Assembly: GCA_947632275.1 (NCBI GenBank)
Contig: CANROR010000002.1
Span: 1 to 39,716, forward strand
Direction of reading: 5' to 3'
Length of the DNA: 39,716 nucleotides
Source of the DNA: an uncultured Bacilli bacterium
GTDB lineage: Bacteria > Bacillota_I > Bacilli_A > RF39 > UBA660
Shown: positions 1 through 39,716 of the stretch, piece after piece
How positions within the stretch are numbered: the stretch's first letter is position 1
Layout of the letters: the number at the start of each line of letters is the position of its first letter
Notes under the pieces: model-generated
Database searches by the model: none
What the model was told of the DNA's origin: nothing
Seen by the model: only the letters and a program-made list of their open reading frames with translations
Translations under genes and position numbers: made by a program

Positions 1-1638
1 TACTTAATAGAACAAGTGGGTAATGATTTAGATTTTTATGCTTTAAATTATTTTGGCACGCGGATAACCTATGGAGAAATGTTTAATCGCATTGAAATGA
101 TTGCCAAATCATTACGCTTTTTAGGGGTTAAAAAAGGGGATATTGTTTCGATTTGTTTACCAAATATGCCTGAGGCAATTGAAACCTTTTATGCTTGTAA
201 TAAAATTGGGGCGGTAGCCGATATGATTCATCCTTTATCCGGCCAAAAAGAAATGAAAACCTATTTACAAACATCTAAATCCCGAATTTTAATTTTGTAC
301 GATGCTAATTTTGAAAAAGTGGCGCCGATCTTAGATGATACGAAAGTTTTCAAAACCATTTTAGTTTCGGTAAGTGTTTCAATGCCAATGTTTTTAGGTT
401 TAGGTTATAAAGTAACGCAAGGTTTAAAAATCAAGAAGCCCCAAATGCGTGATCATGAATTTTTAAGTTGGAAAGAATTTTTAAATATGAGTTATGCTTT
501 TCATAAACCCACGGCCGTGAAAGTAAATGCTAGTGATTTAGCTTTAATTTTACATAGTGGAGGAACGACGGGAACGCCTAAGGGGATAATGATTAGTAAC
601 TTTAATTTTAATGCCGAAATTCAACAAGATGGCATAAATGTTATTAAAGTTCGCCCTAAAGATAAGATTATGACTATCTTGCCAGTTTTTCATGGCTTTA
701 GTTTAGGTGTTTGTGTTCATTGTCCTTTATGTTTAAGAGTCGAAGTTATTTTAATTCCCGAATTTGATGGCAAAAGATTTCATAAAATTATTCAAAAATA
801 TCGGCCCAATGTTATCGCCGGCGTTCCGACTCTTTGGGAAGCGATGCTTACCAATAAAAGATTTGCCGATGTTGATTTATCCGCTCTTAAATATGTAATA
901 AGTGGGGGCGATTATTTAACCGTGAGTATGGAAGAAAAAATGAATACTTTTTTACGCCAACATGGAGCTAGTATTGCGATTACGAAAGGCTATGGTATGA
1001 CTGAAAGTGTGGCCGCGACGGCTTATACTTTTGAAGGGGCTAATGAACCAGGCAGTATTGGAATTCCCATGATTGGTAATGAATTTGCAATTTGTAAGCC
1101 TTATACTACGGAAGTTTTACCCTTTGGCGAAGAAGGGGAAATTTGTGTTTGTGGTCCGACGGTCATGATGGGGTATTTAAATAATGCCAAAGAAACTAAA
1201 GAAGTATTAAAAAAACATAATGATGGCAAAATTTGGCTCCATACGGGTGATTTAGGTTATATTAACGAAAAAGGGATAATTTATTTTACTCAACGTTTAA
1301 AAAGAGTTATCATTTCGAGTGGTTTTAATGTTTATCCTAGTCAAATTGAAGAGGTTATCGAAAAATGTGATTATGTGGCTAAATGTTGTGTTATCAGTAT
1401 GCCGCATCCTTATAAAATGCATGTGGCCAAAGCTTTGGTCGTTTTAAAAGACGGAATTAAACCGGGTTTGAAAGTGGAAAATACCATCAAAAAATTATGT
1501 AAAAAAGAATTGGCCAGTTATTCCCAACCTTATAAAATTGAATTTAAAGATAGTTTGCCAACTACTTTGTATAAAAAAATTGACTATCGCCTTTTAGAAG
1601 AAATGGAAGTAAAAAATGAAGAAACGAAAACTAAGTAG
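1..1638 (+). CDS. AMP-dependent acyl-CoA / fatty-acid ligase (N-terminus probably off window)
   Basis: Reading frame is open from base 1 (YLIEQ precedes the GTG at 16). AMP-binding signature LHSGGTTGTPKGIM, plus GYGMTE and TGDLGY motifs. About 540 aa. Confidence 0.85.
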   Translation, partial: YLIEQVGNDLDFYALNYFGTRITYGEMFNRIEMIAKSLRFLGVKKGDIVSICLPNMPEAIETFYACNKIGAVADMIHPLSGQKEMKTYLQTSKSRILILYDANFEKVAPILDDTKVFKTILVSVSVSMPMFLGLGYKVTQGLKIKKPQMRDHEFLSWKEFLNMSYAFHKPTAVKVNASDLALILHSGGTTGTPKGIMISNFNFNAEIQQDGINVIKVRPKDKIMTILPVFHGFSLGVCVHCPLCLRVEVILIPEFDGKRFHKIIQKYRPNVIAGVPTLWEAMLTNKRFADVDLSALKYVISGGDYLTVSMEEKMNTFLRQHGASIAITKGYGMTESVAATAYTFEGANEPGSIGIPMIGNEFAICKPYTTEVLPFGEEGEICVCGPTVMMGYLNNAKETKEVLKKHNDGKIWLHTGDLGYINEKGIIYFTQRLKRVIISSGFNVYPSQIEEVIEKCDYVAKCCVISMPHPYKMHVAKALVVLKDGIKPGLKVENTIKKLCKKELASYSQPYKIEFKDSLPTTLYKKIDYRLLEEMEVKNEETKTK

Positions 1639-2200
1639 TTGGGGTTATAAATGTTTTAAACCAATTTTAGCTCCGATTTTTAAACTTTATTATCACCCAA
1701 CCATCATTAATAAAGAAAATATTCCGAGGACAGGTCCCATTATTATTGTTGGTAATCATAAACATCTGATGGATCAATGTTTAGTTATTATTGCGACTAA
1801 AAGAATTGTCCATTATATGGCGAAAAAAGAATATTTTGATGGTCCTTATGCCTGGTTTTTTAAAGCCACCGGTTGTATTAGTGTTAATCGGAGTATTCAT
1901 GATAAGGAGGCCAAAGCCCAAGCCCAAAGGGTCTTAGATGAGGGTGGAGCCATTGGATTATTCCCCGAAGGAACGCGTAATCGCACGGATAAAGTATTAT
2001 TGCCGTTTAAGTTCGGAGCCGTTTCTTTAGCCCAAAAGACAGGGGCAACGATTGTGCCCTTTGGCATCACGGGCGATTATAAATTTCGCAGTAAAAATTT
2101 AAAAATTGAATTTGGTAAACCTTTTCAAGTTGGCCATAAAGATTTAGAGAAAGCCAATCAATTTTTAGAAAACGAAGTTAAAAAATTAATAAGTAAATAA
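1616..2200 (+). CDS. plsC: 1-acyl-sn-glycerol-3-phosphate acyltransferase family protein
   Basis: HX4D box (NHKHLMD) and FPEGTRN box. Overlaps the upstream ligase by 23 nt; GGAAG SD lies before the ATG. Confidence 0.8.
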   Translation: MKKRKLSSWGYKCFKPILAPIFKLYYHPTIINKENIPRTGPIIIVGNHKHLMDQCLVIIATKRIVHYMAKKEYFDGPYAWFFKATGCISVNRSIHDKEAKAQAQRVLDEGGAIGLFPEGTRNRTDKVLLPFKFGAVSLAQKTGATIVPFGITGDYKFRSKNLKIEFGKPFQVGHKDLEKANQFLENEVKKLISK

Positions 2201-2207
2201 TTAAGAT

Positions 2208-2236
2208 AAGAAGGAATTTATTTTCCTTTTTATTTA
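2208..2236 (+). terminator. Putative intrinsic terminator after plsC
   Basis: AAGAAGGAA / TTCCTTTTT stem (9 bp, one G-U), 6-nt loop, T-rich tail. AT-rich, so weak. Confidence 0.45.
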
Positions 2237-2270
2237 TGTTAAAATAGCATATGCAAGGAAGTGATTCTAG

Positions 2271-3674
2271 ATGAATTTACCAGATTTATGTGTAGCGCGT
2301 AATCGCGATAAAGTCGAAGTAAAACATATCGAACAACATCAAGAATATGAACCATTATTTAAAGGCCAAAAATATTTTTTAAGAACGTATGGTTGCCAAA
2401 TGAATGTTCATGATTCCGAGGAAATAAAATTTTATTTAGAGGCTTTAGGTTTTACAAAGACAGAAATTTTAGAGGATGCCGATATTGTTGTTTTAAATAC
2501 ATGTGCGATAAGAGAAAATGCCAAAGATAAAGTCTTTGGTTATTTAGGCCGGTGTAAACATTTAAAAAAAGTAAAACCTAATTTAATTATTTGTTTGTGT
2601 GGTTGTTTGGTGCAACAACCGCATGAAATTGAAGAAATAAAAAAGAATCATCAATATATCGATATTGTCGTTGGTACGCATAATTTAAATGAATTACCTG
2701 AGTTAATTGTTAAAAAAAGTCCAAAACAAGATATTGAAGTTTTTTCCAACAGTGATAAAGTTTTTGAAAATGTTAAATATGCCCGGGATTCCCAAGTTTG
2801 TGCGTGGATTAATATTGCCTATGGTTGTGATAAATTTTGTACGTATTGCATTGTGCCTTATACGCGGGGTCGGGAACGAAGTCGGAAAATGGAAAATATT
2901 TTGAGGGAAGTCCAAGCTTTAAAAAAAGCCGGTTACCAAGAAGTGACTTTATTAGGCCAAAATGTTAATGCTTATGGTAATGATTTAGGCTTAGGTTATA
3001 ACTTTGCGACACTTTTAGAAGAAACGGCTAAAATTGGTATTCCGCGCATTCGCTTTGTTACATCCCATCCGTGGAATTTTACTGATGAAATGATTGATGT
3101 TATTGCGAAGTACGAAAATATTATGCCTTATGTTCATTTACCAATTCAATCGGGAAGTGATGCCATTTTAAAGAAAATGAATCGGCGTTATACGATTGAA
3201 GAATACAAAACTTTATTTAATAAAATTAAAGAAAAAGTTAAGAATGTGGCCATTACAACTGATATTATTGTCGGTTTTCCTAATGAAACGGATGAAGACT
3301 TTAAGGCAACGTTAGATATCGTTAATTATTGTAAATTTGATAATGCGTTTACCTTTATTTATTCGCCAAGAGTAGGGACGGCGGCCGCGAGAATGGAAGA
3401 TAAAATTCCTTACGAAGTAAAACAAAAAAGATTAAAGGAATTAAATGATTTGGTAAATAGTTATTCTTTAGCTAGTAATCAAAAATTATTAGGCAAAACG
3501 GTTAAAGTTTTAGTTACCGAGAAAAGCGAAAAAGACCAAAATAAAGTCTGTGGTTATACGGATACTATGAAACTAGTTAACGTTGAAGGCGCCCAAGATT
3601 TAATTGGCCAAATTATTGATGTCGAAATTACGGCGGCTAAAAGCTTTAGTTTAGATGGGATAGTCAAAAAATAA
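2271..3674 (+). CDS. miaB: tRNA-2-methylthio-N6-dimethylallyladenosine synthase (radical SAM methylthiotransferase)
   Basis: N-terminal UPF0004 cysteines (YGCQMN, NTCAIRE), radical-SAM CDKFCTYCIVPYTRG, C-terminal TRAM-like end. Extended -10 TGTTAAAAT and AAGGAAGTGA SD upstream. Confidence 0.9.
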   Translation: MNLPDLCVARNRDKVEVKHIEQHQEYEPLFKGQKYFLRTYGCQMNVHDSEEIKFYLEALGFTKTEILEDADIVVLNTCAIRENAKDKVFGYLGRCKHLKKVKPNLIICLCGCLVQQPHEIEEIKKNHQYIDIVVGTHNLNELPELIVKKSPKQDIEVFSNSDKVFENVKYARDSQVCAWINIAYGCDKFCTYCIVPYTRGRERSRKMENILREVQALKKAGYQEVTLLGQNVNAYGNDLGLGYNFATLLEETAKIGIPRIRFVTSHPWNFTDEMIDVIAKYENIMPYVHLPIQSGSDAILKKMNRRYTIEEYKTLFNKIKEKVKNVAITTDIIVGFPNETDEDFKATLDIVNYCKFDNAFTFIYSPRVGTAAARMEDKIPYEVKQKRLKELNDLVNSYSLASNQKLLGKTVKVLVTEKSEKDQNKVCGYTDTMKLVNVEGAQDLIGQIIDVEITAAKSFSLDGIVKK

Positions 3675-3689
3675 ATTTTTATAAAAAGA

Positions 3690-3728
3690 AAAAGTTTAGA
3701 TTATTGGGTCTAAACTTTTGTATTTTTT
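3690..3728. terminator. Bidirectional intrinsic terminator (miaB on +, tRNA-Met on -)
   Basis: AAAAGTTTAGA / TCTAAACTTTT 11-bp stem with an 8-nt loop. T-run on the + side; A-run (T-run on the minus strand) on the other side. Confidence 0.8.
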
Positions 3729-3805
3729 TGGTAGCGGGGGAGGGACTCGAACCCCCAACATTTCGGGTATGAACCGAACTATCTAGCCAGTTGATATACC
3801 CCGCC
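3729..3805 (-). tRNA. tRNA-Met (anticodon CAT), elongator-like; tRNA-Ile2 (lysidine) not excluded
   Basis: 77-nt cloverleaf read from the reverse complement: GGCGGGG acceptor, TATC/GATA D stem, TTCGG-TTCATAC-CCGAA anticodon arm, GGGGG-TTCGAGT-CCCTC T arm, A73, encoded CCA. Anticodon stem lacks the three G-C pairs of initiator tRNA. Confidence 0.9.
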
Positions 3806-3933
3806 ATAAATAAAATAAATTTAATTCTTCAACAAGAACAAAATTATCATAACAAAAAAATAGGCATTTGGCAAGTAATTTTTCTTCTTGTGAACCATAT
3901 TAAATTGTGTTATTATATAATTGGGTGTCGAAG

Positions 3934-4680
3934 ATGAAGAATTTAAAAAATTATTCTAAAAAAAATATTGCCATTGTAATTGGAAGTGTGCTATTAGTTT
4001 TAATCGCAGTACTAGCAATTGTTTTAGGAAGAAATGGTAAAACTGGTATTTTAGGAGAAGATAATTTACCAGATAATTTAAGATTTAAAGAACAATATGA
4101 AAGTTTAAATGGGAAAAAGGATGATTCAGGTAAAGAATATGTAAAAGTGGAAATTAATGAAAAAAATCCAGTTATATATAAAAGTGATGCAGAAATATTA
4201 GATGTATTAAATAAAGAAACGGCCATTGTATTCTTTGGTTATGAATCAGATTCTTGGACGCGAAACATTATTGATCCTTTACTTCAAATTGCTAGCGACA
4301 ATGGCATTGAAAAAATTTACTATGTTAATATTGCTAATATCCGGGATGAATATAGTGTTGAAGATGGCAAATTAAAACAAGATAAAAAAGGTACCGATGC
4401 TTATTATAAAATTCTTGATTTTCTAGGTGATAAACTTGATGCTTACTATGTTTATGATGAAAAGAATAAAGAATATGCTACGGGTGTATCTCGACTTGAA
4501 CCGGCGACGGTAATCGCGGTTAAAGATGGTAAAGTAATGGATTATCATAAAGGTACGGTGTTATCGCAAAAAGATCCATCTGTTGCTTTAACCGAAAAAC
4601 AAAGAAATGAAATGTTAGCGATATATCAAAATTTATATGAACCAATAAATGAAAATTTATGTCCTAGTGAAGGTTGCTAG
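3934..4680 (+). CDS. Membrane-anchored thioredoxin-fold protein, redox motif lost (paralog of 37817..38497)
   Basis: N-terminal TM (IAIVIGSVLLVLIAVLAIVL). Aligns with the CPWC-containing paralog but has DSWT at that position. C-terminal CPSEGC. ATG at 3934 preferred over the upstream TTG because a TTGTGA-17-TATTAT promoter overlaps the longer ORF. Confidence 0.6.
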   Translation: MKNLKNYSKKNIAIVIGSVLLVLIAVLAIVLGRNGKTGILGEDNLPDNLRFKEQYESLNGKKDDSGKEYVKVEINEKNPVIYKSDAEILDVLNKETAIVFFGYESDSWTRNIIDPLLQIASDNGIEKIYYVNIANIRDEYSVEDGKLKQDKKGTDAYYKILDFLGDKLDAYYVYDEKNKEYATGVSRLEPATVIAVKDGKVMDYHKGTVLSQKDPSVALTEKQRNEMLAIYQNLYEPINENLCPSEGC

Positions 4681-4745
4681 GACTTTTTTCTTGCGGGCAT
4701 ATCATAAATATAGTATAATTTAATAGATGATTGGGGATGCCAGTG

Positions 4746-5678
4746 ATGAGTAAGAAAAAAAAGGAAGAAGTAGTAATTAATAATGAAGAATTAAAACCGA
4801 CAGTTTTATATACAATTAAAGAACGAAAGATTAATTTTTTAGGATTACTTTTATTATTTGCTTTATTTATTGCCGTTATTTATTTTTTACCAACGATTTC
4901 CGAAAAATATCAAGAATATAAAAGAGGGCAAACAAAGAATCCAGTAGTCATAAAACCTAGTGATAATCAAGAAAACGAAAGTAATGATTTAGAAGATATG
5001 GAACAAGCCGAAAAGAAATACGAATATAGTTCTAGTTTAAAAATTACAAAAGATTCTTTTACGATGGCGGATTTTAATTTTAGCAATAATACTTTAACTT
5101 TTAGTATAACTAATAATGAAAATAGTAACATTGATTTAACGGCCATGAATTATTATTTAAGTATATTTAATAGTACTAATAATTTAATAAAAAGAATTAA
5201 AGTTGCCGAAGATGTATTTAATAGTAAAGAAAAAAAGAATTATGCGTTTAATATTAATGCTAATGCGATAAGTTATTTTGTATTAGAAGAGATAAATCCC
5301 GAAGATTATCCGGAAATAACGTTGACGGGTAATAATGGTCAAGCATCAATTACCTGTCGAAATAATGAAACGACATTTCGATATGATTTTACTAATAAAG
5401 AACTTACGAATATTTTAGAAACAGTAACTATTGCTAATACGGCTACTAATTATCAAAGTGAACTTGCCAAATATCAAGTTCAAGTGGCAACATATGCCTC
5501 TTATACGGGGATTCAAAATAATATAACCGAAACCGATACGGGATTTACTTATAATTTATTTATAAATACAAGTACGGCCAATTTGAGAAATTTAAATGGC
5601 GTTAATTATTATGCTACTAAAACGGCGGCCAAAGTTATTAGTTTTGAAGTAGAAGCAAGGGGTTATACATGTAGTTAA
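4746..5678 (+). CDS. Hypothetical membrane-anchored extracytoplasmic protein (Asn/Thr-rich)
   Basis: Long ORF with a single TM (FLGLLLLFALFIAVIYFL) after a Lys/Glu-rich N-terminus. No recognisable motif. Start uncertain (4731/4737/4746); 4746 has the best SD spacing. Confidence 0.6.
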   Translation: MSKKKKEEVVINNEELKPTVLYTIKERKINFLGLLLLFALFIAVIYFLPTISEKYQEYKRGQTKNPVVIKPSDNQENESNDLEDMEQAEKKYEYSSSLKITKDSFTMADFNFSNNTLTFSITNNENSNIDLTAMNYYLSIFNSTNNLIKRIKVAEDVFNSKEKKNYAFNINANAISYFVLEEINPEDYPEITLTGNNGQASITCRNNETTFRYDFTNKELTNILETVTIANTATNYQSELAKYQVQVATYASYTGIQNNITETDTGFTYNLFINTSTANLRNLNGVNYYATKTAAKVISFEVEARGYTCS

Positions 5679-5687
5679 GGGGGATTT

Positions 5688-6410
5688 ATGAATTTACACA
5701 TTAATGATTTCGAGGGCCCACTCGATTTATTGTTGCATTTGGTTAGAACTGCGAAGATGAATATTTATGATATCGATACAACATATATCATTGATAAATA
5801 TTTAGAATTTATTAATACTTTAGATAAAAATGATTTAGATAATACTAGTGAATATTTAGTTATGGCTAGTGAACTTATTCATTTAAAAAGTCGCTTGTTA
5901 TTAAATTTAGATGATGAGACGGAAGAAGATAGCGAATACACGATTAATAGTGAAGAAGATTTAAAAAATAAATTGTTAGAGTATGAACAATATAAAAATG
6001 CTTCGATGCTATTTAAAAATCTCGAAGAAAATCGGAGTGAATATTATACAAAGATTCCAGAAGCAATCGCGGACTTTTTGGATGATGAAAAGCTGGATGT
6101 TGAAAGACATGATCCGGATATTCTAGCTAATATATTATTAGAATTACAAAAGCGAATTAATTATCAAAAACCTATTAGTACCAAAATTACGAAAAGAGAA
6201 ATTAGTATCACGGAAAGAACTAATTATATACGTGATATTTTAAAGGTTCGAAAAAAAGTTAATTTTTTAGAGCTTTTTGAAGATTATGAAAAAAATATGG
6301 TTGTTGCCACTTTTTTATCAATTTTAAATATGTGTAAAAATGGTGAAGTTTTGCTCTTGCAAGAAAATAATTTTGATGATATCGTAATAAAGAAGGTGGA
6401 AGATGAATAA
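5688..6410 (+). CDS. scpA: Segregation and condensation protein A
   Basis: FEGPLDLLLHLV N-terminal signature, about 240 aa. 8-nt overlap with scpB. Confidence 0.9.
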   Translation: MNLHINDFEGPLDLLLHLVRTAKMNIYDIDTTYIIDKYLEFINTLDKNDLDNTSEYLVMASELIHLKSRLLLNLDDETEEDSEYTINSEEDLKNKLLEYEQYKNASMLFKNLEENRSEYYTKIPEAIADFLDDEKLDVERHDPDILANILLELQKRINYQKPISTKITKREISITERTNYIRDILKVRKKVNFLELFEDYEKNMVVATFLSILNMCKNGEVLLLQENNFDDIVIKKVEDE

Positions 6411-6960
6411 GCAAGCAATCTTAGAAGGCCTTTTATTTGTCGTCGGTGATGAAGGCCTATCTTTAGACGAAATAAAAAAATATTTAGAAATATCCCAAGA
6501 AGAAGCGCAACAAATTCTTAATGATTTACAACAAGAATATAGTGCCGAAAATCGGGGCATTAGAATTAGTTTGTTGGGAGGCAAGTTTAAATTAACAACC
6601 AAAAAAGAACATAAAGATTTTTATCAAAAATTTTTTCAAAATGAAAAAAGCAATATTTTAAGTGCCGCCGCTTTAGAAACTTTAGCTATTATTGCGTATA
6701 ATCAACCCATCACAAGAGCCGAAGTAGATGAAGCTAGAGGTATTGCTTCAGTAAATATGATTCGGAAATTGGTTGCCAAAGATTTAATTAAAGTAAGCGG
6801 CAAAAGTTCTTTGCCAGGCAAACCTAATTTATATCGGACGACTTCGTACTTTTTAGATTATTTTGGTTTGACGGATTTAAATGATTTACCAACTTTGGAA
6901 AATTTAAAAGATGAAAGTGAAGAAAAAGAATTATTTACTTCCACTTATAAAGAAATGTAA
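6403..6960 (+). CDS. scpB: Segregation and condensation protein B
   Basis: LEGLLFVVGDEGLSL and AALETLAIIAYNQPITRAEVDEARG winged-helix signatures. Confidence 0.9.
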   Translation: MNKQAILEGLLFVVGDEGLSLDEIKKYLEISQEEAQQILNDLQQEYSAENRGIRISLLGGKFKLTTKKEHKDFYQKFFQNEKSNILSAAALETLAIIAYNQPITRAEVDEARGIASVNMIRKLVAKDLIKVSGKSSLPGKPNLYRTTSYFLDYFGLTDLNDLPTLENLKDESEEKELFTSTYKEM

Positions 6961-6962
6961 TT

Positions 6963-7814
6963 TTAATTTAGACAATTTTGGTCGGCGCAATGCTCATCTT
7001 CGAGTTCAAATTCGATCGTCGAATGAACAATGTTTTGATGTTTTAAAGTATCTTTAATTTGTTGCTTTAATTCTTTAGAGTATTTTTTGACGATAACATG
7101 CATTGTGGCATAGTTATTAAAACCATCAATACTTCGGATATGAATATGATGAATTCCTAAAACCCCTTTGGTTTTAAGAATTTCTTTTTTTATGTGCTCA
7201 AGATTGATATCTTTAGGAGTTTTTTCTAAAAATAAATCTAGAATAGTTTTAATATTTTTACAAGCAGCTATGAAAATAAATAAAGCGACAATTAATGATA
7301 AAATAGGGTCGATAATCGTTAAATTGGTTAGTTTGATTAAAATTGATCCGATAAGAACAATTAACCACCCCAAAACATCTTCTAGCATGTGTAAGTTAAC
7401 CGCTTTTTGATTTAAAGATTTACCATCTTTGGTAAAATAGGTGGCTAAAAAATTAATAATAAAGCCAAAGATAGCAATAACAAGCATTCCATCATAATTA
7501 ATAAGAGTCGGGTTAATTAAACGAGTAACGGCTTCCTTGATAACCAAAACTGAACCAACGAGTAAAATGACCGTCGTAATAATGCTTCCCATGACGGAAT
7601 ATCTTATATAGCCATAGGTGTGATTTGCATCGGGTTTTCTTTTGCTCTTTTTTTCTAAAAAATAAGATAAGCCAATACTAAAAGCATCGCCAAAATCATG
7701 CAAAGAATCACTTAATATGGCAATACTATTTGTAAAAAGGCCCCCAAAAAATTCGGCAATGGAGAAAAAGATATTTAATAAAAAAGCTATTAATATATTT
7801 TTTTCGGTTTTCAT
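6963..7814 (-). CDS. Cation diffusion facilitator (Zn/Co/Cd efflux, CzcD/ZitB-like)
   Basis: Six TM. TM2 DSLHD and TM5 HMLED metal-site motifs. Cytoplasmic C-terminal domain with a His/Cys tail (HCADQNC). Confidence 0.85.
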   Translation of the reverse strand: MKTEKNILIAFLLNIFFSIAEFFGGLFTNSIAILSDSLHDFGDAFSIGLSYFLEKKSKRKPDANHTYGYIRYSVMGSIITTVILLVGSVLVIKEAVTRLINPTLINYDGMLVIAIFGFIINFLATYFTKDGKSLNQKAVNLHMLEDVLGWLIVLIGSILIKLTNLTIIDPILSLIVALFIFIAACKNIKTILDLFLEKTPKDINLEHIKKEILKTKGVLGIHHIHIRSIDGFNNYATMHVIVKKYSKELKQQIKDTLKHQNIVHSTIEFELEDEHCADQNCLN

Positions 7815-7895
7815 TATTCAACCTTCTTTCTTTTTTCCTTTTCATTATATCATTATTTAAAGATAAATCGGTAAATATAAATAGATGAAAAGTAG

Positions 7896-8324
7896 TTATT
7901 TACTATATTCCATGAAAAATCTAGTTTCGGTAATTTCCTTTATTTTAAAACCTAATTTTTTATATAAATTTAAGGCTACTTCGTTTTCTTTATAAACCCA
8001 TAGATATACTTTAGGGTTAGTTTCTAAAATGTTAGTTAAAATTTCAGTTCCAATCTCTTTTTTTCGATAAGCACTTTCTAAAAATATTTCATTTAATAAA
8101 ATACCATCTTCATAATTTTCTAATAGTAAGCAACCAATTATTTTATTATTAATTTTGATTACTTGATAATTATTTATTTGTTGGGTAATTGTTTTTTGCA
8201 CATAATTATTAATTTTTTCTTTTTCTTCATTATCTATGTCTCTACAATAATCTAAAATGGTAGCCAATTTATATTTTATTAATAATTCTTTATCATTATT
8301 AGTTGCCACTTCTAACTTGTACAT
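7896..8324 (-). CDS. GNAT family N-acetyltransferase
   Basis: 142 aa. Acetyl-CoA loop RKKEIGTEIL and C-terminal NLYKKLGF motif. Confidence 0.75.
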   Translation of the reverse strand: MYKLEVATNNDKELLIKYKLATILDYCRDIDNEEKEKINNYVQKTITQQINNYQVIKINNKIIGCLLLENYEDGILLNEIFLESAYRKKEIGTEILTNILETNPKVYLWVYKENEVALNLYKKLGFKIKEITETRFFMEYSK

Positions 8325-8342
8325 AGGTTAACACATCCTTTT

Positions 8343-8648
8343 TTAGAACATTTCAATAACTTGATATTCATCCAAATAAATAATATTTTCTACTTTACTA
8401 AAGGATTCAATTTTAATATTTTGGGGTTCTAAATATTTTAACATTATAGGTAAGGTTTCTTCCTTAAATTTGGTAAAGCCTTTTTTAGTAAAATAGGATT
8501 TATTCTCGGAAGAATAGGTTGGGGGTTTGGGTAACCAAGTAAATTCTTCTATAGTAAGAAGATATAACCAAGTATCTTTGCCTACAATCTTTTTTAATTC
8601 ATTGTAAATGCCTTTATTATTGTATGTAACTCGATAAAATTCTCCCAT
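8343..8648 (-). CDS. Hypothetical protein (101 aa)
   Basis: ORF with AAGAGG SD upstream, 18 nt upstream of the GNAT gene. No recognisable motif. Confidence 0.5.
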   Translation of the reverse strand: MGEFYRVTYNNKGIYNELKKIVGKDTWLYLLTIEEFTWLPKPPTYSSENKSYFTKKGFTKFKEETLPIMLKYLEPQNIKIESFSKVENIIYLDEYQVIEMF

Positions 8649-8670
8649 TTTTTACCTCTTTTTTATGATA

Positions 8671-8708
8671 AAACTCGCACTATTAAAAGTCCGAGTTTAT
8701 TGTTTTTT
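8671..8708. terminator. Hairpin abutting the 3' end of tRNA-Leu (orientation ambiguous)
   Basis: AAACTCG / CGAGTTT stem with a 14-nt loop. T7 run on the + strand but no + gene upstream; on the minus strand it follows tRNA-Leu with only a short U tail. Confidence 0.35.
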
Positions 8709-8795
8709 TGGTGCTTGTGGTGGGACTCGAACCCACACGATATTGCTACCACTGGATTTTGAGTCCAGCGCGTCTACCAATTCCGCCACACAAGC
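8709..8795 (-). tRNA. tRNA-Leu (anticodon CAA)
   Basis: 87-nt class II tRNA on the reverse complement: GCTTGTG acceptor, CTGGA-CTCAAAA-TCCAG anticodon arm, long variable arm, GTGGG-TTCGAGT-CCCAC T arm, A73, encoded CCA. Confidence 0.9.
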
Positions 8796-9005
8796 AGGGG
8801 CAAATTAATTATAACATATTTTTTTAAATTTATTATAGCTTTTTATTAAAAAGACAAGTTAACTATTAAATATTTAATGCCATCTTTCATTTTTTTCTTT
8901 TAAACAAACTAGCAAACATTGTTCTTATGTCAATTGTTAAACAAAAAATTTATAACCTATTTTCTTATTTTGCCAAAATATATTATAATTAATTAGGTGA
9001 TTAAG

Positions 9006-9539
9006 TTGAATTTAAAAAAATCTTTTCAAATTATGGCTATGATGCAAGATATTGAATATGGTTTTAAGGATGAATTAGGAAATAATTTAATTAATGATTT
9101 GGAAAAATGGGATAACGAATTTAATAATTTTTATTATTTGCAAACGCCCGAGGAATTATTAAAAACCAAATGCGGTGTTTGTTGGGATCAAGTTGAATTA
9201 GAACGTAAATTATTCCAAGATGAAAATATTGCTTGTCAAACATACTTTATTTTTATGGTCGATAACGATATGTTACCATCACATACTTTTTTAACCTTCC
9301 AAGATAATAATAAATATTATTGGTTTGAACATTCTTGGGGAGTTTATCAAGGTATTCATGAATATAATACTAAAGAAGAATTATTGAAAGATGTAATTAG
9401 CAAATTTAAAGCTGATCATGAAGAAGTTGCCTCTTCAGCTCCTTTATATTTGTATGAATATGTTAAACCTCAAGACCATCTAACTTGTGATGAATTTTAT
9501 CAATATATTGAAACGCAAAAATTAATTGTTGGAAAATAA
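9006..9539 (+). CDS. Putative transglutaminase-like / papain-fold cysteine peptidase superfamily protein
   Basis: Cys-His-acid pattern: KCGVCWDQ ... PSHTFLTF ... YYWFEHSW. AGGTGA SD 5 nt before TTG 9006; start uncertain (8997/9006/9033). Confidence 0.45.
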   Translation: MNLKKSFQIMAMMQDIEYGFKDELGNNLINDLEKWDNEFNNFYYLQTPEELLKTKCGVCWDQVELERKLFQDENIACQTYFIFMVDNDMLPSHTFLTFQDNNKYYWFEHSWGVYQGIHEYNTKEELLKDVISKFKADHEEVASSAPLYLYEYVKPQDHLTCDEFYQYIETQKLIVGK

Positions 9540-9582
9540 TTAATAATTAGTTATAATTAAATTAAATAGAGAAGGTGGGTTT

Positions 9583-10212
9583 ATGGATAACAAAATTGAT
9601 GTCTTATTAGATGTAGATGATGTAGTTTGTTTTCCAGCTTATTTAGTTTGGATAAATGAATTTTTAAATACTAATTTTCAAGAAGATGATTTTAAAGGCT
9701 ATATTAAAGAAAAAGAAATAATGAAGGGCGAAGAATTACAGGAATTTAATAAATTTATTAAGGACCGAAATCCTTATCAAGAAGCCATAGTTTTACCTCA
9801 AGCTATTGAAGTTATCAAAAAACACTTAGATACTTGTAATTATTATATGCTTTCTTCTTGTATTAACCCTTGTTTAAAAGAAGAATCAGGAAAGTTATTT
9901 ACGTATAAATATAATTTTTTATTAAAAATATTACCGTTTATTAATCCCGAGAATTTTGTTTTTACTAATGCTAAACATTTATTAAAAGGAGACATTCAAA
10001 TTGATGATTATTTACCCCATTTACTAGCTAATAAAACGCCTTATAAAATTTTATTCCCGGCTTCCCATAATAAATCGGTTCCAGATACTGAGCTAAAAAA
10101 GAATAAGATAGTTCGCGCCGGTTCTAATTGGCGAAATGGTTGGGAAAATATTGATATTTTATTAGAACAACAAGAAGCTAAAAGTAAAAAATTGATGCGA
10201 AAGAAAAATTAG
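9583..10212 (+). CDS. HAD-superfamily 5'(3')-deoxyribonucleotidase-like protein (NT5C/YorS-like)
   Basis: N-terminal DxDxV motif (LLDVDDVVC), late IQIDDY motif, about 200 aa. Confidence 0.5.
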   Translation: MDNKIDVLLDVDDVVCFPAYLVWINEFLNTNFQEDDFKGYIKEKEIMKGEELQEFNKFIKDRNPYQEAIVLPQAIEVIKKHLDTCNYYMLSSCINPCLKEESGKLFTYKYNFLLKILPFINPENFVFTNAKHLLKGDIQIDDYLPHLLANKTPYKILFPASHNKSVPDTELKKNKIVRAGSNWRNGWENIDILLEQQEAKSKKLMRKKN

Positions 10213-10214
10213 TG

Positions 10215-10244
10215 TTGCAAATCTAAAATTAAAAGTGCTATACT
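10215..10244 (+). promoter_or_regulatory. Sigma-A-type promoter for the leader / metallophosphoesterase pair
   Basis: TTGCAA, 18-nt spacer, TGC-TATACT (extended -10). Confidence 0.5.
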
Positions 10245-10270
10245 AAAAATAAGAATAGGGAGTGGTGAGA

Positions 10271-10315
10271 ATGATGAAGATGTTTTTAAAAATTACTACT
10301 CCTTTTAAAATGTAA
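10271..10315 (+). CDS. Candidate 14-codon leader peptide MMKMFLKITTPFKM
   Basis: GGGAG SD 8 nt upstream of the ATG. The TAA stop lies inside the 5' arm of the following terminator. Confidence 0.4.
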   Translation: MMKMFLKITTPFKM

Positions 10316-10346
10316 GAGTGTCCTTGGATAAGACACTCTTTTTTAT
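10314..10346 (+). terminator. Intrinsic terminator / attenuator in the 5' leader
   Basis: Perfect 9-bp stem AAGAGTGTC / GACACTCTT, 9-nt loop, TTTTTT tail. Located 11 nt before ATG 10357. Confidence 0.75.
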
Positions 10347-10356
10347 GGGAGGTATT

Positions 10357-11343
10357 ATGGAAGAAAAATTTGAAATGTTAAAAGAACTAACAACGAGAGA
10401 AATTAAACTGACGGATGCTTGTGAATTTTTAGAATTAAATCAATTAGAAGTTTTAAGTTTAATTCGTCATTTAAGACTCGAGGGCATTAATATTGTGAGC
10501 CAAGTAAAAGATGATGATATTTATATTTTTAATCAAGGCGAACGCGAAGTTTTAGGGGATTTTTCTTACCATTTTAAAACTGATGAAAATCATGAATTTA
10601 AGTTTGTGGCTATCTCGGATACCCGTTTTGGTTCCAAGTTTCAACAATTAGCAATTTTAAATGATATTTATTTAAAAGCTCATGCTTTAGGTTATGATAA
10701 AGTTATTCACTGTGGAAATATTTCCGAAGGTATTTATCCTTTAACTAATATTTATTCGGAATGTAATTTTCTCGATGATACGTTAAGACAAGTTGATTAT
10801 ATCACCGAATATTATCCCTTTATTGAAAGCATGAAAACTTATTTTATCACGGGGATAAAAGATGAAAAGCATTTACAAAATAAAAAAATTAATATTGGGA
10901 AAAGGATTAATGATGCCCGTGATGATATGATTTATTTAGGTTATAGTTCTTGTAATACGACAATTGATAAAGTAAAAATGTTAGTCTTTAATCCCAAACT
11001 TTATAAAACTTATACGGTATCCTATCGGCCGCAACAACAAGTTGATTCGTTTCGGAGCGAAGATAAACCGGATATTATTTTATACGGGGGCCTTCTTCAA
11101 ATGGAAAAATTCACTTATCGGAATGTAAAATGTATTTCAGTTCCGAGTGTATGTGCGACAACGAAAGAAATGAATGATAAACGTTATTCAAATACCATTG
11201 GAGCTTGGTATATTACAATTACAACGGATCGCTTTGGCAATTTAAAAAATTTAAAAGCCATGAATTCGGTATATTATAAAACGAATAAAGATGATTATTT
11301 AAAACCAAAAGTTTTAAAATTAGAAAGGGAGAAAAAATTATGA
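10357..11343 (+). CDS. Winged-helix-like N-domain + degenerate (ligand-less) calcineurin-like metallophosphoesterase paralog
   Basis: Paralog of the next gene. The aligned motif positions read SDTRFG, CGNISEG, TGIKDEKH, FNPKLYK, YGGLLQ. GGGAGG SD precedes ATG 10357; the longer GTG 10318 ORF would run through the terminator. Confidence 0.65.
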   Translation: MEEKFEMLKELTTREIKLTDACEFLELNQLEVLSLIRHLRLEGINIVSQVKDDDIYIFNQGEREVLGDFSYHFKTDENHEFKFVAISDTRFGSKFQQLAILNDIYLKAHALGYDKVIHCGNISEGIYPLTNIYSECNFLDDTLRQVDYITEYYPFIESMKTYFITGIKDEKHLQNKKINIGKRINDARDDMIYLGYSSCNTTIDKVKMLVFNPKLYKTYTVSYRPQQQVDSFRSEDKPDIILYGGLLQMEKFTYRNVKCISVPSVCATTKEMNDKRYSNTIGAWYITITTDRFGNLKNLKAMNSVYYKTNKDDYLKPKVLKLEREKKL

Positions 11344-12332
11344 GTAGGGATCGCGAATATGTCGAAAGACAATATAAATATATTCATAATGGGGCTTCAG
11401 TTGAAGAATTTATGTTGAAATTTCATCTTAATAGTACCGAATTAAAAGGCTTATTAGAATTATGCCGTATTTATGGCAAGAATATTGAGATTGTGGAAAA
11501 AGATGGTACCTTAGTTTTTGATAAACCCTTTATTCGGAATTTAGATACGCGGAAACCGGATTTAGATCCTAACAATTTAAGATATTCTCAAATATGTGTC
11601 GTTTCGGATACGCATTTTGGTAATATTCATCAACAATTGCATTTATTAAATAAAGTATATCGCGAAGCTTATAATCGGGGGATTACGAAAGTTTATCATG
11701 TCGGCAATATTGTTGATGGCAATTATCCCAATCGGCCGGAACAACCCCGGCAACAATTTTTACATGGTTTTGATGAACAAGTGGGATATGTTGTTGATAT
11801 GTATCCCCGCGTTAAAGGTATTACGACTGAATATATTTTAGGTAGTCACGATGAAACCCATTATAAAAATGGGCAAGCAACAGTTAATAATTGGTTATCG
11901 AGATGTCGGAAAGATATGATTTTTTTAGGCCAAGATTGTGCATTAACTGAACTTAATGGTGTCAAGATTTTTTTAGACCATCCAGGAGGAGGTTCAGCCC
12001 AAAGTTTATCTTATAAACCTCAAAAAAGAATTGAAATATTAGAATCGGATTATAAACCCAAAATTTTATTAATTGGTCATTATCATAAAAGTTATTATTT
12101 TGTTTATCGCAATGTTCATGGAATTTTAGTTCCATCTTTCTGTGATAAAACTCAATTTCAACAAAAGCAAGGTTTATCCAATGTAATTGGCGCTTATTTT
12201 ATCGATATTTATGCCGATAAAAAAGGTAATGTGGAATATTTTTGCCCTGAAGAAGTTATTTTTCGCCCTAATGATATGTGGGAAGAAGCCGGTAAAGATA
12301 AAGAACGGGTACGCCAATTAGTTATAAAATAA
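11340..12332 (+). CDS. Winged-helix-like N-domain + calcineurin-like metallophosphoesterase (ligands retained)
   Basis: Motifs SDTHFG, VGNIVDG, LGSHDETH, LDHPGGG, IGHYHKS in canonical order. 4-nt ATGA overlap with the preceding paralog. Confidence 0.7.
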   Translation: MSRDREYVERQYKYIHNGASVEEFMLKFHLNSTELKGLLELCRIYGKNIEIVEKDGTLVFDKPFIRNLDTRKPDLDPNNLRYSQICVVSDTHFGNIHQQLHLLNKVYREAYNRGITKVYHVGNIVDGNYPNRPEQPRQQFLHGFDEQVGYVVDMYPRVKGITTEYILGSHDETHYKNGQATVNNWLSRCRKDMIFLGQDCALTELNGVKIFLDHPGGGSAQSLSYKPQKRIEILESDYKPKILLIGHYHKSYYFVYRNVHGILVPSFCDKTQFQQKQGLSNVIGAYFIDIYADKKGNVEYFCPEEVIFRPNDMWEEAGKDKERVRQLVIK

Positions 12333-12383
12333 AAAGCCAATTTTTATAGGCGCGTGTTATAATATTTTTAAGAAGGTGAAAAG

Positions 12384-13268
12384 ATGCAAGAAAAAGTAAA
12401 AGAAATTATTAAAAGTCGTCAAGGTTTTATCGCGGCTTTAGATCAAAGTGGAGGGAGTAGTAAAAAAACTTTAGCCAATTATGGGATCGCGGAAACTACC
12501 TATAAAACCGAAGCCGAAATGTTTGATTTAATTCACAAAATGCGTTCACGGATTATTACTTCTCCAAGTTTCACGGCCGATCATATTTTAGGGGTAATTT
12601 TATTTGAACATACGATGATGCATAAAGTGGAAGATTTAGATACGGCCGATTATTTATGGCAAAAGAAAAATATTTTAGCTTTTTTAAAAGTCGATGTTGG
12701 TTTAAGCGAGATGACGCAAGGCGTTAAATTATTAAAAGATATTCCCAATTTAGATGATAAATTAAAAATGGCTAAGACTAAAAACATTGTTGGGACGAAA
12801 ATGCGGTCAGTGATTTATGAACCGAATGCTGAGGGTATCAAAATGGTAGTTGACCAACAATTTGCCTTGGCCGAACAAATCGCCAAGTATGATTTAATTC
12901 CGATTATTGAACCCGAAGTCGATATTTACACCGTTGAAAAATTTGGTTGTGAACAAATCTTAAAAGCGGAAATCGAAAAGCATTTAGCAACTTGTAATTT
13001 TGATGTTATTTTTAAATTTACTTTGCCCGAATTAGATAACTTTTACGATGATCTTTTAACTAATTCCCATGTTTTAAAAATTGTGGCTTTATCTGGTGGT
13101 TATACTCGGGAAAAAGCTAATATGTTATTAAAAAGAAATAAAAATATGATTGCTTCTTTTTCGCGCGCTTTACTAGAAGGCTTAAATGTTAACCAAACTG
13201 ATGAAGAATTTAACCAAGCTTTAAAAGAAAATATAACTTCCATTTATGAGGCTAGTTGGCAAAAATAA
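12384..13268 (+). CDS. fda: Fructose-bisphosphate aldolase, class I
   Basis: GFIAALDQSGGSSKKTL N-terminus, LKVDVGL (Schiff-base Lys region), IIEPEVDI. About 294 aa, like Gram-positive class I Fda. Confidence 0.85.
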   Translation: MQEKVKEIIKSRQGFIAALDQSGGSSKKTLANYGIAETTYKTEAEMFDLIHKMRSRIITSPSFTADHILGVILFEHTMMHKVEDLDTADYLWQKKNILAFLKVDVGLSEMTQGVKLLKDIPNLDDKLKMAKTKNIVGTKMRSVIYEPNAEGIKMVVDQQFALAEQIAKYDLIPIIEPEVDIYTVEKFGCEQILKAEIEKHLATCNFDVIFKFTLPELDNFYDDLLTNSHVLKIVALSGGYTREKANMLLKRNKNMIASFSRALLEGLNVNQTDEEFNQALKENITSIYEASWQK

Positions 13269-13269
13269 A

Positions 13270-13905
13270 ATGAAAAAATTGATAACGGAAATTTTAGATG
13301 CTTTAGAATCACATGGCTATGAAGCTTATTTAATCGGGGGCTTTGTCCGTGATTATTTGCTCCATAAAGAGTCTTTAGATGTTGATATTTGTACGAGTGC
13401 TTTGCCTAATGACTTAGAACGTTTATTTAAACTTAAACCTAATCAATTCGGAGGCATTCATTTTAAAAAAGATAAATACGATATCACTATTACATCTTTT
13501 CGCCAAGATTTAAATTATGTTCATGGCTTTCCCCAAGAAGTGAAGTTTAATGTTGATTTAAAGACGGATTTGGCCCGTCGCGATTTTACAATTAATGCTA
13601 TTTATATGACCAAAGATGAGCAAGTTTTAGGACCTACTGCTTATCTAAACGATTTACATAATAAAGTAATTAGAATGATTGGCGATCCTTTAGAAAGAAT
13701 CCAAGAAGATCCTTCGCGCATTATTCGGGCTTTACGATTTAAAGTAGATTTAGGTTTTACCCTTGAAGAGAAGTTAGCTCAAGTAATTAAAGAAAATAAA
13801 GATTTATTAAATTTGATATCAAAAAGTAAAAAGAATAAAGAATTAGCCAAAGTTAAAAACCAAGACCAATTCTTAAAAATTTTAAAAGAATTAGATTATA
13901 TTTAA
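13270..13905 (+). CDS. tRNA nucleotidyltransferase / poly(A) polymerase-family protein, head+neck only (211 aa)
   Basis: GGFVRDYLL, DVDICT, RRDFTINAIY, EDPSRIIRALRF motifs. Ends about 190 aa short of a typical CCA-adding enzyme. ATG 13270 preferred over the overlapping 13246. Confidence 0.75.
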   Translation: MKKLITEILDALESHGYEAYLIGGFVRDYLLHKESLDVDICTSALPNDLERLFKLKPNQFGGIHFKKDKYDITITSFRQDLNYVHGFPQEVKFNVDLKTDLARRDFTINAIYMTKDEQVLGPTAYLNDLHNKVIRMIGDPLERIQEDPSRIIRALRFKVDLGFTLEEKLAQVIKENKDLLNLISKSKKNKELAKVKNQDQFLKILKELDYI

Positions 13906-13970
13906 TTTACAAAATAATATTTTATGACTATAATAAAAATTACGAAATTATTTTAAAAGGATGTGAAAAT

Positions 13971-14597
13971 ATGACTAAAAATCAAAGATTAATTATTGAC
14001 TCTAAATTTATTAAAGAGACGTTAAAATATGATTTAAGTTTAAATGAATTTTTGTTATTAGTATATTTTGATAATGCCTTTGATGCTTTTTTCGACGTTA
14101 AATTAATTTCTAATGTTTTAGAATTGACCGAAGAAAAAATTTTAGAAGCCTATAGTAGTTTATTAACGAAAAAAATAATTAAAGTGGAAACAATTAAAAA
14201 TAGAGAAGGGAAGATTGAAGAAAAAATATCTTTAGATCCTTTATATCAAGAAGTTTTAATCGAAGAAAAGAAAAATAAACAAAAGATAGAAAAGGAGGAT
14301 ATATTTAGTATTTTTGAAACGGAATTTGGACGAACTTTGTCAGGAACTGATTATGAAATTATTAATGCTTGGATTGAAAAAGGTTTTAGTGAAGAATTAA
14401 TTAAAGCGGCTTTAAAAGAAGCGGTTTATAATGGCGTTTATAGTTTAAGATATATTGATAAAATATTATTTGAATGGCATCGAAAAGGTTTTAAAGAAGT
14501 AAGTGATATTAAAAAATATTGGCAAAATAATGATAGTGAAATTCCCAAATTTGAAACAAAAGTATTAAATTTTGATTGGTTAAATGAAAGCGAATGA
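13971..14597 (+). CDS. dnaD: DnaD-domain replication initiation / primosome protein
   Basis: C-terminal DnaB_2/DnaD repeat (FETEFGRTLSGTDYEIINAWIEKGFSEELIKAALKEAV...YIDKILFEWHRKG). dnaD-nth synteny as in Bacillus. TTTACA-17-TATAAT promoter upstream. Confidence 0.8.
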   Translation: MTKNQRLIIDSKFIKETLKYDLSLNEFLLLVYFDNAFDAFFDVKLISNVLELTEEKILEAYSSLLTKKIIKVETIKNREGKIEEKISLDPLYQEVLIEEKKNKQKIEKEDIFSIFETEFGRTLSGTDYEIINAWIEKGFSEELIKAALKEAVYNGVYSLRYIDKILFEWHRKGFKEVSDIKKYWQNNDSEIPKFETKVLNFDWLNESE

Positions 14598-15213
14598 ATT
14601 AATTAAAGTCTTGGATAAATTATATCCGGATGCTAGATGTGAATTAGAATACACCAAAGATTATGAACTGTTAATTGCCACAGTCTTATCGGCCCAATGT
14701 ACGGATAAAAGAGTTAATATGGTGACCAAAGTATTATTTGCTAAGTATGATATTTTTGCTTTAGCTAAGGCTAACAAAAAAACAATTGAAAAAATTATTT
14801 ATCCGGTGGGGACTTATAATAAAAAAAGCGAATATATCATTAATATTGCTCAAAGTTTAGTAGAAAATTATAATGGGAAAGTGCCTAATGATCGCGCGTT
14901 TTTAGAATCTTTACCCGGAGTTGGACGGAAAACTTGTAATGTGGTGTTATCAAATATTTATAATGTTCCAGCAATTGCCGTCGATACTCATGTAGCTAGA
15001 GTGGCAAAAAGACTTAATTTAGCTTTCGAGAAAGATGATGTTAGCGTTATTGAAAAAAAGTTAATGAAATTTTTACCGCAAGCAAATTGGAGTCGGTGTC
15101 ACCATCAATTAGTTTTATTTGGCCGTTATATTTGTAAAAGTCAAAAACCGGATTGTGAAATTTGTCCTTTGCAAAAAAAATGTCAGTATTTTTTAAAAAA
15201 TAAGAAGAAATAA
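14584..15213 (+). CDS. nth: Endonuclease III
   Basis: HhH-GPD (LPGVGRKTCNVV; VDTHV) and C-terminal 4Fe-4S cluster loop CX6CX2CX5C (CKSQKPDCEICPLQKKC). Confidence 0.9.
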   Translation: MKANELIKVLDKLYPDARCELEYTKDYELLIATVLSAQCTDKRVNMVTKVLFAKYDIFALAKANKKTIEKIIYPVGTYNKKSEYIINIAQSLVENYNGKVPNDRAFLESLPGVGRKTCNVVLSNIYNVPAIAVDTHVARVAKRLNLAFEKDDVSVIEKKLMKFLPQANWSRCHHQLVLFGRYICKSQKPDCEICPLQKKCQYFLKNKKK

Positions 15214-15238
15214 GTATAATTTTTATACTTATTTTTTT
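15212..15238 (+). terminator. Intrinsic terminator after nth
   Basis: AAGTATAA / TTATACTT stem, 3-nt loop, T7 tail. Confidence 0.65.
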
Positions 15239-15269
15239 AATGTGTGTTATAATTTTTATGAGGAGGAAA

Positions 15270-16880
15270 ATGATGAAGAAATTTTTGAAAAAAATGGGCA
15301 CAGTCAAAATTGTTGGTGGTAGCTTAGGAATTTTAGGTTTACTTACTGCTTTTGTAGCGACTTTTTTAGGTCAATTTGCTAATGTGCAATTAATTATGCG
15401 TTTTGTCGCATCATTATTGATATTTGTGGGCTTATTCATTCTAGCATTAAACGCAGAAAAAAATCGTGGTTTAAAAGCTTTAGGAGCCGTTATTCTTTCG
15501 GCAATAATTATTTCCTGGATTATTCCAACTGGTGGTTTTAATGGGGCCGAATTTAGTATGGCACCTGATCTAAGTCGGATCGGTTTTGCCGATATTGGGG
15601 CCGGACTATATTATGCTTTTAACTTTACTTTAGACAAATTATTATTCTTAATTGTCTTAGCAACCTTTTATGGTGTATTAACTAAAGTTAGAGGCTATCA
15701 AAAGCTAGTTCATAATTTGGCTAATAGCTTAAAGAATCATGAAATTATTACGGCTTTAGGAATGACTTTAATTATTACGGCGGCAACGGTGATGGTTAGA
15801 GATGTATTTGTTGTTTTAGTATTTGTTCCATTCTTTGTATCTATCTTAAAAAATATGAAAATGGAAAAAATTGCAACTTTTGCTATAACCTATGGCGCAA
15901 TAGTAGTTGGCTTAATTGGCGTTTTATATGGTTCTCAAAGCTTATATGATTTTAATTATTATATTAGTGCCGAAGTTACAACTGGTTTAACCTATCGGGG
16001 TATAATTTTAGCCATTGCTTACGTGTTATATAACTTCTTTATTGTCATGCGGCTTAAAAGCGTGAAAAAAGCTAAAAATGCCGAATTGGTGGAAGATCCA
16101 TTTGAAGTAGAAGCTACAAGAAAGAAAACACATGCTTGGCCAGTTGCTATTTTATTAGTAATATTATTTGCCGTTACAATAATCGGTTATATTACTTGGA
16201 GTACCAACTGGAATATAACTTTCTTTAATGATTTACATGAAAAAGCAATCGCTTTAACGATTGGCAAAAAGTTCTCAATTACGGGCTCTGATCTACCAAT
16301 AGTAAGTTATATTTTAGGTCAAAATGTTTATGCTTTAGGTAATATTGAATATCTATTTGCATTAGATTCAATGCTTATTTTTGTAGGTATTTTATTGTCT
16401 TTATGCTATCGCGTAAAATTTGATGAAGTAATAGCTGGTGCTTATGAAGGTGTTAAAAAAGCAGTTAAACCAATCTTAGCAGTTTTAGGAATTTATTTTG
16501 CATTCTTTATTCTATACATGTCACCATTTATTCCAACTGTAACTAATTGGATGTATGGTTTGACGACAGAATTAAATCCAGTTTTAGCTTCAATAATGGC
16601 TTTCATATCATCAATATTTAGTGCTGATTTAGGATATACATCTTATTCAGTAGGCCAATTTTTGACAACTGCTTATGCAACTAACTTAGATATTGTTCAT
16701 ACCATCTATATGGCAATGTATGGTTTAGCTCAAGTTTGTATGCCAACAAGTTTAATTTTAATGGTTGGTTTATCACTTATGAACATTGATTATAAATCAT
16801 GGCTAAAATATATTTGGTTATTCGTTGTTGGTATGTTCGTTATTTTAGTGGTATTATTTAGTGTCGTCTTATATATTTAA
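15270..16880 (+). CDS. Polytopic integral membrane protein (10 or more predicted TM), putative transporter
   Basis: Long hydrophobic ORF. AGGAGG SD precedes ATG 15270/15273; extended -10 TGTTATAAT upstream. Family not recognised with certainty (YfcC-like is possible). Confidence 0.6.
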   Translation: MMKKFLKKMGTVKIVGGSLGILGLLTAFVATFLGQFANVQLIMRFVASLLIFVGLFILALNAEKNRGLKALGAVILSAIIISWIIPTGGFNGAEFSMAPDLSRIGFADIGAGLYYAFNFTLDKLLFLIVLATFYGVLTKVRGYQKLVHNLANSLKNHEIITALGMTLIITAATVMVRDVFVVLVFVPFFVSILKNMKMEKIATFAITYGAIVVGLIGVLYGSQSLYDFNYYISAEVTTGLTYRGIILAIAYVLYNFFIVMRLKSVKKAKNAELVEDPFEVEATRKKTHAWPVAILLVILFAVTIIGYITWSTNWNITFFNDLHEKAIALTIGKKFSITGSDLPIVSYILGQNVYALGNIEYLFALDSMLIFVGILLSLCYRVKFDEVIAGAYEGVKKAVKPILAVLGIYFAFFILYMSPFIPTVTNWMYGLTTELNPVLASIMAFISSIFSADLGYTSYSVGQFLTTAYATNLDIVHTIYMAMYGLAQVCMPTSLILMVGLSLMNIDYKSWLKYIWLFVVGMFVILVVLFSVVLYI

Positions 16881-16883
16881 AAG

Positions 16884-16916
16884 TAACTCTTCGGAGTTAT
16901 TTTTTTTTTTTTTTTT
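16884..16916 (+). terminator. Intrinsic terminator with a 17-T tail
   Basis: TAACTC-TTCG-GAGTTA hairpin followed by T17. Confidence 0.8.
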
Positions 16917-16976
16917 GAAAAAATATAGACAAAATTTTAAATTAAAGTATAATTAAGTTAAAAGGATAAGAGCAGT

Positions 16977-18368
16977 ATGGGTAGTAAAAAAAGTATTATA
17001 TTAATTGTTGTTTGTTGTGTTTTTATTAATATTTTAAGTGCTTTTATGATTGTTATGTGTTTTTTGCCAATCTTTGAATTAAAAGGGGAAAAAGAAATTT
17101 ATCTTAATATCAATAGTTCTTATACTGATGCTGGCGTTTTGGCAAAATTTCAAGGTAAAAATATTGCGGATGAAGTGGAAATTCAAAATAATGTTGATGT
17201 GACTAAACCCGGCCGATACGAAATAGTTTATAAATTAAAAAAAGGTTTAACCAATAAAAGTTTAACTCGCAAAGTGATTGTTCAAGATTTAGAAAAACCA
17301 ACGATTGAGCTTGAGGGCGAGACGGATATTTATTTAGCTAAATGTGAAGAATATCAAGAAGCGGGTTATAAAGCTTATGATAATGTTGATGGCGATTTGA
17401 CCGCTAAAGTTGTTGTAACTAATCAAGATGATAAAATAATTTATGAAGTAAGTGATACGGCTCAAAATAAATTTACGATTGAAAGAAATATTATTCACGA
17501 AGATAAAGTGGCACCAGAAATAACATTAAACGAAGGCGATACGATTTCGATTATTCAAAATTCTAAATTTGTCGATCCGGGTTATAAAGCAATTGACAAT
17601 TGTGATGTTGATTATACTAAAGATGTTGTAGTCACAGGTTCTGTTGATACTTCTAAACTAGGTAGTTATAAACTTACTTATACTGTTAAAGATGAATCAG
17701 GTAACGAAGCCCAAAAGGAAAGGGTAGTTAAAGTAATTAAAAAGTTAAAAGGGGTGATATATTTAACTTTTGATGATGGTCCAGGCGGTTATACTGATGA
17801 TATTTTAGCCATTTTAGCTCAAAATAATATTAAAGCCACGTTTTTTGTAACTAATCAGTTTCCCAAATATCAAGGAATGATCAAAAAAGAAGATGAAGCC
17901 GGCCATACGGTGGCGGTTCATACTTATTCCCATAGTTGGAATGTTTATAATAGTGTGGATGCCTATTTAAATGATTTTAATAAAATTAACAATATTATTT
18001 ATGAACAAACGGGTCATTATGCCAAATATTTTCGTTTTCCGGGCGGCAGTTCTAATACCGTTAGTAAAAAACATAGTGTCGGCATAATGACAAAACTTGC
18101 TAGTTTAATGACCGAAAAAGGATATACTTATTTTGATTGGAATGTTGATTCCGGCGATACCCATAAAAATAATACACCAACTTATATAATTAATAATATT
18201 AAAAAATATGTTAATGGCAATGGTAATTATATTATACTAATGCATGATATTAAGAAAAATACTTTAAGTGCTTTACCAAGTGTTATTAATTATTTAAAAG
18301 GAAGAGGTTACACTTTTAGGGCTATTGATGAAAATACACCAGTAAAACATTTTAAAATTGCTAATTAA
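16977..18368 (+). CDS. Membrane-anchored polysaccharide (peptidoglycan/chitin-type) deacetylase with three Ig-like repeats
   Basis: N-terminal TM. Three about 70-aa repeats ending in G.Y...Y-type motifs (DUF5011-like). NodB motifs TFDDGPG, HTYSH, FRFPGG, LMHD. Confidence 0.8.
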   Translation: MGSKKSIILIVVCCVFINILSAFMIVMCFLPIFELKGEKEIYLNINSSYTDAGVLAKFQGKNIADEVEIQNNVDVTKPGRYEIVYKLKKGLTNKSLTRKVIVQDLEKPTIELEGETDIYLAKCEEYQEAGYKAYDNVDGDLTAKVVVTNQDDKIIYEVSDTAQNKFTIERNIIHEDKVAPEITLNEGDTISIIQNSKFVDPGYKAIDNCDVDYTKDVVVTGSVDTSKLGSYKLTYTVKDESGNEAQKERVVKVIKKLKGVIYLTFDDGPGGYTDDILAILAQNNIKATFFVTNQFPKYQGMIKKEDEAGHTVAVHTYSHSWNVYNSVDAYLNDFNKINNIIYEQTGHYAKYFRFPGGSSNTVSKKHSVGIMTKLASLMTEKGYTYFDWNVDSGDTHKNNTPTYIINNIKKYVNGNGNYIILMHDIKKNTLSALPSVINYLKGRGYTFRAIDENTPVKHFKIAN

Positions 18369-18392
18369 AGTGTCAAAAAATAAAATTAGGGC

Positions 18393-18421
18393 TTGAATAT
18401 ATATATATATATATATATAAT
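18393..18421 (+). promoter_or_regulatory. Promoter TTGAAT-17 nt-TATAAT whose spacer is a TA dinucleotide repeat
   Basis: -35 at 18393-18398, -10 at 18416-18421. The spacer 18399-18415 consists entirely of alternating A/T. Confidence 0.6.
18398..18419. repeat. (TA)11 microsatellite
   Basis: 22 nt of perfect TA repeats read directly from the sequence. Confidence 0.98.
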
Positions 18422-18446
18422 TATGGGTGAAAGTAGGATTTTGCCC

Positions 18447-20471
18447 ATGAGAAAAATATTGTTAAGTATTCTAGGAATAATGATAATGCTATGTGTAATC
18501 TTTTTAGGTTATGAAATAAGATATAGTCAAAAGCAAGAAGTCAATAATATGATGGCAATATATATTGAAGAAGAAAAAGGTACAGGTAAGTATCAAAAGA
18601 CCAATTTATATAAATGGCCAAATAATTCCGAATATGCTTTAAACATGCATAAGACATATTGTGAGAATGGCAGTATTTTAAGATATAATTTAGAAACAAA
18701 TAAGATAAATGTCAAAGTTAAAGGAACTGATAAATGTTACATCTATTTTGATAAAGCTAGTTATGGTACGGAAGAACATCCTTATTTAATTCAAACAATC
18801 GAAGATTTAGTGAGATTAAGTAATAAAGTAAGTGCCGGGACAACCTATGAAGGGGAATACTTTTTACTTACTAATGATTTAGATTTTAATAATCCAAGTG
18901 ATTATGAAGATGCTAATAGAACAGACTTTAAAGATATAAATGGGGTAAATGGAAATGAAACCTTAATTAAAGAACTGACGACGGGAAGTGGTTTTAAACC
19001 TATTGGAAATTCAAAGCAAACATTTCAAGGAAATTTTGATGGTAACAATAAAACCATAAATAATTTGTATATAAATAATAAGACTGAAGGAGATGCTTTA
19101 AGATTTGGCTTATTTGGCGAAATAAATAATTCTATAATTAAAAATTTAACATTAAAGGGGAATATAAGCAGTACAACAAGAGCGGTAATGGGAAGTGTTT
19201 CTGGAGGTGTTCGTGGAACAACTACTATAAGTAATATTACAAATTATGTTACAATAACAAGTGAATCAAATGAATATGATGTTGGAGGAATAATTGGCGG
19301 TAATTATGGAATTGTTACAATACAAAATTGTCAAAATTATGGTGAAATAAGTGGGGCTTTCAATACAGGTGGTATCGTTGGTTTCGTAAATAATAATTTA
19401 ACAATTGAAAATAGTATTAATAATGCCAGTATAACTAATAATATTGGTAATTATGTTGGGGGAATTGTAGGTCAAAGTAATTCAGCCACAACTATATTAA
19501 AAATTGCTAATTCTCATAATGAAGGACAAATAACTAGTGGTTATGCATTAAATAATAGAATTGCTATAGGTGGTATAATTGGAATGGTTAATGGGAAAGC
19601 AAGTATTGAAAATTGTAGTAATAATAATCAGATAGTAAATACTCGTACTAGTTTTGAAAATTTTGCTCAATATGATTTGGGCGGAATAATTGGCTTAAAT
19701 TTTGGTCAATCACAAATAAAAAAATGTCAAAATAAAGCTAGTATAACTGGGGGAACATATATAGGTGGAATAACTGGGTTAAATGGTGATAATGCAACTT
19801 TAATAATGGATAAATGTTTTAATTATGGGTCTATTGATAATCATCAAATTAGTTTTAGTGATTCTACTAGAACATCTTTGACAGAAACCGCGGGACTATT
19901 AGGTTATAATTCCAGAAGTATATCGTATATTATTAACAGTCAAAATTATGGTAATATTAATGGCTTTGATAGTGCGGCAGGGATTAATATGCTATCGTTT
20001 AATAATATTGTAGTTTTAAATTCTAGTAATAATGGAAATACAGCATCTATCCGGAATGATATATATGGAATAGGTTATTATTCTGTTTCAAATAGTCAAA
20101 AAGTAAATGATCATTTAAATAATGTTTATAATGTTGGTCAATCTAAAAGATTAGCGTTTTTTGAAAAAAATGTTTGTACAAATTGTTCTCTTACACCTCA
20201 CCTTAATAATTTATATTACTTGGATGGCAGTGTTACTACTAAAACCAACGATGATATTATGTTTGGCAATTATTTTACAATGAAAGACAAAAATTATATG
20301 CAATCTCAAGCATTTGTTGATGAACTAAATGAGAATATTTTGAATGAGTATACATTAAAAACTAGTGATGGTCAAATAACTTTAACTGAAATAGATCCTT
20401 TATTAAAAGATTATACTTTGAGTAAATGGACGTTAGGTAGTGATAGTTATCCTACTTTAATAAATGAATAA
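18447..20471 (+). CDS. N-terminally anchored surface protein with GLUG-type beta-helix repeats
   Basis: TM LLSILGIMIMLCVIFLGY. EEHPYLIQTIEDLVRLSNKV entry motif. At least 8 roughly 22-25-aa repeats with GGI(I/V/T)G cores. No LPXTG. ATG 18447 chosen because the longer ORF translates the TA repeat (IYIYIY). Confidence 0.7.
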   Translation: MRKILLSILGIMIMLCVIFLGYEIRYSQKQEVNNMMAIYIEEEKGTGKYQKTNLYKWPNNSEYALNMHKTYCENGSILRYNLETNKINVKVKGTDKCYIYFDKASYGTEEHPYLIQTIEDLVRLSNKVSAGTTYEGEYFLLTNDLDFNNPSDYEDANRTDFKDINGVNGNETLIKELTTGSGFKPIGNSKQTFQGNFDGNNKTINNLYINNKTEGDALRFGLFGEINNSIIKNLTLKGNISSTTRAVMGSVSGGVRGTTTISNITNYVTITSESNEYDVGGIIGGNYGIVTIQNCQNYGEISGAFNTGGIVGFVNNNLTIENSINNASITNNIGNYVGGIVGQSNSATTILKIANSHNEGQITSGYALNNRIAIGGIIGMVNGKASIENCSNNNQIVNTRTSFENFAQYDLGGIIGLNFGQSQIKKCQNKASITGGTYIGGITGLNGDNATLIMDKCFNYGSIDNHQISFSDSTRTSLTETAGLLGYNSRSISYIINSQNYGNINGFDSAAGINMLSFNNIVVLNSSNNGNTASIRNDIYGIGYYSVSNSQKVNDHLNNVYNVGQSKRLAFFEKNVCTNCSLTPHLNNLYYLDGSVTTKTNDDIMFGNYFTMKDKNYMQSQAFVDELNENILNEYTLKTSDGQITLTEIDPLLKDYTLSKWTLGSDSYPTLINE

Positions 20472-20474
20472 ACA

Positions 20475-20503
20475 AAAAGTAACAAAACTGAATTGTTACT
20501 TTT
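20475..20503. terminator. Bidirectional terminator between convergent surface-protein gene and uvrB
   Basis: AAAAGTAACAA / TTGTTACTTTT 11-bp stem, 7-nt loop. The 3' arm contains the uvrB stop codon. A/T runs on both sides. Confidence 0.7.
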
Positions 20504-22439
20504 CTTTTAGTTCAAAATAAATGTCTCTTAGTTCCATGGCTCTTTCAAAATCCATAGCTCGAGCTGCTTCTTTCATTTCTTCTTCAACTTGAATTAACAT
20601 TTGTTGTTTTTCTTTTTTACTTAATTTTTCTTTTGGTTTATTAGTTGCATTGTTGGATACTACTTCTTTAATTTCTTTTTCAATTGTCTTAGGCGTAATG
20701 CCATGTTTTTGATTATATTCTTCTTGAATTTGGCGCCGTCTTTTAGTTTCTTCGATGGCTTCTCTCATGCCTTCACTTACTTCATCAGCATACATAATAA
20801 CATGACCGGAAGCATTCCGAGCACAACGGCCAATGGTTTGAATTAAACTTCGGGTACTACGTAAGAATCCTTGTTTGTCGGCATCTAAGATACAAATAAG
20901 ACTTACTTCGGGAATGTCTAAGCCTTCGCGCAAAAGATTAATCCCGACGATACAATCATAAACACCTAGACGTAAATCATGAATAATTTTTAAGCGTTCT
21001 AAAGTTTTAATTTCACTATGAAGATAGGCAACCTTAATATTTAATTCTTTTAAATAATTGGTTAGTTCTTCACTCATTCGAATCGTCAAAGTCGTAATTA
21101 AAACTCTTTCATTTTTGGCTTTACGTTTATTAATTTCACTAATAATATCATCGATTTGACCTAAGGTTGGTTTTACTTCAATTGTTGGATCAAGTAGCCC
21201 GGTAGGTCTAATTATTTGTTCGACATAAGTATTATGCGTTTTTTCCAGTTCATAGTCCCCTGGGGTCGCGGATACATAGATGGCAGTATTAATTTTGCTT
21301 TCAAATTCATCATATTTTAAAGGCCGGTTGTTTAAAGCGCTGGGAAGCCGAAAGCCATAATCAACTAAAGTTTGTTTCCGCATTCTATCGCCATTATACA
21401 TGCCTCGCACTTGCGGTAAAGTAACATGCGATTCATCGACGACTAATAAAAAATCTTTAGGGAAAAAGTCAATTAAACAACTTGGGGTTTCGCCATCTTC
21501 TCTTAAGGCTAAATGTTGCGAATAATTTTCGACTCCATTGCAATAACCGGTTTCTTTAAGCATTTCAATGTCATAATTAGTTCGTTCGCGAAGCCGTTGT
21601 TCTTCAATAAATTTATTTTGACTTTTTAATTCTTCTAATCTTTGGTCTAATTCTTTTTGAATTCGTTCGATAGCAATATCTAGCTTTTCTTTACTTGTTA
21701 CGAAATGGGAAGCGGGTGAGATAGTAATACTTTTTTTACTTTGCATAACTTCGCCGGTTAAAGGATCAAATAAGGTAATAGCATCCACTTTATCTTCATC
21801 TAAAGTAATCCGAATGCCTTTGGCTTTTTCATTCACGGGGATAACATCAATATTATTACCTCTTACGCGAAAAGTGCCGCGGTGAAAATCTAAATCGTTG
21901 CGCTCGTAAGTCATATCAATTAATTTTTCTAAAATTTTGGTTCGATTGATTTCTTGATCTAAAGTTAAAATTAGCGTATTTTTTTCGTATTCTTCTTTTT
22001 CCCCAATCCCATAGATACATGAAACGGAAGCTACTACAATGACATCCTGATAATTAATTAAAGCACTTGTTGCCGCATGTCTTAGTTCATCAATTTCATC
22101 ATTGATGGAAGCATCCTTTTCAATATAAGTATCACTGCTTGGAACGTAAGCTTCCGGCTGATAATAATCGTAGTAAGAGACGAAGTACTCAACATGATTG
22201 TTGGGAAATAATTCTTTTAGTTCGGCATAAAGTTGGCCCGCCAAAGTTTTATTATGAGCTAAAACTAAAGTGGGTTTATTAACTTCTTTTATGACATTAG
22301 CTATCGTAAAAGTTTTTCCGGTACCAGTAGCCCCGAGTAAAACTTGTTCTTTTTTACCATCTTTAATGCCCTTAACTAATTCGGCAATCGCTTCAGGTTG
22401 ATCGCCACTAGGCTTATATGGTGAAATTAATTCAAACAT
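20496..22439 (-). CDS. uvrB: Excinuclease ABC subunit B
   Basis: [18 protein letters not shown] start, Walker [14 protein letters not shown] box, C-terminal UVR domain ([15 protein letters not shown]). Confidence 0.95.
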
Positions 22440-23434
22440 TCTAATTCCTCCTTGCTATTTTTTAATTGCCAGTAACCGCCATTATTTGGCCCGATTCGTT
22501 CAATAATATTATAATCAACTAATTTTTTTAAATTATATTTAACTCCATCTGGTGTAATATGTAAAATATTCGCAAGTTCATTTCTCGTAATTTGCGAATT
22601 TTCTTTTATTAATTCGATAATTTTTAATTGGTTTTGGTTTAATTTTAAAGTTTGGGTAGTTTTTTGGGTAGTTTTTTCTAAAGAAAAATTAATACATTTT
22701 AATAAAAAATTAATGAATACATTAGCATTACCATTAATGTGACATTGAGAAATAGAATCATAATATTCTTGTTGTCGTAAATATATTTCTTCTTCGATTG
22801 GGATAAAGGCAAATTTGGCATTCCAATTAGTTAAAATTAAACTTACCCAAAATCTTGCCATTCGGCCATTACCATCACTAAAAGGATGAATATAGACAAA
22901 ATAATAATGAAACAAAGCGGCTAATATTAAAGGATGAATTTTATTTTCATTTTCATTCATAAATGTAAATAAATTTTTCATTAGAGAAGGAACTAATATC
23001 GATTCCGGAGCCGTAAAAATTATTTTCTTCCCTCTTTTTACTCCCTCGCCATGATTTCGATAATAGCCATTATCATCATCAAAATACTTCATCATTAGGG
23101 TATGAGCTTTTAAAAGATCTTTTTCCTTTCGCCAATTATATTCTTTTATATGTTCATATAATTCATTGGCATTTTTAACTTCTTGAATTTCTTTTCGATT
23201 ACCTAAAGTAGGCTTTTGTTCAACAATATTTTCCACAGACTTTAATGATAAGGAATTATCTTCAATGGCAAGTGATGAATATATAGATCTGACCTTTGAT
23301 TTAGTTTGTAAATTTCTTTTCTTATGGGGATCATCAATACTAAGCAATGCAAGTTTTTTTTCAATATCTTTTAGGATTTTTTGATTATCATCAGTGATAT
23401 AAAAAATCGGTTTTAAGGTATTTATATTTGCCAT
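22427..23434 (-). CDS. Fic-domain protein (Fic_N + Fic core + C-terminal winged HTH)
   Basis: [12 protein letters not shown] Fic motif. N-terminal SSLAIEDN inhibitory-helix-like motif. C-terminal [24 protein letters not shown] wHTH. AAGGAAGG SD before ATG 23434. Stop overlaps the uvrB start by 13 nt. Confidence 0.85.
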
Positions 23435-23576
23435 TTTAATACCTTCCTTTCTGTTATTTAATGCTATAAAACTTTTATTTATATTATATAACAAAATAAA
23501 AAAAATAATAGTCCTTAGTTAAAGACTTTTAATAGGCAAAACTTGGGCTATCTGTTATAATAAAAATAGGTGGATT

Positions 23577-24317
23577 ATGGAAAAGGGAGAAAATGCTTTA
23601 ACACTAAATGTTTTAAAAGATATAGATTTAGGTTCGGTAGAAGATTTTATTAATGAAGTTAAAAAAAGAGACATAAAAACTTTTTCGAATTATGAAGAAA
23701 TAGTTTCTATTTTTACTAAACAATATCAAGAATTAAATTTAACTAAGGAAGAAAAACAAAAAATAAGTTTTTATTTAAAATTTTATACCGGCAATGCTTA
23801 TGATCGGATTAATGCTTTATTACGGAATAACTGGCAATATCAAGAACAAGGAATATTAACCCCCGAAGTGGAACAAAAATATCAAGAATTTTTGGACGAA
23901 ATTAGAAATATTTTTAGTTTAAGTCCAGTCAATAATCTTAATTTTGTTACTTATCGAAGTGTTCCTTTAGCCATTTTTCAAAGCTATGGCATAAATAGTA
24001 AAGAAGAACTTTTATCTTTAAAAAATAAATATTATTTTGATCCCGGTTTTGTTAGTACGTCTTTACTTAATTCTTGGCAGTTAGTAAAAGATAATGTGGA
24101 AATGCAAATAATTGTGCCTTTAGAATGTACTGAAGCTTTTCCTTTAATTGGTAGTAATTTATCTTTACATGTCGGTGAAACTGAATACTTAATTGCTAAT
24201 GATAGTTTATTTAAAGTATATGATGTGGAAAGAAATGGGGATAAAACTACTTTAAAGATGGTTTATATTCCTAAAAAAATCTGGCAACGCGAAATTAATT
24301 GTCAAAAAAATAAATAA
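23577..24317 (+). CDS. C3/Vip2-like R-S-E ADP-ribosyltransferase, no signal peptide
   Basis: YTGNAYDRINALLRN, TYRSV (Arg), GFVSTSLL (STS), GETEYLI (ExE), in the canonical order and spacing. The N-terminus is hydrophilic. Confidence 0.75.
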   Translation: MEKGENALTLNVLKDIDLGSVEDFINEVKKRDIKTFSNYEEIVSIFTKQYQELNLTKEEKQKISFYLKFYTGNAYDRINALLRNNWQYQEQGILTPEVEQKYQEFLDEIRNIFSLSPVNNLNFVTYRSVPLAIFQSYGINSKEELLSLKNKYYFDPGFVSTSLLNSWQLVKDNVEMQIIVPLECTEAFPLIGSNLSLHVGETEYLIANDSLFKVYDVERNGDKTTLKMVYIPKKIWQREINCQKNK

Positions 24318-24353
24318 ATTGTATAATTTTATTATGAGAGGAGTGGAAAATAA

Positions 24354-24773
24354 ATGAATGGGATCTATGGCTATGATTATTATGATGAACCCGTAAGACA
24401 AACCGTAAGTAATTTTAATAATTTGACAATGTGGTTAATAGTATCTTTAGTATTAGCAATCATTGGTGGCGCCGTTTTATATTTTTTATTTATCAAACCG
24501 GATAAGAAAATTGACAATAAATATTTGTCTTGGTTTAAAGAATTCTTTAATTTTCGCAAGATGCTAATTGAAGATTTACTAAAAGTTACTTATTTAATTG
24601 GAGCAATATTTATCACTTTATATTCTTTAGCTTTAATTGCGACGAACTTTTTAGGCTTTATTCTTTTCTTAGTTTTAGGTAATGTCTTATTAAGAGTGGT
24701 TTACGAAGGTATTTTGATTACAATTATGATTTGGAAAAATACAACGGAAATAAATAAAAAGATGAAAAAATAA
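24354..24773 (+). CDS. Small integral membrane protein (DUF4282-like)
   Basis: 139 aa, 3 TM. FFNFRKMLIEDLLKVTYLIG segment typical of that family as I remember it. GAGGAGTGG SD. Confidence 0.5.
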   Translation: MNGIYGYDYYDEPVRQTVSNFNNLTMWLIVSLVLAIIGGAVLYFLFIKPDKKIDNKYLSWFKEFFNFRKMLIEDLLKVTYLIGAIFITLYSLALIATNFLGFILFLVLGNVLLRVVYEGILITIMIWKNTTEINKKMKK

Positions 24774-24803
24774 AAATTGGAAATAAAAAATTCCAATTTT
24801 TTT
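24773..24803 (+). terminator. Intrinsic terminator
   Basis: AAAATTGGAA / TTCCAATTTT 10-bp stem, 8-nt loop, T-run. Confidence 0.8.
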
Positions 24804-24877
24804 GACAAATAATTGCATTATGATGTTTTAAAATTAACTTGTTTGTGTTATCTTAATATATATAGGGAAGTGGTAGT

Positions 24878-26491
24878 GTGATATATATTTTTGGTCATAA
24901 AAATCCCGACACAGATAGTGTTTGTTCCTCAATCGCTTTAGCGTATTTAAAAAATGAACTTGGGGAAAAATGTGTACCTAAAATTTTAGGTAATATTAAT
25001 AAAGAAACGAAATTTGTTTTAGATTATTTTAAAATAGATGTCCCTAGTTATTTAAATGATGTCAGGGTCCGGATTAAAAAAGTAAAATATGACAAAAAAG
25101 CTTTTATTTGGGAATATGCTTCGATTGATGAAGCTTTTAAATTAATGCAACAACATAATATCACAGCAATTCCTTTAGTTGATGAAGATAAAAAATTAAC
25201 CGGTTATGTTACCTTAAAAGAAATTGCTAAATATTTAATCCAAGGTGATAAAGAACATATTAATACGACATTAGACAATATTGTGGCTACTTTAGAAGCC
25301 AAGGTTCTAACAAAATTTGATGAAGTAATTGATGGCAATATCATGGTTGTCGGGATGCAATCTAAAGCTTTTTATGATAGTGTTAATTTAAAAAATGATG
25401 ACATTTTAATTGTCGGTGATCGGTACCGGATTTTAGAATATGCGATTGCTTCTAAAGTAAAACTTATTATTTTGCCTTTTAATAGTGGGATTAATGAAGA
25501 ATTATTAGCCAAAGCGAAAGCCAATAAAATAAATATTATTGAAACTAGTTTAGGTTCGTATTTAATTTCTAATAAAGTATTACTTGCCAATTACGTTAAA
25601 AGTATAAATACGAATCATAATCCGGTGACCGTTAATAATGAAGATTCTTTCACGGATTTTAAAACAATGATGCATAAAGTAAATCATACGAATTATCCCG
25701 TGGTTAATAATAAAGGGGAATGTTTAGGTCTTATTCGGTTGACGGGACCTAATACTTATGAAAAGCAAAAAGTTATTTTAGTCGATCATAATAATTTTGC
25801 CCAAAGTGTCGATGGGATTGAAGAAGCTGATATTGTCGAAATTATTGACCATCACAATTTGGGAGCGATTGGGACCAATATTCCGATTAACTTTCGGAGT
25901 AGACCCGTCGGTTGTACGGCAACGATGATTTATGATATGTTCACGGAAGCAAAAGTGGCGATTCCTAAAAATATCGCGGGTATTTTACTTTCGGCAATTC
26001 TTTCTGATACCTTACTTTTAACCGGCCCAACCACAACCGAAGATGATAAATATGCGGCCATCAAACTGGCCACTATAGCCAAGATTGATATTAATAAATA
26101 TGGTTATGAAATGTTAAAAGCGGCTTCGGCTTTAGATGATTTAACGGTTAAAGATATTATCTTAAGTGATTTTAAATCTTATAATGTCGATAATGCTAAT
26201 TTAGGTATTGGTCAAGTTATGACGATGAACTTTGAATATATTAAAGAAAAAATGCCCGAATTTTTAGCGGAAATGGAAGAAATGAGTAGTAAGTATCCGA
26301 CGCTTGTTTTATTTATTACTGATGTTATTCGGAAAGGTTCTTACATTTTATATAATAAAAGTACGGAAAGTATTGTGAAAGAAGCCTTTGGCTTAAAAGA
26401 TGTCTATGAAGGTATCTTTGTTCCGAAGATTGTTTCGCGGAAGAAAGACTTTTTACCAAGTATTTTAAGTGCAATGGAGAATGATTTATGA
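24878..26491 (+). CDS. ppaC: Family II (DHH) inorganic pyrophosphatase with CBS-DRTGG-CBS insert
   Basis: GHKNPDTDS, DHHN, DHHA2 C-terminal part, and an about 250-aa regulatory insert between DHH motifs. GTG start with GGGAAGTGG SD. Confidence 0.8.
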   Translation: MIYIFGHKNPDTDSVCSSIALAYLKNELGEKCVPKILGNINKETKFVLDYFKIDVPSYLNDVRVRIKKVKYDKKAFIWEYASIDEAFKLMQQHNITAIPLVDEDKKLTGYVTLKEIAKYLIQGDKEHINTTLDNIVATLEAKVLTKFDEVIDGNIMVVGMQSKAFYDSVNLKNDDILIVGDRYRILEYAIASKVKLIILPFNSGINEELLAKAKANKINIIETSLGSYLISNKVLLANYVKSINTNHNPVTVNNEDSFTDFKTMMHKVNHTNYPVVNNKGECLGLIRLTGPNTYEKQKVILVDHNNFAQSVDGIEEADIVEIIDHHNLGAIGTNIPINFRSRPVGCTATMIYDMFTEAKVAIPKNIAGILLSAILSDTLLLTGPTTTEDDKYAAIKLATIAKIDINKYGYEMLKAASALDDLTVKDIILSDFKSYNVDNANLGIGQVMTMNFEYIKEKMPEFLAEMEEMSSKYPTLVLFITDVIRKGSYILYNKSTESIVKEAFGLKDVYEGIFVPKIVSRKKDFLPSILSAMENDL

Positions 26492-27258
26492 AAGCCTTAA
26501 TAACGGGAGCCTCAAGTGGTATTGGCAAACAAATGGCTCTTTATCTCGCCAGTTTAGGTTATGAGTTAATTTTGGTAAGTCAAGATAACCAAAAACTAAA
26601 TGCGGTTAAGAAAGAAATTGCTTCGCCTGTTAAGACCATTTGCCTAGATTTAGTAAAAGAAGAAAATGTCTTTAATTTATACGAAAAGGTGAAGGCGGAA
26701 GATATTGATATTTTAATTAATAATGCCGGCTTTGGTCTTTTTGGCATGTTTGCCCAAACGGATTTAACGCGCGAACTGGAAATGATTGATTTAAATGTTA
26801 AGGCCTATCATATTTTAACTAAACTTTTTTTACAAGATTTTGTAAAAAAAGATGTTGGTTATATTTTAAATGTATGTAGTAGTGCCGGTTTTATGGCGGG
26901 ACCGAGAATGAGTACATATTATGCAACTAAGAATTATGTTACAAAACTTACAATGGCAATCAACGAAGAATTGCGAAAAGCCAAAAGTCATGTTCATATC
27001 AGTGCTTTGTGTCCGGGACCAGTTAATACCAATTTTAATAAAGTAGCCCATGGTGCTTTTGCCATTAAAGGTGTAAGTCCTAAATATGTAGCTCAATATG
27101 CTATCAATAAAATGTTTAAAAATAAAATGCTTATTGTGCCCACTTTAAAAATGAAATTAACTTTGTTTTTGACGCGCTTTGCGCCATATCGTCTTCAATT
27201 AATGGTAGCTTATCATATTCAATATCGGAAAGAAAATGGTCAAAAGAAAAATAAGTAG
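26488..27258 (+). CDS. Short-chain dehydrogenase/reductase (SDR)
   Basis: TGASSGIG cofactor motif, NNAG, YxxxK (YYATK). ATGA overlap with ppaC. Confidence 0.85.
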   Translation: MKALITGASSGIGKQMALYLASLGYELILVSQDNQKLNAVKKEIASPVKTICLDLVKEENVFNLYEKVKAEDIDILINNAGFGLFGMFAQTDLTRELEMIDLNVKAYHILTKLFLQDFVKKDVGYILNVCSSAGFMAGPRMSTYYATKNYVTKLTMAINEELRKAKSHVHISALCPGPVNTNFNKVAHGAFAIKGVSPKYVAQYAINKMFKNKMLIVPTLKMKLTLFLTRFAPYRLQLMVAYHIQYRKENGQKKNK

Positions 27259-27268
27259 GAATTTTTTC

Positions 27269-27526
27269 CTACTTATTTAATTCTTGGTTTAAAGTATTAA
27301 GAGCTTCATTGATTTTCTTTTTAGTTTCACTTTCTAGTTGGTAATAACCTAAATCATAGGCCAGAGTAAAGATATCTTTGGCCTGTTTACTAATACTTGC
27401 AAACATTTGATAAAGTTTTTGGTATAAACAGTCATTGCTAGCTTCATTTAAAGCATAAGTCATATTGACAGCCATATTCTTTTCCATTTCTAAAATATCC
27501 ATCAAAAATTTTTTATCATTCATCAT
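27269..27526 (-). CDS. CotF-like (ferritin-like) spore-coat-family protein
   Basis: DKKFLMDILEMEKNMAVNMTYALNEASN pattern typical of Coat_F domains. Start uncertain (27535 GTG / 27526 / 27523 ATG). Confidence 0.6.
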   Translation of the reverse strand: MMNDKKFLMDILEMEKNMAVNMTYALNEASNDCLYQKLYQMFASISKQAKDIFTLAYDLGYYQLESETKKKINEALNTLNQELNK

Positions 27527-27731
27527 TATCCCCACTTTCTAAAATTGAAACTAAGCTTTCACATATTTCATAATGCATATTAGCAATGGTCGAAAATAAT
27601 TCTTGCATTTGGCTATCTTCAATTTCTTTTAAGTAGTAATTTATTTTATCTTTAGCAATGATATTCCAGTTAAAAATATCTTTAATGTAAGATACATCTT
27701 TAGTTGATAACATCTTTGGTACTTTTTTCAT
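27516..27731 (-). CDS. Small helical protein, upstream partner of the CotF-like gene
   Basis: 71-aa ORF with GGGAGGAAAG SD. Overlaps the next gene. No motif recognised. Confidence 0.5.
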   Translation of the reverse strand: MKKVPKMLSTKDVSYIKDIFNWNIIAKDKINYYLKEIEDSQMQELFSTIANMHYEICESLVSILESGDNDE

Positions 27732-27817
27732 TTCTTTCCTCCCTTATTAGGGTGGTTAAAAAATAATGGTAAATACTGTTAATTTATGGTAAGATTAAAT
27801 AAAAAGAAGGGGTAAGA

Positions 27818-28654
27818 ATGAAAAAAGAAAGAGAAGCCTTATATTTCAGTATTTTAATCAATATTATGGTGGCTATTTTAAAACTTGTTGGTGGCTTTTT
27901 TTATGGTTCTTATACCTTAATTACCGATGCTTATTATACAATTTGTGATTTTATTACTGATATTATTGCTTTAATAAGCGCTAAAATTAGCAAAAGAAGA
28001 GCTAATAAAAGATTTCCTTTTGGTTATGGAAGAATTGAATATATCGCCGAAATGATCATTGGTTTTTTAATTTTTGCTTTTGGTCTTTGGGCTATAATTA
28101 ATTCTTTTAATTTAACTTATAGTAAACCGAATTTAAATATTATTTATCTTATAATTTTTGTTATTTTTCTTAAAGCTTTAAGTTGTAATTATTTAAATTA
28201 TGTGGGCAAGAAAACCCGGAGTCAGATTTTAATCTCGGCCAGTAAAGAATCTTTTTTAGATGTTTTATCATCAATTATGGTTTTATTTGTTGTTTTAGTT
28301 GGACAAATTTTTACCTTTGTTGATTTAATTGGTTCGTTATTTATTGCTATTTTAATTCTTGGCTTTGGAATAAAGATAATTATTGATAATATTTTTGGTT
28401 TGGTAGGCGAAGATGAAAATGATGCCTCCATCAAAAAAGAAATTGAAAAAATAATTAATGCTCATAAGATTTTAACTTATAGTGATGCATCTTTAATTAA
28501 AAGTGGCCCTTACTATCAAGCCGATATTGAAGTGGCTGTCGATCAAAATATGCCGGTCAAAGATTTAATTAAAATGGAAATGAAATTAAAAAAACAAATA
28601 AAAAAATTAAAATATAATATTAAATTTATTGATTTTGATTTTATTGTGCGTTAA
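27818..28654 (+). CDS. Cation diffusion facilitator family transporter (second copy, divergent metal site)
   Basis: CDF layout (SYTLITDAYYTICDFITD in TM2; RFPFGYGRIE loop). TM5 has ESFLD instead of HxxxD. Confidence 0.75.
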   Translation: MKKEREALYFSILINIMVAILKLVGGFFYGSYTLITDAYYTICDFITDIIALISAKISKRRANKRFPFGYGRIEYIAEMIIGFLIFAFGLWAIINSFNLTYSKPNLNIIYLIIFVIFLKALSCNYLNYVGKKTRSQILISASKESFLDVLSSIMVLFVVLVGQIFTFVDLIGSLFIAILILGFGIKIIIDNIFGLVGEDENDASIKKEIEKIINAHKILTYSDASLIKSGPYYQADIEVAVDQNMPVKDLIKMEMKLKKQIKKLKYNIKFIDFDFIVR

Positions 28655-28702
28655 ATTGACAAATTTCGTTATTTCCTTTATTATTGTTTTAGGAGGAATA
28701 CG

Positions 28703-29233
28703 ATGAATAAAAAACAAATTGTCGACTTAATTATTGCGATCTTTTTAATAATTGGGGGATCAACTTTACTAGTTTTTCCTTTGTTTCATTTTGTCAGTGT
28801 TAAACCAATTTTCATGGGCATTCTAGGAATGTATGGTCTACTTAATTTAATTCAATTTATTTTGACTAAAGAGGCCAAAGATTACGAAGGACTATTTACC
28901 ACGATTGCCTCACTTATTACTTTGGTAGTCGTTTGGAAACTTGATATTGCTAAGGTTCCTTGGTATTTAGCTTTAGCCTTATTTATTTGGATTATTATGA
29001 TGGCTTTAATCAAACTTAAAAAAGCGGATTATTATAATGACCGAAAGAATAGTGTTTGGATTTTAAAAATAGTTACGTTGATTTTCTTTATTTTAATTGG
29101 GTTACTTGCCACAATTAATTTGTACTATGAAGCAGATGTTCAAGTTTTAGTTTTAGGCTTTTTCTTTTTAGTTCATGGCATGTTAGAATTATTTGATCCT
29201 TTAACCGTTTATTTAATTGAAAAGAAAAAGTAG
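28703..29233 (+). CDS. Integral membrane protein (5-6 TM, HdeD/DUF308-like?)
   Basis: Hydrophobic ORF, AGGAGG SD, TTGACA-17-TATTAT promoter upstream. Confidence 0.55.
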   Translation: MNKKQIVDLIIAIFLIIGGSTLLVFPLFHFVSVKPIFMGILGMYGLLNLIQFILTKEAKDYEGLFTTIASLITLVVVWKLDIAKVPWYLALALFIWIIMMALIKLKKADYYNDRKNSVWILKIVTLIFFILIGLLATINLYYEADVQVLVLGFFFLVHGMLELFDPLTVYLIEKKK

Positions 29234-29286
29234 TTATTAAAATAGAAATATCCTCATATAATTTTTTTGAAAGAGGGTATCTAATA

Positions 29287-29550
29287 ATGGAAATTCTAAA
29301 AGTTTCATCAAAATCTAATCCGAGTAAGGTGGCTGGGGCCATAGCAAATATTTATCGTGAAAATGGCAGTGTCGAAATTCAAACGGTAGGAGCCGGATCA
29401 CTTAATCAAGCGATTAAAGCGATTGCGATATGCCGGGGATTTGTCGCCCCGACGGGTGATAATCTCGTAGTTATTCCGGCTTTTAATGATATCATGATTA
29501 ATGGTGAACAAAAAACGGCTTTAAAATTAATTGTCGAAAATAAACAATAA
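29287..29550 (+). CDS. spoVS: Stage V sporulation protein S family
   Basis: MEILKVSSKSNPSKVAGAIA...GAGSLNQAIKAIAI, highly characteristic; 87 aa. Confidence 0.9.
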   Translation: MEILKVSSKSNPSKVAGAIANIYRENGSVEIQTVGAGSLNQAIKAIAICRGFVAPTGDNLVVIPAFNDIMINGEQKTALKLIVENKQ

Positions 29551-29576
29551 AAACTTTCAGAGAGAAAGTTTTTTTC
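29551..29576 (+). terminator. Intrinsic terminator after spoVS
   Basis: AAACTTTC / GAAAGTTT stem, 5-nt loop, T-run. Confidence 0.7.
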
Positions 29577-29634
29577 ATGAATAAATAAACATGAAGTCAA
29601 ACATAATGAACATAGAATGTTATAGGAGGGTCTT

Positions 29635-31749
29635 ATGTTTGACTTTTTTAATATCGAAATAAATAAATTATTTAAACAAAGTGAAAAGGAAATGCTTGCT
29701 TTAAACCATCCTTATGTCGGGACCGAACATTTATTACTAGCCTTACTTAAACTTTCGGAAAGTATTCAAAAAATTGCAATAGAATACGATTTAACTTACG
29801 CAAGTTTTAAAAATGAACTATTAAGAGTCGTGGGTTCGGCAACAAAGAAAAGTAGTTATATTTTATATACGCCGCTTTTAAAAAGAGTTATAAAAAATGC
29901 GACTAGTATTGCCATGAATGATAACGAAGAATTAACTTATAAACATTTTTTAGCCGCTTTAATTGAAGAAGGGGAAGGAATTGCTATTCGCGTTTTAATT
30001 GGTATGGGAATAGATATCGAAGCTTTATATGAAGATATCATGGATTCACCGAGTACATTAGAAAAATTAGAAATTTTAACTATTGGTAAAAACTTAAATG
30101 AATTAGTTAATAAAGAAGAAAATTTAATTGGTCGCGAAAAAGAATTAAATAATATGCTAGAAACTTTAATGCGAAAAGATAAAAATAATCCGTTATTAAT
30201 TGGTCCGGCCGGAGTGGGGAAAACGGCTATCGTCGAACAACTAGCGCGCCTAATCGAAAAAGGCGATATTCCCACCCGGTTAAAAAACAAAAAAATTATT
30301 ATGTTAGAGATGGGGTCACTTGTCGCCGGAACTAAATATCGGGGCGAATTTGAAGAACGCCTAACTAAAATTATTAAAGAACTAGAACAAAATCCGAATT
30401 TAATTTTATTTATTGACGAAATTCATGCTATGGTTAATGCCGGTGGGGCCGAAGGAGCCATAAATGCCGCGGATATTTTAAAACCTTATTTAGCCCGGGG
30501 AACGATTAAATGCATTGGGGCTACTACTACCCAAGAATATAATAAATTCATTGCTCGCGATAAGGCTTTAGCGCGCCGTTTTGAAATCATCAATGTTCAA
30601 GAACCAAGTGAAGAAGAAACAATTAATATTTTAAGTAAAGTTAAAGGCAATTATGAAAAACATTATAATTTAAAGATAAAAAATGAAGCGATTAAAAAAA
30701 TTGTTCAATTAACGAACAAATATATTTTTGATAAAAGAAATCCCGACAAATCATTAGATGTTTTAGATTCGGTTTGTTCTTATTTAACAATTAAAAGTGA
30801 ACATGTAAAAAAATCTAATAATTATGAACAAAAATTACAAGAATTAAAACGCGAAAAAGAAAAATTAATTCAAGCAAATAATTTCGCGGAAGCAATTAAA
30901 ATTCATGAAGAAGAAAAGAAGTTGCAAGAAAAAATTAATAATATGGATACCAAGAAAAAACTAAATATCAGTGAAAAAGATATTTATTATGTAATTGGTA
31001 AAAAAGTAAATATTCCTTTACCAGAAGAAAAAAAGAATTTACTTGGTAATTTAGAAAAAGTTTTAGGCCAAAAAATATTAGGCCAAGAACAAGCAATAAG
31101 TAAAATTTTACAAACCTTGAAAAATAAATTTTATGATAATAATTTGCCAATTTCCTTTATTTTTAATGGCGATATTGGGGTGGGTAAAACGTATACGGCC
31201 AATCTCATGGGCCAAAATTTGAAGATGACATCATTAAATTTAGATTTCGCCGATTATGCGAATAATGCCACCATAACCCGGTTAATTGGTTCTAGTGCCG
31301 GTTTTGTAGGTTATGATGATGAACCGATCTTTAATGAAATAAAATATAATCCTTATAGTCTAATTGTGATTGAAAATTATGCTTTAGGTTGTATGGAAAT
31401 TAAGAAAATGTTGGACCAAATAATTGAAAAAGGCTTAATTAAAAATGCGAAGGGAGAAGACATATCTTTTAAAAATACGATAATCATTATTAATACAAAC
31501 TTAAAGAAAATAAATAAAGTAGGTTTTGAATCAAATTTAAGTAATAATTATGATGATTTAAATATTAATAAATTATTAGATAAAGTAAATGAGATAATTG
31601 AATTTAAAAATTTAAATGAAGAAATGGTTTTAAAATATTTAGAATTAAATAATTATCCCAAAACTTTAATCAAAGATCTTAATTATGCAAAAGGTGGTTT
31701 TAAAACCATTATTAAAGCTTTAAAAAATAAAAAAGAATTAGTCAAGTAA
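29635..31749 (+). CDS. clpC: ClpC-like class I AAA+ chaperone with degenerate second nucleotide-binding domain
   Basis: Two Clp_N repeats. D1 has GPAGVGKT / LFIDEIH / ARRFE, followed by a short coiled coil. D2 has GDIGVGKT but VIENY in place of the DE Walker B. A VGF loop is present. 704 aa. Confidence 0.75.
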   Translation: MFDFFNIEINKLFKQSEKEMLALNHPYVGTEHLLLALLKLSESIQKIAIEYDLTYASFKNELLRVVGSATKKSSYILYTPLLKRVIKNATSIAMNDNEELTYKHFLAALIEEGEGIAIRVLIGMGIDIEALYEDIMDSPSTLEKLEILTIGKNLNELVNKEENLIGREKELNNMLETLMRKDKNNPLLIGPAGVGKTAIVEQLARLIEKGDIPTRLKNKKIIMLEMGSLVAGTKYRGEFEERLTKIIKELEQNPNLILFIDEIHAMVNAGGAEGAINAADILKPYLARGTIKCIGATTTQEYNKFIARDKALARRFEIINVQEPSEEETINILSKVKGNYEKHYNLKIKNEAIKKIVQLTNKYIFDKRNPDKSLDVLDSVCSYLTIKSEHVKKSNNYEQKLQELKREKEKLIQANNFAEAIKIHEEEKKLQEKINNMDTKKKLNISEKDIYYVIGKKVNIPLPEEKKNLLGNLEKVLGQKILGQEQAISKILQTLKNKFYDNNLPISFIFNGDIGVGKTYTANLMGQNLKMTSLNLDFADYANNATITRLIGSSAGFVGYDDEPIFNEIKYNPYSLIVIENYALGCMEIKKMLDQIIEKGLIKNAKGEDISFKNTIIIINTNLKKINKVGFESNLSNNYDDLNINKLLDKVNEIIEFKNLNEEMVLKYLELNNYPKTLIKDLNYAKGGFKTIIKALKNKKELVK

Positions 31750-31755
31750 AAAGAC

Positions 31756-31784
31756 TTGTCAAAAGAAATAATTTTTCTTATAAT
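31756..31784 (+). promoter_or_regulatory. Near-consensus promoter TTGTCA-17-TATAAT (candidate antitoxin sRNA promoter)
   Basis: Read directly from sequence. Lies 7 nt after the clpC-like stop, with no protein ORF downstream. Confidence 0.6.
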
Positions 31785-31790
31785 AAAAAT

Positions 31791-31860
31791 GTAAGTGTTA
31801 CCTACCAAGGGGAGCACCTACGTGATTGTAAATGCTCCTTACTTGTGAGGAGTATTTTTA
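31791..31860 (+). ncRNA. Candidate about 70-nt antisense sRNA (type I antitoxin)
   Basis: Bounded by the promoter above and the hairpin TGCTCCT / AGGAGTA + T5 (31833-31860). Fully complementary to the 3' end of the minus-strand mini-ORF mRNA. Confidence 0.4.
31797..31818. repeat. Inverted-repeat arm L (GTTACCTACCAAGGGGAGCACC)
   Basis: Complementary to 31998-32018 (7 bp + internal loop + about 8-10 bp). Confidence 0.7.
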
Positions 31861-31922
31861 ATTGTTAAGTTTTTGCAAACTAACAACAAGACTAAAAGTC
31901 TTAGAAAATAAATTTCAGTCAT
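31839..31922 (-). CDS. Candidate type I toxin, 27 aa MTEIYFLRLLVLLLVCKNLTIKNTPHK
   Basis: AAGGAGGG SD, 5-nt spacer, ATG. Hydrophobic helix plus basic tail. Not in the supplied ORF track (too short). Confidence 0.45.
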   Translation of the reverse strand: MTEIYFLRLLVLLLVCKNLTIKNTPHK

Positions 31923-31997
31923 GTAATCCCTCCTTAACTAACCTGTTTAAACCAAGATGATAAGGAAAAGAGTAACAACCAAAACATCCCCATAAAA

Positions 31998-32018
31998 GGT
32001 GCTCCTCTAAAAGGTAAC
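31998..32018. repeat. Inverted-repeat arm R (GGTGCTCCTCTAAAAGGTAAC)
   Basis: Reverse complement GTTACCTTTTAGAGGAGCACC matches arm L. Sits immediately downstream of a minus-strand TATAAT (32027-32032). Confidence 0.7.
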
Positions 32019-32114
32019 GGTTAACTATTATATTGCTTAAAAAAATAAAGGTAAGCGATTCGACAAAACAAGACAAAAGTTTTAAAAAAAGTTAAGATAA
32101 AGAGAAGGTGAAAG

Positions 32115-32534
32115 ATGAAAAAAGTAATAATTATACTTGTAATTGTGATGATTCTAGGTGGTTGCTTAGCAAATAAAAAAGAAGAAACAAAGGAGAATAG
32201 GGAAACGATGAAAGTAAAAATAAATGATACGAATGTAACTATAGATTGGGAAGACAATGAAACAGTTAGCGAATTATTAAAGCATTTGCCTTTAAGCGGA
32301 GAAATGCAAGAATTAAATGGTAATGAAAAATATCTTTATTTAGATTATAGTTTGCCTACTGCTAGTTTTAATCCCCAAGAAATTAAGACGGGCGATGTTT
32401 ATCTTTATGGTAATAATTGTTTAGTTATTTTTTATCAAGATTTTGCCACCAGTTATAGTTATACCAAAATTGGTCATATTTCCGATTTACCAAATATAGG
32501 TCAAGAAAATATTTCTTTAACAATTGAAAAATAA
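32115..32534 (+). CDS. Lipoprotein, cyclophilin-like-fold family (putative)
   Basis: Lipobox ILGGC. Mature part VKINDTNVTIDWEDNETVSELLKHLPL...NEKY resembles cyclophilin-like DUF proteins as I remember them. Confidence 0.55.
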   Translation: MKKVIIILVIVMILGGCLANKKEETKENRETMKVKINDTNVTIDWEDNETVSELLKHLPLSGEMQELNGNEKYLYLDYSLPTASFNPQEIKTGDVYLYGNNCLVIFYQDFATSYSYTKIGHISDLPNIGQENISLTIEK

Positions 32535-32598
32535 TTTTTTTCAATAATGTAACTTAGTTGTAACTTTGGCTATAATATAATTATCTTGAGGTGGAAAA

Positions 32599-33273
32599 AT
32601 GGAAATTTTAAAAGTCGAAAATTTAACCAAAATCTATGGCAAAGATACAACTAAGGTTGTGGCTTTAGATCATGTTTCTTTTAGTGTGGAAAAGGGGGAA
32701 TTTGTCGCCATTGTTGGTGCTTCCGGCAGTGGTAAATCGACGCTTTTACATTTAATCGGGGGTGTTGATCGGCCAACCAGTGGCAAAGTTTTGGTCGATG
32801 GCGAAGATATTTTTAATTTTGATGAAGACAAACTAGCAATTTTTCGCCGGCGGCAAGTGGGATTAATTTATCAATTTTATAATTTAATTCCCATTCTTAA
32901 TGTCGAAGAAAACATAACTTTACCGCTTGCTTTAGATAATCGGCAAGTAGATCAAGAAAAATTACAAGAATTATTACTTTTATTAGGCTTAAATAATCGC
33001 AAAAATCATTTGCCAAATGAACTATCCGGCGGCCAACAACAACGAACGAGTATTGGTCGCGCGCTTATTACCAATCCCGCCCTTATTTTAGCCGATGAAC
33101 CAACCGGGAATTTAGATACCAAAGCGAGCGAAGAAATTGTCGCATTACTCAAAAAAACGAATAAAGAATTAAAACAAACGATAGTTATGATTACCCATAA
33201 CCTAGAAATCGCAGCGGCAGCCGACCGGATTATTAAACTGGAAGATGGCAAAATCGTAGATGGAGATAAATAA
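32599..33273 (+). CDS. ABC transporter ATP-binding protein (MacB/FtsE-type)
   Basis: Walker A GASGSGKST, Q-loop, signature LSGGQQQR, Walker B ILADEPTGNLD, H-loop ITHN. Confidence 0.9.
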   Translation: MEILKVENLTKIYGKDTTKVVALDHVSFSVEKGEFVAIVGASGSGKSTLLHLIGGVDRPTSGKVLVDGEDIFNFDEDKLAIFRRRQVGLIYQFYNLIPILNVEENITLPLALDNRQVDQEKLQELLLLLGLNNRKNHLPNELSGGQQQRTSIGRALITNPALILADEPTGNLDTKASEEIVALLKKTNKELKQTIVMITHNLEIAAAADRIIKLEDGKIVDGDK

Positions 33274-35858
33274 TGAATATTCTCCATAAGTTAACATTTA
33301 AAAATTTAAAGTTAAATAAAAAAAGAACAATTGTCACCATTATTGGCATAATTTTGTCGGTGGCTTTAATCACGGCCGTTGCCAGTATGTATTCAAGTTT
33401 AATTGCTTCAATGATTAAATATGAAAAGTATGAAAAAGGAAATTTTCATGTAGCTTTTTATGAAGTACCTCAAGCGGATTTAAAAACATTTAAAAGTAAT
33501 CGGGAAATTGAAGATTTTTACTTGACGGAAGATCTGGGTTATGCCAAGTATGAAAAAATTGCTAATCCGGGGAAACCTTATCTTAATATAAAAGGTTTTA
33601 ATGCTAAATCTTTGGAAAATCTAGCAATTAAACTAGTGGAAGGAAGGCTTCCAGAAAATAGTGAGGAAATTGTTATTCCGACTCATTTAAAAACCAATGG
33701 TCGCGTTGATTTAAAAATTGGGGATACGCTTACATTAGAAGTTGGCAAAAGAATTGATAAACAAGGTAATATTTTAAATCAAAGTAATCCTTATCAAGAA
33801 GAAAATTTGGAACAAATAATTGATAGGGTTATGAAAACTTTTAAAATTGTCGGGATTATTGAAAGGCCGGCCAATAATGTCGAAGCTTATTCGGCGCCCG
33901 GTTATACTTTAATTACCTATAGTGATTTAAGTAAGGCCAGTCTCGTTGATGTCTATACCCGGTTAACGAAAAAAGAAACTAAAGACTATATTACTTATAC
34001 CGCGGGTATTTTAGAAATTGATCCCGACATTTTCCAAAATTATGTTGATATTAATGCCAAATATGAAAGTCATTTGCAAGCTGTAGAGGCCGTAAATAAA
34101 GCTAAATATCAAATTAATATTAATCAATATTTAGTCGATTTAGAAACTAATCCCTTTCATAATTCTTCACTTGGGGAAATGGGAATGGTTGTTCTAATTG
34201 TTTGCGTAATAATTGTCGTTACTTCGGTTTTTTGTATCAAAAATAGTTTTGATATATCAATTACCGAGAAAACTAAACAATATGGCATGCTTCGAAGTAT
34301 TGGCGCAACTAAAAAACAAATTCGCAAGAATGTCTTTTTTGAAGCAACGATTCTCGGTTTAATTGGGATTCCGATTGGCCTATTATGTGGATTACTTGCT
34401 TCTTACATTTTAGTCTTTGTTTGTAATTATTTTTTAGCCGGTTCGCTAGAAGAAAATTTAGAAATTATTTTTGCTTTTTCTTACCTTGCTATAATAGTTG
34501 CCATTATTCTCGGGATGCTTACCATTTATCTTTCGGCGTTAAGGAGTGCGCGTCGGGCCGCGAAAGTAAGTCCAATTGATTCAATCAGAAATAGTGCCGA
34601 TTTAAAAATCAAAAGGAAAAAAGTTAAAAGTAATAAATTAGTTACTAAATTATTTGGTATCGGTGGCGATCTATCTTATAAAAATATCAAAAGAAATAAG
34701 AAAAAATATCGCACAACGACAATTTCGATTATTACTTCGGTGACTGTTTTTATTGCTTTATCGTCTTTTATGAATTTAGCCTTTAAATCCGTCGAAGGCG
34801 AGTTAAACTTGCAAGATTATAATTTATCTTTAGGTCTTACATTTGGGGCTAAAACTAAAGATAAAATAAAAGAAATTGAGATGCAAGAAAATATCAACGA
34901 TTACATAATTGAACGGATGGATAGCATAAGAATTGTAAGTCCCAAGTATAATTCGCAATTTTTAGAAAAAATAAATTTTACGCCGGAAGATGAAGACGAA
35001 AGTTATATTTCAATTATGGCTATCGGCGATATTCCTTATCAAAAATACCTAAAAAAATTAGGCTTGGATTATGAAGAAGTAAAAAATAAAGGTATTCTTT
35101 TAGATAAAGTTACGATTAATGTAAGTGATGGAAAAGAAAATATGCATACTTATCGCTTAAGAAAATTTAATTATCAAGCCGGTGATGAAGTAAAGGCTAG
35201 TGATGGAACTTTTCAAATTAATTTGGCTTTAATAACCGACAAGTTACCAATGGGAATAAGTGAAAGCCGCTCAAACAGTATCATTATTGTTAGTGATGCC
35301 GTCTTTGAACAATATTTTGCCGATGGATATACTTATATATTTATTGATTCTAGTGATGCTGCCAAAACTCAAGATGCTATTGATAAAATAATGGCTGGTG
35401 AAGAATATTCTTTAGAGAATATTGAAGAAAATGCGAAAATTATGCAAAACTTATTTACCTTAATTGGTATTTTCCTATATGGCTTTATTATTGTTATCTC
35501 TTTAATTGGCATCACGAATATTTTTAATACGATTACAACGAGTATGGAACTAAGAAAAGGGGAATTTGCCATGCTAAAATCTATTGGCATGACTACGAAA
35601 GAATTTAATCATATGATTCGTTTAGAAAGTATTTTCATTGGTCTTAAATCTTTGCTTTGGGGTATTCCTTTGGGCATAGTTTTATCCGTATTTATTTATC
35701 ACACAGGCGATATGGATTATGCTTATGAAGTGCCAATTTTGGCAATCATTCTAGCAATTCTAGTAGTCTTCCTGTTAATAACTTTAATTATGAAATATTC
35801 GCTTCATAAAATAAAAGGCCAAAATACCATTGAAACCATTCGAAATGAAAATATTTAA
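33273..35858 (+). CDS. ABC transporter permease, tandem FtsX/MacB-type (2 x [TM-ectodomain-3TM])
   Basis: 861 aa, 8 predicted TM, two large extracytoplasmic domains. 1-nt TAATG overlap with the ATPase gene. Confidence 0.8.
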   Translation: MNILHKLTFKNLKLNKKRTIVTIIGIILSVALITAVASMYSSLIASMIKYEKYEKGNFHVAFYEVPQADLKTFKSNREIEDFYLTEDLGYAKYEKIANPGKPYLNIKGFNAKSLENLAIKLVEGRLPENSEEIVIPTHLKTNGRVDLKIGDTLTLEVGKRIDKQGNILNQSNPYQEENLEQIIDRVMKTFKIVGIIERPANNVEAYSAPGYTLITYSDLSKASLVDVYTRLTKKETKDYITYTAGILEIDPDIFQNYVDINAKYESHLQAVEAVNKAKYQININQYLVDLETNPFHNSSLGEMGMVVLIVCVIIVVTSVFCIKNSFDISITEKTKQYGMLRSIGATKKQIRKNVFFEATILGLIGIPIGLLCGLLASYILVFVCNYFLAGSLEENLEIIFAFSYLAIIVAIILGMLTIYLSALRSARRAAKVSPIDSIRNSADLKIKRKKVKSNKLVTKLFGIGGDLSYKNIKRNKKKYRTTTISIITSVTVFIALSSFMNLAFKSVEGELNLQDYNLSLGLTFGAKTKDKIKEIEMQENINDYIIERMDSIRIVSPKYNSQFLEKINFTPEDEDESYISIMAIGDIPYQKYLKKLGLDYEEVKNKGILLDKVTINVSDGKENMHTYRLRKFNYQAGDEVKASDGTFQINLALITDKLPMGISESRSNSIIIVSDAVFEQYFADGYTYIFIDSSDAAKTQDAIDKIMAGEEYSLENIEENAKIMQNLFTLIGIFLYGFIIVISLIGITNIFNTITTSMELRKGEFAMLKSIGMTTKEFNHMIRLESIFIGLKSLLWGIPLGIVLSVFIYHTGDMDYAYEVPILAIILAILVVFLLITLIMKYSLHKIKGQNTIETIRNENI

Positions 35859-35938
35859 AAAACTTCAAATTATTTGAAGTTTTTTGGTAATTGACTATTT
35901 AAATTCCTAATGTTAGGATAAATAAAGGGAAAGAATTT

Positions 35939-36592
35939 ATGAAAATACTTTTAATCGAAGATAATGAAATAATTGTTAAAGGCTTAAAATATGCTTTAGA
36001 AAAAGATGGTTATCAAGTAATGGTGGCAAATAATTTAAAAATGGCACAAGATTATTTAAAAAAAGAAGAATTAAATTTAGTTATTTTAGATTTAACGTTG
36101 CCCGATGGAAATGGTTTTACTTTTTATGAAAAATTTATTAAAGCTAATAATCTTGCCACTATTATATTGACGGCTAAGGACGAAGAAGATGATATTGTTT
36201 ATGGCCTTAATATGGGAGCCGAAGATTATTTAACCAAACCTTTTAGTACCAAAGAATTATTAGCACGGATTAATAAAATATTTTTAAGGCAAAAAAGAAA
36301 TAGTATTATTAAAGTTAAAGATATCAGTTTTGATTTAGAAAAAATGGTTGTTAAGCGAGATGAAGAAATAATAGAACTAACCGCTTTAGAATTAAAATTA
36401 CTGCAACTATTATTTTTAAATTTAAATAAAGTGGTAACTCGTAGTGCCATTTTAGATACAATTTGGGATATCACAGGTAATGATGTGGATAATCATACTA
36501 TTACTGTTTATTTTAAAAGAATAAGAGAAAAATTAGGAACTGATATTATTAAAACTATTAAAGGAATAGGATATAGAATCGATAATGAATAA
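35939..36592 (+). CDS. OmpR-family response regulator
   Basis: Receiver domain (ILLIEDN, LVILDLTLPDG, K in TAK), plus Trans_reg_C wHTH (TVYFKRIREKL, GIGYRI). Confidence 0.9.
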   Translation: MKILLIEDNEIIVKGLKYALEKDGYQVMVANNLKMAQDYLKKEELNLVILDLTLPDGNGFTFYEKFIKANNLATIILTAKDEEDDIVYGLNMGAEDYLTKPFSTKELLARINKIFLRQKRNSIIKVKDISFDLEKMVVKRDEEIIELTALELKLLQLLFLNLNKVVTRSAILDTIWDITGNDVDNHTITVYFKRIREKLGTDIIKTIKGIGYRIDNE

Positions 36593-37781
36593 AGTTTATT
36601 TAAAAAAATTTTTACTTAAAGTCTTTTTGATAATACTAATATTTTGTAGTATTTCTTTAGGGTTAATAACTTTGACCCAAAACTTAATTAATGCAAATAT
36701 TAATCAAAAAATGAGTGCTATTGTGGCTAAAATTGAAGAAAAATATCCCCTTATTACGGAAGAAGAAATCATGGATATTATTAATAGTGAAGAAGTAAAT
36801 AATAATTTATTTTTAAAATATGGCATAACTTTAGAAGATAATTTAGTAAAAACTAATGCTAATGTTTATCAAGTTTTTAGTATTTTAAACATTATTAATT
36901 TGTTATTACTAGGTAGTAGTTTAATTTATTTATTTTTACGATATGAAAAAAGAATAAATAGAGAAATAAAAAAGATAACTAAATACTTACATGCTTTAAA
37001 TAAGCAAATATTTAATTTAGAATTAGATAGTTATACCGAAGATGAATTATCAATTTTAAAAAATGAAATTTATAAAATAACGATTATGTTAAAAGAAAAA
37101 AATCTTAATTTAGGCCAAGATAAAAAACATTTAAAAGAATCTTTAGAAGATATATCACATCAATTAAAAACCCCTTTAACAAGTATGACAATTATGTTAG
37201 ATAATTTATTAGATGAAGAAAAAGATAAACAAAAACAAGAATTTTTACATGATATTAAAAGAGAAGTAAATAATTTAAATTTTTTAGTCCAATATTTATT
37301 AAAATTAGCCCGATTTGATGCGCAAGCAATAACTTTAAAAAAAGAAAAGATAAATGTCAACAAGTTATTAAAAGAAGTAAAACAAAATCTGTCAGCTTTA
37401 AGTGATTTAAAAAATATTAAAATCAATATTAAAGGTAATCAAGATGTTTCTTTTCAGGGAGATTTCTATTGGGAAAAAGAAGCTTTAACTAATATTTTAA
37501 AAAATGCATTAGATTATTCTAATATAAATCAAAAAGTTAATATAACTTATACGGAAAATAAAGTTTATACTTTAGTTACTTTGGAAAACTATAAGGTCAT
37601 GGCTAAAGAAGATGTGGCGCATGTTTTTGAAAGGTTTTATAAAGGAAGTAATTCTTCTATCGAAAGTGCCGGGATTGGCCTAGCCTTAGCCAAAACTATT
37701 ATTGAAAAAGATAATGGTTCAATCAAAGTCGAAACGACTGATAAAAGTACTAAATTTATGATAAAATACTTTAAATTATAA
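36585..37781 (+). CDS. Sensor histidine kinase (2 TM, HisKA + HATPase_c)
   Basis: H-box ISHQLKTPLTSM, N-box NILKNALDYS, F/G boxes FERFYKG and GIGLALAK. 8-nt overlap with the RR gene. Confidence 0.9.
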   Translation: MNKVYLKKFLLKVFLIILIFCSISLGLITLTQNLINANINQKMSAIVAKIEEKYPLITEEEIMDIINSEEVNNNLFLKYGITLEDNLVKTNANVYQVFSILNIINLLLLGSSLIYLFLRYEKRINREIKKITKYLHALNKQIFNLELDSYTEDELSILKNEIYKITIMLKEKNLNLGQDKKHLKESLEDISHQLKTPLTSMTIMLDNLLDEEKDKQKQEFLHDIKREVNNLNFLVQYLLKLARFDAQAITLKKEKINVNKLLKEVKQNLSALSDLKNIKINIKGNQDVSFQGDFYWEKEALTNILKNALDYSNINQKVNITYTENKVYTLVTLENYKVMAKEDVAHVFERFYKGSNSSIESAGIGLALAKTIIEKDNGSIKVETTDKSTKFMIKYFKL

Positions 37782-37816
37782 AAAAATAATAGTAAAATAT
37801 TACTAGGAGGTTTAAT

Positions 37817-38497
37817 GTGAAGAAATTAAGTATATTACTTGCCATATTCTTGGTAATGTTTAATCTGACGGGTTGTCAAAGAGAGGAAAAAGAAGAGATA
37901 AAACCAATGCTAGATGCTTTAAAGTTTAAGGAAGAATATGAAAGCTTAAATAGTGATGATAACTATCGGAATATTACGATTAATGAAACTAATCCTTTTG
38001 TTTATACAACCGGCAGTGATATCGTGGAAAGAATCAACAATGGTGAAACTTTTTATGTTTATTTTGGTTCGCAATATTGTCCTTGGTGTCGGAGTGTGAT
38101 TGAAAAAACAATTGAAGCGGCGAATAAAAATAATGTTACCAAAATCTATTATGTCAATATTTGGGGCAATGATCATGAAGAAATCATTCGGGATAAATAT
38201 GAAATAAATAGTAAGGGTAAGTTAGAACAAACTATTAAAGGCCAAGATGGATACGATGAATTATTAAAACTTTTAGATAATGTTTTAAGCGATTATACTT
38301 TAACCAATAGTAAAGGTAAAAAGGTTAAAGTCGGCGAAAAAAGAATTATGGCACCGAACTTTATCTATATTGAAAATGGTAAAGCTATTAAATTAGTAAG
38401 TGGTATCTCAGATAAACAAAAGAAATCAAGCGATGAATTAACTAGTGAAATCTTAAAAGATGAAGAAAAAATATTAACTGAATTTTTTGCTAATTAA
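37817..38497 (+). CDS. Thioredoxin-fold lipoprotein with intact CPWC active site
   Basis: Lipobox NLTGC, FGSQYCPWCRS motif. AGGAGG SD 6 nt before the GTG start. Paralog of 3934..4680. Confidence 0.75.
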   Translation: MKKLSILLAIFLVMFNLTGCQREEKEEIKPMLDALKFKEEYESLNSDDNYRNITINETNPFVYTTGSDIVERINNGETFYVYFGSQYCPWCRSVIEKTIEAANKNNVTKIYYVNIWGNDHEEIIRDKYEINSKGKLEQTIKGQDGYDELLKLLDNVLSDYTLTNSKGKKVKVGEKRIMAPNFIYIENGKAIKLVSGISDKQKKSSDELTSEILKDEEKILTEFFAN

Positions 38498-38536
38498 AAA
38501 TAAAAACTAATAAAGATTATTTTTATTAGCAGTAAT

Positions 38537-38567
38537 AAGGAGTGAAAAATAAAAAACACTCCTTTTT
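38537..38567 (+). terminator. Intrinsic terminator
   Basis: AAGGAGTG / CACTCCTT stem, 12-nt A-rich loop, T5. Confidence 0.7.
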
Positions 38568-38699
38568 AAGTGAAAAAAGATAAAAAATAAGGAACTAAAA
38601 AAATTTTTTCGCAAAGTAAGAAAAACGATAACAAGTAAAAGGAAATCTGTAAAACCGCCCAAAACCAGAAATAAAAAACTTTTCAAAATAGGAAAAATA

Positions 38700-39716
38700 T
38701 CATATAATTAGGATGTCAAATCTTAATTGAAAGTTTTTACTTTCTATAAGGTTTATTGTATTAGAAATAAGTTCTGTGAGAATCGAGAAACTTATTTCTT
38801 TTATTTTGCCTTGAAAAGAATCAACAACCTTAGAACCTAAATCAAGTAATTGTCTTATAGTATGAGCAAATTGAATAAAGAAATAATGAGCTTTCATAGC
38901 ATTGTAGTTTAAAGAACACATATGAGTAATATCAAAGTAAATATTTTTTTGATTATTAAAACCTTGATTTTCAATTTTCCAACGTCTACGCCCTAATAGA
39001 ACAATTTCTTTAATATTAGTATCATCAATAGGAATATTAGTAATATAAGTAAAAATTTTATCTTTTTCATTAGGTGGAGATTTTTCAATAAATCTAACAA
39101 TATTAAAAACACATTTGTTATATTTATAATCATTAACTAAATAGTAGTTATCAAGTTTAGAACCTTTATCAATAGAAATGATACCATCAAAATCTTGATT
39201 AACAGTTTTTAATTTATCAGATTTTAAACGAAAGATGTAATCCCAATTATTATCTAAACAAAGTTTAATAAAAGGACCAGAAGCATATAAAGCATCAGCA
39301 GTAATAATAAATTTTAATTTAGGAAAATTCTTTTTGATTCTTTTCGCCATTCTTTTAAAAGCATTTATTTCACAATCTTGCTTTTTTAAGTTAATCACAG
39401 AAGGGTCAGGATTTTCAATAAATTCAGAATCAAGAGAAATAACAAAAGTATCAAAAACAAGTTTAGCTTCTAAAACTTGGTGCTCATAAGTTTTAGTACC
39501 ATCTTTATGTTGTTTAACAATACAATGATCACAGTGTTTGTAATTAAAAGTAACAAGACCAGTGCCATCAACAAGAATTTGAAATTTACCATTGTATCTA
39601 AATTTATCAAACATTTTAGAACGAATTAAAGCATAAACGATATATTTTTGAATTTTTCTTAATTCATCAATATTTAAATCATCAAAAATATCGTTAATAG
39701 TATCATAATGAGGTAA
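38700..39716 (-). mobile_element. IS4-family (DDE_Tnp_1) transposase ORF, N-terminus beyond the window end
   Basis: ILVDGTG, ITADALYASG, GRRRWKIENQGFNNQK (Y-R-E-K region). The frame stays open upstream of the listed Met to base 39716. IS ends not identifiable with only one side visible. Confidence 0.75.

Follow-up and report, generated by a model that had tools for sequence, protein, structure and literature searches.

Overlapping genes for a DP1-like phosphoesterase and a paralog without metal ligands, behind a conserved leader, in uncultured Bacilli

The small subunit DP1 of the archaeal family-D DNA polymerase PolD, a 3′-5′ exonuclease (PDB 5IHE and 8PPT), has the phosphoesterase domain that is closest, both in fold and in sequence, to the proteins described here. 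DP1-type phosphoesterases are regarded as an archaeal invention that was passed in dead form to the eukaryotic polymerases, and the same kind of domain has lost its activity in some archaea as well as in the eukaryotic B subunits (PMC7544198). In the literature, no account was found of a DP1-like winged-helix pair from bacteria. Other members of the calcineurin-like superfamily share the core of the fold. Mre11/SbcD proteins have the same two-metal motifs and act on DNA as dimers, Mre11 being a homodimer with two live sites. The phosphodiesterases of the MJ0936/YfcE type have a similar core sandwich, and Vps29 is likewise a dead scaffold version of the fold; both are single-domain proteins of ~170-190 aa.

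We analyzed a stretch of 39,716 nucleotides (hereafter the window) from an uncultured Bacilli bacterium of the RF39 lineage UBA660 (contig CANROR010000002.1, positions 1 to 39,716). It carries two adjacent genes, A and B, whose products combine a winged helix with a putatively live (B) or dead (A) phosphoesterase domain. The DP1 lineage, if the inactive eukaryotic B subunits are included, also holds a live domain and a dead scaffold version. In A-B, however, the live and the dead copy would pair together, whereas the partner of DP1 is a polymerase.

Architecture and catalytic motifs of the paralogs

Gene A (10357-11343, forward strand, as are gene B and the leader elements below) encodes 328 aa, in which a winged helix (~aa 1-62) precedes a phosphoesterase-like domain that is catalytically dead (~aa 80-300). 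Gene B (11340-12332) encodes 330 aa, with a winged-helix domain (aa 1-62, 11340-11525) and a DP1-like metallophosphoesterase domain (aa 81-310, 11580-12269). As read from the sequence, the stop codon of A and the start codon of B overlap in ATGA (11340-11343); in unfused loci elsewhere, the spacing between the two genes is -26 to +16 nt. Ortholog alignments of A begin at the ATG of 10357, which is preceded by a Shine-Dalgarno GGGAGG (10347-10352). The GTG at 10318, which would give a longer protein, falls inside the stem of a terminator hairpin and was discarded as a start for that reason.

The two proteins are 33% identical across 273 residues, far beyond chance (BLASTP, E 2e-45). In the AF2 model of B, residues ~1-62 form a winged helix of helix-helix-helix-strand-strand topology; the same N-terminal topology recurs in each half of a modeled natural A-B fusion, and distant family members match Pfam HTH_11 and HTH_24 at this position. 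A preliminary description, made from the letters of the window, had proposed two ~330-aa proteins that overlap by ATGA and share a wHTH-like domain and a calcineurin-like phosphoesterase domain, which paralogy, models and Pfam matches bear out.

The motif strings and the shared scaffold quoted in that description were all found at the aligned positions. B reads SDTHFG, VGNIVDG, LGSHDETH, LDHPGGG and IGHYHKS, where A reads SDTRFG, CGNISEG, TGIKDEKH, FNPKLYK and YGGLLQ; common to both are YRNV..VPS.C and IGA.[YF]I.I. All five metal-ligand motifs (DxH, GD, GNH[DE], H and GHxH) are absent from A. B has three of them unaltered (I, IV and V), while its motif II reads GN and its motif III GSHD. Across 11 key columns, the B orthologs show D-H-D-D-S-H-D-H-G-H-H (118 of 120) and the A orthologs D-R-N-E-x-[KR]-D-[NS]-G-G-L (120 of 120); the ligands, said in the description to be lost from A, are retained in 0 of the 120. 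The two patterns, active and dead, stay fixed among divergent representatives too, where two-domain proteins always have the degenerate copy at the N-terminus and the intact copy at the C-terminus.

The copy labeled active had also been called unusual for its GSHD and its GN, and here the two motifs part ways. Motif III GSHD, with Ser for the metal-binding Asn, is a trait of this whole clade (GNHD in the wider family), but GN is no family trait: motif II is GD in 119 of 120 B orthologs, and B of the window alone has Asn. Its codon, AAT (Asn123, 11706-11708), differs from GAT by a single G-to-A in a metagenome-derived contig. This is the position of the metal-bridging Asp of the superfamily. 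Judged by sequence, the substitution may cripple the enzyme in this genome and, taken together with the motif III Ser of the clade, it means that B may be weak or inactive here.

Kinship to DP1 and conservation of the pair

Profile searches, suggested with the preliminary description as a check and run here against Pfam and NCBIfam, placed the proteins in no characterised family. B matched the generic models Metallophos_2 (31.0 bits, gathering 27) and Metallophos (24.9 bits, gathering 21.5), and matches to PolD models stayed below threshold; A has no Pfam match and belongs to the superfamily through its homology to B. The AF2 model of B (pLDDT 82, pTM 0.84) displays the beta-sandwich phosphoesterase fold. 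Searched against the PDB with Foldseek, it gave 130 matches at E <= 0.001, and all 50 of those listed are of the calcineurin-like superfamily. Ranks 1-9 were taken by PolD DP1 (best E 1.8e-11), compared with ~1e-7 for MJ0936, Vps29 and Mre11 (Mre11/SbcD ~5e-7). DP1 was also the only significant match of a profile search against the PDB (E 2.6e-8), and the NCBIfam model of the PolD small subunit (NF003118) was matched by 45 of 62 diverse members (best 1.5e-18). The YfcE and SbcD models were weakly matched by 12 and 3 of the 62, respectively.

By fold, PDB profile and NCBIfam, DP1 is the closest known relative of the pair. A resemblance to the PolD small subunit and polymerase B subunits had been put forward in the preliminary description, and it proved right in kind. 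The blocks SDxHxGS, GDxxDGxxxYPxQ...DEQ, GNHD and PD..GHxH..YRxV....QTxFQ are common to DP1 and the family of the pair. Orthology with DP1 was nevertheless rejected, given the lack of an OB fold, scores far below the cut-offs and the lack of a DP2 gene nearby. A and B have half the length of DP1, whose N-terminal domain and OB fold are absent and replaced by the winged helix; the model of B consists of winged helix, linker and, from aa 81, phosphoesterase domain. Scores reached 28 bits against a curated DP1 cut-off of 445 bits (NCBIfam PRK04036 models), and Pfam DNA_pol_E_B (PF04042) was matched neither by B nor by any of the 62 members at E <= 0.01. No DP2 gene, and no PolB gene with a zinc-finger C-terminal domain, was among the neighbors in the window or in 160 related loci. 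A further difference lies in the hosts, which are bacteria and phages for the A/B family and archaea for DP1.

The other families are more remote. From Mre11, the pair differs in having one live and one dead copy, and the capping domain of Mre11/SbcD is absent from A and B; no gene for a Rad50/SbcC partner was found beside the cellular pair in 79 GTDB and 80 metagenome loci. MJ0936/YfcE and Vps29, unlike A and B, have no winged helix, and their matches are weaker than those of DP1, although Metallophos_2 is the best Pfam model for B. Membership in a known anti-phage defence system was rejected, since the PADLOC models gave no match for A or B. A plasmid origin was likewise rejected (no match among 72,556 plasmids). 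In total, the family comprises 2,738 clusters at 50% identity with E <= 0.001, of which 729 have E <= 1e-30.

Conservation of the two genes as neighbors, a further check suggested with the preliminary description, was confirmed. A is followed directly by B in 78 of 79 related GTDB loci, and the same adjacency was seen in a second set of 80 metagenome loci from more distant lineages. Around the pair, the flanking genes of the 79 GTDB loci are unrelated from locus to locus. In 18 of the 79, A and B are fused in one protein; fused proteins make up at least 120 protein clusters from independent assemblies, and the tree of the B domain requires at least three fusion or fission changes. Adjacency and fusion of this kind are what an enzyme/pseudoenzyme heteromer would lead one to expect. 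Among the loci recovered, the lineages carrying the pair have no cultured representative.

Despite its lost ligands, A is under purifying selection as strong as that on B (dN/dS ~0.07-0.18 for A over eight orthologs, ~0.10-0.14 for B), which makes it a pseudoenzyme in the sense of a paralog that lacks catalytic residues and is maintained by selection. The proposal of an obligate enzyme/pseudoenzyme heteromer thereby stands as far as ligand loss and co-conservation go, and the fusions lend it strong, independent support. Almost certainly, the two proteins function as a unit; that A and B form a physical heterodimer is what we infer. In the AF2 model of a natural A-B fusion, the individual domains were confident, but the pTM of the whole (0.47) was too low to define an interface.

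The leader of the operon

Leader-peptide attenuators, such as those of the pyrBI type and the antibiotic-responsive bmrCD/vmlR type, have the order promoter, short ORF, terminator and structural genes, and the same order is found upstream of A. A promoter-like site (10215-10244) consists of a -35 box TTGCAA (10215-10220), an 18-nt spacer with TGn and a -10 box TATACT (10239-10244). It had 9/12 consensus matches, with the TG, in a consensus scan, and among 38 orthologous leaders that were aligned, the -10 box (TATACT/TATAAT) recurs at a constant distance from the leader; on these grounds, the site is predicted to act as promoter. Downstream, hairpin P1 (10257-10304) is formed by the arms AGGGAGUGGUGA (10257-10268) and UUACUACUCCUU (10293-10304). 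Its 5′ arm includes the Shine-Dalgarno of a small ORF, and its 3′ arm lies inside that ORF, which spans 14 codons as read from the sequence (MMKMFLKITTPFKM; 10271-10315, stop TAA 10313-10315). An intrinsic-terminator-like hairpin with U-run follows (10314-10344; stem 10314-10322/10332-10340, 9-nt loop, U-run 10339-10344) and ends 2 nt upstream of the Shine-Dalgarno of gene A. For the region 10240-10360, the folding energy is -29 kcal/mol (z -3.25).

Conservation of leader structure was judged by folding each sequence separately. RNAalifold found no consensus structure on a MAFFT alignment of 38 leaders, because that alignment is not structure-aware, and in Rfam 15 the leader had no match at gathering thresholds and only chance-level matches at E <= 10. 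An equivalent of P1, formed by the corresponding block and the 3′ half of the small ORF, was found in 41 of 45 orthologous leaders, with arm sequences that vary between lineages. The ATG of the small ORF is invariant in the 38 aligned leaders; the sequence of its peptide is not conserved. An ORF of at least 8 codons ending no more than 8 nt from the first base of the terminator stem was present in 45 of 73 distinct leaders, a 2-nt overlap of ORF end and stem being commonest. Hairpin and U-run occur at the same place in 67 of these 73, with differing stem sequences, and lineages further away have them in 33 of 52 leaders. The regulated leader which the preliminary description assigned to the pair is therefore real and conserved.

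As in the known attenuators, control is likely exerted through where the ribosome stands with respect to the terminator. Unlike them, the A-B leader encodes a peptide in which no regulatory codons are conserved, no helix was recognised as a clear antiterminator, and the ribosome-binding site of its small ORF is sequestered in P1. Transcription entering the operon would meet an intrinsic terminator right next to the ribosome-binding site of gene A and would have to read through it. Such read-through would probably be set by translation of the short ORF, the stop codon of which reaches into the terminator stem. With attenuation as its presumed mechanism, the leader is a candidate for a new ribosome-dependent attenuator.

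Proposed function and alternative readings

Relatives of the pair in viruses occur in single copy. In viral contigs, the gene order is polymerase-primase, single-strand annealing protein, the relative, one further ORF and helicase; in three of them, the relative lies two genes downstream of a 1349-aa polymerase-primase fusion, for which a PDB sequence search gave no useful assignment to a polymerase family. Further viral relatives adjoin terminase large subunits, and a weak match to PHROG 7339 ('DNA repair exonuclease') was detected. This position beside recombination, replication and packaging genes suggests a DNA nuclease. Among 50,697 genomes of cultured phages, the only relative was ORF43 of Halorubrum virus BLv36, which sits in a head-morphogenesis block. 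Cellular pairs have one recurrent neighbor, a gene for an NT5C-like 5′(3′)-deoxynucleotidase (~24 of 80 loci, ~30%; 9583-10212 in the window, directly upstream). Apart from it, no conserved functional neighbor appeared in two sets of ~80 loci, and no DNA-metabolism gene was a conserved neighbor in the ~160.

We propose, with about an even chance of being right, that A and B each contribute one subunit to a single asymmetric enzyme, in which DP1/Mre11-like metallophosphoesterase domains form a pseudo-dimer and which is likely a metal-dependent DNA nuclease. B would supply the sole two-metal active site, and A, a duplicate stripped of its metal ligands, would be the obligatory structural partner. 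Since each subunit has an N-terminal winged helix, the complex would grip nucleic acid through two such domains. The most likely activity would be that of a metal-dependent DNA exo- or endonuclease for the processing or repair of chromosomal DNA, in a clade of uncultured, AT-rich gut Bacilli. Translational coupling may fix the proportion of A to B, and the family probably descended from a single-copy phage nuclease. DNA as the substrate and the cellular role are presumed here. The phosphoesterase fold is not predictive of substrate, and the NT5C-like neighbor fits nucleotide metabolism equally well.

A doubtful but serious alternative is a phosphodiesterase for small molecules or nucleotides (e.g. 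cyclic or dinucleotides, or 2′,3′-cyclic phosphates) in salvage, with winged helices for dimerisation or regulation. It would account for the NT5C-like gene and for the weak YfcE matches, and the better Pfam match of B is to Metallophos_2, of the MJ0936/YfcE type. Yet DP1 was the stronger and more frequent match than YfcE/MJ0936 in every comparison, the viral relatives lie among genes for DNA replication, recombination and packaging, and it is hard to see why an enzyme for a small substrate would need two winged helices plus a dead scaffold subunit. A different thought, prompted by the Asn that B has in place of the bridging Asp, is that both subunits are non-catalytic in this genome and solely DNA-binding or regulatory, e.g. 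winged-helix autoregulators. In Mre11, the equivalent Asp-to-Asn change abolishes nuclease activity, and Asn123 is unique among the 120 B orthologs; we still find this improbable, as every other ligand of B is intact, the rest of B is conserved as in its orthologs (80% identity, dN/dS ~0.13), and the single G-to-A may be erroneous or a rare variant.

It is very unlikely, in our view, that the proteins are accessory subunits of a DNA polymerase, with B as a trans-acting 3′-5′ proofreading exonuclease and dead A as a scaffold docking e.g. on DnaE. The rank of DP1 as closest family would agree with this, as would the inactivated DP1-type domains of eukaryotic B subunits and some archaea (PMC7544198) and the three viral contigs with the polymerase-primase fusion. 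Against it stand the missing OB fold, the winged helix in place of the domains that mediate the interactions of DP1, the scores far below DP1 cut-offs, and neighborhoods without DP2, a zinc-finger partner or, in 160 cellular loci, any conserved polymerase gene. More speculative still, and a long shot, is the idea that DP1 and the polymerase B subunits have their sister group, in bacteria and phages, in the winged-helix phosphoesterases, and that A-B is a bacterial polymerase accessory module. Were this true, B would act in trans as an exonuclease for proofreading or end processing, and dead A would be the scaffold that docks onto a replicative or repair polymerase of uncultured gut Bacilli, in an independent repeat of the live-to-dead transition from archaeal DP1 to the eukaryotic B subunits.

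The pair belongs to a large family of bacteria and phages which, of all characterised phosphoesterases, has DP1 as its nearest kin, and which may serve as an outgroup when the origin of DP1 is traced. As a conserved chromosomal pair in lineages without a cultured representative, A-B would mark an unknown piece of their DNA metabolism. Within the family, the live-plus-dead tandem has arisen repeatedly, as gene pair and as fusion, and is therefore a tractable system, in bacteria, for following the change of a nuclease subunit into a scaffold.

The two genes and their metal-ligand motifs

Gene A, encoding the upstream paralog (10357..11343, forward strand, 328 aa counted from the ATG), and gene B, encoding the downstream one (11340..12332, forward strand, 330 aa), share the bases ATGA at the end of A and the start of B, as read from the open reading frames. 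The proteins are paralogs (33% identity over 273 aligned residues, E 2e-45), as the preliminary description had stated, and every motif string it listed for A and B was found at the aligned columns. The ATG of gene A at 10357 follows a Shine-Dalgarno sequence (GGGAGG) located 4 nt upstream, and ortholog alignments begin at this codon. A GTG start at 10318, proposed by the ORF finder, was rejected since it lies within the terminator hairpin of the leader and orthologs align from the ATG.

Eleven ligand or motif columns were taken from alignments of 120 A-type and 120 B-type proteins. B-type proteins read D-H-D-D-S-H-D-H-G-H-H in 118/120 cases, and A-type proteins D-R-N-E-x-[KR]-D-[NS]-G-G-L in 120/120. 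The loss of ligands first noted in the single upstream copy is family-wide, with motifs I, II, III, IV, and V destroyed in every A ortholog (120/120). Gene A is not decaying: mean identity to the window protein over 79 loci was 61.6% for A versus 66.0% for B, and dN/dS values (Nei-Gojobori, against eight orthologs) were ~0.07-0.18 for A and 0.10-0.14 for B, these being approximate as synonymous sites are near saturation.

Two features of the live copy B had been described as unusual, and both are present in its sequence. The GN in place of GD in motif II is a private substitution and not a family trait, as Asn at the first Asp, the metal-bridging position, occurs in the window B only (1/120; codon AAT at 11706-11708). 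It is either an assembly error or a true variant, in which case it may impair or inactivate the enzyme of this strain. The Ser of GSHD in motif III is fixed in the clade of the window, whereas the wider family has GNHD. A GC hairpin with a T-rich tail, resembling a terminator, is found inside gene B at 11735-11761 over the RPEQPRQQF codons, a conserved segment. It is probably due to chance, such sites being no more numerous than in shuffled sequence.

Co-conservation, fusion, and genomic context

Scanning one genome per GTDB species yielded 76 loci, and a contig look-up added 3, giving 79 in total. The 76 loci all come from metagenome-derived assemblies, nearly all labelled MAGs, with names including Bacilli, Firmicutes, 'Tenericutes', Erysipelotrichaceae, Candidatus Coprovivens, and Clostridium sp. 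CAG:302. The A-type gene lies directly upstream of the B-type gene in 78 of the 79, so the two are neighbours elsewhere too, with a gap of -26 to +16 nt where they are unfused. In 18 species-level loci, A and B form a single ORF of 661-686 aa (fusion loci L041, L046, L048-L051, L053-L056, L058-L062, L064, and L077; e.g. L041:4192-6189). A protein search with one fusion recovered full-length fusions in at least 120 clusters, drawn from NCBI, ENA, JGI, and Logan assemblies. On a neighbour-joining tree of B domains, no fewer than three changes are needed to explain the fused state.

A representative search returned 2,738 clusters at E <=0.001, with 729 of them at E <=1e-30. Among the hits are many very divergent two-domain proteins, all with the degenerate copy N-terminal and the intact copy C-terminal. 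A metagenome scan with less-degenerate A-type queries (D-R-D-E-E-H-D-H-G-H-L) found the two copies paired or fused at almost all loci, flanked by variable housekeeping genes. For a natural fusion, AF2 with 48 paired sequences gave a confident model of each domain, but the placement of the domains relative to one another was not confident (pTM 0.47). Taken together, adjacency, fusions, and the fixed order of degenerate and intact copies make it very likely that A and B form an obligate complex. The initial observation is confirmed and its reading as an obligate enzyme/pseudoenzyme heteromer supported, with two corrections: the GN motif is private, and the complex is an inferred one.

The window is ordinary chromosome, carrying genes for an acyl-CoA synthetase, a MiaB-like enzyme, UvrB, ClpC, a DHH pyrophosphatase, DnaD, endonuclease III, an aldolase, and two tRNAs. 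Neither a plasmid match of the pair nor a defence-system match of A or B was obtained. Flanking genes vary by locus; in one, the pair lies between genes for a histidyl-tRNA synthetase (upstream) and a WYL protein (downstream), while in the window an NT5C-type 5'(3')-deoxynucleotidase gene (9583-10212) directly precedes the operon and the aldolase gene follows. An NT5C-like HAD gene directly upstream, seen in ~24/80 loci, is the sole recurrent neighbour of the cellular pair and could reflect a functional tie to nucleotide metabolism or merely residual synteny. The last 23 nt of the class I aldolase gene are shared with the start of a 219-aa ORF (13246-13905). This ORF encodes just the head domain of a CCA-adding/poly(A) polymerase and is remarkably small for an enzyme of the CCA-adding type.

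The leader of the operon

The leader had been described as regulated, and its elements are indeed conserved across orthologs. In the window, a promoter-like site (10215-10244) is followed by hairpin P1 (10257-10268 paired with 10293-10304), which encloses the Shine-Dalgarno sequence and ATG of a 14-codon ORF (10271-10315). This ORF runs into a 9-bp terminator hairpin (10314-10340), the stem of which begins with the final two bases of the stop codon; the U-run of the terminator (10339-10344) ends just before the Shine-Dalgarno sequence of gene A (10347-10352), which the terminator abuts. Among 73 distinct orthologous leaders, a hairpin with U-run was found at the matching place in 67, and the small ORF (13-23 codons) ended at most 8 nt from the first base of the stem in 45, most commonly with a 2-nt overlap. 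In 38 aligned leaders, the small ORF ATG and the U-run were the most conserved columns; a -10 box is conserved as well. In 41/45 leaders, a segment preceding the small ORF base-pairs with the 3' half of that ORF, the arm sequences differing among lineages; the peptide sequences show no conservation. More distant lineages retained the terminator in 33 of 52 leaders. No Rfam match of the leader was found.

As no promoter fits between the terminator and gene A, expression of A-B must depend on read-through. A ribosome that reaches the end of the small ORF would sit over the 5' terminator arm, and we therefore propose that ribosome-dependent attenuation controls read-through into A-B. A search of the leader for a convincing antiterminator helix was negative. 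The leader, the most unexpected by-product of the analysis, is a candidate new ribosome-dependent attenuator.

Relationship to DP1 and viral members

In Pfam, B matched Metallophos_2 (31 bits) and Metallophos (24.9 bits) and no other family; A had zero matches. In the AF2 model of B (pLDDT 82, pTM 0.84), residues 1-62 form three helices and a two-strand wing, and a poorly ordered linker leads to the phosphoesterase sandwich, which begins at residue 81. Both halves of the natural fusion have the same topology, and distant members match the Pfam HTH_11 and HTH_24 and the NCBIfam BirA, ArsR, and Csa3 helix-turn-helix models at the equivalent N-terminal position. Both lines of evidence support the winged helix suspected earlier.

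A suspected resemblance to the PolD small subunit rather than SbcD/Mre11 held up in three independent comparisons. DP1 chains took ranks 1-9 when the B model was compared with PDB by Foldseek (E 1.8e-11 to 2.8e-9), followed by MJ0936, Vps29, and Mre11 at ~1e-7. DP1 was also the sole significant match of a 62-member profile against all PDB sequences (E 2.6e-8), with the blocks SDxHxGS, GDxxDGxxxYPxQ...DEQ, GNHD, and PD..GHxH..YRxV....QTxFQ aligned. Among 18,950 NCBIfam models, the DP1 model NF003118 was matched by 45/62 members (best E 1.5e-18), YfcE by 12/62, and SbcD by 3/62. The A-type profile also had DP1 as its top PDB match, weakly (E 0.022), and several BFVD phage proteins matching the model carry the depositor name 'DNA polymerase II small subunit'. 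The proteins nevertheless fall outside the DP1 family proper on four counts: scores stay well under the equivalog cut-offs (28 versus 445 bits); DNA_pol_E_B of Pfam was never matched by B or the 62 diverse members; the OB fold of DP1 is absent from the B model; and no DP2-like or polymerase gene lies beside the pair in the window or related cellular loci. The most fitting description of the family is that of an uncharacterised winged-helix branch of metallophosphoesterases with DP1 as nearest characterised relative. The searched literature reports DP1 homologs from archaea and eukaryotes only (PMC7544198).

Members with a single domain retain every ligand, mostly carry an extra N-terminal region, and were found in 25 IMG/VR viral contigs. 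Two viral contexts recur. One is a replication/recombination block (L088, L089, and L091; e.g. L089:3111-10377) with, in this order, a polymerase-primase fusion (1349 aa), single-strand annealing protein, phosphoesterase, one small ORF, and helicase; the other is the start of the packaging block, adjoining the terminase large subunit. An exonuclease is the normal partner of an annealing protein, and a nuclease often goes together with a terminase; the phosphoesterase of the first context occupies the slot expected for the recombination exonuclease. Among cultured viruses, 1/50,697 has a family member, the archaeal Halorubrum tailed virus BLv36 (ORF43, L080:8809-9969), where the gene sits in the head-morphogenesis block between portal/MuF-like and capsid genes, outside any replication module. 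In viral-type members (e.g. protein P0260; columns 1-100 of the alignment of relatives), the extra region precedes the winged helix, spans ~70-100 aa, and has a conserved W...E.WR..YR pattern. Several genes with this region adjoin terminase large subunits, and member P0386 weakly matches a small-terminase N-terminal domain.

The viral contexts, the DP1/Mre11-like fold, and the two winged helices suggest that the activity is most likely that of a DNA nuclease. The A-B pair represents a new architecture within a known enzyme superfamily, in which a live and a dead DP1-like phosphoesterase, each with a winged helix, stand in tandem. It is widespread in uncultured gut Bacilli and related to putative phage nucleases.

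What the first reader, a model, noticed from the sequence alone, without database searches (positions are those of the whole stretch)
18393..18449. (TA)11 tract forms the entire -35/-10 spacer of the surface-protein promoter: likely phase-variable switch
TTGAAT (18393-18398) and TATAAT (18416-18421) are separated by exactly 17 nt, and the whole spacer is an alternating TA repeat. The (TA)11 tract spans 18398-18419 and shares its end bases with both hexamers. Gain or loss of one TA unit by slipped-strand mispairing would change the spacer to 19 or 15 nt and should strongly change promoter strength. Haemophilus influenzae uses this mechanism at the hifA/hifB fimbrial promoter, where TA repeats sit between -35 and -10. 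The controlled gene (ATG 18447) is a large membrane-anchored GLUG/beta-helix repeat protein, the kind of exposed antigen or adhesin that benefits from ON/OFF switching. At the present length the promoter has optimal spacing (ON state).
Basis: partly seen in the sequence, partly recalled or inferred. Interest (0 to 1): 0.65.

Follow-up and report, generated by a model that had tools for sequence, protein, structure and literature searches.

The report
TA-repeat promoter switch for surface protein
A perfect (TA)11 repeat fills the gap between the two halves of the promoter of a membrane-anchored surface-protein gene in an uncultured gut bacterium. Related bacteria carry the same promoter with 9 or 10 repeats, or with poly-T or poly-G instead, so it is very probably a slippage-driven on/off switch of a kind already known from Haemophilus and mycoplasmas.

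Summary
TTGAAT (18393-18398), (TA)11 (18398-18419) and TATAAT (18416-18421) give a 17-nt spacer made only of TA. A Shine-Dalgarno site GAAAGTAGG and the ATG at 18447 follow. The tract is one of only two long simple repeats in 39.7 kb; the chance expectation for (TA)11 is about 5e-7.

Comparison with relatives supports the interpretation. The same cassette (TTGnnn, a perfect (TA)9-11, TATAAT, GGGAAAGTAGG leader, ATG) precedes nine family genes in four lineages, although the proteins are only 24-60% identical. Conservation starts at the -35 hexamer. Spacers are 13, 15 (six copies) or 17 nt (two copies), always in the register that can reach 17. In other lineages, family genes have poly-T (T18-T20) or poly-G (G8/G9) in the spacer. 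One orthologous poly-T pair differs only by T18 versus T16 in 2.2 kb.

The product is an N-terminally anchored GLUG beta-helix protein.

This is a new member of a known kind, closest to Mycoplasma mycoides Vmm and H. influenzae hif. Switching was not shown directly: no second copy of this locus or read data could be obtained, and read-through from the upstream gene may make OFF leaky.

The parts
18393..18398 (+). -35 hexamer TTGAAT; its last base is the first T of the (TA)11 tract (the AT-register tract 18397-18419 shares two bases with it)
   Evidence: CTTG is invariant in the alignment of 8 homologous promoters, and conservation begins there.
18398..18419 (+). Perfect (TA)11 simple repeat that supplies the entire 17-nt spacer (18399-18415)
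   Evidence: Markov expectation 5e-7. Homologous promoters carry (TA)9-10.
18416..18421 (+). -10 hexamer TATAAT (the last TATA of the tract plus AT)
   Evidence: Invariant in all 8 aligned cassettes.
18426..18430 (+). Predicted transcription start region, 5-9 nt after the -10 hexamer; corresponds to the conserved GGG of the relatives
   Evidence: Inferred from the promoter geometry and alignment A2. Not mapped.
18429..18437 (+). Shine-Dalgarno site GAAAGTAGG, 9 nt before the ATG; conserved leader motif of the family
   Evidence: also present in family members that lack a repeat.
18421..18450 (+). 12-bp leader hairpin with the Shine-Dalgarno site in the loop and the AUG in the 3' arm. It is complete only on RNA that starts upstream of 18421, that is, on read-through transcripts
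   Evidence: -13.5 kcal/mol, z -4.7, 0 of 200 shuffles fold as well. RNA starting at 18427 folds at only -4.3 kcal/mol, z +0.5. Not conserved in relatives.
18447..20471 (+). Controlled gene: 674-aa protein with an N-terminal transmembrane helix, a small two-cysteine beta domain, a long GLUG-type beta-helix and a C-terminal domain
   Evidence: Pfam GLUG at 21.3 bits against a cut-off of 20.5. AlphaFold2 model with pLDDT 85.5. Foldseek hits to the IgA1-protease beta-helix, 3n6z at E 1.3e-4. Multi-paralogue family.
16977..18368 (+). Co-directional upstream gene (polysaccharide deacetylase with Ig-like surface domains). No terminator lies between it and the promoter

Best explanation
The (TA)11 tract is the spacer of a SigA/sigma-70-type promoter (TTGAAT-17-TATAAT) that drives a short-leader mRNA for a membrane-anchored GLUG beta-helix surface protein.

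A perfect 22-nt dinucleotide repeat is prone to slipped-strand mispairing during replication. Each gain or loss of one TA unit moves the spacer to 19 or 15 nt. This misaligns the two hexamers for RNA polymerase and lowers or abolishes transcription, reversibly. The sequenced state, 17 nt, is the predicted ON state.

The locus belongs to a family-wide system. In this uncultured gut Bacilli clade, genes that share the same N-terminal anchor domain often have a simple repeat ((TA)n, Tn or Gn) between the -35 and -10 hexamers. The TA and poly-T forms share the same -10/leader, and most copies sit at non-optimal spacer lengths.

Shown: the anatomy, the conservation of the cassette, the differences in unit number between homologous promoters, and the predicted surface-protein fold. 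Inferred: that these hexamers are the promoter used, that repeat length changes at high frequency within a population, and that expression follows spacer length.
For: 1. Exact anatomy.
2. The repeat is non-random and nearly unique in the window.
3. Cassette conservation: C-TTGnnn-(TA)n-TATAAT-(A/T)AAAGGGAAAGTAGG-ATG stands upstream of 9 family genes. These are the window; Lapin-016 bin77 (L001 twice, L002 twice, L006, L071); Lapin-020 bin108 (L005); and Logan ERR14656751 (L167). Conservation starts at the -35 hexamer, and nothing upstream of it aligns.
4. The proteins behind these promoters are only 24-60% identical, and some share only the N-terminal domain. Every tract is still a perfect repeat, which argues for selection on the repeat.
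5. Unit number differs between copies: spacers are 17 (window, L001b), 15 (six copies) and 13 (L167). With three different -35 hexamers (TTGAAT, TTGCAA, TTGACT), all copies are in the odd register that can reach exactly 17.
6. Other repeat types in family promoters: poly-T (T18-T20) lies between TTGA and gTATAAT with the similar leader GGGGAAAATAGAGG (L042, L049, L072, L079; spacers 17-19). Poly-G (G8 or G9) lies between TTGACT and TATAAT, with a different leader, in six promoters of the Lapin-027 bins.
7. Length polymorphism at one orthologous promoter: L078 and L126 are 96.9% identical over 2176 nt, and the only indel is T18 versus T16.
8. The product is plausibly surface exposed.
9. Precedent: indels in the -35/-10 spacer switch vlp, maa2 and vmm in mycoplasmas (PMC2268961). 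[quoted passage not shown] Poly-TA tracts precede lipoprotein genes in M. mycoides (PMC3053259). A (TA)9-11 tract controls hifA/hifB (PMC2651432).
Against: - No second copy of this species' locus and no read-level data could be obtained, so variation at this very tract is unobserved. The only same-species contig found, L164, stops 2 kb short.
- The transcription start is not mapped, and promoter-like hexamers are common in this AT-rich DNA (38 found against 30 expected).
- No terminator lies between the upstream co-directional gene and this promoter, so read-through could give repeat-independent expression.
- Six of nine family copies sit at 15 nt. This could mean mostly OFF, or it could mean the true functional geometry differs from the one assumed.
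- A repeat beside a promoter does not guarantee switching. The T-tract at the M. agalactiae vpma promoter was shown not to switch (PMC2268961).
- Many family members have no repeat upstream.
- Some poly-T tracts follow small hairpins and may be terminator tails.
Confidence: 0.7

Rival explanations
1. Static promoter. The TA tract is just an AT-rich, flexible spacer or a protein-binding site of a constitutive or conventionally regulated promoter. The unit-number differences between copies are slow, historical changes with no role as a switch.
For: The hexamers and 17-nt spacing make a good ordinary promoter. No within-population variation has been seen for this locus. The vpma T-tract precedent shows that repeats at promoters can be inert (PMC2268961).
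Against: Six of nine homologous copies have 15 nt and one has 13 nt, which is poor for a constitutive promoter. A perfect 18-23-nt repeat kept in nine promoters, while the proteins diverged to 24-60% identity, is hard to explain without selection on the repeat. Family promoters with poly-T or poly-G in the spacer point to mutability rather than a specific sequence. The only indel in 2.2 kb of one orthologous pair is in the tract.
Confidence: 0.15
2. Structural element. The self-complementary (TA)n acts as a DNA cruciform or RNA hairpin, for example as a terminator or attenuator for the upstream deacetylase gene or as a recombination or intron-homing site, rather than through spacer length.
For: The tract is a perfect palindrome and folds as a 9-bp AU hairpin in the minimum-energy RNA structure. 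In Lapin-020 bin108 a group II intron is inserted in the TA tract of several family promoters. In the rabbit MAGs, CCCTT and AAGGG flank the tract as an inverted repeat.
Against: The hairpin is weak: -3.3 kcal/mol as DNA, z -0.9, and it is absent from the RNA centroid structure. No U-run follows it, so it is not an intrinsic terminator. The flanking inverted repeat is absent in the window, which has GGGCTT...ATGGGTG. This idea does not explain the conserved TTG and TATAAT hexamers or the poly-T and poly-G equivalents, which cannot form hairpins.
Confidence: 0.07
3. Neutral slippage product or assembly artefact with no function.
For: AT-rich genomes generate TA runs, and the source is a metagenome-type assembly.
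Against: The expectation is 5e-7 per window. The same tract at the same promoter position occurs in independent assemblies of four lineages.
Confidence: 0.03

Closest known systems
Vmm / Vmc-type (TA)n promoters of the Mycoplasma mycoides cluster (Persson et al. 2002, as cited in PMC2628566, PMC2268961 and PMC3053259)
   Same: A perfect TA dinucleotide repeat lies in the promoter of a surface-protein gene. The promoter is unidirectional. ON/OFF switching is by dinucleotide insertion or deletion in the -35/-10 spacer. Several genes per genome each have their own tract of different length, in a low-GC Bacillota-derived lineage.
   Different: The products are unrelated. Vmm is a 16-kDa lipoprotein. 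Here the product is a 674-aa non-lipoprotein with a signal-anchor helix and a GLUG beta-helix. The organism is an uncultured gut bacterium using the standard code, since ORFs are intact under table 11. Switching is demonstrated for Vmm and only inferred here.
Haemophilus influenzae hifA/hifB fimbrial promoter, (TA)9-11 (van Ham et al. 1993, as cited in PMC2651432)
   Same: TA repeats between the -35 and -10 hexamers. The unit number sets the spacer length and thereby transcription of a surface structure.
   Different: In hif the tract serves two overlapping divergent promoters. Here the upstream gene is co-directional and only one promoter is involved. The phylum and the gene product are unrelated.
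Mycoplasma hyorhinis vlp (poly-A spacer) and M. arthritidis maa2 promoters (PMC2268961)
   Same: A multigene family of surface proteins in which each gene has its own hypermutable tract in the promoter spacer, giving combinatorial expression. This matches the poly-T and poly-G classes found here in sister lineages.
   Different: Those are homopolymers, whereas the window has a dinucleotide repeat. The proteins are lipoproteins with repetitive C-termini, not beta-helix proteins.

Membership tests
Phase-variable promoters switched by a simple repeat in the spacer (hif / Vmm / vlp type) | A perfect simple repeat long enough to be hypermutable | tested here: met
   (TA)11, 22 nt, 100% perfect. The hif tract is (TA)9-11 (PMC2651432). 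Poly-TA tracts upstream of M. mycoides lipoprotein genes have 10 or more units (PMC3053259).
Phase-variable promoters switched by a simple repeat in the spacer (hif / Vmm / vlp type) | The repeat lies between the -35 and -10 hexamers, so unit changes alter the spacing | tested here: met
   TTGAAT-17-TATAAT with the spacer made entirely of repeat. The hexamers are conserved in 8 homologous promoters. The identity of the promoter rests on sequence and conservation; the transcription start is not mapped.
Phase-variable promoters switched by a simple repeat in the spacer (hif / Vmm / vlp type) | Repeat number varies between cells, clones or strains at the same locus | not testable with these tools
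   No second copy of this locus and no reads are available. Indirect support: homologous promoters have 9, 10 or 11 units, and an orthologous poly-T promoter differs by T18 versus T16 as the only indel in 2.2 kb.
Phase-variable promoters switched by a simple repeat in the spacer (hif / Vmm / vlp type) | Expression follows repeat number | not testable with these tools
   This needs reporter fusions or transcript measurements.
Phase-variable promoters switched by a simple repeat in the spacer (hif / Vmm / vlp type) | The controlled product is surface exposed | tested here: met
   By prediction only: an N-terminal transmembrane helix (residues 2-26) followed by an extracellular-type beta-helix; GLUG motif; fold hits to IgA1-protease beta-helices and adhesins.
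Vmm/Vmc lipoprotein family (homology to the mycoplasma proteins) | A lipoprotein signal peptide with a lipobox cysteine and a small repetitive mature protein | tested here: not met
   The N-terminus MRKILLSILGIMIMLCVIFLGYEI has no [LVI][ASTVI][GAS]C lipobox. The protein is 674 aa with a beta-helix. It works like Vmm at the promoter but is not a member of that protein family.
GLUG-repeat beta-helix proteins (Pfam PF07581) | A match to the GLUG motif above the curated cut-off, and a beta-helix fold | tested here: met
   21.3 bits against a cut-off of 20.5, which is marginal. Many homologues carry PF07581. The model shows a long beta-helix over about residues 196-545. The best PDB match is 3n6z, a putative IgA1 protease beta-helix, at E 1.3e-4. 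No HExxH protease motif is present in the sequence.

The most novel reading that the evidence does not exclude
An uncultivated clade of gut Bacilli (rabbit, other animal and human gut MAGs) may have a previously undescribed set of phase-variable genes. A large family of surface proteins with a common N-terminal anchor domain often has a hypermutable tract, (TA)n, Tn or Gn, in the promoter spacer. In the TA and poly-T classes the -10/leader cassette is recognisably the same. This would allow combinatorial ON/OFF expression like the mycoplasma Vlp/Vmc systems, but in standard-code commensals and with beta-helix proteins.

In the window, a leader hairpin that buries the AUG only on read-through RNA would insulate the switch from upstream transcription. 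In one lineage, a group II intron has inserted in the TA tract itself.
Probability: 0.45. Interest if true: 0.65.

Novelty: new member of a known kind. Interest (0 to 1): 0.55.

Why it matters
Phase variation driven by simple repeats is documented almost entirely in cultured pathogens such as Haemophilus, Neisseria, Campylobacter, Helicobacter and mycoplasmas. This finding would extend it to uncultured commensal gut Bacilli. The library search found no paper that links the RF39-type lineages with phase variation.

It also offers a clear case in which related promoters carry three different repeat types. That is evidence that mutability itself, not a particular sequence, is what is selected.

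In practice, metagenomic assemblies of these organisms hide population heterogeneity at such tracts. The loci also mark candidate host- or phage-exposed surface proteins. The contigs break at these cassettes, which would explain fragmented MAGs.

Tried and rejected
**Searches for another copy of this locus**
- Exact look-up of the product, of the upstream deacetylase and of UvrB found nothing on record.
- A pattern scan of metagenome contigs with both flanks and a variable gap gave 0 hits.
- Protein-guided scans of genome and metagenome contigs found no relative closer than 54%.
- The Nth look-up found one same-species contig (L164, 99.95% identical), but it ends 2 kb before the tract.

**Multi-contig homologues.** P0023, P0027 and P0013 have no repeat upstream, so they were no use for allele comparison. 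The closest homologue, P0002, is not retrievable.

**Readings tested and set aside**
- Terminator: the AU hairpin is weak and has no U-tail.
- Coding repeat from TTG 18393: rejected on the homologue N-termini and the Shine-Dalgarno site.
- Conserved flanking inverted repeat (CCCTT...AAGGG): present in the rabbit MAGs but absent in the window.
- Conserved leader hairpin: specific to the window, with no structure in six relatives.

**Other negative results**
- Rfam finds only two tRNAs in the window.
- An HMM of the N-terminal domain finds no second family member in the window.
- The primary Vmm paper (PMC135138) is not held, so its exact ON/OFF repeat numbers are not quoted.
Full report
**1. 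The observation**

The sequence reads ...GGGC TTGAAT ATATATATATATATATA TATAAT TATGGGTGAAAGTAGGATTTTGCCC ATG.
- TTGAAT occupies 18393-18398.
- The alternating tract (TA)11 occupies 18398-18419. Tandem Repeats Finder reports it as (AT)11.5 at 18397-18419, 100% matches.
- TATAAT occupies 18416-18421.
- The spacer, 18399-18415, is 17 nt and consists only of repeat.
- The ATG is at 18447.

The generic promoter scan lists this site at 10 of 12 matches. That scan finds about as many sites as shuffled sequence does (38 against 30), so it is not evidence on its own.

The repeat is evidence. A first-order Markov model of the window expects 5e-7 such tracts. At a cut-off of mononucleotide runs of 9 or more and dinucleotide repeats of 5 units or more, the whole 39.7-kb window contains only two long simple repeats. 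They are this tract and T17 at 16900-16916, and they lie in the two adjacent intergenic regions upstream of two consecutive surface-protein genes.

**2. Context**

The window is 25-34% GC (mostly about 29%) and looks like ordinary chromosome. It carries DnaD, Nth, a 546-aa protein of unknown function, a polysaccharide deacetylase with Ig-like surface domains (16977-18368), the gene in question (18447-20471), and then UvrB, Fic and others on either strand. ORFs are intact under the standard code.

The controlled gene encodes 674 aa.
- Pfam gives a marginal GLUG match of 21.3 bits against a cut-off of 20.5.
- An AlphaFold2 model built on 12 homologues has mean pLDDT 85.5. It shows an N-terminal helix (residues 2-26), a small beta domain with two conserved cysteines (36-103), a long beta-helix (about 196-545) and a C-terminal domain.
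- The best PDB matches are the beta-helix of a putative IgA1 protease (3n6z, E 1.3e-4) and of streptococcal and Gemella IgA1 proteases.
- There is no HExxH motif and no lipobox.

The mechanical ORF from TTG 18393 is in frame with the ATG. However, homologues begin at the aligned MKK/MRK. The conserved GAAAGTAGG (18429-18437) differs at one position from my recollection of the Bacillota Shine-Dalgarno consensus (GAAAGGAGG), and it lies 9 nt before ATG 18447. The tract is therefore non-coding.

**3. Related sequences**

The closest homologue is only 54% identical. No other copy of this species' locus could be found, by exact-protein look-ups, by a flank-pattern scan of metagenome contigs, or by protein-guided scans of genome and metagenome contigs. 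One 2-kb contig from ENA sample ERZ27249309 is 99.95% identical to window 14410-16408, but it does not reach the tract.

The relatives are gut MAGs labelled 'uncultured Bacilli bacterium', from the rabbit 'Lapin' series, the BRZ series and Hadza samples. Candidatus Onthocola and 'uncultured Tenericutes' MAGs share the N-terminal domain. Most of these genomes hold several paralogues.

**4. The key result: the promoter is a conserved cassette and the repeat is part of it**

*The TA class.* Upstream of family genes in Lapin-016 bin77 (L001 twice, L002 twice, L006, L071), Lapin-020 bin108 (L005) and a Logan assembly (L167), the sequence is C-TTG(CAA/AAT/ACT)-(TA)9-10-TATAAT-(A/T)AAAGGGAAAGTAGG-N7-ATG.
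- In the alignment of eight of these promoters, nothing upstream of CTTG is conserved. From CTTG through the tract, the -10 hexamer and the Shine-Dalgarno leader, most columns are invariant or nearly so. That is the footprint expected of a promoter.
- The proteins downstream are only 24-60% identical, and two share just the N-terminal domain. All nine tracts are nevertheless perfect repeats.
- Unit number differs. The resulting spacers are 17 nt (window, L001b), 15 nt (L001a, L002a, L002b, L005, L006, L071) and 13 nt (L167).
- With three different -35 hexamers, all copies sit in the register from which whole TA units can reach exactly 17.
- In bin77, one of six copies is at 17 and five are at 15. 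This is the pattern expected of a family that is mostly OFF, although a MAG shows only the consensus of a population.

*Other repeat types in the spacer.*
- In BRZ and Hadza MAGs, family promoters read TTGA-T18-20-gTATAAT-GGGGAAAATAGAGGTG-ATG, with spacers of 17-19 nt (L042, L049, L072, L079). Their -10 and leader resemble those of the TA class.
- In the Lapin-027 bins, six promoters read TTGACT-CC-G8/9-TATTA-TATAAT, with G8 in four copies and G9 in two. Their leader (AAAGGGAGAAAAAGTA-ATG) is different.
- So three repeat types occupy the spacer of promoters of one gene family. That argues that mutability, not a particular spacer sequence, is the selected property.

*Direct length polymorphism.* This was seen once. 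L078 (a MAG) and L126 (a metagenome contig) are 96.9% identical over 2176 nt, and their only indel is T18 versus T16 in the promoter tract.

*Exceptions.* Many family members, especially in human-gut contigs, have no repeat upstream. The trait is lineage-specific, not universal.

**5. Mechanism proposed**

Slipped-strand mispairing in the (TA)11 tract changes the spacer in 2-nt steps. Seventeen nt is optimal for SigA-type RNA polymerase (established knowledge). At 15 or 19 nt the hexamers are rotated and displaced relative to each other, and transcription falls. The sequenced allele is the predicted ON state.

Two local features modify the simple picture.
- No terminator separates the gene from the co-directional deacetylase gene, so read-through RNA probably exists.
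- The leader can form a 12-bp hairpin (18421-18450; -13.5 kcal/mol, z -4.7) with the Shine-Dalgarno site in its loop and the AUG paired. An RNA starting at the predicted start (about 18427) loses the 5' arm and folds only weakly (-4.3 kcal/mol, z +0.5).

This suggests that read-through RNA is poorly translated and that promoter-initiated RNA is open, which would keep the switch tight. This is inference. The hairpin is not conserved in relatives.

**6. Rivals**

- *Static promoter.* This cannot be excluded without read data. It fits poorly with the 13- and 15-nt copies and with three different repeat types in the family's spacers.
- *Hairpin, cruciform or terminator role.* This is weak. The tract folds at -3.3 kcal/mol as DNA (z -0.9), has no U-tail, lacks flanking complementarity in the window, and the idea does not apply to poly-T or poly-G.
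- *Chance or artefact.* This is excluded by the statistics and by recurrence in independent assemblies.
- *Caution from the literature.* The T-tract at the M. agalactiae vpma promoter does not switch (PMC2268961). Some poly-T tracts here follow small hairpins and may double as terminator tails.

**7. Comparison with known systems**

The mechanism is known. Indels in the -35/-10 spacer switch vlp (M. hyorhinis), maa2 (M. arthritidis) and vmm (M. mycoides) (PMC2268961). Vmm switching is by dinucleotide indels in a repetitive region of its promoter (PMC2628566). Poly-TA tracts of different lengths precede several lipoprotein genes in M. mycoides (PMC3053259). A (TA)9-11 tract controls hifA/hifB (PMC2651432).

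The window's promoter is unidirectional and belongs to a multigene family, so it is closer to Vmm/Vmc than to hif. The protein is not a Vmm-type lipoprotein, so this is a functional analogue and not a family member.

I rate it a new member of a known kind. The interesting extension is that it points to a whole set of phase-variable genes in an uncultured commensal clade. The paper search found no paper linking RF39-type lineages with phase variation.

**8. Verdict**

Confidence is about 0.7 that this is a repeat-length promoter switch. Interest is 0.55.

Noticed in passing
window 16883-16953: T17 (16900-16916) is the only other long simple repeat in the window. It follows the hairpin TAACTC-TTCG-GAGTTA, so it looks like a terminator of the 546-aa gene that ends at 16880. 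It lies 9 nt upstream of the TAGACA-16-TATAAT promoter of the deacetylase/Ig-like surface-protein gene (ATG 16977). It is not in the spacer. Length changes could still alter termination or UP-element phasing.
   Followed up: partly
window 18421-18450: A 12-bp leader hairpin (-13.5 kcal/mol, z -4.7) has the Shine-Dalgarno site in its loop and the AUG in its stem. It is complete only on transcripts that start upstream of the -10 hexamer, so it may silence read-through RNA. It is not conserved in relatives.
   Followed up: partly
L003 1-68, L008 1-64 and 2557-2633, L010 5564-5627 (Lapin-020 bin108): A group II intron sits between (AT)7A and TATAAT of several family promoters. Its 5' end reads GTGCG, and domains V/VI match RF00029 at E 4e-4 (the match is cut off by the contig start). 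The intron appears to have inserted in the TA tract, and contigs break there.
   Followed up: partly
L009 2952-2959, L012 2928-2935 and 5085-5093, L014 1201-1208, L016 5248-5255, L018 2951-2959: A poly-G tract (G8 in four copies, G9 in two) lies between TTGACT and TATAAT in six paralogue promoters of the Lapin-027 bins. This is a third repeat type in the spacer of promoters of this gene family.
   Followed up: partly
L042, L049, L072, L079, L070, L002 4386-4403, L078/L126: Poly-T tracts (T16-T27) fill the spacer between TTGA and gTATAAT upstream of genes that share the N-terminal domain. Many are preceded by a small hairpin whose 3' arm contains the -35 TTGA, suggesting overlapping terminator and promoter. 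L078 and L126 differ only by T18 versus T16.
   Followed up: partly
L069 4384-4392, L105 2108-2114, L104 2068-2076, L092 4827-4836: Poly-G tracts lie near the 5' end of a small gene downstream of family genes (product MKAEQTS.RSGGGNIVNVKQLLNDE...). G9 keeps the reading frame in L069, and G7 breaks it in the 86%-identical L105. This is a candidate coding-region switch.
   Followed up: partly
window 15887 / L164 1477: A same-species contig from ENA sample ERZ27249309 is 99.95% identical but lacks one A (TATAACC versus TAT-ACC). This splits the 546-aa ORF 15240-16880. Coverage there is only 2x, so it may be a sequencing error.
   Followed up: no
window 22427-24317: A Fic/DOC protein with a winged-helix domain (355 aa, minus strand) lies divergent from an ADP-ribosyltransferase exoenzyme-like protein (246 aa, PF03496). 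This may be a toxin or effector pair.
   Followed up: no
window 18447-18755 (product residues 1-103): The N-terminal module, a transmembrane helix plus a small beta domain with two conserved cysteines, is shared by hundreds of otherwise different proteins in gut Bacilli MAGs. Some homologues carry the prepilin N-methylation motif PF07963. It has no Pfam family of its own.
   Followed up: no

Follow-up and report, generated by a model that had tools for sequence, protein, structure and literature searches.

Does the 365-bp spacer between a clpC-like gene and a lipoprotein gene of an uncultured Bacilli bacterium contain a type I toxin-antitoxin (TA) module, as an earlier note on this DNA had proposed? 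We addressed this question computationally in a 39,716-nt stretch of DNA (the window). The claim that the spacer hides an antisense-regulated module was borne out in the form of two convergent, 3'-overlapping predicted transcription units that are conserved in related contigs, and the sequence features listed in its support were all found where they had been placed, above chance expectation. We assign a probability of about 0.45 to the reading that the spacer is an autonomous, conserved cis-antisense module with type I TA architecture, the identity of the toxin being unproven.

Genomic setting and conservation of the cassette

The two units form a ~330-bp cassette within the spacer of this 29% GC genome sequence. 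Genes in the neighbourhood encode a ClpC-like ATPase, SpoVS, a cation-efflux protein, a lipoprotein, ABC/FtsX proteins, and a two-component system. The cassette is chromosomal and occurs once in the 39.7-kb window; its setting does not resemble a prophage, the neighbouring genes being non-phage and no DNA match being found in phage or plasmid collections. A single copy in a non-prophage setting is unlike most Firmicute type I systems and counts against the type I TA reading. The clpC-like gene ends at 31749 and is not followed by a separate terminator; transcripts reading through from clpC would therefore also be expected to stop at the plus-strand terminator described below (31830-31859).

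The cassette recurs in four related uncultured Bacilli contigs. These homologs are very few and all fragments from low-coverage assemblies: the L011 copy is nearly full length, those of L012 and L030 comprise the 5' part of the minus-strand RNA and its promoter, and that of L028 comprises the plus-strand promoter and the 5' end of the antisense RNA, while L029 carries a minus-type promoter. The window and L011 are identical at 253 of 270 nt (94%), compared with 67-73% in flanking unconstrained bins; for the lipoprotein next door, identity to L011 is 83% in the coding sequence and 76% in the protein, with synonymous differences in 18% of same-amino-acid codons. Judged from this alignment, these 270 nt of the cassette are under strong purifying selection.

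The cassette is found downstream of clpC in the window, L028, and L029, where the ClpC proteins are only 66-70% identical (70% between L028 and the window). In L029, the promoter side with its 0A boxes lies directly next to clpC, on the same strand as that gene, where the contig stops. The lipoprotein gene follows the element in the window, L011, and L012, but 255 nt away from it. The cassette seems to move as a unit. After clpC in contigs L002-L007 (ClpC identity 64-65%), the element is not present, and tRNAs, terminators, or the ABC gene follow directly. Lipoprotein homologs in L013, L014, and L030 have too little upstream DNA or a different context. The ABC ATPase is 87-89% identical throughout the clade and therefore cannot rank the relatives.

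A search of the whole window with Rfam at gathering threshold found no family on either strand at the cassette; at E<=10, the region 31650-32200 yielded noise only on the plus strand and nothing on the minus strand, and a tRNA/tmRNA scan found nothing at the cassette. The pattern GTTACCTN{4,8}GRGGAGCACC had three matches in viral contigs; the one examined, in L008 (61% GC), has no partner arm and looked like a chance match. The patterns GGTRCTCCNCTAAAAGGTAACGG (genomes and metagenomes), GTTACCTACCAAGGGGAGCAC (metagenomes and viral contigs), and CTCCNCTAAAAGGTAACGG (viral contigs) had no matches. Since these scans came back empty, the species of the window is absent from the GTDB representatives and the JGI set.

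The predicted plus-strand antisense RNA

The plus-strand unit comprises the following features:

31756-31784, plus strand: promoter of the small RNA (sRNA), TTGTCA-17-TATAAT, matching 11/12 consensus positions
31790-31862, plus strand: candidate antitoxin, a predicted antisense sRNA of ~72 nt delimited by promoter and terminator
31830-31859, plus strand: intrinsic terminator from the terminator scan, with a 12-bp stem, loop CTTG, and T5 (hairpin 31830-31857, T5 31855-31859)

The promoter, already recognized in the earlier note, is the best promoter-like site in a 1-kb scan; promoter-like hexamer sites numbered 8 against 5.2 expected. In L028 it reads TTGAAA-17-TATAAT, with the hexamers and the 17-nt spacing kept and the spacer sequence diverged, and in L011 it is identical from 31762 on. 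Because the promoters on both strands keep their hexamers while their spacers diverge, both strands are probably transcribed. Between the -10 and the sRNA 5' end (31779-31817), L028 matches the window at 38 of 39 nt; ClpC third positions are 60% identical. The predicted sRNA consists of a 5' stem-loop with an ACCAA loop followed by the terminator (own fold -25.1 kcal/mol), and its sole differences in L011 fall in the linker between these two elements (31824-31826).

The hairpin with a T5 tract, likewise seen earlier, proved to have a 12-bp stem and is the only terminator-like site in 31400-32400 (0.4 in shuffles). Two G-U pairs of its stem on the plus strand become C.A mismatches on the minus strand, where there is no U-tract, and by these features the hairpin is a terminator only on the plus strand. 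Over the final 72 nt of the minus-strand RNA, which comprise the 3' arm of its closing helix, its 3' UTR hairpin, and its last ~6 codons, the sRNA matches it with perfect complementarity. The antisense coverage proposed earlier thus stands, but the count of seven codons is corrected to the last ~6 sense codons plus the stop. At the sequence level, a predicted cis-antisense RNA gene overlaps the candidate toxin mRNA, and its promoter is far nearer the consensus than that of the minus strand, as would be expected for an antitoxin made in excess.

The predicted minus-strand RNA, its promoter and Spo0A boxes

On the opposite strand, the following features were identified:

31785-32021, minus strand: predicted ~235-nt structured RNA, candidate toxin mRNA, delimited by conservation from just inside the -10 to ~31785
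32027-32055, minus strand: promoter of this RNA, read from the sequence, with -10 TATAAT (32032-32027) and a weak -35-like CTTACC/TTACCT (~32055-32049)
32059-32075, minus strand: tandem predicted Spo0A 0A boxes, TGTCTTG-TTT-TGTCGAA, 26 nt upstream of the minus -10

The minus-strand TATAAT pointed out in the earlier note is present and identical in the window, L011, L012, and L030, where the spacer is only ~73% conserved, and conservation falls off just past it. The -35 region varies among the copies (CTTGCT, CTTGCA, or CTTACC); the promoter scan did not list the minus -10 because this -35 is weak. No canonical terminator for the minus RNA was found in the terminator scan of 31400-32400.

The Spo0A boxes, absent from the earlier note, were newly found here. 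A perfect core 0A box, TGTCGAA, and a second, degenerate box 10 bp upstream of it lie just upstream of the minus -35, so that at the motif level the arrangement is that of a Spo0A-dependent promoter (core TGTCGAA/TGNCGAA box, in tandem, upstream of or overlapping the -35). Tandem 0A boxes are preferably spaced at about 10-bp phasing. The 26-nt distance from box to -10 is constant in the window, L011 (where the box reads TGGCGAA), and L012. Two related MAGs, L021 and L025, have the same 26-nt motif in the same orientation at their spoIIAA-sigF promoters, with a spacing to the -10 of about 26-27 nt. The TGTCGAA core has been described, as has the control of spoIIAA by Spo0A (PMC3485338). The minus promoter is probably switched on by Spo0A~P at sporulation onset. 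It resembles Spo0A-activated early sporulation promoters of the spoIIA, spoIIG, and spoIIE type in its perfect core 0A box and degenerate box just upstream of the -35, and differs from them in that Spo0A control is a prediction and what lies downstream is a small RNA or mini-ORF, not a protein of sporulation.

The candidate mini-ORF and its peptide

The minus-strand RNA contains a candidate coding unit:

31928-31935, minus strand: Shine-Dalgarno (SD) sequence AAGGAGGG, 5 nt before the ATG, identical in L011
31839-31922, minus strand: ORF of 27 codons plus stop, MTEIYFLRLLVLLLVCKNLTIKNTPHK, with its ATG at 31922 and its stop at 31841-31839

The SD, 5-nt gap, start, reading frame, and stop are thus as first described. 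The motif GGAGG-N4-9-ATG occurs 8 times in the window (mean of 1.6 in shuffles), in 6 cases at real gene starts. Generic type I toxins are shorter than 60 aa, with a hydrophobic N-terminus and a Lys-rich C-terminus (PMC6563280). The predicted peptide is likewise small (<60 aa) and hydrophobic, with a potential transmembrane segment in its N-terminal part and a charged, Lys-rich C-terminus (K17, K22, H26, and K27), but its hydrophobic core is short, a run of only 13 residues broken by Arg8, and its best 19-residue Kyte-Doolittle window is 1.68. T-rich DNA gives Leu/Phe-rich ORFs by chance, which is a caveat on any hydrophobic peptide predicted here. L011 keeps the ORF intact, the single change being L19I (31868 A>T, plus strand).

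The earlier impression that the peptide belongs to no named family held up. Neither Pfam nor NCBIfam gave a match at E<=10, and phmmer with the ORF and a 5-residue in-frame extension returned 0 matches among 1.84 billion representative proteins. In plasmid and phage collections, a tblastn search and a DNA comparison found no match to the peptide or the element, and a concatenated-peptide search of viral contigs found nothing.

A second minus-strand mini-ORF lies upstream (19 aa, MGMFWLLLFSLSSWFKQVS; SD GAGGAG, ATG at 31993), its stop overlapping the SD of the 27-codon ORF, and was considered as the partner in a mok/hok-like coupled pair. It was rejected, as it is not conserved: in L011 its ATG is AAG and a stop is present, and in L012 it is frameshifted. 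SD-ATG-ORF look-alikes therefore do arise at this locus, which counts against the 27-codon ORF being coding. A plus-strand 32-aa ORF (31862-31960) was also set aside; it lies beyond the terminator and its C-terminus is not conserved in L011.

Predicted fold of the minus-strand RNA

Four elements of the predicted fold are referred to below:

31997-32018, minus strand: closing helix 5' arm (GUUACCU...GAGGAGCACCU), conserved in L011, L012, and L030
31797-31819, minus strand: closing helix 3' arm (AGGUGCUCCCCUUGGUAGGUAAC), which the sRNA 5' stem-loop would also target; unchanged in L011 and L028
31961-31991, minus strand: upstream strand sequestering SD and AUG, composed of anti-SD UCUUU.CCUUA (31971-31961) and a G/U-rich strand (31991-31975), present in consensus and single-sequence folds
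31937-31960, minus strand: variable terminal loop of the SD-sequestering hairpin, from the fold and the L011 comparison

Both strands fold more stably than expected (z-scores of -5.6 for the plus strand and -4.6 for the minus strand), and the RNAalifold energy is -60.1 kcal/mol for the minus strand compared with -48.3 kcal/mol for the plus strand. In the minus-strand window-only MFE fold, differences in L011 affect 13 of 84 unpaired and 4 of 152 paired positions (p=4.5e-4), whereas no avoidance of pairs is seen with the plus-strand fold (p=0.13). There are two hypervariable patches relative to L011: a short 3' UTR segment and the loop of the SD-sequestering hairpin, in which ~9 substitutions cluster at 31937-31953 between unchanged flanking stems.

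The earlier note had claimed that the mRNA 5' end is complementary to a site near its 3' end. This pairing appears in the consensus fold as a bipartite helix of ~19 bp, and at -29.2 kcal/mol the duplex is far stronger than in shuffled sequences (-8.7 +/- 3.0), none of 1000 of which reached it. The comparison of duplexes proposed at the same time gave -61.9 kcal/mol for the sRNA-arm duplex against the -29.2 kcal/mol of the intramolecular one. The arms and the SD, whose lack of conservation would have spoken against the proposal, are conserved. With regard to covariation of the arms, the lone closing-helix substitution, C32001>U, converts C-G into U-G on the minus strand but creates an A.C mismatch on the plus strand, and is thus compatible with wobble pairing in the minus RNA; no compensatory double substitutions were found in helices of the consensus fold among the available homologs.

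The proposal that 5'-3' closure keeps the mRNA translationally inert was not supported. In the predicted fold, the upstream strand pairs with 31936-31927 (SD) and with 31922-31904 (AUG and first codons). As 10 of the 27 pairs of this helix are G-U, its formation is restricted to the minus strand; a C>U change in L012 affects a position of it whose partner would be G. The predicted probability that the SD is unpaired is ~0.02 in every length variant modelled, including those without the 3' end or without the sRNA-bound part. Since the local hairpin buries the SD in all modelled forms, 5'-3' closure is not what would occlude the ribosome-binding site, and in these models the closing helix is not needed to silence translation. 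Sequestration of SD and AUG, as predicted here, is a hallmark of type I toxin mRNAs; the models also offer no evident route to translation, which counts against a coding reading.

Coding potential and alternative explanations

That the ORF is coding is unproven, and the peptide is a putative product and a putative toxin. In the comparison with L011, the only full-length homolog, the ORF shows no synonymous and one conservative non-synonymous difference, although ~4.7 synonymous changes would be expected were the peptide alone constrained (P ~0.006). The absence of synonymous changes implies that constraint acts on the RNA, at the nucleotide level, and that the 'SD' could be a mere purine strand of a helix. 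The strongest alternative, possible but on balance doubtful, is therefore that the minus strand specifies a non-coding structured RNA, induced by Spo0A and regulatory or structural in function, with C/U-rich anti-SD-like motifs and a fortuitous ORF, and with the plus-strand sRNA as its cis-antisense controller or sponge. This would account for nucleotide-level constraint at all 28 third-codon positions of the ORF, for substitutions that avoid the minus-strand helices while the loops vary freely, for an 'SD' predicted to be permanently paired, for the lack of conservation of the neighbouring 19-aa mini-ORF, and for the lack of peptide homologs in the databases searched. On the other side, the SD, 5-nt gap, ATG, and 27 open codons make an optimal start, which we estimate to arise by chance in only a few percent of cases at 29% GC, most such motifs in the window are real gene starts, and neither strand matches an Rfam family. 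Moreover, unpaired positions are more conserved inside the ORF (1 of 23 changed) than in the 5' UTR (12 of 43; p=0.025), a hint of extra constraint on the ORF beyond structure. Were the ORF translated, it might instead encode a small, non-toxic membrane or sporulation peptide whose level is tuned by the cis-antisense RNA. We regard this as rather improbable: the 0A-box promoter geometry common to the spoIIAA promoters of related MAGs, the single-copy, chromosomal, syntenic location (after clpC in the window, L028, and L029), and the short hydrophobic stretch would all suit such a peptide, but the coding evidence is no better than for a toxin, and heavy occlusion of SD and AUG, when the antisense promoter is also far stronger, is seen more typically where the product is harmful (PMC6562991).

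Three further explanations dispense with the minus-strand gene. If the promoter at 31756 drove a ~325-nt leader of the lipoprotein-ABC-two-component operon, the terminator could act as a regulated attenuator, with GGAGCA (31811-31816) pairing with UGCUCC (31833-31838) as antiterminator. Promoter, terminator, and downstream gene do lie on one strand, alternative pairings overlap the 5' half of the terminator, the element precedes the lipoprotein gene in the window, L011, and L012, and in L012 hardly any space is left for a separate lipoprotein promoter. However, the resemblance to PyrR (20.4 bits, gathering threshold 54, E=2.2) and L10_leader (15.5 bits, gathering threshold 44), the best Rfam matches, does not rise above noise (E>2), the lipoprotein gene lies 255 nt past the terminator, and on the plus strand two A.C mismatches interrupt the putative antiterminator. 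The L011 substitutions ignore the plus-strand fold and break its long-range helix, the conserved minus -10 and fixed-spacing 0A boxes point to transcription in the opposite direction, the L029 cassette is apparently flipped relative to clpC, and relatives such as L007 carry the ABC operon with neither element nor lipoprotein, all of which makes a leader quite improbable. It is still harder to credit a trivial account in which the hairpin merely terminates clpC, the promoters match by chance in AT-rich DNA, and the ORF means nothing, even though promoter-like hexamers are common at 29% GC and clpC lacks another terminator. The selection on 270 nt, promoter hexamers conserved across diverged spacers, and the long-range helix, matched by no shuffle, speak against this. 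Least probable of all is a MITE- or Correia-like mobile element with 22-nt terminal inverted repeats, its similarity reflecting recent spread rather than function. The imperfect 22-nt repeats ~180 nt apart, the intergenic site, the possible flip in L029, and conservation above that of neighbouring genes recall such an element. Yet the window has a single copy and the other related loci compared have none, genome, metagenome, and viral scans gave no match, no target-site duplication flanks the arms, and conservation and function reach past the repeats into both promoters. The post-clpC position is the same at the low ClpC identity given above, and saturated loop divergence beside invariant stems indicates long-term selection rather than recent transfer.

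Proposed mechanism and its implications

In the type I TA-like reading, a weak sigma-A-type minus promoter behind tandem Spo0A boxes would produce the ~235-nt RNA, whose 27-codon ORF would specify a hydrophobic peptide ending in a Lys-rich tail. This RNA would be inert for translation, its SD and AUG being held in the local G-U-rich hairpin (31991-31961 with 31936-31904), while the bipartite helix would join its 5' and 3' ends and also protect the 5' end. The near-consensus plus promoter would yield the sRNA, ended by the canonical terminator. Pairing probably begins between the sRNA ACCAA loop and a UUGGU internal loop of the closing helix, after which the sRNA would displace the 5' arm to form a long duplex. 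We infer that this duplex would then be cut by RNase III and broken down, in the manner of RatA or SR4, and that the sRNA would not act by a direct block of the ribosome-binding site.

More tentatively, the toxin-side promoter may be wired directly to Spo0A, such that a membrane mini-peptide would be licensed only at entry into sporulation and restrained by a constitutive antisense RNA. On that speculative reading, the cassette would be a type I TA-like module or dual-function RNA of a new family in uncultured, low-GC, spore-forming gut Bacilli. We know of no earlier type I system that Spo0A controls directly. Should the peptide prove to be made and toxic, it would define a new, orphan family of type I toxins in a little-known clade of spore-forming gut Bacilli, with expression tied to the Spo0A developmental switch. 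This would bear on the purpose of chromosomal type I systems, for which mother-cell lysis, sibling killing, and sporulation commitment are candidates. If the RNA is non-coding, it would be a new RNA, conserved, structured, and linked to sporulation, that has an antisense partner dedicated to it. In both cases, two unannotated genes under stronger selection than the adjacent protein gene lie in a 365-bp gap classed as 'intergenic', and the case shows how gene callers and Rfam miss such modules.

Comparison with known systems

In B. subtilis, txpA/RatA, bsrG/SR4, and yonT/SR6 are convergent and overlap at their 3' ends, and in such systems the toxin SD is partly or fully sequestered and the antitoxin acts mainly via duplex cleavage (PMC6562991). 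The resemblance to txpA/RatA and bsrG/SR4 suggested earlier is upheld in geometry, convergent transcription with 3'-end pairing being shared with these systems as well as with bsrE/SR5 and yonT/SR6, and so are a small hydrophobic peptide ORF and a sequestered (here predicted) SD. It does not extend to sequence: no Pfam or NCBIfam toxin family and no Rfam model, RatA and SR4 included, matches the locus. The sRNA here is also much shorter (~72 nt) and wholly within the overlap, and the locus differs in being non-prophage, in its predicted Spo0A-box control, and in the long-distance helix joining the ends of its RNA.

With hok/sok and aapA/isoA, the locus shares in silico a helix that closes the full-length mRNA by pairing its very 5' end with its 3' region, and predicted burial of the SD by an upstream anti-SD sequence. 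In those systems, however, which are proteobacterial or epsilonproteobacterial rather than from Bacilli, the antisense RNA targets the 5' translation-initiation region, whereas here it covers the 3' end, and 3' trimming activates the mRNA, whereas here removal of the 3' arm leaves the SD buried in the modelled folds. The family search found no Hok/Gef or AapA homology of the 27-aa peptide. The C. difficile modules CD2517.1/RCd8, CD2907.1/RCd9, and CD0956.2/RCd10 are convergent overlapping genes whose toxins were missed by gene callers (PMC6563280). The present locus has the same convergent overlap and a peptide with the same hydrophobic N-terminus and Lys-rich C-terminus, but there is no sequence similarity; the C. 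difficile toxins are 30-56 aa long, mostly prophage- or CRISPR-associated and linked to sigma-B and stress, whereas this locus is chromosomal, single-copy, and apparently linked to Spo0A.

The 27-aa peptide does not match the Fst family (PF13955). In the pAD1 par system, which encodes Fst, a ~210-nt toxin mRNA (RNA I) and a ~65-nt antisense RNA (RNA II) are transcribed convergently. The two loci differ in that par has a shared bidirectional terminator and 5' direct repeats for pairing, whereas the terminator here is confined to the plus strand and the 5' arm of the sRNA is a copy, not the complement, of the mRNA 5' arm. In transcript size, par is very close to the ~235 and ~72 nt predicted here.

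Organization of the clpC-lipoprotein spacer

On sequence grounds, the 365-bp gap between a ClpC-like gene and a lipoprotein gene appears to hold a real, conserved, and autonomous cis-antisense module, in which a minus-strand RNA (about 235 nt; candidate toxin mRNA) with a 27-codon ORF is opposed by a plus-strand sRNA (about 72 nt; candidate antitoxin). An earlier note had proposed a type I toxin-antitoxin locus here from the signals in the DNA, and that sequence observation was confirmed: promoters, translation signals, ORF, hairpin, and inverted arms are all present as described. The features are as follows.

29635-31749: ClpC-like AAA+ gene, upstream flank of the gap
31756-31784, plus strand: promoter TTGTCA-17-TATAAT, matching at 11/12 positions
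about 31790-31862, plus strand: predicted sRNA; its fold is a 5' stem-loop (loop ACCAA), then a terminator
31797-31818 and 31998-32018: inverted arms
31830-31859, plus strand: hairpin with a 12-bp stem, followed by T5
31922-31839, minus strand: 27-codon ORF MTEIYFLRLLVLLLVCKNLTIKNTPHK, ATG at 31922, stop at 31841-31839
31935-31928, minus strand: Shine-Dalgarno sequence (SD) AAGGAGGG, 5 nt from the ATG
32032-32027, minus strand: TATAAT
32115-32534: Cyclophilin-like-2 lipoprotein gene, far flank of the gap

A scan found the hairpin to be the sole terminator-like site within 1 kb. The minus-strand TATAAT was missing from the promoter scan list because its -35 region is weak. The GC-rich arms are unusual since the window has a GC content of 29%, and the arm sequence GGAGCACC and its complement occur once each in 39.7 kb. 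GGAGG-N4-9-ATG sites number eight in the window, six of them at real gene starts.

In the stretch 31749-31860, no terminator separates the clpC-like gene from the sRNA promoter, the -35 of which begins 6 nt past the stop codon. Transcripts of clpC are thus expected to continue into this region and stop at the sRNA terminator. The 3' UTR of the clpC mRNA should thus carry the sRNA sequence, itself antisense to the minus RNA.

Homologous copies and strength of selection

The host belongs to an uncultured, spore-forming lineage of Bacilli, and SpoVS is encoded in the window. The nearest homolog of the window ClpC shows only 70% identity, and in relatives with 64-65% ClpC identity no element was found after clpC. 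Five short contigs carry it, whole or in part:

L011: lipoprotein with 76% protein identity; 352 nt upstream covered; data source ERZ27249167
L012 and L030: lipoprotein with 62% identity; right-hand ~60 nt and the promoter covered; data sources ERZ27249446 and ERZ27249530
L028: ClpC with 70% identity; plus promoter and first ~29 nt of the sRNA covered; data source SRR11585416
L029: ClpC with 66% identity; minus-type promoter only; data source ERR14656722

Pattern searches turned up no further copies in GTDB genomes, JGI metagenomes, or IMG/VR, and element DNA had no relative in plasmid and phage collections. In the related locus L006 (5140-5300; ClpC 64% identity) the spacer after clpC seems, by eye, to hold two opposite-strand tRNA genes instead of the element; this region looks like a hotspot of small-gene turnover. 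In another related locus, L007 (5085-7998), an ABC ATPase gene directly follows clpC, with neither lipoprotein gene nor element.

Between the window and L011, 253 of 270 positions are identical across 31762-32031, compared with 67-73% identity in unconstrained intergenic bins and 83% in the lipoprotein coding sequence (77% at third positions; synonymous change in 18% of same-amino-acid codons). The differences within the element fall into two clusters (31824-31826 and 31937-31953) plus five isolated changes. Against L028, where ClpC third positions are 60% identical, 38 of 39 nt match over a stretch that begins with the -10 hexamer and runs on into the sRNA. The element is thus under long-term purifying selection rather than recently transferred, because its loops are saturated with changes and its stems unchanged.

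Probable transcription of both strands and putative Spo0A boxes

Both strands look transcribed, judging from their signals. On the plus strand, L028 has TTGAAA as its -35 and retains TATAAT at 17-nt spacing, around a spacer sequence unrelated to that of the window. On the minus strand, the window, L011, L012, and L030 all share the same TATAAT, with a variable -35 region (CTTACC, CTTGCT, CTTGCA) and a spacer conserved at ~73%. The terminator hairpin has its two G-U pairs and U-tract on the plus strand only; in the hairpin that sequesters the SD and AUG, 10 of 27 pairs are G-U, so that it is possible on the minus strand only.

Upstream of the minus promoter lies a 26-nt motif, TTCGACAAAACAAGACAAAAGTTTTA (32059-32084), that L011, L012, and L030 have kept. 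Its minus-strand reading includes TGTCTTG-TTT-TGTCGAA, in which the core 0A box, TGTCGAA (32065-32059), is perfect and a degenerate second box sits one helical turn upstream; tandem phasing is a familiar property of 0A boxes. Scanning with its central 19-mer retrieved two related rabbit-gut Bacilli MAGs (GTDB 'uncultured Bacilli'; L021 2299-2324 and L025 1508-1533), where an identical copy of the 26-mer occupies the gap between dacF and a spoIIAA-sigF operon, oriented the same way and at 27 nt from the operon's -10. PMC3485338 describes the core 0A motif and names spoIIAA as a target of Spo0A. The boxes stand exactly 26 nt from the minus-strand -10 in the window, L011, and L012; the gap between them and the start codon of the lipoprotein gene ranges over 36-50 nt. 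In L029 (2224-2279), the same boxes and the CGCTTGCA element occur right after clpC and on the clpC strand (~81% identity over 42 nt by manual alignment; the contig ends before the -10). The boxes may therefore move together with the cassette, whose orientation there would be the reverse of that in the window and L028. The sense promoter is predicted to be Spo0A-dependent. Over the entire window, TGTCGAA is over-represented (11 copies vs. 3.1 expected).

Predicted folding and the candidate antisense RNA

Both strands fold far better than their shuffles (z-scores of -5.6 and -4.6). The minus RNA, folded from about 32021 to 31785, gave the following consensus fold (all minus strand):

32018-32012 with 31803-31797, and 32008-31997 with 31819-31808: closing helix P1
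31991-31975 with 31922-31904 (AUG and first codons): long irregular hairpin P2/P3
31971-31961 (anti-SD) with 31936-31927 (SD): P2/P3
31960-31937: terminal loop of P2/P3, which is the hypervariable patch
within the ORF: two hairpins
3' region: local hairpin 31838-31811 or, alternatively, P1

When the L011 differences were mapped onto MFE folds predicted from the window sequence alone, and hence not fitted to L011, they affected 13/84 unpaired vs. 4/152 paired positions on the minus strand (p = 4.5e-4) and 11/108 vs. 6/128 on the plus strand (p = 0.13). RNAalifold energies were -60.1 (minus) and -48.3 kcal/mol (plus). The sole substitution in the closing helix, G32001A in plus-strand numbering (L011 and L012), turns a C-G into a U-G pair on the minus strand, whereas the plus strand would have A.C mismatched at this position. 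The copies compared contain no compensatory double changes; the helices therefore fit the data but stay unproven.

The 5'-3' pairing claimed for the minus RNA was recovered: the first 30 nt and a 40-nt stretch near the 3' end form a duplex of -29.2 kcal/mol vs. -8.7 +/- 3.0 for shuffles, none of 1000 reaching the observed value. The proposal that this closure keeps the mRNA inert did not hold, since the SD is predicted to be buried (probability of being unpaired ~0.02) in the full-length RNA, in nascent fragments, and in a 3'-truncated RNA mimicking loss of the 3' end or its capture by the sRNA. That idea thus needs correction: in these models the ribosome-binding site is silenced by the local hairpin, and the closing helix more likely serves to stabilize the RNA and to display the site that the sRNA targets. 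Complementarity between the sRNA and the 3' arm of P1 is perfect; their duplex reaches -61.9 kcal/mol vs. -29.2 for the intramolecular pairing, enough for the sRNA to displace the 5' arm. UUGGU, the complement of ACCAA, sits in the internal loop of P1, and a first contact between this site and the sRNA loop is plausible.

Coding potential and interpretation of the module

In layout, the module comes nearest to the 3'-overlapping type I toxin-antitoxin systems of Firmicutes (PMC6562991, PMC6563280), a likeness that the earlier note had drawn and that is borne out at this level; the end-to-end helix resembles those of hok and aapA. By sequence, the module joins no named toxin or antitoxin family. 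The peptide matched nothing in Pfam and NCBIfam at E<=10; it also had no match among 1.84 billion representative proteins, and a tblastn search found none in plasmid and phage collections. We consider the type I toxin-antitoxin reading possible, with a probability of roughly 45%.

For the 27-codon ORF, the coding evidence is equivocal. Its SD and spacing are optimal, the frame stays open for 27 codons, the peptide has the generic shape of type I toxins (PMC6563280), and unpaired positions changed in 1/23 cases within the ORF vs. 12/43 in the 5' UTR (p = 0.025). Against this, the ORF shows no synonymous and one non-synonymous change (L19I), where ~4.7 synonymous changes would be expected if the peptide alone mattered; the hydrophobic run is short and broken by Arg, the SD is predicted to be permanently paired, and an upstream look-alike mini-ORF (ATG 31993) is clearly unconserved. 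The alternative of a structured, non-coding RNA that has an antisense partner is somewhat unlikely, and a non-toxic small peptide is improbable. Leader, MITE, and trivial explanations jointly carry hardly more weight than that peptide. Rfam had no family for the element at gathering thresholds and, at E<=10, returned noise on the plus strand only, with PyrR and L10-leader look-alikes arising from the terminator.

The look-alike mini-ORF (31934-31993, minus strand; 19 aa, MGMFWLLLFSLSSWFKQVS) is preceded by a separate SD, GAGGAG, which falls in the closing helix's 5' arm; at its other end, the stop codon shares bases with the SD of the 27-aa ORF. The mini-ORF has lost its start and gained a stop in L011 and is frameshifted in L012, and is probably not a gene.

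Neighboring genes

An unannotated 71-aa ORF on the minus strand (27519-27731), with a strong SD (GGGAGG) 6 nt from its ATG, lies between a 256-aa ORF (26488-27258) and a cation-efflux gene; its Pfam matches were all sub-threshold (DUF6572, DUF2096_N). The cluster at 32115-37781 (lipoprotein, ABC ATPase, 861-aa FtsX/MacB permease, OmpR-type response regulator, and histidine kinase) is reminiscent of Bce-like modules for peptide sensing and detoxification, and its ABC ATPase shows 87-89% identity over a very large set of Bacilli MAGs. The spacer between the lipoprotein and ABC ATPase genes (window 32535-32598 vs. L011 773-836) is ~95% identical and holds TTGTAA...TATAAT, so that a conserved promoter independent of the lipoprotein gene probably serves the ABC/FtsX genes.
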